Shown here in pieces: positions 1-36,048 of a stretch of 36,048 bases of DNA. Both the position numbers and the translations under genes were made by a program. The notes beneath the pieces were generated by a model. That model did not search any database. It had not been told where the DNA came from and saw only the letters and a list, made by a program, of their open reading frames with translations. The DNA is from Corallochytrium limacisporum Hawaii (taxonomy: Eukaryota; Protista; Pluriformea), in NCBI GenBank assembly GCA_002811645.1, contig PDIP01000046.1, positions 144,753-180,800 on the forward strand, in the 5' to 3' direction. Position 1 is the stretch's first letter, and the number at the start of each line of letters is the position of its first letter.

Positions 1-1220
1 AAATATATATTACTCAATCATGATTAAAAAGAGTGATCGGGGTTCTCGTTTTCGTGCGATTTGTCTCATACTTAGGAGACAGAGGGTGGTAGGTACGCCG
101 TTCTGATGTAGAAATGAATGTAGAGAGGCTATGTTACAATACTAGTTTCCACCGACCACGTAACCTTCAGTGCAGGCAGATAACAGTAATTCTATGATTA
201 AGCGACACAATACTCCGACTGGGGAAGTGAGTGTCTTGCGCCATACACCAGCCAGTGAGGGGCGTGAGCAGCGGAGGGAAGTTCAGGGAAGCAATTAAGA
301 CAGTTGGTTTCCTCGTAGGCCGACTTTGCCGAGCTTGCTGTGCACGTCAAATGATTGTGAATGGAGAAGTTCAATGCATGCCCCAGATGATGCACTACCG
401 TACTCAGAAATTGTTGAAGTTTGCATTAAACAACAGGACAAGAATGATGAGCGCTTCAATTAAATGAAGAAATCGTTGCTGACTTATTTGTGTCATCGGC
501 GAGGCGATGGACTGGCGGAGCAGCATAGAGATCCTTTCGCTTCTATTGGAAACCGAAATGCCGAAGAAGGGAACTTTATTAGAACCACCGGTACACCGGG
601 GCACGAACGAACGAACTCTAGGACGTGAAGAAAATTTTGAAACGCTGTCATTGACTGTCAGAAACAGTAACGACCTGCTGATACACGGGAGCGGGAGGTT
701 GAAAACGACTGGGCACATACACGCCACCGCCCAAACCGCCGAACGCTCCCTTCCGAATTCAGAGCGCACTGTGCCAGTCCCTTTCCACTGCTGAGGAGTG
801 GGGGCCGGACCGCTTCTGCTGATTGGGGGCGAGTTGTGACAGGCTCTGACTGGGCACACTCGTAGGAGAACACCAAAAGAAGGTGGGGCGGGGTGTTGGG
901 GAGAAGAGGGGGAGCGGGTTTCGGACTGCGATTCGAAAGTTGGAGTTGATACAAGTTTCACGTTCGAATTAACGGTCCTTTGGTTTCCATCGCAGCAATG
1001 AAATAGACAATTTGGAACCCTTGTTTTTCCGTTGTTCTGAATTAGTTTGTTTGATGTCTGCTGAGCAAGGGAAAGCGAGTCATTTTGGATCGATCAGGTA
1101 TAAAAGGATCGGGTGATAGTGCGCGAATAATTTGAATAATATCTAGCTGTTACCTTTAGCAAAGCCTCACACTTTTGAACACTAATATTTGTTTTAGCTG
1201 AACAGCAACAAAGAAAAGTC

Positions 1221-1643
1221 ATCGTAGACTTCTTAGAACGCACCTCTGAGGCCAACATCTTCTACGCCTCCCTTTTCATCTGCTATATTTGCTGGTGGGC
1301 TGCTGTGGTCGTGATCCGTACGCAGCAGGTTGAGGACGAAGGTGGCCTGGACAACAAAAACCCCCGGGAACAATATGAGCGTCTTTCACCACTTGGCAAG
1401 AGGGCAGTTGCCACCATGACCAATCATAACGAGGGCTATACTTGGTTTGCTTCTGCGGCCATTCTCAACGTTCTGATCCGCGGTGAGGTAACCGGGGGTA
1501 TTGCCTACCCAGCCCTGGCCTTTGCCATCTTCCGAGTAATTCATCTTGTCGCCTATCTCAGCGATGTGCCTGCTATCCGTTCCTTGTCCTTCTTCATCAC
1601 TGGAGCGATTACTATCTTCTTCTACATCTACCTCTTTGTGTAA
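1221..1643 (+). CDS. MAPEG-family small membrane protein (microsomal GST-like); true start unresolved
   Basis: The frame is open from 1179 (after TGA at 1176) to TAA at 1643. It reads IVDFLERTSEANIFYASLFICYICWWAAVVVIR, then DNKNPREQ...GKRAVATMTNHNEGYTWFASAAIL and FRVIHLVAYLSDVPAIRSLSF. This matches the MAPEG pattern N..PR...RA...N..E...F plus R..H...Y...RS, with four hydrophobic segments. The first in-frame ATG (1416) lies after TM1. Confidence 0.75.
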   Translation: MVDFLERTSEANIFYASLFICYICWWAAVVVIRTQQVEDEGGLDNKNPREQYERLSPLGKRAVATMTNHNEGYTWFASAAILNVLIRGEVTGGIAYPALAFAIFRVIHLVAYLSDVPAIRSLSFFITGAITIFFYIYLFV

Positions 1644-2348
1644 AGCGGGGCGCGGTCCGTAACGTACATGAAAACATCCATTGCATCCGACACATCTTCC
1701 ATATTCCGGTAAATAAAACTACATATTTCGCATATACACAGCAATTACTAACGTCATGAATGTATTGTAGCATCTTGAGGCTCAAAAGCGACTGTGCATG
1801 CGCAGAAGAAAGAGAAGGACCAGCGGATAGGCTCAAGCTTTGCAGTCATAGGAAGCAGGACGGGATTGACCCCCCCTCTCCCGCAAGGCTACATCGGGTC
1901 CCCTGTGTAAGGAAAGAATTCCTTGCTACCGCTGTGGTTTTCGCCTCGCCAAACAAAACTAGGCCCCCTCAAAGCCAGTGGAAGGTGGTACGATAGTTGA
2001 ATTTTACGCGCCAGCGGTAGAAAGCGCAATTTGTGAAGTGCGTGCGGTATGTTCAATATGAAAATCAGTGCCCTACCGAAAAAGTGCGCTCGCCCAGGGA
2101 GCGGGTCTCAAAGGGGCAGGGTGCTCGTTTCTTTCAAAACGCTCTCTCGGTCTCACTGGGTTGCGCCCTCTGAGTTCAGGTAGAAAGGAATGCACACTGT
2201 GAAATCATGTACACAACGGTGAATGGCGTACTTTGTCATAATGGACATTGTGCGTGTACTATTGACATCCCTGTGACTCAACGATCACCCTATTGAAAAC
2301 ATGTTTCGACGACACGGCACGGGATGACATAGGTTCTATCGTTCTAGA

Positions 2349-4367
2349 ATGTGGATAGTTAAGAGTGAGGCCTTTGATCAGGTGCTTCGCCGCGCGGACG
2401 TACAGAAAACACATGTGTATTGGCCCAAATCTGGTGTGACATTACACTGTGGACGAGGCGCTCGGAGTGATATCCGGATTTCGGGCGCTCACAGAACGGT
2501 TAGCAAGGCACATTGTGAGATAATTTATACTCAACCTGACAGTACCGGAACACGTTTCGTGCAGATCAGAAATACTGCCCCACACGGAACCACTGTCGAA
2601 TATGGGGGGAAGACGCGAAAACTGAGTGCTCCAGGGGATGTATTGACGGTGACAGAGAAGGATGCAACAGACTTCAATATTTTCCTTGTCTCTGACGTGC
2701 AGATGAAACTGATACACCGACAGCTGACCTACAGAATCGCGCGCAATTATAAGGCAGACGAAGATGAACGAGCCGCACTCATCAACTCACTTCGCGTGCT
2801 TGGAATCAAAGAGGCAGGAAAGAGTGAGGAGGCGACATTTTTAATCACTCATAAGCTGCAGTCAACCAAACGGTTCTGTCTAGCGTCTATCACGGGTGTG
2901 CATATTGTGACCCCTGAATTCTTCATGGAATGGGTCGATGAGGAAAAAGGATTACAACCACGACCTGCACAGTTTATACCCGTACCTAAGCACAAGGATG
3001 GTAGAAAGGCTGAGCGATCGCTCCTCAACACTATCGGTTCCAAGGTTTTGGGAACCCTGAATCGGGGCATCAACTATGTGAGCGATACCCCGTTTGCTGG
3101 ACAGACAGCGGTGATCCTGAACATGAAACCAGGAAAGGCATCCGAAGATACCACGCAAGACATCATGGCAGCCATCTGGGAGAGAGCTGGAGGCAAGGCA
3201 GTTTTGATAGGAAACGAACAAGAGTTCAAAGAGTCGATGAAAGGAAAGGATGGTGAGTCACTGGTAGTGCTTGTCACCAGCAGTGCCGCCAATGCTTTGC
3301 ACGGAAGCGGGTCGACATTGTTAAATTTTGTGCTGCGGTCGCTACGCATTCCCATTTCTGAGGACAGTATGATCTTTGACATGCGGGCGGTGATGGATTT
3401 CATTGTAGATACAAAATTGGTGGACACAAAGCCAAAGCTGCCATCCGGCACCTTACTGACCACGACTAGTTGGACCCTGCACGGCGCACCCACTAGTGCA
3501 GAAATAGTAAGTAGCACAACTTCACCCGTTACCCTGGCTGTGCAGAATCAGCGGTCACTTGGTCCCATTTCTGAAGAAGCATCGCAGGCAATGGAGGTTA
3601 TGCCAGCGGTAGTACGCTCTCCGCGCCGACGACGCGCAGCATCGAAATCAACACAGTCTCACGCTGGTGGTGTCCCACTGCGCAAAAAGTCTTCCCATGC
3701 CGAGGACGTGCGTATGGATCTGGAACGACACCAGAACGAGCTCAAAATCTACGAAGATCAGATCAGGGAATCAGTACAAGACCTGCGCGGCATGGACGAT
3801 CACACTTGTGCCAGCATCCAAACAGAAAATCCAACAGGGAGTCCAGCGATTCGCGAAGATGGCGTTCCAAAGATCCCGGTGAAGGTGAGGACAATGACAG
3901 TCGATGACGGCTGGTCCGGTGGCACAGTTGCACAAGGAGGAAACCAAAATCCATCGCAACTGGAAACACAGCAAATGTCAGAAAGCGTCGGTGTATCACT
4001 TCCTGGGTCTTCAAAGTCCACAAAGCGTTTTCGTCGTAAATTGGGGGTCTGGTCTGCTCGTATGCCACTAATGGATTTCAACAATGTCAGCTTTGTCAAC
4101 ATCACGTCCCACAAGACCGTCGAGGAGACCATAGTCATTCGAGATCCTCACAGTGGGCGACAGTCTGGTTCGAAGAGAAAACTCGCTGCCAATGACACGA
4201 CATTGACTATGTTTGATACCAGAACCCAGTCGAACAGAATGCATAGGCAGCCGCAGGTGGGCGACCGTGATGAAACTGAAGTTACGGCAACTGCTACTGA
4301 AGGCAGTCGCCGTCCCCGGAAGTCCCGGCGGCCAGCAATTAACCTTGATGGATTTGGATGGTTGTAA
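2349..4367 (+). CDS. NBN: Nibrin/NBS1-like DNA-damage protein (FHA-BRCT-BRCT, disordered tail with Mre11-binding-like motif)
   Basis: FHA signature (CGR...TVSKAHC...NTAPHGT). BRCT1 ATFLITHKLQSTKRFCLASITGVHIVTPEFF resembles NBS1 THLV...T.K..CA.I.G..IV.PEYF. A BRCT2 start is at PFAGQTAVILN. C-terminal TKRFRRK resembles the NBS1 FKKFKK Mre11-binding motif. Confidence 0.72.
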   Translation: MWIVKSEAFDQVLRRADVQKTHVYWPKSGVTLHCGRGARSDIRISGAHRTVSKAHCEIIYTQPDSTGTRFVQIRNTAPHGTTVEYGGKTRKLSAPGDVLTVTEKDATDFNIFLVSDVQMKLIHRQLTYRIARNYKADEDERAALINSLRVLGIKEAGKSEEATFLITHKLQSTKRFCLASITGVHIVTPEFFMEWVDEEKGLQPRPAQFIPVPKHKDGRKAERSLLNTIGSKVLGTLNRGINYVSDTPFAGQTAVILNMKPGKASEDTTQDIMAAIWERAGGKAVLIGNEQEFKESMKGKDGESLVVLVTSSAANALHGSGSTLLNFVLRSLRIPISEDSMIFDMRAVMDFIVDTKLVDTKPKLPSGTLLTTTSWTLHGAPTSAEIVSSTTSPVTLAVQNQRSLGPISEEASQAMEVMPAVVRSPRRRRAASKSTQSHAGGVPLRKKSSHAEDVRMDLERHQNELKIYEDQIRESVQDLRGMDDHTCASIQTENPTGSPAIREDGVPKIPVKVRTMTVDDGWSGGTVAQGGNQNPSQLETQQMSESVGVSLPGSSKSTKRFRRKLGVWSARMPLMDFNNVSFVNITSHKTVEETIVIRDPHSGRQSGSKRKLAANDTTLTMFDTRTQSNRMHRQPQVGDRDETEVTATATEGSRRPRKSRRPAINLDGFGWL

Positions 4368-4422
4368 GCGGAGAGCCAATTGCGTGACTTAGTGTATATG
4401 AAACAAACTACGCAATAAAAGT

Positions 4423-5703
4423 CTATATTAAATCGCCGTTTTTGTCGGCATTGTTCCCTTCACCCTTGGCTTCTTCACTGTCAATGCCAACGTCTACGTC
4501 CTCATCATTCAGCTTTTGGTACCCGTTTCGACCATTGGACTTCTTGCCTTCTCCACTCCTCACGGTCTCAAGAGCATCATCATCGTCCACCGCCGGAAGC
4601 GCATCCATTTCCATGCCTTCATCGGAAACGGCAATGGCCGTCAAATCGCCAAGTGATTCTGGTAGCATACTGTACTCATGACCTGCCTTACGCCGTTCAT
4701 GCTCATCCTTGTCGCGTCCGTGCCTGGAGTCGGTGATCTTCATGTAGTTGTAGACAGCAATACCGGACGCACCAACGAACAGGCCGCTAATCTTCAGGGC
4801 CGTGACCTCCTGGTTCTCTGCATAAAGAGAGAGCAGAACGGTCGTGATTTCCTTTACTACGCCCATGATGCTCAAACTTATGCTTGATGTCACGCCGAGC
4901 AGACGGTACTCTGAAAGATTCATGCAGAAGGCCAAGACCGCACCAAGCAGAATAAATCCCAATGATTGCAGGAGCACGGTTGTGCCATCACCTAAAAATT
5001 TGGACCCTTCATCATCGTAGTGTGGTCCTTCCGTGGCCAGTGCCAGTGGCATCAAAGTTACGCCCATAATTGGCGTAATGTAGAAGAGCACATTGACAGG
5101 GTTGGTCAGACCCAGGGCGCCCTTGTCCATTAAAATCTGCGCCAGCACCCACCGCAGACCGCTAAATATCGATGCTCCTAGGGCAACTACCAAACCCCAG
5201 AAAGTAACTTCCACGTTGCGAAAGCTGAACATCATCACTCCCGCGCTGACCAAAGTGACAATGAGAAACAGCAGAGGACGTGGACGCTCCAGTCCAAAAC
5301 AAATGGCAAACATCAGCAGCCACACAATCGTTGCTGACTTGCACATAGTCACCAATCCAACACTAAAATATAGGAGTGAAGCATTAGTTAAGCCAATATC
5401 TAGCGCTGCTGCCACAGCCGCTGGTGCAACGTTTCTGAAGACCTGTCGCACCGTTAGTTCAGGGGGAGCCGCCTTGCTACTCTCCAACGCATTGATCCTC
5501 ATGACTGCACGGACGCAGCCCGCGGCCAAAAAATTCAGGACCATGTGACAACCTGTGTAGGTCAGAGGAAAGGCAAATCCCCATGTGTGCAAGAAGAATT
5601 TGTTGTAGAAATTGAGACCGATGCTAGTGGCAAACCATCCTAGCATTGGCGGCCCGACCCGCAGAGCCATATGAAGGATTGTCTGCGACGTTGTTTCTGT
5701 CAT
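4423..5703 (-). CDS. SLC35C2: SLC35C2-like nucleotide-sugar transporter (TPT/DMT family)
   Basis: About 10 TM segments. Motifs SIGLNFYNK...FAFPL...H, ALDIGLTNASL...TMCKS...FAICFGLE, SGLRWVLAQIL, LAFCMNLSEY and GVVKE match SLC35C2/YMD8-type proteins. The C-tail is acidic. Confidence 0.85.
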   Translation of the reverse strand: MTETTSQTILHMALRVGPPMLGWFATSIGLNFYNKFFLHTWGFAFPLTYTGCHMVLNFLAAGCVRAVMRINALESSKAAPPELTVRQVFRNVAPAAVAAALDIGLTNASLLYFSVGLVTMCKSATIVWLLMFAICFGLERPRPLLFLIVTLVSAGVMMFSFRNVEVTFWGLVVALGASIFSGLRWVLAQILMDKGALGLTNPVNVLFYITPIMGVTLMPLALATEGPHYDDEGSKFLGDGTTVLLQSLGFILLGAVLAFCMNLSEYRLLGVTSSISLSIMGVVKEITTVLLSLYAENQEVTALKISGLFVGASGIAVYNYMKITDSRHGRDKDEHERRKAGHEYSMLPESLGDLTAIAVSDEGMEMDALPAVDDDDALETVRSGEGKKSNGRNGYQKLNDEDVDVGIDSEEAKGEGNNADKNGDLI

Positions 5704-6604
5704 TGTTCCCTTTTAAGTTGTTGGGTTTCTTCTAGCTAATCTTCTTCACGCACGATTGACATGGTCGCTTCTGTAAGTGTTTAAATTCGCAGACAACTTC
5801 CGTTTCACTCCTGTTCATGTCATCTCGTCGTCGTTCTTAGGCTTAGTGTCCGTTTCGTCGCTGTTCTAAGTGTCTGTCTATATGTTTTGTCTATAGGGTT
5901 TGATCCTGCCGAATACTTGTCCAGTCTCTTGCTGCTGCTTCAATTTTTCTAGAGAAATGGCAATTTTAAATACCACCCGGAAATTCATCCATCGACTGCG
6001 TGACCTCGAAATTCGATGCGGCCACAGCACAAATGCAAACAGCAGGCTGAAGCGGCGAAGACAACAAGAAGGGACAGTGTCTCGGGCCGATGACGGGGAG
6101 GGCGGGCGGTGGTTAAGTCTGACCTGGTCAGAGATGGGGCCGTAGCCGCAGAAGGGTTCCATCCCCAAGGATGGGCGACGGACATCCCCAGGGTCTTTCA
6201 AGGCTGCGTGCCGCCGGCCAAGCGGCAGTGTTTGTGGGGGGGGGGGGAAACGACTGTGAGTGAAACGGAAGAGATTGCTTGAGGGACCCCGGACCAGGGG
6301 GTAGCGTCCGAGTGTGTACACGAGTCAAGCAACTTGACTTGCGACCGGCATCGCACTGACGATCAACGAGACAGGAGCAAGGGGAAGTTCCGGAAATTGT
6401 AACGACGGAAGATCTAGTCGCAGGACCCGGTGAGAGAATAACAAATGAGGAACGAGATGCGTACAGAATCCTGATATTGTTCTCCTCTAAAGATTGAAGC
6501 CGAGAGCGTTCAAATTTAATACGTTGGTAGTGACAACTACAGCCACAGAATGGGTATCGAGAAAAAGGTTGATGGTCGATGGTGGTCTGCCCGATGTGGG
6601 TTCC

Positions 6605-9331
6605 TTACTTCATTTTTGCCAGCTTCCACACCTTTAGTTTGAAGCCAAGGAACTCAGAGATGACCGCACTGAATGCGGACAGAACCAAAACGCGTACAAT
6701 GTTGAAGAGTACCGGATTCATACTCAGCCCCGCAACCTTGTAGGGTGATTCAATGTCCTTAAGCAGCTTTGTGGAGACGTTGAGGACATTGTTACAGATG
6801 GTGATCTCGTCCTTCTTGTGGGGGGTGCGGGCGAGCCGCAACTGTAGGTTGATCTGTTCTGCCATTAGGGGCAGACTATTGGTGTACTTCTCGTTGATAG
6901 CGGAGCCAAGTGTGAGGAAACGGAGCATGTGAATTGACATGATGGTCGACGCCACGAACAATTGCCAATTGGCCAGGGATCTGAGAAACACACCCTCCTT
7001 CACACTCATGACTTGGAAGCTCATCGTGAAGAGTAGCAATAAGCCGTGCAAGAAGGCGTTGCTGATGACTAAGTCAATGGCTCGCTGTGGGCCCTTGCGC
7101 TTCAGAAAAGACCGCAGGCTAAGCCACATTTTGATGTTCCGCACTTTGCTCAGACGGAAGTATGGTAGACCGTACTGCGCTGCCTTGCGGCTGGAGGTAA
7201 GGGCCCTGAAGAACTTCGCGTCCAGGAAGCGATGCTTATATGCATGTTCGGCTACGGCTAGAGCAGTGAGGATCATGCTGACAACTACAGTGCAGGCCAG
7301 CATGCTGGTCACCACAATAAACATGCTCTCCCAGGTGTAGCCGAAGATAATGTGCCATGTAGTCACCACTTTCATGATGATATCGGAGACCAAATGGCGC
7401 AGGAATTGATGGTTCACTATCAATCCGCTGGGATCAATGATGTGAGCAAACCTCGTGAATATGTCATCGGGTTCCAGATTTCCACGCCACTGCATAATTC
7501 GGTCGTAGAGCGCTTGGTTGGGGCGCAGGATAGCGGCTGCAGTCTCATTGCTTGCAGTATACAACCGGAACAACGCTGGCGTCAGGCCCACTAGAAGCGC
7601 ACCAGCAAGAGCAAAGGCCAGAGAATATTTTGAAATACTCTCTTTCATGACGTGTGCACGAATTACACGAGTCAAGCGCGGCAAATCAAACTCTTCCTTA
7701 ATGAAACCGCCACTGGGTGCATCCCACACCAAGGCATTCACCTTCACACTGGCAATGTGTGTGGAAGGCATATGAGTGGCCAAACGAGCGTGGAATTCTG
7801 TCTCGAGAGGACTTTGAAAGGTCTTCAATGACCGGCGAGTCTTTCCTTGTGCAGTGGAGCTTATCATCGAGGTTATCGATCCCATACTGTCCGTCCGGGG
7901 CATAGCGTACAAGGTACCTGAGCCCGCGCGCTCTAAGTTGGAGACGGGAAAGTAAAGTCCATTCAACCGTCGCCCTGTCATTGGCCCCTTCTTGACACCA
8001 CTCCTCTTGCCATTGCGCTTAGCTACGGCCAAGTGGTCCGTATCACTCAGAGCGGACCGATGCTCCCGCTCATCAACGGAGAGGCCCATGCTTCCCAAAT
8101 CTCGCCGCATCGGTACATCGGTGTGCGAGCCGCCATCTGCATCCTCAGATTTCACCGGATCGAGTGCAATGCTTTCGCTTACGCTGAGTCGGTTGTGTGG
8201 GGAGCGGCTCCGGGCCGTACCATTCTCTGTGGCCGACATGCTCGTCTCATCAACCGTTTTGCGTTGGACACCATTATCTTGGGACGTGCCGAGCGTCGCT
8301 CCGTCCTTATCATTTACCATACCCACGCTCTCGATAAGTTCCTTCGTATCCCGCCGGAAGGGTTTACGCAGAAGCAGATTGGCGGTTGTCGATGCCGAGT
8401 GCGATTCAGTGTCCGCTGAAACAGTGGCCTCAACTTTAGTGTCCACAGTAGTAAAGTTGAGGCCACGTTTTCGGGGCGACCACTTCATCCTTATGCCAGT
8501 CCGCTTTCCGGTACCATTGATCTGCACTTGATTTCTATTATCTTCAAGGACCACGTTTTTCCGTCGCTTCTCAAGTGTCAGATCCATGTCGCTAGTATGC
8601 AGCCGGGACATTGTTGCAAGATTTGTCCCGCGTGTCGGAGAGCTGGTCCTGCCATTGACTTCGCGATGATTCTTCGGCTTGGTCCGTTGACTCTGCTGTG
8701 CACTTTCTGAAGCACTGTCTTCAGGCTCGTAGTCACTCTCGCTTTCGCTGTCACTGACACTTTCGCTTTCCAATGCATCTTGATTGTTGTTCTCCTCATT
8801 GTCATCGCCCTCCCCAGAGTCATAGCCATCCATGGCCCGGTTGGACATTGGTACCTCGTCACCGTTTACAAGCACGCTGCGTGTTCCCTTAATTGATGCA
8901 TAGCAATATGCTGCAAAGCCAAGCAGAAGAAATGGGAACAAGACCTCTGATTCCTGTATAAACGCCAAAGGATCTCCGGGCAAGGCAAAATAAAACATTG
9001 TAGACACTAAATGACAAATGTACACAAAGCTGAGAAAACCAAAAATCTCAGGTGAAACTTCTCCACTCCAATAGGAAGGGAAGAACGGAAATAGGAGGAA
9101 CCGCAGGAACAATCGCCATCTCGGTGCCGTGTCCTCTTTCCGATAGATTTGACCGAACGCAGAACCTTTGACAAAGTCGAGGTCAATGGCATCTTTTGGC
9201 GCTTTCTTCCTTGCTATTCGCCTGATTCTCTCATGCCCAGTGTTCTGGGCTTCTATTGTTTCGTAAACCTCCCGGTCATAGGTGGCGACCTTATCCCGAA
9301 GTGTGTTGAAATAGGCACCCACGAACGCCAT
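6605..9331 (-). CDS. PHTF: PHTF-family multi-pass membrane protein
   Basis: N-terminal YDREVYE...IDLDFVKGSAF and C-terminal FRLSKVRNIKMWLSLRSFLKRKGPQRAIDLVIS, LGSAINEKY and LKDIESPYKVAGLSMNP...RVLVLSAFSAVISEFLGFKLKVWK match PHTF1/2. The start is placed at the first ATG (9331) rather than the upstream TTG. Confidence 0.9.
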   Translation of the reverse strand: MAFVGAYFNTLRDKVATYDREVYETIEAQNTGHERIRRIARKKAPKDAIDLDFVKGSAFGQIYRKEDTAPRWRLFLRFLLFPFFPSYWSGEVSPEIFGFLSFVYICHLVSTMFYFALPGDPLAFIQESEVLFPFLLLGFAAYCYASIKGTRSVLVNGDEVPMSNRAMDGYDSGEGDDNEENNNQDALESESVSDSESESDYEPEDSASESAQQSQRTKPKNHREVNGRTSSPTRGTNLATMSRLHTSDMDLTLEKRRKNVVLEDNRNQVQINGTGKRTGIRMKWSPRKRGLNFTTVDTKVEATVSADTESHSASTTANLLLRKPFRRDTKELIESVGMVNDKDGATLGTSQDNGVQRKTVDETSMSATENGTARSRSPHNRLSVSESIALDPVKSEDADGGSHTDVPMRRDLGSMGLSVDEREHRSALSDTDHLAVAKRNGKRSGVKKGPMTGRRLNGLYFPVSNLERAGSGTLYAMPRTDSMGSITSMISSTAQGKTRRSLKTFQSPLETEFHARLATHMPSTHIASVKVNALVWDAPSGGFIKEEFDLPRLTRVIRAHVMKESISKYSLAFALAGALLVGLTPALFRLYTASNETAAAILRPNQALYDRIMQWRGNLEPDDIFTRFAHIIDPSGLIVNHQFLRHLVSDIIMKVVTTWHIIFGYTWESMFIVVTSMLACTVVVSMILTALAVAEHAYKHRFLDAKFFRALTSSRKAAQYGLPYFRLSKVRNIKMWLSLRSFLKRKGPQRAIDLVISNAFLHGLLLLFTMSFQVMSVKEGVFLRSLANWQLFVASTIMSIHMLRFLTLGSAINEKYTNSLPLMAEQINLQLRLARTPHKKDEITICNNVLNVSTKLLKDIESPYKVAGLSMNPVLFNIVRVLVLSAFSAVISEFLGFKLKVWKLAKMK

Positions 9332-12025
9332 AGTTGCACCAGTTTTAGTGTTCAAGAATTAGCGGTGTTGTTACTAGCTAAGTCCCTTTCATGGTTGAGT
9401 TGTCACTGGTGAGCTGCGCAAAATCAAAAAACACCAATCACTTCTTCCCAGTTAGAATTCACTACGGCACCACGTTAAACAGATTTGCCTCTATGGTGAG
9501 GACTGTCGACGAATGATTTCATTTGCGCGTTCAAATACCATAAGATGGCGGAACTGTTTCTGTATATTTCGTAAATACAGTGATGGAACAGAAACTAAGG
9601 ACTGATAGATACAAGAAATCAGTCACGCAGAAAAAGAAAGTGAACATGAAATGAAATCAAACTCTTTGTCGCCTGCGGACAATCCGCCACGCCATTGCCG
9701 CCAAGAGCGCCGGTGGGATCAGGGGATCCATCGGTGCCCCCGCCCCGGAGGCGGGACCCACAGACAGACTCGACCGACGCCGCTCAGGTCCCAAGGGGGG
9801 TGAGGAACCAAGCGGCACATCTCTCTCGCCGACTGCTAGCAGTCACCGGCCCCCCCCCCTCCCCCTCGGGCGGGGCTTCAGACAGAGAACGCACTTTAAC
9901 ACCCGGCCCCCCCCCCAGGGCTCCCAAGGCAAAGAATGAAGAGCAGGCAGGGTACGGGCAATTCCTTGGGTAGTCCCCCCAGGGATGGGGGAGGGGGAGG
10001 AGAGGAATTCGAAGCCCCCTGTGGTTGTGTATGTAGGGACAGGGTTGAGTGTGTGTGTGTTATTGATGCACGGCCCACTTTTTTTCTGGTCCGGTTGTGA
10101 ATGGTTCATTCGGTACTGAGAAGCCTGCGGTTGAGGGAGGGGGCAGTTGCGCAGCACTCCAAAAGAACAGCAAAACTCTCTCTGTCCCAGGGTCATCCGA
10201 ACCGTCCCCCCCTTACCGACGGCGCCAAAAGCTCTGTCACCTCTCCCGCTCTTCGCTCGCACTGCTCTCCCCCCCCCTCCGGGCGCTCTCTCCCCGAGTC
10301 GCTCCACTACCGCAAGTGAACTGCGTGCGGACGGACTGACAAAGAGGGCAGGTATTACGTGTCTCCCGAGGTCCTACAACTACTGACACGCTGCATAGGT
10401 GTCGACGTAGTTGGTAAGGAGAGTCTCTATACGTAGGCCACCTCAGGGTTTAACTCAGCGGTCGTAAAAGAACCCGGGTGGTGACGGTCTGTTTCGTCTC
10501 TACAACACGCTTCCCCTGTTCCTTCGTCCCTTGCTTCCTCCTGCCACCCAACCCCAACTGCTGTTGTCACCCTCTCCTCCATTAACGCTCGGCCCTCAGG
10601 GAACACCCGTGTTTATATACTGAATAAACTGGAAACTTATCACCCGTTTGTGATAATTATCAGTGTTAGGGTACTCAGTTTACACCGCTATCGCCTGCTT
10701 TATGTGGCAAGCACCAACCCCTCCCGGGGTTGGTGTGTTGACCCGGAGAGGGCGTAGAAAACAGTCCGGGCAGGGGGGGGGCCAGGGGAGGTGGGGGGAC
10801 CGGGTGGTTTGTGCGGGAGGAGAAGCTTTTCATTGGGCTTCCCCTGGTTTGGAGTGTTTTGTGGGTGGTCCATCGGCGGGTGTCCCGGTGCGTTCGTCCG
10901 TGACTTACAACACAGACACAGACACACGCACAATCGCACACACCCCACCTCTTCTTCCGCTTCCAGTGTCTGTCTACCGCACGGAAAACACGGGACGGGT
11001 CTGCAGGAGAAGGAAGCGTGGAGGGAGGGACGGCCCTGCGGAGGAAGAAAAGACATGGACACCACAAGGAAAAATATTCAGCATCATCAAGTCGGCCAGT
11101 CAAGATGGCCCCCTTATTGAGCAAAGACTTTCTCCCAACTGCGTTTTCTTACCTCCTTCCCCGGGTTGTCATTACTTGAATACTGAACACTTGCCCCTCC
11201 AAGGGACACTGCGATGGGGCAGAGTTGGGTTTGGGGGGGGGGTGGGCGGAGGAGCCCACCGCAGAGAGAAGAGGTGGGAAGGCTGGGAGGCGCGCCCGGT
11301 TCAGGACCTGTGGGTGCTGCTGAATGGTTGGACGGCCAGAACGCGGGGCCCCCTCAAAGGACAACTGGCCCAGCCCCTACTGGGGACCCACTCTCCGGTT
11401 TCCATCGGAGCCGGCAACATCGCCCCTCGCTGATTTGTTTTTGATTTTCATATTTTGCTGTTGGCAGCTGCTTACTTTCTCCTTACTGAGGTAAGGTGAG
11501 GTGGCAGGAGGAGGACAAACCAGAGGAAAAAGTTGGGACCCCCGCGGGGGGGGGGGGGCAAGTTTTGCTGGATCGGGAAGGAGTCTTAATTTTTTCCCTC
11601 GCAGTACACAAGGGGATTGAAATGAAATGGGACTGTAATTGTGGTTTCGTTGTATGTCGATGTCCAGTTGGTTCGCTCTTCTTTTTTTCTTTTTGGAATT
11701 ACTTGCCGTCCTGGGGATTTCTTTCTTGGGAATTTGATCCTGAACGGACAAGGTGTTTGGCCAATGTATAGAAAGTAATTACATAGACAGTGAAGTCGTG
11801 TGGCTGTAGTATGAAAAAAGCAAAACAGAATACCTTAGGGGACGTCCGGGTCTCACGGTGAAAAAAATCACGCAACAAGGAAGCACCTGGAGTTTATGGG
11901 CTCTTCACTACAATTATGAACATGACATGAATGAATGAATACATGTTGAACTGAATGTAGATTTGTTATAGATTAGTGAAGTACCTGTGTGAAAGCGGGA
12001 CTTTCCTCAGGTGACCACCAACACC

Positions 12026-14908
12026 ATGGCATCGGCAGTGTTTTCAAATGATTTTGACGAAGGTCTGGACGACGACTTCGGAGACGCCGGTGCTGCTTAT
12101 GCAAATTATTCTCTGCAACAGGATGATTTTGACATGGGAGAAGCATTATGGACACCGTCGGAGTGTGCAACATGGCTCAGATCACTGCTCGGAGAGGAAC
12201 GCGTAAACGACATGCTGCCCTCAGAAGGGTCAGTTGTAACTCTGGAAGCCCTGCAGAGCAGTCTCCGAGACGGAGATTTAATGGTTGGCCTCATGAGCGC
12301 CATTCTAGAGATTCCAGAGACAGACATTCCGGAGTATGAGGAGACAGCGGTAGAGGAAGACGACGACGAGGAAGTGTTTCGAGCCAACCACCGCGGTTTC
12401 CTGAAATTGTGTCAGAGCAAATTGGGCATGGACACCGAGCATATGTACACAGTCGCTGGCATGCTCGATACTAGCGCAAGCCCAGAGGTTTTGCGAAGAA
12501 TTTTGCGAACTTTACAGAACGTTAAGGACACGGCAATTTCGCTTGGGTACATAAAAGGGGCTCAGGCCAGCCGGGCCTACGCGGAGACGGCGGATACAGG
12601 GTCGTTGTACTCCTTAGAGGCCGCTGCCACGCTGCAGACAACGGAAACTTCGGGATCACATGATGACTCTGACGCCCGGAAGGTTGCCAAGGAGCTGATT
12701 GAGACGGAGAAAGTATTCTTAGAGGACATTCAGAGCGTAGTAGTGCACTACCTGAACTATCTGTACACTCTGCAGAAGCAGGGTGGAGCGATCAGCGGTA
12801 ATTACCAGGGAGAGAAGTATAAGCTGGACATTAAGGACATTGTGATGCAATTTTTGAATTTGGAAGCCATTGTCGATTTGCACCAGCGCATCTACGCCCA
12901 ACTATCGAACGCAAACGAGTCTCCGGCAAAGGTCGCACGGGTATTTGAGACCATGAGTGATGAGTTTATGATTTATCAGACTTACCTTAATGGGCATGAG
13001 GACAGCATTGCCAATCTGTCGAATTATCAAAAGCAACGCAACGGAATTGTAAAACAGATCTTTGACCAATGCAAGACAGAAGCAGGCCATGCATTGGATC
13101 TCGCGACGTACCTGTTGAAGCCCGTGCAGAGAGTGTTGAAGTACCCTTTGCTTTTGCGTGAAATGTTAAAAAAACTGGACCCGAACTCCCCCGACTACAT
13201 GATTGTGGCCAATGCCCACGACGCGGTTCAGAGTGCGGCGCAGAAACTGAATGAGGGAAAACGGCGATACGAAGCCATCAAGCGTGCCCACGAACTCCAG
13301 GCACGATGCGATCCACGCGGGCTGGGTATTGTCTCTGGTCAAGCTAAAAATCGTGGAGGAGCTTTCGATACGGCTGGAATTTTGCTCAAGGAGCAGCGCA
13401 AGAAGATGATCATTTTCAAGAGTATCGGTAACCGTGCGATTGGTAAATTAAGCAAGAAAGAAAGGCCGTTCACGGGCCATTTACTTTGCTTTGAGGAGGC
13501 CATTGTGCTTTTGAAAGACATTAAGGCCAATCAATACGGGGCAACATACGATGTAGAGGCCTGCTGGCGATTTGAGGGGAAGCACGGAGACAAAGTTGTG
13601 CGGTGCAGTCCGGCCATCACCGAGGACAAGGAAAGCAACCACGGTGTCTCTATTATTCGCACACGACAGAAATCATCAAAGAGCGCGGTCAAGCAGACTG
13701 ATGAGCTTGTGTTCTGGAACGAAAGTGTGAAGCAGCAGGAAGAGTGGTTGGGCGTGCTCAATTCGATCATGGACAAACTCATGTATGGAGGCGCTACCCC
13801 TCGTGTGGAACCGGACTCCAAAACAAATCTTCAAGCTGTCTCTGGTGCTAGCGTTGGGCGCAGCCAGAGCCTGGGGTCCAAGAATTTTAAGGCTCCTTTA
13901 GGGGGTGCGGGGGTTCTGGGACCTCCAGTGGCAGTCACACGTGCCAAGAGCCAGAAGTCAAACCATGGCCAGAGTATCTCTGAACGCAGCCCGTCAGCTA
14001 GTGCAGCGGAACGAAGGCCACCTGCCAGTCAGAACGGCGGCTACAGCAGTAACGGAACACGGAAGACAAAGCATGGCAGCCACGGCACAGTTACTCCAGA
14101 GCCGCACCTCCGCAGTGCGAGCGCGGAACTGGAAGGCCTGGCCCTCAGTCCACGGCCGGGACCTGCTGTGCCACAGCGCAGACCACGACCGTCCAGTCAA
14201 GTGCTTCCGAGCGGTATAGGTCTTGGTGACCGGCCCGCTGCGCCACCCCCTGTGCCACCGGCGCGCCGGCGCACCACTGAGAGTACCACCGGTGCAGAAA
14301 CGCCATTGGTCCCATCCGATACCAACCCGTCTTCGATGAAACCAATCTCGAACGACCGCGACGCCCCACCCCGCCGCCCTGTGCACGCACCGCCTCCGAC
14401 ACCCCCTAGCTCTGCCAGTCCCGGCGCGCTACCCCGCGTTGGCCACGCACCGCCACCCGTACCAGCAAACAAACCGACAGGACTCGTCGGCCATCGCCGT
14501 CGGCAGTCATCGGGTAGCCGTGTGTCGGCTGCAGCGGCGAAGTTTGAGAATTTGGCTGCCGGCAACAGCCACGAAGAGCTGCACACACCGCAGTCTCCGG
14601 CGACTTCAGTGTCGTCCACAGGCAGTCGACCCCCGGCACCACCGCCGCGCAAGCCAAGTACTGGAGTGTCGCCGGATCTGCCGCCCAAGCGGCCGTCACG
14701 GGACTCCAGCCTGAGCTCCCAGGGCGGAAGACCTGATCTTATTCGCTCTCGCTCGCATTCCCACAGCCGTGGACCGCCACCACCTGTAGCACCGAAACCG
14801 AAGCACGTTGCCGAGGCGGGCAAGGCACTGCAACGGCGAATTAGTCAGAAGCATCTGCTACAAAACAGTCATGGCCATGCAGATAGTGCGGGTGCTGAGC
14901 ATCATTGA
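12026..14908 (+). CDS. Dbl-family RhoGEF, CH-DH-PH with long proline-rich tail (Vav-like CH domain)
   Basis: CH domain (WLRSLL...LRDGDLM...FLKLCQSKLGM...ILRTL). DH domain (ELIETEKVF, FLNLEAIVDLH, LLKPVQRVLKYPLLLREMLK, LNEGKR). PH domain (HLLCFEEAIVLLK...QQEEWLGVL). The tail is PxxP-rich. ATG at 12026 sits in ACACCATGG context. Confidence 0.88.
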   Translation: MASAVFSNDFDEGLDDDFGDAGAAYANYSLQQDDFDMGEALWTPSECATWLRSLLGEERVNDMLPSEGSVVTLEALQSSLRDGDLMVGLMSAILEIPETDIPEYEETAVEEDDDEEVFRANHRGFLKLCQSKLGMDTEHMYTVAGMLDTSASPEVLRRILRTLQNVKDTAISLGYIKGAQASRAYAETADTGSLYSLEAAATLQTTETSGSHDDSDARKVAKELIETEKVFLEDIQSVVVHYLNYLYTLQKQGGAISGNYQGEKYKLDIKDIVMQFLNLEAIVDLHQRIYAQLSNANESPAKVARVFETMSDEFMIYQTYLNGHEDSIANLSNYQKQRNGIVKQIFDQCKTEAGHALDLATYLLKPVQRVLKYPLLLREMLKKLDPNSPDYMIVANAHDAVQSAAQKLNEGKRRYEAIKRAHELQARCDPRGLGIVSGQAKNRGGAFDTAGILLKEQRKKMIIFKSIGNRAIGKLSKKERPFTGHLLCFEEAIVLLKDIKANQYGATYDVEACWRFEGKHGDKVVRCSPAITEDKESNHGVSIIRTRQKSSKSAVKQTDELVFWNESVKQQEEWLGVLNSIMDKLMYGGATPRVEPDSKTNLQAVSGASVGRSQSLGSKNFKAPLGGAGVLGPPVAVTRAKSQKSNHGQSISERSPSASAAERRPPASQNGGYSSNGTRKTKHGSHGTVTPEPHLRSASAELEGLALSPRPGPAVPQRRPRPSSQVLPSGIGLGDRPAAPPPVPPARRRTTESTTGAETPLVPSDTNPSSMKPISNDRDAPPRRPVHAPPPTPPSSASPGALPRVGHAPPPVPANKPTGLVGHRRRQSSGSRVSAAAAKFENLAAGNSHEELHTPQSPATSVSSTGSRPPAPPPRKPSTGVSPDLPPKRPSRDSSLSSQGGRPDLIRSRSHSHSRGPPPPVAPKPKHVAEAGKALQRRISQKHLLQNSHGHADSAGAEHH

Positions 14909-14925
14909 GCTAGCATCATTGAGCT
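14898..14925 (+). repeat. 14-bp perfect tandem duplication across the RhoGEF stop codon
   Basis: AGCATCATTGAGCT occurs at 14898-14911 and again at 14912-14925. Confidence 0.9.
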
Positions 14926-16923
14926 AAATGGTTGGATGGTACAGGCTCAGAGCCATGGCATGAAATACGGACTTGAATAGCTGTCCGCAGGCTACAAACT
15001 GAGATGAAATAAACAGGCAAACTATAAACATGGGGTTAAGTGGGCAAGACACCTGCTCCGTTCCTGACTTAGAATGGCAGTGGCATTCCTATCCATTAGA
15101 GACTAACGTGGTTGTGGGAGTTAGCTTGTAACCAGCCTATTCCAAACTGTCGATCTCTGGCTTTGAGCGCGTACACTGTGATATAGGTGGAGGTTAAGCC
15201 CGTTCTACCATGTTCCTCTTTCTCCACCCGCTCTGTTTTGTGTATGGACGGGCACGCGATCGGGAGACAAACGGGCGGGCGGGTGAATCGACATGATCCC
15301 TGGTGGTTGACATTCCAGCATCTACGTAGTACTTAATGGTAGATGTGCGATCGGTTACATACGCCTGTGTCGCTCGGTCGATCTGTTTCTGTGCTACCAG
15401 TTGCTTCCTCCCCCGTGTGAGGCGCGCTGACACAATTGCGGGCTGATGTGCAATTCAGCAAAACCCGAAAGACGCACACGCAGGCCAACGGACGAAAAGA
15501 ATACAGACACAAAAACCCACTCCAAATCCTGTCAAGTGTTGTTTTTTCTTTCCCTTCGTTGCTTCGTCCTCTCTGTCCTTTCGTTTATTTGAGACTGTCA
15601 TGGCAATTTTTTTCAACTCTCTCTCTCTCTCGCCCTCTCTCTCGCTTCAGTTCGGTACGACGTAAAACCTGCCCCGGTTCAAAGGGAATGAAGGCGCTGC
15701 GGTCCTGGCCTCTAGGCCTGATGACGCTGTCCCCGTGGCATTCGTGCTACCATCGCCACAGTGCGGGGAAAGTAGTCTCGAGAAAGACGAACGAAAATGT
15801 GAAGAAAGAAAGGCTAAATACCCAAAGAAAGATAGAAAAACTTCACTTCAGTCCACACGGCGGACGAAAAAGGAAGGATATGGATCCGCTTCACTCAGTT
15901 TGGGCAAAGGCAAACGTTGGTTACCGCAACCAACCGAGAAGATTGCGAAGGAAAGCAAGTGACGCTCTGCTCCATCAAGGACAAGCAAAGGAGAACCTCA
16001 ATGTCAATGGTCACCAACACATTTCTGAACCCAAACCCCTGCGACGGGTGCAGTGAACTTGTGTGTTGTGATTTGCTGACCACCCTTACGCCCACCACCG
16101 CTTGGGATTGACGATAACTCCCCCCCTTCGTAAATTGTCACCACTGCTTTGAGAAAGCGATTCATGTGTGTGTCGCATGTCTTTCTGGGCGCGTGCTGCA
16201 CTGCACTGCGTGCAGTACTGCTGTGTGTTTCCGTTGCCTCCCCGCTTGCGGCTTGTGCTACCTAAACACACTGACAGGAGCCCGCCATCGTAGAGAGTAA
16301 CGTGTGTCAGCAGTCCGGTCAGCGCCGCCCTGGGTTGGAAGGGACCGCTGAGCGGTCGACCAAGAGGAAAACGGCATAAAGAGAAAGGGAAAAGAATAGG
16401 GAGAGCCCCCAGGGGGGAAGTGGCCCCCAGTGCGGAGCCAGCCACGGGAGGGAAGGGAGCGGAACCACAGTCCAAAATGCTTTGCAAAGAGTTGGCACCG
16501 CCGACGGACAGCAATCGTAACAGACAAGAGACGTGCGCTTCCTCATACAGGGATGAGAAACACGTAAAAGCGGAAGGAACGAGGTGGTTGGATGCATATG
16601 GCAATGTAATGAGCACGATCGGGATTGTTGTACGGGTGCGCAACGATGATAGAGAAACAGAGCGACAGAGTGCAGAGGGAGGGTTCGGGTTTGTTGGAAA
16701 CTCCGGTTTTCGGCACCGCGACCAATTCGACTGCCAGAATTTCCTCTTCCTCTATCAGATTTCGATATGGTGCCTCACAGGACCATTGAAGAAGAGAGTG
16801 CGTCAAATAGAGTGAGACAGATGTGTGACCACCTATTTGAGTTTTGTAGGATCAAGAAAAATGAACATATTGTGAAAGTCCACAGCAACCGAAATCTGAC
16901 CTTGCGGGTCAGTAAGACATAAT

Positions 16924-18750
16924 ATGAACTTTTCAGATCCGTACGTGATTGCCGGCTCTGCAAGTGCTGGTCTGGTGACGTATCTTGTCATCAGATCTAT
17001 TTCCCGCCGGCAGAGGGGCCTAGCTGCGCTTGCCAAAGGAGCCAAGCGCCGTGCGGAACGCGACCTTGCCCGTGGACGAGCTCACAATGTGATCAACGAG
17101 GCCTACAAGGAGGTAGGCCTCACCCGTGATCGGGAAGTAGAACTGTGCTATATGACTGCTAGCAAAATGCTTGAGGCTATGGCATCTGGCAAGACCACGT
17201 CGCTGGAGCTGGTGACGGCGCATTGCCGACGCGCGCTGCAAGCCGGAGAAGAGCTTGGCACCAACGCTGGTGAGTACTTTGAAGAAGCGATTGCTGCGGC
17301 ACGAGAAGCGGACAAAGAGCGCACAGCCGGCTGGAACTCGAAGGAGCGACCGTTGCTTGGACTGCCAATGTCAGTGAAGGATCAGTTCGAACAGAAAGGT
17401 GCGGACTGTGGTAGTGGTCTTGCGTGCCGTGCTGGGGACATCATTGAGAAGGACGGTTACCAAGTGGGTAGCCTGCGCAAGCGTGGAGCCATTCCCTTTG
17501 TGCGAACCAATGTACCGCAATTGCTGATGATGCCAGAGACCATAGGTACCTGTTGGGGCAAGTGCGTCTCGCCCTGGAACCGTAAGAGGTCGCCCGGTGG
17601 GTCATCTGGCGGCGAAGGGGCGTTGATTGCAGCTCGTGCTAGTCCCGTCGGTATCGGTACGGATTATGGCGGCAGTATCCGCATACCTGCCATGAATTCC
17701 GGCCTGTTCGGCTTCAAGCCTACTCCCCAGCGCCTGCCAAATCCTGGTCTCCAGGAGCCACACCGTGGCTTCATAAGTGGTAACGAAAGTATTCCGGACA
17801 GTTACGGACCCTTGGCTCGTGATGCGGAAGACTTGGAGCTCATCATGGGCAGTTGGCTGCGTGAGGGTGCTAATGATCCCGCCAGCGGGGGGGATGCATA
17901 CGTTCCCATGATTCCTTGGGACTATGAAAAAGCCAAATCTACAGCAGAGGGTGACAGCAGGCGCGGAAAGCTTAGGATTGGGTATTACTTTACTGATGAT
18001 TGGTTTGCCCAACACAAGGCCGGTCGCCGTGCCGTGCGGGAGGCGGCTGAGGCACTGAAGAAGGCTGGTCACGAGCTGATCGAAATGGATGGTCCCGTGA
18101 CGTCAGTGACTGAGATTGCGAAACTTGGTTATAGCTTGAGGGCCGGCAATAATCTAAGATATGCTTACAAGGCTCTAGAGGGAGAACCCATGCACAGCAA
18201 TTTCCGGGGTCTCGAGAAGTATGCTAACACTCCCGAGTTTCTCCGTCCCTTGTTGGTATCGATTCTGAGGGCCACTGGCTCGGTTCGCCAGTCGGTTCTC
18301 ATGAGTGCTCTAGGTGATAAGAAGGCTTCGGACTTCTGGGACCTCGTTGCTGAGCGGAAGCGTATTCAGCAGACGTGGGCCAAGACTGTTGTGGATGACC
18401 TAAATCTTGATTGCCTGCTCGTTCCCGGTGTCCCCTGCCAAGTCTACAATATCGGATCAACGGCTAAACTGAGCCCTTCAATGTCATATACTATGACATT
18501 CAACATTCTCGCTTGGGCTGCTGGCTCTGTGCCAATCACGACAGTGCGGGACGACGAGCAGGTATACGAAGATCCTGATCACAATGATTCCATAACTTTA
18601 GCTGCAAAGGCGAATGCACGGGACTCCGCGGGTATGCCCGTCGGTGTACAGATCGCGGCTCCTCCGTACCAGGATGAGTTGGTCTTGCGGGTCATGAAAG
18701 ATCTACGTGATCAGAGCCCCTTCACCGCGCTGCCACAGCAAGGTATCTGA
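16924..18750 (+). CDS. Fatty-acid amide hydrolase (FAAH)-like amidase-signature enzyme, paralog 1
   Basis: N-terminal TM helix. Catalytic Lys in PLLGLPMSVKD, GAIPFVRTNVPQ, GGSSGGEGAL (cis-Ser), GTDYGGSIRIPA (nucleophile Ser), GFKPT, GMPVGVQI. 608 aa. Confidence 0.92.
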   Translation: MNFSDPYVIAGSASAGLVTYLVIRSISRRQRGLAALAKGAKRRAERDLARGRAHNVINEAYKEVGLTRDREVELCYMTASKMLEAMASGKTTSLELVTAHCRRALQAGEELGTNAGEYFEEAIAAAREADKERTAGWNSKERPLLGLPMSVKDQFEQKGADCGSGLACRAGDIIEKDGYQVGSLRKRGAIPFVRTNVPQLLMMPETIGTCWGKCVSPWNRKRSPGGSSGGEGALIAARASPVGIGTDYGGSIRIPAMNSGLFGFKPTPQRLPNPGLQEPHRGFISGNESIPDSYGPLARDAEDLELIMGSWLREGANDPASGGDAYVPMIPWDYEKAKSTAEGDSRRGKLRIGYYFTDDWFAQHKAGRRAVREAAEALKKAGHELIEMDGPVTSVTEIAKLGYSLRAGNNLRYAYKALEGEPMHSNFRGLEKYANTPEFLRPLLVSILRATGSVRQSVLMSALGDKKASDFWDLVAERKRIQQTWAKTVVDDLNLDCLLVPGVPCQVYNIGSTAKLSPSMSYTMTFNILAWAAGSVPITTVRDDEQVYEDPDHNDSITLAAKANARDSAGMPVGVQIAAPPYQDELVLRVMKDLRDQSPFTALPQQGI

Positions 18751-19404
18751 GATGGCCGGGTTTAGAGGAATGTGTGCTCTATTAGCACGAGCGACTGGCA
18801 TCAACATCGTTTTGAGGAGTGCTGCAATACGTCAGCTGACCCCGGCGCGACATTCTTATCGGTCTCTTGGCATCAACTTCCGTGGCTTCGCGAAGACTGT
18901 GCACCGCCGCAGCCGGCGAGCGAGGATAGATGCCTCCCTCCATTCTGAACACCGACATCTCTCCTCATGCAGCCGCTTCACAGTCCCACCTCATTCATGC
19001 AGCGCCACCAGCCCATGTGCACCAAGTGAAAAATTCCTGAAAACTTCCCACGTAAACGCGCGTCAGCAATTTTTGATTTTGTCATCACGGAGGAAGTTCT
19101 GGTGGTCGGTGCCGTAAAGTGTAGATTAAAACCCAACTCCTCCCCGATAGCTACTCTCTCGTTAAATTAAAATATCGTACTCTGCGCTTCAACAACATCA
19201 AAGATAGTTATGGCTGCAAAATTTTCGACACCAGGTATAAATTACTCTCAATGTGGCAGAATATCCCGAGGTTCATGAGGCATGATCACCCACCAGTGTG
19301 AACTCGATCGATTCACTTGCATGGGTTGGTAGCATGTATACCGAACGGTTTGGCAGATATTTTTATAGATTGAAGTTGATCAAACTCTGCTAAAGCGACA
19401 CGTT

Positions 19405-20367
19405 ATGGCCAAACCTTTCGATTCCGTTCTCGGTGCGATTGGCAACACGCCACTGGTTCGGCTTGATCGGTTGACCAAACATTATGGTTGCCAGGGCACC
19501 ATTCTGGCCAAGCTGGATCACCTCAATCCGGGATTCTCCAAAAAGGACCGCGCTGCCCTTGGGGTTGTCGAAGCCGCTGAGCAGGATGGCACCCTGTGTC
19601 CCGGTCAAACAGTCGTTGAGCTAACCAGTGGAAACATGGGAACTGGCCTGGCCATTGTTTGTGGTATCAAGGGCTATCCTTTTGTTGCAGTGATGTCGAA
19701 AGGCAATTCACCAGAACGTGCGCGAATGATGGCAGCACTGGGAGCAGAGGTTGTCTTGGTGGATCAGCTACCTGACAGTCGCCCCGGTGAGGTATCCGGG
19801 GCTGATCTGGCTGAGGTTGACCGCGTCGCGACCCAGCTAACAAAAGACCGCAACGCGTTTCGGGCCGACCAATTTCGTCGGGCGGGAAATCCCGGCGCTC
19901 ATGAACATACTACTGGGCCAGAGCTTTGGAAGCAATCTGGCGGAAGAATTGACGCGTTTTGTGATTTTGTCGGGTCAGGGGGCACCTTGGCAGGCACGTC
20001 AAAGTACCTGCGCTCACAAAGCCCGCATGTGAAATTCTACCCTATTGAGCCGGTTGGTGCCGCGGTACTCGCTGGCGAAGATGCTGTTCATCCTGACCAC
20101 CCGATCCAAGGTGGTGGTTATGCCATGGCTGATCTAGATTTTCTGCGGGGCATGAACTGGGATGGCTATCTTCAGGTGGACGGTGCGCGAGCTCGACGGG
20201 TCGCCCGTGATTTGGCCCGGCTCGAGGGCATATTTGCCGGCTTCTCAGCAGGCGCCAACGTTGCCGGAGCAATCGAGCTTTTGAAAGGGGATCACAAGGG
20301 CCAAACTGTTGCGGTTATCATTTGTGATTCCGGTTTGAAGTATCTTTCAACCGATCTCTTTGAATGA
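19405..20367 (+). CDS. Cysteine synthase family PLP enzyme (fold type II), bacterial-type NPGFSKKDR variant
   Basis: IGNTPLVRL, AKLDHLNPGFSKKDR (PLP lysine), ELTSGNMG, QF...NP.AH..TTGPELWKQ, GSGGTLAG, EGIFAGFSAGAN, CDSGLKYLST. Compact 320 aa with no targeting peptide and no CBS domains. Confidence 0.9.
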   Translation: MAKPFDSVLGAIGNTPLVRLDRLTKHYGCQGTILAKLDHLNPGFSKKDRAALGVVEAAEQDGTLCPGQTVVELTSGNMGTGLAIVCGIKGYPFVAVMSKGNSPERARMMAALGAEVVLVDQLPDSRPGEVSGADLAEVDRVATQLTKDRNAFRADQFRRAGNPGAHEHTTGPELWKQSGGRIDAFCDFVGSGGTLAGTSKYLRSQSPHVKFYPIEPVGAAVLAGEDAVHPDHPIQGGGYAMADLDFLRGMNWDGYLQVDGARARRVARDLARLEGIFAGFSAGANVAGAIELLKGDHKGQTVAVIICDSGLKYLSTDLFE

Positions 20368-20700
20368 TGGGCGTCCATGGAACGCTGTCCCCCCCGAAGT
20401 GGGCCGTTAGTAAAAAACTGTTACACCTAACAAAATACTAATTTGAATTAGAACCAAAAAGAAAAATCTTCAAATCCGCACTGAACTCCTTTTGGTTCGC
20501 TTCAAACAGCCTTCCCTCATTTATAAAACCTCCGTTTGGGTGTTTTTTTTTTTTTTTTCTGGGTTTAAACCTGCCTGCCCTCTCTCTCTAAACCACCCCA
20601 CCCCCCGGGGGTTCTCTCCTTCGCCTCCCCCTTTTTTTAATTGCGACGGCCGACCCACCGTGGATAGTTAATCGCCCGGGTAGCAAGGTTGTGCGAGTTA

Positions 20701-20721
20701 GTGTGTGTGTGTGTGTGTGTG
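20701..20721. repeat. (GT)10 microsatellite
   Basis: Read directly. A T16 tract lies nearby at 20543-20558. Confidence 0.9.
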
Positions 20722-22006
20722 GGGTGGTGGTGGTTTAGCTCTCTGCGACTTAGATTCTACGGCATTTCCCCAGGGTAATTAATTTTTTCTTCACAATTGT
20801 CTGTCGCCTGTTTTTCCCTCGGTCGGCGCAACCTGTGCAGTCGTGGAGGTCTACTCATATCACCTATCACCTGGGTAGATTTCCTATCAACCCCCTGAGG
20901 CGCTGTTAATAGGAAAGTATGCGCAGTCTCGAGAAACAGTTGCTTCCACGTCCAAATCCAGGGGGACGGGAGACGGTTAATAGTACGGGGTAATGGAATC
21001 ATTCACTTCGATCCTGGACAGATTCCCCTGCAGCTCAGTAGAGTGGGGTCAGTGGGTACGCACGTTGAAGAGGGGGTGCGCTGAGCGGATGCCACTGAGT
21101 GTCTGGCGTATGTATATATGTACAATGAACTGTTAAAACCTGGTGTAGATCTCAGGCGTTCGTGCATCTGACTAGGAAGGTGACCGCTCTTTTTGGCAAG
21201 AAGCAAAAGGCCCACCGCGCAAAAAAAGAAAAGGGACAGTGAGGAAACCTGCCGAGAACGGTTACCACCTGTACCACTTTTACGAACTCCAGGACTTTGG
21301 TATTAGCGTGGCCGGCGTGTCGTCCATACTAAGTTCTGACTGTCCAAGGGGTTACATCGGACCGGTAGACTCTTGGAGCGCAGCGGTCGTGACCCCCCCC
21401 CGGGGGGGCCAAAAGAAAGGAAAGCAGGGAAAATTAACTGCGAAGGAAGAATTTCGCCGGATTGGTTTGTATGGCGGTCTTGCGGTGTTGGTGGCGCGTT
21501 TCAATTGTTTTAGTATTGGGTAGGCCAGAAGACGAAACACTTCGGTTCTCATTCATATCTGCTTAAAAAAAAAGCCAAAGAAATGCCCCGTACCATTGCG
21601 TAACTACGGGACCATGTCATCATCAGGAGGAGGAGATCTACAGCGAACTTGAAGGTGAAGGTAAATTCGCGCTCGACTCGGCCAAGGACGAGGGATTGTA
21701 TGGATGATTGTATGGCAGTGGACAGGTTGGGGAAGAGGACACTCGAAGTGCAGCTGCAGCGAATCTGTGTCGCAGCACAGATGTCGCATCAGTGGATGCT
21801 CACAGACAGGTGGAAGGGGATATCGGTCGTCGGGTTGGTGCTCTAGCGAGCTCTTGAATGAGACGATATGTCAAATATCAATGAGAGAACTGGATTGGTA
21901 CCTATTTAAAGGAATCAGGGCAAGAGATCATTCATAGGGCTGGTGGTGAGCTAGGTATAAACGACACAGAAGTCTGACCACATCAGACACGCCAAGGTAA
22001 AGAAAC

Positions 22007-23833
22007 ATGAATTTTGCAGATCCGTACGTGATTGTGGCCTCCATTGGAGCTGGACTGGTGACCTACTATGTCATCCGATCAATGTCCGCCAGGGCCAAAG
22101 CCCAGGCTATCGCATCCAAAGGCGCCAAACGCCGTGCGGAACGTGATGAGGCTCGCGGCAGAGCTCACAAGGTGATCAACGAGGTTTACAGAGAGGTCGG
22201 CCTGACCCGTGAGCGAGAAGAAGAATTGTGCTTTATGACTGCGACGCAGATGCTTGCGGCCATGGCGTCTGGCAAGACCACTTCGCTGGAACTGGTGACG
22301 GCGCACTGTCGTCGAGCACTGCAGGCTGGAGAGGAGCTTGGCACAAACGCCGGCGAGCATTTTGAAGAGGCGATCGCTGCGGCACGGGAGGCGGACAAAG
22401 AGCGTAAGGCCGGATGGAACTCGGATGAGCGTCCGCTGCTTGGACTACCCATGTCCGTGAAGGACCAATTCGAACAGAGAGGTGCGGACTGCGGCAGTGG
22501 TCTTGCATGTCGCGCCGGCGACATTGTCAAGGAAGACGGATACCAAGTGGGAAGCCTGCGGAAGCGTGGAGCCATTCCGTTTGTGCGTACCAATGTGCCA
22601 CAAATGTTGATGATGCCAAATGCAATGGGCACCATTTGGGGCACGTGTATGAACCCTTGGAACCGCAAGCGATCGCCTGGTGGCTCCTCTGGTGGTGAGG
22701 GTGCGTTGATTTCATCGCGCGCTAGTCCGGTCGGCATTGGCACTGACATTGGTGGCAGTGTACGTATCCCTGCTCTGTGCTGTGGTCTTTTTGGCTTCAA
22801 GCCGACCCCCCAGCGCCTGCCGAATCCCGGTCTGCAGGAGCCTGCCCAAGGTCTCATCAGTGGCAATGAAAGTGTTCCGGACAGCTACGGGCCCTTGGCG
22901 CGTGATGCCGAAGACTTAGAGCTCATCATGGGCAACTGGCTGCGGGAAGGGGCTACTGATCCTGCCTGCGGAGGTGATTCGTATGTTCCCATGGTTCCCT
23001 GGGACTATGAAAAGGCTAAGCCCAGCACGAAAGGCGACAGCAGGCGCGGAAAGTTGAGGATTGGATACTACGTAAACGATGATTGGTTCGCTCAACACAA
23101 GGCTGGCCGCCGTGCGGTGCGAGAGGCAGTTGAGGCACTGAAGAAGGCCGGTCATGAGCTGATTGAGATGGATGGACCTGTGACGTCTGTGACTGAGATT
23201 GCTTCGCTGATCTACGGTTTATTATTCGCTGACAAGATGACCGGTGCGATGAGGGCTCTGGAAGGAGAAGAGTTGTGCAGTGGATACGCGGGACTTCGAT
23301 TGGCTGCTGGTGTTCCCGAGTTTCTGCGGCCTGCCTTGGCTTCTCTTCTAAATGCCATTGGTTGGGGTCGTATGGCAATTTTGCTGAAGGCCCTTGGTGC
23401 TCGCAGCGCGTCGGACTTTTGGGTGGCAGTTGCAGAGCGAAAGCGCATCCAACGGCAGTGGGAGAAGACTGTCATGGTTGATCTGAAGCTTGACTGCGTG
23501 CTCGCACCTGGAATTGCCTCTCAGGTCTATCTGAACGACATCAGCGGCGACTTGGGTCCAACGGTGTCATACACCTTCGTGTACAACTTCCTCGCATGGC
23601 CTTGCGGTAACGTACCTATTACTCTTGTACGTGATAATGAGCAAGTCTACGAAGATCCTGATCACAATGACCCCATGACTTGGGCAGCGAAGGCCAATGC
23701 GAAGGACTCGGCAGGCATGCCCGTCGGTGTACAAATCGCTGCGCCACCCTACCAGGACGAGTTGGTCTTCCGGGTAATGAAAGATCTACGTAATCAAATT
23801 TCCTTCACTGCTCTCCCACAGCAAGGAATCTAA
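22007..23833 (+). CDS. FAAH-like amidase, paralog 2
   Basis: Same amidase-signature motifs (SVKD, GGSSGG, GTDIGGS). 608 aa, colinear with paralog 1. Confidence 0.92.
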   Translation: MNFADPYVIVASIGAGLVTYYVIRSMSARAKAQAIASKGAKRRAERDEARGRAHKVINEVYREVGLTREREEELCFMTATQMLAAMASGKTTSLELVTAHCRRALQAGEELGTNAGEHFEEAIAAAREADKERKAGWNSDERPLLGLPMSVKDQFEQRGADCGSGLACRAGDIVKEDGYQVGSLRKRGAIPFVRTNVPQMLMMPNAMGTIWGTCMNPWNRKRSPGGSSGGEGALISSRASPVGIGTDIGGSVRIPALCCGLFGFKPTPQRLPNPGLQEPAQGLISGNESVPDSYGPLARDAEDLELIMGNWLREGATDPACGGDSYVPMVPWDYEKAKPSTKGDSRRGKLRIGYYVNDDWFAQHKAGRRAVREAVEALKKAGHELIEMDGPVTSVTEIASLIYGLLFADKMTGAMRALEGEELCSGYAGLRLAAGVPEFLRPALASLLNAIGWGRMAILLKALGARSASDFWVAVAERKRIQRQWEKTVMVDLKLDCVLAPGIASQVYLNDISGDLGPTVSYTFVYNFLAWPCGNVPITLVRDNEQVYEDPDHNDPMTWAAKANAKDSAGMPVGVQIAAPPYQDELVFRVMKDLRNQISFTALPQQGI

Positions 23834-25836
23834 GAGGGCCATGAAGATGGCTGTAACATATCCGATAATGTCAGGGAGTGGTGAAGCATATTCATGTGGC
23901 TCTGACTTGACACCCAATGATGTCCAGAAAAGGAACCCTCTACTACACCGATACACCTAACATAGTCTTAAACATGGATTACTCTCATGTTTCCTTTGGA
24001 ATTCGGAATATATTATCATCCCATTGGTCCTTTGCGTCCCGAATGTGCGCCTGGTGGGCGGACAAATGATGCGACAGGCTGATCAAGAAAAGGGAACAGA
24101 TATTGAAGGAACGGTGGCTGTGCCTTAGCGCACGCAATGTCCAGAGGGCGGGGGTTTATCTCTCCCCTATCCTCTGACCGATCCCCCCCCCCCAAGCTGG
24201 TGACCCCCTACCCCCCGCGGGGAGCGGGCGCGGGGGTCCTGGTTCCGCACCCTTCACTCCTAGGGCACAACAATCCTATCGGGGGCCTAAATATTAGGGA
24301 AAGTTCACAGAACTGGTATGGTAAGCCCCTGCACCTTCGACCAAGAAAGGGGGTTTCGTGCAGTCCTTGGTCCCCCTACCCCACCCAGCTCAAGGACGGG
24401 CCCTGCAGCGGGCAAAGCAGAGAAGGAAAACAAGGAAAAAAAAAAGTTCTTAGCTGCCATGTAATCAGAAACGTTTCTGTTTCTTTTTTCAATCGCAAAA
24501 GGAAGGCGGCGAATTGATCATTTTTGTGGGTAAGTGTCCGGACCGATCAAAAGAAAGAAAAAGTGAAGGCTCAGCGCAGAGGACCTCGGGGTGGACATAT
24601 TCAATTGTGTGCACCGAGTACGCCCGAGGGAAACAAGTGACGGGTGTAAACGTTCTCGAGTGTGTTTGTACGTCTGCCCGTCCACGGCTGCCTCCCTTAT
24701 CGGTTGGTTGCTGCTGACACCGGATACGTTCGTTGGGTCCGGTTGCGCGGTGCAGTAGTGCTAGTGAGAGCCAGCAGGTGTGCCCGAGGAGCCGTACCCC
24801 GGGGGCTGGGAAGAAGGGAATTTCACGGGAACTGAGAGTGAAAAGACGGGCTCGCAAGCAAACGTCGAAAAAGAGGACGGGGCTGGAAGGCCTTTCGAAA
24901 GTTGTAGCAAGTAAGCACGCTTCGCTACCACGGACCAAGGAGCACACCAGCAAAGCCAGTGGGGTACCGGTGGTACCTTTCGAGACGAGATTACGCATGT
25001 GCCCGATAACAAAGAAGCAGCAGGCAAAAAAAGAAAGTCAACTAAACGGCGGTAGGGCTTCCGAGGTTATGGTACGGGGTCTCCGTTGGGCACGATGACT
25101 GCTAGAGCGGGACCAACGAATGCGCAGAACAGTCTCCCAATTTTACCACCACCCCGACATTAGAGCATCATGAGTGGGAGAGTAAAGCTCGTGGTGCCTG
25201 AGTAGGTCCTATCGCACCGGCTCTAATTACTTTGTGGACACTAAGATGTACAATGAAGTGATAACTATAAGCTACGACCAACATAAGTTGAGAATTTGTG
25301 TATCCAACAAGTGCTCGTCTGCTGTGAACTGTGAGAATCTGGGGCAACGCGCATCGCAGGAAAATGTTTGCGCACTCGTACCGTCCCAATGGTGGGCAAC
25401 CGCACGCACCTGGTGCTTTCACCTCACATTCTCAAGCCCTTGCTTCCCCTGCGATCAGTGGTCACTATAAAGGCCTGCACTTTCGACCGAAGAGGGATGG
25501 GGAGGCGACCCAGGGCGGCAATTCGTATTCATTTTGACCCTGGGTGGAGGGGTCCCGTGCACCCCACTAGGCCCCCGGCGGAGGGGGAAGGGAAAGGCAG
25601 GAGGATACAAGTTGCTGACTGTCGGCGGGCCCTCTGCGCGGCGACTGATCCGTCCCCGATTGTTTGTCTAATGTGCCTAACGCTAAAACCTTAAGTAAGG
25701 CAGCGTTGCCCACAGAAAAAATTATGAGTTGAAGTCTATTTACAGCAATGAGCTTAGGAGATCACGGATGGAATTAATGGTCTCTGCCCCAGCTGCATGG
25801 AAGTGTGATCAAATCAACCGCACCAATAGGCAAAAG

Positions 25837-27663
25837 ATGAATTTTGCAGATCCGTACGTGATTGTGGCCTCCATTGGAGCTGGACTGGTGACCTACTATG
25901 TCATCCGATCAATGTCCGCCAGGGCCAAAGCCCAGGCTATCGCATCCAAAGGCGCCAAACGCCGTGCGGAACGTGATGAGGCTCGCGGCAGAGCTCACAA
26001 GGTGATCAACGAGGTTTACAGAGAGGTCGGCCTGACCCGTGAGCGAGAAGAAGAATTGTGCTTTATGACTGCGACGCAGATGCTTGCGGCCATGGCGTCT
26101 GGCAAGACCACTTCGCTGGAACTGGTGACGGCGCACTGTCGTCGAGCACTGCAGGCTGGAGAGGAGCTTGGCACAAACGCCGGCGAGCATTTTGAAGAGG
26201 CGATCGCTGCGGCACGGGAGGCGGACAAAGAGCGTAAGGCCGGATGGAACTCGGATGAGCGTCCGCTGCTTGGACTACCCATGTCCGTGAAGGACCAATT
26301 CGAACAGAGAGGTGCGGACTGCGGCAGTGGTCTTGCATGTCGCGCCGGCGACATTGTCAAGGAAGACGGATACCAAGTGGGAAGCCTGCGGAAGCGTGGA
26401 GCCATTCCGTTTGTGCGTACCAATGTTCCGCAGGTGTTGTGCATGCCAGAGACCATGGGCAGCTGCTGGGGTTTGTGTGTCTCACCTTGGAACCGAAAGC
26501 GGTCGCCTGGTGGTTCCTCTGGTGGTGAGGGTGCGTTGATTTCATCGCGCGCTAGTCCGGTCGGCATTGGCACTGACATTGGTGGTAGTATACGCATCCC
26601 TTCCATGTGCTCTGGGTTGTTCGGCCTCAAGCCGACTCCCCAGCGTATGCCGAATCCCGGTCTGCAGGAGCCTCACCGTGGCCTCATCAGCGGCAACGAC
26701 GGTATTCCGGACAGCTACGGGCCCATGGCGCGTGATGCCGAAGACTTGGAGCTCATCATGGGCAACTGGCTACGGGAAGGGGCTACTGATCCTGCCTGCG
26801 GAGGTGACGCGTATGTACCCATGATTCCCTGGGACTATGGAAAAGCCAAATCATCCGCGAAAGGCGATAGCAACCGTGGAAAACTAAGGATCGGATACTA
26901 CTTCAGCGATGATTGGTTTGCTCAACACAAGGCTGGCCGCCGTGCCGTACGAGAGGCAGCTGAGGCGCTGAAGAAGGCCGGTCACGAGATGATTGAGATG
27001 GATGGACCCGTCACGCCTGTCACTGATATTGTGCGGCTGACCTACAGCATGTTTGCTGGTGATAATTTTCGCTGGGCGTATAAGGCCCTGGATGGAGAAC
27101 CTTGGCATGACAGTTTCTTCGGTCTGCTTCTTAATGCCAATATGCCCGAATTCCTCCGTCCCATCGTGCGTGGGATGTTGAATGCGATCGGTTGGAGTCG
27201 CCTGGCAATGTTTACGAGCGCCCTTGGAGCCAAGACGGCCTCGGAGTATTGGGATGTTATTGCTGAGCGGAAGCGCATCCAGCGGACATGGGCCAAGACT
27301 GTTATGACTGACCTGAAACTTGACTGTCTGCTTGTACCCGGTATTGGTTGCCAAGTCTACGGTATCGGATCCAGCGCGGATCTGGCACCTGCATGCTCCT
27401 ACACCTTTGTTTTCAACTTGCTTTCCTGGGCTGCTGGTACGATACCCATCACGACGGTGCGGGACGATGAGCAGGTCTACGAAGATTCTGCCCACAATGA
27501 CCCAATCACATGGGCCGCCAAGGCTAACGCGAAGGCCTCTGCTGGTATGCCCGTCGGTGTGCAGATCGCTGCCCCTCCGTACCAGGAAGAGTTGGTCTTA
27601 CGCGCAATGAAGGATCTACGCGACCATATTCCCTTCACAGCACTGCCACCGCAAGGAATCTGA
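25837..27663 (+). CDS. FAAH-like amidase, paralog 3
   Basis: Same motifs. Start placed at ATG 25837 (MNFADP) by homology with the other paralogs, giving 608 aa. Confidence 0.92.
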   Translation: MNFADPYVIVASIGAGLVTYYVIRSMSARAKAQAIASKGAKRRAERDEARGRAHKVINEVYREVGLTREREEELCFMTATQMLAAMASGKTTSLELVTAHCRRALQAGEELGTNAGEHFEEAIAAAREADKERKAGWNSDERPLLGLPMSVKDQFEQRGADCGSGLACRAGDIVKEDGYQVGSLRKRGAIPFVRTNVPQVLCMPETMGSCWGLCVSPWNRKRSPGGSSGGEGALISSRASPVGIGTDIGGSIRIPSMCSGLFGLKPTPQRMPNPGLQEPHRGLISGNDGIPDSYGPMARDAEDLELIMGNWLREGATDPACGGDAYVPMIPWDYGKAKSSAKGDSNRGKLRIGYYFSDDWFAQHKAGRRAVREAAEALKKAGHEMIEMDGPVTPVTDIVRLTYSMFAGDNFRWAYKALDGEPWHDSFFGLLLNANMPEFLRPIVRGMLNAIGWSRLAMFTSALGAKTASEYWDVIAERKRIQRTWAKTVMTDLKLDCLLVPGIGCQVYGIGSSADLAPACSYTFVFNLLSWAAGTIPITTVRDDEQVYEDSAHNDPITWAAKANAKASAGMPVGVQIAAPPYQEELVLRAMKDLRDHIPFTALPPQGI

Positions 27664-27772
27664 AAGCGGAGATCAATTGTATGAACAGCAATAACAATGC
27701 GAACACACCAATTGTTCGATACAAAACATACTGGAGTTGTCACAATGTGATCACTCGTGAGCTGACCTGAGT

Positions 27773-27909
27773 AACGGCATTGACTTTGCCTTTGTCGGAA
27801 ATACCTGTGAGCATCACAATATGGCTAAACCAAAAAAAGAAACGGCATTGACTTTGAATTTATAGGAAATACCTGTGACCGTCACAATATATGGCTAGAC
27901 CAAAAAAAA
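27773..27909. repeat. Imperfect ~68-bp tandem duplication between convergent gene ends
   Basis: AACGGCATTGACTTTG...GGAAATACCTGTGA...TCACAATATGGCTA.ACCAAAAAAA begins at 27773 and again at 27841. Confidence 0.9.
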
Positions 27910-27947
27910 TGATAGTATTGTATTGTCCGAATTTATGGACAGGGCTC

Positions 27948-29354
27948 TCAACCCTGTATGATTTCAGTGGTGGAGTCAGGCCAATCCTTGTTACGGCCGG
28001 TGAAGCGGTTATTCCACTTGCGAGACGGGTTCTGTTCGATCATGGCTTGAAGCTCGGCTTTCATATCATCGCAACCCTGTTGTCCATCTTTGCATCCCTC
28101 AGCCACATTATACAGCAGCAAAGTCGCGGCGTAGGCATAGCCTTCTTGGTGTTTGCCCGGTTCCCCATACTGTGTCGAGCTTCCGGTACGGATCAAGCCG
28201 CCATCGGCAATGGCATCAATATAAATGGCACCGGGCAGTGAGTAAGTACCGGGGTCAGTGAAAGTATTGTAGAGGGCCTCTTGGGTGTAGAAATTGCGCA
28301 ACTGCTCAATAAGCAGTAGGCTCTCCGGGCAGAACAACTTCCACAACTTTGGAACGTCAAATTGTTTAGAACACAGATGCCGCTCCAAAACTCTGGCCTT
28401 ACCCTTAGGAAGGTAGTGTACATACAACTGGTTCTTCAGGGCATTGCCAGGGGGATCCTCAGCCATGGACAACAAGTAGAGCGTATCGTTTTCCTTATTT
28501 TGGGCACGGATTTTAGAGGCGTTCTCATAGATTCCATTCAGTTCAGAAACCATGCCTGGAATGTCGTCAAGATTGTGGTTCAGTACGGTATTGTCAACAT
28601 GCGCGCAGGCATCATAGGCCCGGTCGTCGGAGTTCGTAAACTGTTCCCAGTTCGAGGCGTAAAATACAACCCGCGGACCGTCTGCGGTTAGCTCAGCGAT
28701 TGAAGTAGTCTTAAGCGGCTGCGCGGCGGTATTGACTACCATATTGCCGAATACATCCAATATGTCATTCCACTGTTGCTGTTGTATCTCGGTGGTAGTA
28801 CCCGGGTACTGATCTGTGCCATTTTTACACAAATTGCCGTGTTGGGACAACGTAATCAAAACCACTTCTTGCGGGTGGTCGTTCATCCACTCCTTAATTT
28901 CCGTGAAGTACGTGGAGGTGGGATTGTTGGTTTCCACCATATGTATACCATACCAATCCCATTCGTTAGGATTTTGATTATTGTCACCTGGACCGGTGGA
29001 ATAGGTCATGCGGAAGTCGATATATCGCACGCCATTGTCTAGCTGCTGCGTCACGCTCAGGGCTTGGGTCTGAGATTGGTCACGTACCCAGTTTCCAAGG
29101 TTATCTAGAGGAAATTTACTTTGCAGCTCATGGATAAGATCCGAAAGTTCAGTGGGCATGTCATAGCCATCGTCAGACTCGTATGCGGACAAATCATAGG
29201 TTAGAGTGTCGTGCGAGCCAGGAATGGACAAGTCCAGCATACTAAGATTCCCAATGTACGGTTTCAGTTGCCCCATCCAATTCCCCAGGTCAAGGTCTCC
29301 CAGCACTGTAGTTGCGAGGAATGCAAACAATGCAATAATGCAGAAAGGCCTCAT
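27948..29354 (-). CDS. Secreted PI-PLC X-domain (PLCXD-like) phosphodiesterase
   Basis: Signal peptide MRPFCIIALFAFLATTVLG. WMGQL...LSIPGSHDT (catalytic His), SQTQALSVTQQLDNGVRYIDFR, WYGIH (second His), WMNDHPQEVVLI. First ATG at 29354. Confidence 0.88.
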   Translation of the reverse strand: MRPFCIIALFAFLATTVLGDLDLGNWMGQLKPYIGNLSMLDLSIPGSHDTLTYDLSAYESDDGYDMPTELSDLIHELQSKFPLDNLGNWVRDQSQTQALSVTQQLDNGVRYIDFRMTYSTGPGDNNQNPNEWDWYGIHMVETNNPTSTYFTEIKEWMNDHPQEVVLITLSQHGNLCKNGTDQYPGTTTEIQQQQWNDILDVFGNMVVNTAAQPLKTTSIAELTADGPRVVFYASNWEQFTNSDDRAYDACAHVDNTVLNHNLDDIPGMVSELNGIYENASKIRAQNKENDTLYLLSMAEDPPGNALKNQLYVHYLPKGKARVLERHLCSKQFDVPKLWKLFCPESLLLIEQLRNFYTQEALYNTFTDPGTYSLPGAIYIDAIADGGLIRTGSSTQYGEPGKHQEGYAYAATLLLYNVAEGCKDGQQGCDDMKAELQAMIEQNPSRKWNNRFTGRNKDWPDSTTEIIQG

Positions 29355-30131
29355 TTTAGTGAGGAGTGCGTTTGCTACGTTGTTCAAACCTGTATCGTGA
29401 ATGTTCAGCTTCTCGCACTGGAGTCAGCGGGTGATTCTGGTGTTGATACTAAGATTCCCATTTGCGTTCTTAGTTCGGAGAGTTTGAGTAATTTAAATAC
29501 CAGCAAGATCGATTAAATCCAACTATAGAAACTGGTGCAGAGTTGGAGGCCACAATGTCTCTTACCAGTTTGCTGCCGCGGCTGCGCTGGATTGCCGCTG
29601 GGAGAGTGCTTTCCCCCTTTTTCTCTCGTCCCCCTCTCACTTTGTCTGCACACTTTCCCCGGGGCCGATTGCACCGCTGTTTGCGCGGAACCGAAGTGTC
29701 ACAGGAAACCAGTGGTGCGTGCGCAGCGGAGAAGAGTGTATCGCTTTGCTTCGCACACGGGGCCTAAGAGAAAAAAATGGCTTTTGGTGCAAGAGTGGGC
29801 ACCTGCTACCATTACGAGCCCTCAACTGGGGAACCCGTAGTCCGAAGAAATTGGCCCGCAAGGGAGGGGGAGGACGCGCATGTGTGGCAGTGAGGTATTT
29901 TTTTTTTCGCTTTGGTCCTCAACACGGCGGCCCAGGCCCTGTGGTACCACTGCCGCCTGATTTGCTGATGTTGAAAAATCACTTGCAAGGGAGTGGTATG
30001 TTAACAGTTTCTGCTGTTGATCTCGCGGAGTACACGGTGCGTGGAAATTGATAGTGGGTTGGTACTCGATAATGAAAGCATCGGACACAATTCAAAGGCA
30101 GGTTCACCTATCCGTCAACCAATTACGATGA

Positions 30132-30890
30132 AATTGTAAGATTCAGCCCAGTCCAACGGACACGGTTTATATGGAAAAGGCGGTCCGCTATGTAGAATCG
30201 GTTGCGCTCGATATGTGATCGTGGTTCTCTGTGCCGCAATTGTCTTTCCAGTAGTACATCTCTAAGACTGTAATGACCGATAAAACACATCCAGAGCGTG
30301 CAGCATGGTCTGAAATAAGGACAACATGATTTAGAGCGCACCGACGAACAAACCACTTCGCCGTCGTGCTCAACTTATTCCGACGGTTTGTCAAATTGCA
30401 ATACCTAAGTGACTACCCACCGCCATATTCGCAAATCAACAACGAAGGAGATTACCATCAAAGGGGGGTTATCAAAGTGTGTCAGCGTTCCGTGGCAGTG
30501 GCCCACAAATGAAGGATTCAGCACACAGTTCGATTTATAAGGAAAAGGCCGTCCGTTTTGTCGAATCCGTTACGCTTTGTATGTGGGGGTTCTCTGTGCC
30601 GCAATTGTCTTTCCAGTAGTAGTCCATCTCTAAGACTTTAATCAGGGGACCCACAAAATACACGCAGAGCGTGAAGCATGGTTTGAAATCAGGAAAACAT
30701 GATGAAGAGCACACCAACCAGTAAACCTCTTCGCCGCCGCGCTCAATTTACTACGACGGCTCCTCAAATTGGAATACCTAAGTGACTACACACCGCCATA
30801 TTCGCAAATCAACAACGAAAAAGATTGCCATCAAGGGGTTTATCGTTGTGCCAAAGCTACGTCAGCGTTTTGTGCCAGGGGCCCGCAAAC
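30132..30890. repeat. Degenerate tandem duplication, two copies of ~370 bp (possible pseudogene relic)
   Basis: Shared blocks appear in both copies (about 30132-30507 and 30508-30890): GATTCAGC, GGAAAAGGC, GGTTCTCTGTGCCGCAATTGTCTTTCCAGTAGTA and AATACCTAAGTGACTAC.CACCGCCATATTCGCAAATCAACAACGAA. Confidence 0.88.
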
Positions 30891-32607
30891 CCGGAACCGC
30901 ACACCACAAAAATCGGACAAAGTAGCGTAATTTACATGAGTTCGGGTGATTTGTCAGAAGCCCCAGCTCTCTCTCACAGTGTTTCAGTTTCCTATTGGCG
31001 GCTCGCGGCCCACCGGTTCTGCCATATAACCCCATGGTACCGTTTATATACTGCAACCAATTGTCTCGAGAGCGCGAGAATCCAACCACAAAGTCTGCAC
31101 AGAAAACATTCGCGGGGTAATTCTACACATGTGCATGCAAGCCCTGTTCGCTTGTTTGGTCTTAGGTCCTATCTCATTTTGGAAGGCATCCTCCTTGGTT
31201 ACGTAGGTAGTACCCTTCGGCAACATATCCCTAGCTTGTTTTCAGTTGATTGAAGAAAAATCCTTAAGATGCGGACACGAGCCAGTTCGTAGTGGCCGCA
31301 CTATCGGCAGGGCGAACTGAGTATCTGAGACTTTTTGTTTGTGTTTACAAAAATAGAGAAGGGGAGGTGGGGGGATTGGGAAGTGGACAGCGAACAATAA
31401 AAATATACGGCAATTTTTGAAATCTGTGTGGTCTAGCTGTGCCACCCCCTAAACCCTTGTAAGGGTAAGCGCCCTCGGAGTCCCTGTGTACGTTGGGTAT
31501 TGTTTTCGGCCCACTTCCAACACCCGGCCCGTCGCACCCCGGAAGGGTTCTAATTTAGCAGCGCAAGGTGGGTCCTTTCTTTCCCGTCAGGTCTGACTGC
31601 ATAACTGGTTTGCACCGGCGGCGGTCCGAACGGCTCAGTGCACTCAAGTACCGAGACGAGCCTGCGGAATGGGGTCCGCTGGGCTCGCATGTTCCCATTT
31701 TCCCTACCAACCTCTCTAACCAGCCAGGACATCACAAGGATATGCCACAACGACCGGCCTGGGTCACATCCATAGACAGCGAAGTTTGGATGGGTTGTGG
31801 AACCTTTTTTCTTCACTGTCTAGGGTCTTTGGGTGTACGTGGAACGCGTCTGTAATATATGGTGAAGGCCTTCTTTCGGGTGAAAGGGGAGGGGAAGAGG
31901 GAATACGCCTGCTACTCTGCACAGAGAGAAAGCTGCGTGGAGTCCCTGCTTCCACAAATCCGCCCCCGAATGCCAGAGAATACCACCGTCCTTATCTTGT
32001 CGCATGGAATTGAATAAAATGAGTACAATAGTACCACTACTGAAAGAGATTTTCGTGCCCTGGGAGAGTTAGAGAAAGATATCCCTGGCGATCGAGATAG
32101 CACATCGTGCGCACTCCTGATCCTGGGGCAGATCCCATTTTTGCTTGGATCCACATTCCCCGTGTAGTTTTGGCGCGGAGGTCAAATCAGTTAGTTGCTC
32201 TCGAGGAAATGATTACTGATCAACACTGTTGGACAGCAGACAATACCATCCAAGCACATGCCGAGTATCTCACAAGAACGGTTCCATGCAGACAGAGAAA
32301 GGATACCACAGTACGCTCGTCTGTATCACACTCCCTTACCATTCATGCTTTGCCCCTTCCTGCAACTATTCTTACCTAAGGCGGGTCGATCATTTAGTAT
32401 GGTTCTTGTCTACACGTTTCACGAGATTGCCAACTAAGGACACTCAGAAAAAGAGCCTCTAAGGTATATAGAGATTGTGCTATAACCTACCACACAGGGA
32501 AGACCTGAGATCACACCATGCTGATTCGCCAACAGCACAGCCAGGTACACAAGAGCACAAAATCCTGTGTGGGTGCGAGTGTGTAAATTTGTCAGCAGAA
32601 TAGCAAA

Positions 32608-35604
32608 ATGCCAAGCTACAAAATGATTTTTGGAGCCGCTGCGGTCCTTATTGGGATTCAGGATGTTTTGGCACAGGATACCGGGCCGGTAAATCCGATT
32701 CGTGTGGACCAGCGCTGTCTAGTGATTCAGCGGTCCAACAATTCAAACAGCAAATGGCTGCACTTCCCAACACCGGAAAGTTTCATTGCAGACATCGATG
32801 GCACTGGTATTCCCTACGATGTGTATGTATATACGGCTGATGGATCAGCCTACCTGTGGACACAGGACTTCACCGACGACAGAAGTGGTGAGCCCTTTGC
32901 CGGTGTACGGAATTGGGAGTACCTTCCCGAAGTGAACCTGACCACATATTTGGAAGTGGAAGCAAACCACGGCCGCTACAGCTGTATTTTTAAGACCCCA
33001 ACAATCTTCTTTGTGGGTTGTGGTGACAACCAACGATGCACTGGGGAGGTGGACTTTGACGCTCATGCACGTCACCACGATGGCTTGCTGGCATATCGGG
33101 CCAAATACCAAGCTCGTTGGGTGCACATGGGATGCATCTGGCAAACTGGTGTAACTTGTGAAGAAGCAGCGACGGTGGAGCAGCTAAGAAGCGTTGTTAT
33201 GACCGACTACGGCCATGATGAGGTGGCTCTGGGTATGATTGATAAGGACATGGAACCATGGGATTTCGCTACCTACGCAACTCCATTCATCACCCCAGCA
33301 GTTCTGGATCCCGATCTGGATGCAGAACCAATCCTGGTCAACACAGAAGGTCAGATCTTGGCTCACATGCTGAATCGGGAAGTATGGTTCAATAGCCAGA
33401 TCGTGCGAGTACAGGAATTGTATCTGAACGGCGTCTTCCCTCCCTTCGTCCACGACAGCATTGTACTTTCCTGGGGTGTCTGGCTACAATGGGCGCTTGA
33501 CGGCTGGATGGTCCAGGGTGTGCGCCGTGTTCACATTTTCCAGTTTGCTTGGTACTATGATGACTGGCCAAACCATTTGAAATACCAAGACAAGTTCAGT
33601 GATCAGAATATGCAGCGTTTGACTGACATGCTACAGTTCCGCCACGTAGATGGCGAGGACCGAAACTGCTACAATGTTCGTGAAGTATATTTTGAAGATG
33701 GTGTTCGCAAACGCGGAAACTTCTATGAACCCTGTGAAGACGTTGACATGGTGTACAATGCTGAGAATCAGCCCACTACCTACGACCCGGACCAGCTCAA
33801 CCAGCCCATGTCCTTTGTGGATTTCCGCACATGCAATGTGACCGGGACCATGGTGTATGAAGACCCATCAGAGTCTGGTTATGTAAACCGCCAGCTGAAG
33901 TACGGCCTGGAGATCAGTGTCAACCCAAGCCCCACTAATGTGGCTCGCTGCAAGTTCGTTCCCGTCACCAATTTGGGTCGTTTTCTGCCAGACGTTGAGG
34001 GAACTTTGGCATTGTCTGAAAACAAAGATCTCTATACCACCAACTACGGTTTTGATAAAACCACATGGATGCCCGCTCCAGCATCAGGCACCACGCACAC
34101 TCTCTACTCAGATCCTTCCAAGAGTCCCTGTTTGACCAGTGAGTGGAGTGAGGATTTCGTTGAGGGCGCCTGCCCTGATGTTTGTGACAATCTCCTCGTT
34201 CGAACGCGGATCCGGACCATTACCAATAAGGGTAACGGTGAGTGTCCAGAGCTTGAGAAAGAGGAGGAGTGTCCGGAACCCCCTCACTGCACAGACTTTG
34301 ACCTCGATGATGTGCAAAACGATGAGGATAATTGTCCCAGTGTACCCAACCCTGAACAAGATGATTGGAACAACAATGGTGTTGGTGATGCCTGTGATGA
34401 CGCTGACGACGACGGTGTAATGGACGATGAGGACAACTGTGTCAATGTGGCAAATGTGGACCAAGCTGACTACGATGATGATGGGGTGGGTGATGCATGC
34501 GATGATACTGACGAAGATGGCATCATGGACGACGAAGATAATTGTGTCAATGTGGCAAATGCAGATCAAGCTGACTACAACGATGACGGAGTGGGTGATG
34601 TTTGCGACGATACTGACGAGGACGGCGTCATGGACGATGAGGACAACTGTTTCAACGTGACAAATACAGACCAAGCCGACTACAACGATGATGGAGTCGG
34701 CGATGCCTGCGACGATTCTGACGAAGATGGCATCATGGACGACGAAGATAATTGTGTCAATGTGGCAAATGCAGATCAAGCTGACTACAACGATGACGGA
34801 GTGGGTGATGTTTGCGACGATACTGACGAGGACGGCGTCATGGACGATGAGGACAACTGTTTCAACGTGACAAATACAGACCAAGCCGACTACAACGATG
34901 ATGGAGTCGGCGATGCCTGCGACGATTCTGACGAAGATGGCATCATGGACGACGAAGATAATTGTGTCAATGTGGCAAATGCAGATCAAGCTGACTACAA
35001 CGATGACGGAGTGGGTGATGTTTGCGACGATACTGACGAGGATGGCGTCATGGACGATGAGGACAACTGTGTCAATGTGGCAAATGTGAACCAAACTGAC
35101 TACGATGATGATGGAGTGGGTGATGCCTGCGACGATTCTGACGATGATGGAGTCATGGATAACGAGGACAATTGTTCTGACGTATTCAACCCGGATCAGG
35201 CTGACTACGACGAGGATGGATTGGGTGATGTCTGCGATGAAACTGACGGACATGGCCCAGAGGATGGGGTGGGTTTCGAGACTGAGGATGAAGTATCTAC
35301 GGGGTCGCCCGAGACCCCTACAATTTTTCCCACCAACAATAATCAGAATCTTGGTGGTGACACCCGCGGGACTCCGTCAATCGACGGTGAAGACACCTCA
35401 GATGGCGGAGCCGGTGACCTCCAGGGTACTGGAGACAATGGAGGCAGCGGAAGCGGTGAGAATCAGGCAATTCTCATCGGCAGTATTGTCGGTGGTGTGG
35501 CAATTCTGTGTTTAATTGTTTTGAGTATCACAATCTGTAAACGAACTGGGCCGTCTGATGTCGAGTCCAACACTGACTCAAACCTTGAATCAAATGTGGT
35601 CTAG
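32608..35604 (+). CDS. Type I membrane protein: signal peptide, Agd3-like ectodomain, TSP1/spondin-like module, 9 thrombospondin type-3 Ca-binding repeats, TM helix, 21-aa tail
   Basis: Signal peptide MPSYKMIFGAAAVLIGIQDVLA. TSP1-like CLTSEWS...C...C...RTRIRTI...ECPELEKEEEC (34129-34290). DxDxDGxxDxxDNC...NxDQxDxxxDGVGDxC repeats. TM helix ILIGSIVGGVAILCLIVLSITIC. The Agd3 resemblance comes from recalled motifs (see findings). Confidence 0.85.
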   Translation: MPSYKMIFGAAAVLIGIQDVLAQDTGPVNPIRVDQRCLVIQRSNNSNSKWLHFPTPESFIADIDGTGIPYDVYVYTADGSAYLWTQDFTDDRSGEPFAGVRNWEYLPEVNLTTYLEVEANHGRYSCIFKTPTIFFVGCGDNQRCTGEVDFDAHARHHDGLLAYRAKYQARWVHMGCIWQTGVTCEEAATVEQLRSVVMTDYGHDEVALGMIDKDMEPWDFATYATPFITPAVLDPDLDAEPILVNTEGQILAHMLNREVWFNSQIVRVQELYLNGVFPPFVHDSIVLSWGVWLQWALDGWMVQGVRRVHIFQFAWYYDDWPNHLKYQDKFSDQNMQRLTDMLQFRHVDGEDRNCYNVREVYFEDGVRKRGNFYEPCEDVDMVYNAENQPTTYDPDQLNQPMSFVDFRTCNVTGTMVYEDPSESGYVNRQLKYGLEISVNPSPTNVARCKFVPVTNLGRFLPDVEGTLALSENKDLYTTNYGFDKTTWMPAPASGTTHTLYSDPSKSPCLTSEWSEDFVEGACPDVCDNLLVRTRIRTITNKGNGECPELEKEEECPEPPHCTDFDLDDVQNDEDNCPSVPNPEQDDWNNNGVGDACDDADDDGVMDDEDNCVNVANVDQADYDDDGVGDACDDTDEDGIMDDEDNCVNVANADQADYNDDGVGDVCDDTDEDGVMDDEDNCFNVTNTDQADYNDDGVGDACDDSDEDGIMDDEDNCVNVANADQADYNDDGVGDVCDDTDEDGVMDDEDNCFNVTNTDQADYNDDGVGDACDDSDEDGIMDDEDNCVNVANADQADYNDDGVGDVCDDTDEDGVMDDEDNCVNVANVNQTDYDDDGVGDACDDSDDDGVMDNEDNCSDVFNPDQADYDEDGLGDVCDETDGHGPEDGVGFETEDEVSTGSPETPTIFPTNNNQNLGGDTRGTPSIDGEDTSDGGAGDLQGTGDNGGSGSGENQAILIGSIVGGVAILCLIVLSITICKRTGPSDVESNTDSNLESNVV
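34291..35235 (+). repeat. Coding minisatellite: nine 105-bp units (35-aa TSP3 repeats) with an exact 210-bp higher-order repeat
   Basis: ACGAAGATGGCATCATGGACGACGAAGATAATTG starts at 34511, 34721 and 34931. The 210-bp periodicity is exact over about 34508-35042. Confidence 0.95.
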
Positions 35605-35988
35605 GGCAAAAGACAAAATGAGGAAACAATTAAAGAAACCCATAGACCGAACTGCATACAAACACTCAAAGGTCGATGGGAGCAAATTCCTCTACATGAT
35701 ATGGAGCTGAGCCTTCACCCTTTTAACCCAACGAACAGGACAGTCCAGCCCAACAGAATATTTTCCTTGTAAGCCGTTCTGCTGTTTTTTGTTTCGAGGG
35801 CATTCAATTCTGTGCTCGATAGAATCGTACAGACGAGGAGTAGAATACTGCGATAGCGCACTTGCAGTCCGATCGGATCGTACTGACGTCGGTTAGGACA
35901 ATACGCGAGCGAAAAACAATACCACCCTCTGTCTCATAATATTAGGCCGACTCTACAAACATTGATTTCATTCGAATCCAGACCGCAG

Positions 35989-36015
35989 TGGCGGGAAATT
36001 TTTTGCGCGTTCAAA
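35989..36015. promoter_or_regulatory. Candidate E2F site plus CHR-like element (likely promoter of a gene beyond the window)
   Basis: TGGCGGGAAA (the TTTCCCGCC E2F consensus on the minus strand) is followed by TTTGCGCGTTCAAA, which contains TTCAAA (CHR TTTGAA on the minus strand). Confidence 0.4.
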
Positions 36016-36048
36016 CTCAGCGTAGCCGACTCTATCCGTGATCCAATT

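Follow-up and report, generated by a model that had tools for sequence, protein, structure and literature searches.

What is left of a polysaccharide deacetylase when its catalytic domain is gone? The question is raised by a gene in a stretch of 36,048 nucleotides of the Corallochytrium limacisporum genome (contig PDIP01000046.1), referred to here as the window. A sequence-only reading had proposed that this gene encodes an Agd3-family scaffold missing its deacetylase domain and reused as a membrane-anchored surface protein with TSP1 and TSP3 modules. The short strings on which the proposal was built are all present, in the order given, in the translation of the plus-strand ORF at 32608–35604. 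They comprise CLVIQR (aa 37–42), GTGIPYDV (65–72), HGRYSCI (121–127), LLAYRAKYQARWV (160–172), VEQL (190–193), VQELYL (268–273), WLQWALDGWMVQGVRRVHI (292–310), YYDDW (316–320), FSDQNMQRLTDMLQFR (330–345), EISVN (435–439), CKFVPVT (448–454), TNYGFDKTTWM (478–488) and THTL (496–499, ending at nt 34104).

Layout of the gene product

The ORF is single and intact, encodes 998 aa and reads, in order, as a signal peptide, a head of ~480 aa, a degenerate TSP1 repeat, ~10 TSP3 repeats, an acidic stalk, a TM helix and a 21-aa tail. By eye, the translation points to a signal peptide at aa 1–23 (MPSYKMIFGAAAVLIGIQDVLAQ; 32608..32676, on the + strand like all features below), where a hydrophobic N-terminus is followed by AQ–D; an equivalent N-terminus is present in all paralogs. 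A TM helix is predicted in the same manner at aa 954–977 (AILIGSIVGGVAILCLIVLSITIC; 35467..35538), with KR and a polar tail behind it, and equivalent helices are present in paralogs. The short predicted cytoplasmic tail (aa 978–998) and the stop codon occupy 35539..35604. The gene product is hence predicted to be a type I membrane protein whose head is distal.

The TSP1 repeat directly behind the head (aa 508–561, CLTSEWSEDF...; 34129..34290) has a degenerate motif (SEWSEDF) and matches Pfam TSP1_spondin (PF19028) with E 0.013 and 16.2 bits, under the cut-off of 41. Canonical TSP1 repeats (C..SEWSEWS.C) sit at the matching position in paralogs. It is followed by an array of ~10 TSP3 repeats of the calcium-binding type (aa ~566–883; 34303..35256), in which Pfam TSP_3 (PF02412) recognises 10 stretches with E 1.1e-50 and 169.4 bits (cut-off 25) and which shows the Asp-rich calcium-binding motif and its paired Cys. 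TRF resolves the array into 8.4 copies of period 105 and into 4.0 copies of period 210 at 90% match, the higher-order unit being the 210 nt that hold two repeats. An acidic, low-complexity stalk rich in Gly, Ser and Thr (aa 884–953; 35257..35466), as read from the translation, leads to the TM helix. The proposed architecture behind the head, a TSP1-like module, TSP3 repeats and a membrane anchor, is borne out.

The two domains of the head and the interval between them

The N-terminal strand and the α/β/α domain that follows (aa ~31–313; 32698..33546), whose last motif is GVRRVHI, resemble CBM87 in profile, hhalign, Foldseek and VIA comparisons. A profile of seven paralogous heads matched the structure of Agd3 (PDB 6NWZ, 6nwz_A) with E 1.2e-6 over Agd3 ~189–376, and the match stops at G.RR, immediately before D377/D378. 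When the N-terminal part was aligned with the full-length Agd3 genes of the same genome (CBM87+CE18), hhalign gave 98% with E 1.6e-13, head 1–284 corresponding to 23–255 of the full-length gene L011. Moreover, one paralog, P0007, matches Pfam PF25116 (CBM87) with 30.4 bits, above the cut-off of 27.6. The window protein alone is under the PF25116 threshold, and single-sequence searches with it returned no match to CBM87 or CE18 in Pfam, to NCBIfam (for the head) or, with phmmer, to the PDB. Thus, the Agd3 signal depends on the paralog profile. A word-index search for homologs found the window protein itself only and, with the profile, one paralog only; an ESM Atlas feature search with the head gave no usable match. 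Compared with the Agd3 family profiles, the head is significant with the paralog profile and not as a single sequence, and its membership of CBM87 is a property seen at the family level, though not by the window sequence alone.

The second domain, at aa 393–500 (33784..34107), matches the β-sandwich of the Agd3 C-terminal type, as indicated by hhalign, the whole-head model and six predicted β-strands. Its motifs read DQL..FRTC, NVTGT, GLEISV, CKFVPVTNL and YGFDKTTWMP. Eight such C-modules aligned with 25 post-barrel regions at 95.6% (E 1.3e-8, 79 columns), with a real score of 54.9 against no more than 14.5 in 100 column shuffles and 11.4 for the reversed control. An hhalign comparison of the C-terminal part with just eight full-length genes was weak (P 0.004, probability 8%); significance was reached only with the post-barrel profile of 25 sequences. 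Pfam PF25117 (Agd3_C) has no match anywhere in the genome, and since it is blind even to the full-length Agd3 genes, it is insensitive and unusable as a test of the head.

An AlphaFold2 model of the head, for which seven heads were the only input and neither templates nor Agd3 sequences were used, is of moderate quality (pLDDT 58.6, pTM 0.69). Foldseek ranks 6NWZ top for this model (E 6.9e-7), in agreement with a GATase1/ThuA-like α/β/α fold around a central parallel sheet in the CBM87-like part. Superimposing the model on Agd3 with VIA-align yields a Z of 22.8 with 334 aligned residues (model 1..474 on Agd3 142..802), compared with a Z of 15.4 and 205 aligned residues for the runner-up fold. 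The CBM87 of Agd3 comprises only 224 residues (PMC7229062), so at least 110 of the aligned residues lie outside CBM87. As the sequence-only reading had anticipated, both the N-terminal domain and the C-terminal one superpose on Agd3 with the barrel absent, and in the predicted structure CBM87 is packed against the C-terminal β-sandwich in the mutual arrangement of the Agd3 enzyme. Residues 146–149 of Agd3 complete its C-terminal sandwich, and the N-terminal strand of the head may do likewise. Profiles and model together support homology of the head domains to the two parts of Agd3 without catalytic function, namely CBM87 and the β-sandwich at the C-terminus.

Such a similarity might also arise from a shared generic fold, a GATase1/ThuA-like domain next to a common β-sandwich, with no Agd3-type ancestry. 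Many GATase1-like folds indeed match the model at Z 10–15, ThuA-like and GATase1 folds at Z 10–12 falling behind Agd3, and this resemblance of the CBM87 fold has been reported for Agd3 itself (PMC7229062). When folded alone (pLDDT 63), the C-module matches generic glycosidase C-terminal β-sandwiches at Z ≤ 5.3, and Agd3 is outside the top 50. However, at the level of sequence profiles it is Agd3 and CBM87 that stand out, the matches of the two domains are co-linear, and their joint arrangement is found in Agd3 only. In a search of 1.84 billion proteins, moreover, all 33 non-paralog matches align to the CBM87 part of the profile, and Agd3_CE is present in every one that was scanned and sufficiently long. 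We therefore consider a shared generic fold without Agd3-type descent very improbable; the resemblance to Agd3 is far above chance in the profile match, the Foldseek and VIA-align comparisons and the shuffle-controlled hhalign alignment alike.

Neither the CE18 barrel nor any of its catalytic motifs is present in the head. In Agd3, CE18 is a distorted (β/α)7 barrel of ~370 residues (Agd3 365–733) with four catalytic motifs: CM1, the DD of D377/D378; CM2, the HxxxH of H510/H514; CM3, R613; and CM4, the M-x-H of M666/H668. Pfam PF25115 (CE18) matched no head at E up to 10, whereas the same model does find at least 16 genes elsewhere in the genome. Only ~80 aa separate the two retained domains. 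This linker or insert (aa 314–392; 33547..33783), which lies at the position of the CE18 barrel in Agd3, is delimited by low pLDDT (below 50 at model residues 282–374) and by the gap pattern in the head alignment, and in the window protein and its paralog L008 it exceeds that of the remaining five paralogs by ~35 aa. There is no HxxxH or M-x-H in aa 300–520, where His occurs only at 309, 323, 346 and 497, and the sole HxxxH in aa 1–520, at aa 153, lies in the CBM87-like part, within an insert that is not conserved.

The deacetylase domain is missing, as proposed; two details of the proposal are not supported. The DD at aa 318–319 had been read as a vestige of the barrel opening, but it is replaced by DT in the closest paralog, and five others lack residues at this place. 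The post-barrel helix had been placed at aa 330–354, whereas the profile alignment places the 'D.L...F.R..C' helix at aa 393–409. The idea that the linker (aa 311–392) is a remnant of the barrel likewise found no support: it has no significant similarity to any portion of the CE domain, with an hhalign score of 15.3 against up to 21.3 in shuffles.

Paralogs, co-occurring enzymes and a possible role of the head

Barrel-less members of the family occupy at least ten loci in the genome, on different contigs and with intact frames, and 26 head positions are invariant across the paralog alignment. In a quick tree, the barrel-less genes form one clade (SH-aLRT 96); L036, L038 and parts of L030, which are N-masked or have atypical frames, were omitted from the tree. 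Exhaustive search of the 1.84 billion proteins found no barrel-less head outside this genome. On these sequence comparisons, the barrel-less family appears to have arisen once and has so far been seen only in Corallochytrium limacisporum.

A trivial explanation would be that the barrel is missing through mis-assembly, annotation error or pseudogene decay. The junction of the barrel deletion (~nt 33540–33600) does lie outside the coverage of the contigs of run X1, which leaves room for this view. These four short, independent contigs, from a slightly different strain and a run that may be RNA, map only inside the ORF and are weak evidence of expression. The 998 codons are uninterrupted, the identical 998-aa protein is present in a public protein collection from EukProt, and the same barrel-less layout recurs at the other loci with intact frames and the invariant residues described above. 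An artefact or dead gene is accordingly most unlikely. We are highly confident in the structural and evolutionary part of our interpretation, that is, homology to Agd3, loss of the barrel and a family of paralogs.

The head also occurs apart from the TSP modules. Three paralogs (L004, L006 and L007) consist of a head and a TM anchor without TSP modules, which indicates that the head is a conserved functional unit. The genome further contains enzymes of two types, Agd3 and Ega3, that the sequence-only reading had suggested looking for in addition to paralogs. At least 16 open frames score above the Agd3_CE cut-off and keep CM1, CM2 and CM4, so that these CE18 genes are apparently intact, and several of the full-length CE18 proteins likewise have a TM anchor or end in a Cys-rich tail. 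At least six GH114 (Ega3-type) genes are present as well, in line with the consistent co-occurrence of GH114 with agd3 (PMC7229062). A search of the genome for GH135/Sph3 gave no match, and its control likewise matched nowhere, so that this negative carries no information.

These observations suggest a model in which the CE18 barrel was excised from an Agd3-family protein, leaving CBM87 and the C-terminal β-sandwich as a distal head. The head would be held off the membrane by the TSP1-like module, the ~10 calcium-binding TSP3 repeats and the acidic stalk. Its CBM87 cleft could bind a hexosamine polymer, α-1,4-GalNAc/GalN-like, that is processed by CE18 and GH114 enzymes of the same organism. 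Binding of the polymer might then fasten the plasma membrane to wall or matrix material, mediate cell–cell or cell–substrate adhesion, or serve in polymer sensing.

The conservation of the cleft bears on this model in both directions. Isolated CBM87 of Agd3 binds GAG and oligomers of α-1,4-GalNAc, for which W292 and W344 are important, and the cleft residues D242, W292 and W344 support GAG binding in Agd3. Among the heads, and depending on the alignment in each case, an aromatic residue stands at the W344 position in all seven (F280 in the window protein) and at the W292 position in four (F227 in the window protein), the other three being non-aromatic there, while the D242 equivalent is not conserved (G175 in the window protein). 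With D242 lost and the W292 position variable, the heads may have altered in specificity or in binding as such.

The heads might consequently have kept the Agd3 fold but lost carbohydrate binding, serving as a protein–protein or structural cap while the TSP modules bind. Besides the altered cleft, the high divergence of the heads from CBM87, with no single-sequence Pfam match, is compatible with such a cap, and TSP1 and TSP3 modules are adhesive in their own right in animal proteins. Against it speak the paralogs that have a head and an anchor without TSP modules, the aromatic residue retained at the W344 position throughout, and the large enzyme set for the presumed ligand in the genome. We regard this alternative as unlikely.

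A further possibility is that the heads are not adhesins but regulate polymer maturation, either by shielding the polymer from deacetylases and GH114 or by recruiting enzymes to the membrane. The coexisting full-length CE18 genes, some of them TM-anchored, would suit such a role, as would the fact that the CBM of Agd3 positions substrate for the catalytic domain. However, no polysaccharide genes lie near the 998-aa ORF within the window, so that linkage to such enzymes is lacking there, and the long TSP3 and acidic stalks better suit reach from the membrane than control of enzymes at the membrane. This makes a regulatory role distinctly improbable, less so than an artefact.

We therefore return to the barrel-less Agd3 head as a membrane-held, non-catalytic lectin, adhesin or receptor, which we consider a fairly probable explanation overall. 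For its functional component, a glycan-binding adhesin or receptor, we see the case as evenly poised. More tentatively, and as a reading less likely than not, we propose a private matrix-receptor family in a unicellular holozoan, combining a putative GalN/GalNAc-polymer-binding head with TSP1/TSP3 modules and an anchor through excision of the barrel.

The family would offer a natural example of an enzyme turned into a presumed lectin by deletion of a whole catalytic domain with retention of the two flanking accessory domains, a route other than the common one, in which only catalytic residues are lost. It would further imply that a presumed hexosamine polymer of the Agd3/Ega3 type, known until now chiefly from work on moulds and on biofilms of bacteria, is produced and remodelled by Corallochytrium, a unicellular organism closely related to animals, and that surface proteins hold this polymer through heads linked with TSP1/TSP3 modules of the kind typical of the extracellular matrix in animals. 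If true, an organism close to animals would have built a system for adhesion to a polysaccharide matrix out of CAZyme parts, which would give a testable handle on pre-animal cell–matrix adhesion; stable transfection is available for this species. It could possibly also be a demonstration by nature that CBM87 and the C-terminal domain form a stand-alone folding and binding unit, and the head could serve as a probe for GAG/Pel-like polymers.

Comparison with known systems

The closest counterpart of the head is Aspergillus fumigatus Agd3 (PDB 6NWZ; PMC7229062), with which it shares the N-terminal strand and CBM87 ending in G.RR, the C-terminal β-sandwich, their predicted arrangement, by the alignment an aromatic residue at the W344 position, and an extracellular or secreted location, which for the head is predicted. 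In contrast to Agd3, the head lacks the CE18 barrel (365–733) and with it D377/D378, H510/H514, R613 and M666/H668; it has also lost D242 and continues into a TSP1-like module, TSP3 repeats and a TM anchor. Whereas Agd3 constructs without the accessory domains are reported to have been unstable (PMC7229062), here the accessory domains occur naturally without the barrel. Full-length genes of the Agd3 type from this genome (e.g. L011–L018 and L031–L037), from Syssomonas and from chytrid fungi have a homologous CBM87 and post-barrel domain. Unlike the barrel-less genes, which form a separate clade, they retain the barrel and its catalytic motifs.

Behind the head, the order of a TSP1-like module and a run of calcium-binding TSP3 repeats is reminiscent of animal thrombospondins. 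However, Pfam found neither EGF repeats nor the TSP C-terminal lectin-like domain in this gene, which instead has a predicted single-pass TM anchor and a head of CAZyme origin. Two NCBIfam models, MtsC (NF047638; 217.6 against a cut-off of 350) and the Omp28-related selenoprotein (NF045500; 180.2 against 200), also match through runs of TSP3 repeats. Both matches cover the repeat array alone and show no kinship with the head.

No description of such an architecture was found in the searchable literature. Chi-lectins such as YKL-40 are a CAZyme lineage turned non-catalytic glycan binder, in which the barrel was kept and the catalytic residues were lost. By analogy only, the predicted course for the head described here is the same, from a carbohydrate-active enzyme lineage to a non-catalytic glycan binder. 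The means differ: whereas chi-lectins kept the barrel, here the barrel was deleted and the accessory domains were retained.

Gene layout and paralogs

The region 32713-34104 encodes aa 36-499 of one unbroken forward-strand open reading frame of 998 codons (32608-35604), and every word quoted in the sequence-only reading was found in its translation, in the order and at the positions given there. A signal peptide (aa 1-23) is followed by a head of about 480 aa, which comprises a CBM87-like domain, a linker and a β-sandwich (C-module) of the type that ends Agd3, the Aspergillus fumigatus CE18 deacetylase. The head is joined to a degenerate TSP1-like module (aa 508-561; Pfam 16.2 bits, under the cut-off), about ten TSP3 repeats (Pfam E 1.1e-50), an acidic Gly/Ser-rich stalk, a transmembrane (TM) helix (aa 954-977) and a 21-aa tail. 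In the TSP3 array (34376-35256), a 210-nt unit of two repeats occurs in four copies matching at about 90%, a sign of recent tandem expansion. The 381-aa frame antisense to the array (34108-35253) is spurious, a product of repeat composition. The neighbouring genes, which include a RhoGEF and a TPT-family transporter, are unrelated to the head gene. Three paralogous amidase genes (16924-27663; Pfam Amidase, E 1e-82 to 1e-88) stand in a row interrupted by a gene for a PLP-dependent enzyme (PALP, 19405-20364), and the roughly 3 kb upstream of the head gene (29700-32600) are without a long open frame.

Searching the genome (24.1 Mb, 286 contigs, the window being on C227) with the head revealed six further loci. 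One, L008, is a full-length paralog of 1136 aa at 44% identity; it carries a TM helix and some six TSP1 repeats. The other five are more distant. Every one of these loci encodes a signal peptide and then the head, continues into TSP1 repeats or into an acidic linker alone, and closes with a hydrophobic anchor at the C-terminus. Across the seven heads, 26 aligned positions are invariant. Neither P0012 (Clim_evm55s243, 441 aa) nor P0022 (Clim_evm56s243, 480 aa), two further barrel-less family members from the public protein collection, has a TM anchor; both are probably secreted proteins. The Cys-rich tail of P0022 resembles those of some full-length CE18 genes (L018, L030, L036).

An Agd3 scaffold without its catalytic barrel

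The Agd3 likeness proposed from the sequence was recovered by profile, but not by single-sequence, comparison. Alone, the head has no match in Pfam, NCBIfam or PDB, whereas the paralog profile matches the sequence of the Agd3 crystal structure (6nwz_A) with E 1.2e-6. This match ends at Agd3 G-H-R-R-V-N-L-N-T-Q-I, directly before the catalytic D377/D378 (numbering of PMC7229062). Pfam CBM87_Agd3 matches two of the seven heads weakly, and an eighth paralog, P0007, passes its curated cut-off (30.4 against 27.6 bits). Against the full-length Agd3-type genes of the same genome, hhalign aligned head residues 1-284 with 98% probability (E 1.6e-13).

An initial profile comparison with eight full-length genes placed the C-module right after the barrel, weakly (P 0.004). 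When eight head C-modules were set against 25 post-barrel regions, taken from Corallochytrium, chytrids and metagenomes, the hhalign probability was 95.6% (E 1.3e-8, 79 columns). Segments FRTC-NVTGT, GLEISV, CKFVPVTNL and YGFDKTTWMP of the heads align here with RD..C.P.VT, V.I.S, C.IP.TG and YG.D...W, respectively. The score of 54.9 compares with at most 14.5 in 100 column shuffles and 11.4 for the reversed alignment.

That the Agd3 likeness is mere generic fold similarity is very unlikely. The C-module folded alone (pLDDT 63) matched generic glycosidase C-terminal β-sandwiches only (Z up to 5.3). The whole head was modelled with AlphaFold2, using only the seven heads as input and neither templates nor Agd3 sequences (pLDDT 58.6, pTM 0.69, low confidence being limited to residues 282-374). 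As the sequence-only reading had expected, the N-terminal domain and the C-terminal one superpose on Agd3 without the barrel: 6NWZ is the best PDB match in Foldseek (E 6.9e-7), and VIA-align places model residues 1-474 on Agd3 142-802 (Z 22.8, rmsd 4.1 Å, 334 aligned). The next-best fold reaches Z 15.4 over 205 residues, and generic GATase1/ThuA-like folds Z 10-12. In Agd3, CBM87 (141-364) is only 224 residues long, and the C-terminal sandwich occupies 733-806 (PMC7229062), so that no fewer than 110 of the aligned residues fall beyond CBM87. Since the alignment also reaches the end of the C-terminal sandwich, the prediction has the two accessory domains placed relative to each other as in Agd3, but with no barrel.

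No head matches the Agd3_CE barrel profile (PF25115), and similarity between the linker and the CE domain is not significant. The stretch from the G.RR strand to the C-module, some 80 residues in this protein and some 45 in five of the paralogs, contains neither HxxxH nor M-x-H. The deacetylase domain is thus missing, as had been noticed. Two details of that reading fell away: the DD at 318-319, taken as the barrel opening, reads DT in the nearest paralog and is missing from the others, and the 'post-barrel helix' at aa 330-354 is unsupported, the profile alignment putting this helix at 393-409. It is very unlikely that the missing barrel is an artefact. Four short contigs of run X1 (a slightly different strain, its RNA status a guess) all lie within the open frame, with none in the flanks, and lend weak support to transcription of the gene; they stop short of covering the junction left by barrel loss. 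The frame itself is unbroken, the same 998-aa protein is already present in a public collection (source EukProt), and the paralogous heads lack the barrel as well. We hence regard the barrel loss as genuine.

When 1.84 billion representative proteins were searched exhaustively with the profile, the whole head turned up solely in Corallochytrium proteins; in the other 33 matches the similarity is confined to the profile's CBM87 part. Ten matches were scanned with Pfam, and a CE18 domain is present in all eight of those that come from other organisms. Where a source was looked up, it was Syssomonas (a fragment), a chytrid fungus or a metagenome. A quick IQ-TREE analysis of 54 rows and 256 columns covering the CBM87 region groups the eight heads with P0012 and P0022 in one clade (SH-aLRT 96). 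The most economical reading is that the barrel was deleted once in the Corallochytrium lineage, and that the gene was afterwards duplicated and its stalk modules shuffled. A separate short protein, L019 (C174:26375-26950, 404-aa frame), has a CBM87 Pfam match of 62 bits, a hydrophobic C-terminal segment and no CE18 motifs; it sits on a long branch outside this clade and may represent an independent barrel loss.

Deacetylase and hydrolase genes of the same genome

Corallochytrium limacisporum is a unicellular holozoan, and its genome holds a large expansion of apparently intact Agd3-type CE18 deacetylase genes. The search for paralogs and pathway genes proposed earlier yielded, besides the head loci, at least 16 open frames (727-1139 aa) whose Agd3_CE score exceeds the Pfam cut-off; several of them stand in tandem groups of two or three. 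The Agd3-type CE18 loci (L011-L018 and L030-L038) lie on contigs C178, C7, C50, C240, C277, C283, C247, C46, C31, C72, C264 and C88. Most full-length genes retain the catalytic motifs CM1 (G.RR...Q[IV]DD), CM2 (HT.[ST]H) and CM4 (M[FY]H), and their C-termini differ, being a TM anchor, a GPI-like tail, a Cys-rich tail or a poly-GN tail. At least six genes exceed the Pfam cut-off for GH114, the Ega3-type endo-α-1,4-galactosaminidase family (C22:271045-271692, C207:8445-9089, C234:26537-27184, C176:374457-375101, C29:32472-33239 and C29:48663-49385). Their presence suggests that the organism handles a GalN-containing polymer. GH114 is reported to co-occur consistently with agd3 (PMC7229062). For GH135 the genome search gave no match, and its control was equally silent.

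Putative function of the head

The CBM87 of Agd3 binds GAG and α-1,4-GalNAc oligomers in isolation, and W292, W344 and D242 matter for it (PMC7229062). Transferring the 6nwz_A profile alignment onto the seven heads, we found the W344 position aromatic in all seven (F280 here), the W292 position aromatic in four of seven (F227 here) and D242 lost (G175 here). On these grounds we favour the reading that the head would be a non-catalytic lectin displayed on a calcium-stiffened stalk. It would bind the hexosamine polymer that the organism's own CE18 and GH114 enzymes process, and the protein would serve as an adhesin or as a receptor for the matrix. The analysis shows the fold, the barrel loss and the gene family; sugar binding, its ligand and the role are inferred. 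A less likely alternative is a head that has lost sugar binding, which the absence of D242 would fit; against it stands the aromatic residue kept at the W344 position in all seven heads. Less likely still, the head would regulate maturation of the polymer, given the full-length CE18 genes that coexist with it in the genome.

The sequence-only reading knew of no description of this architecture, and our literature search likewise found none of CBM87 without CE18, nor any paper tying Corallochytrium to GAG or Agd3. The Agd3 family and CAZyme-derived lectins are already known; what is new here is the excision of the barrel and the fusion of the remaining scaffold to TSP1/TSP3 modules and a TM anchor.
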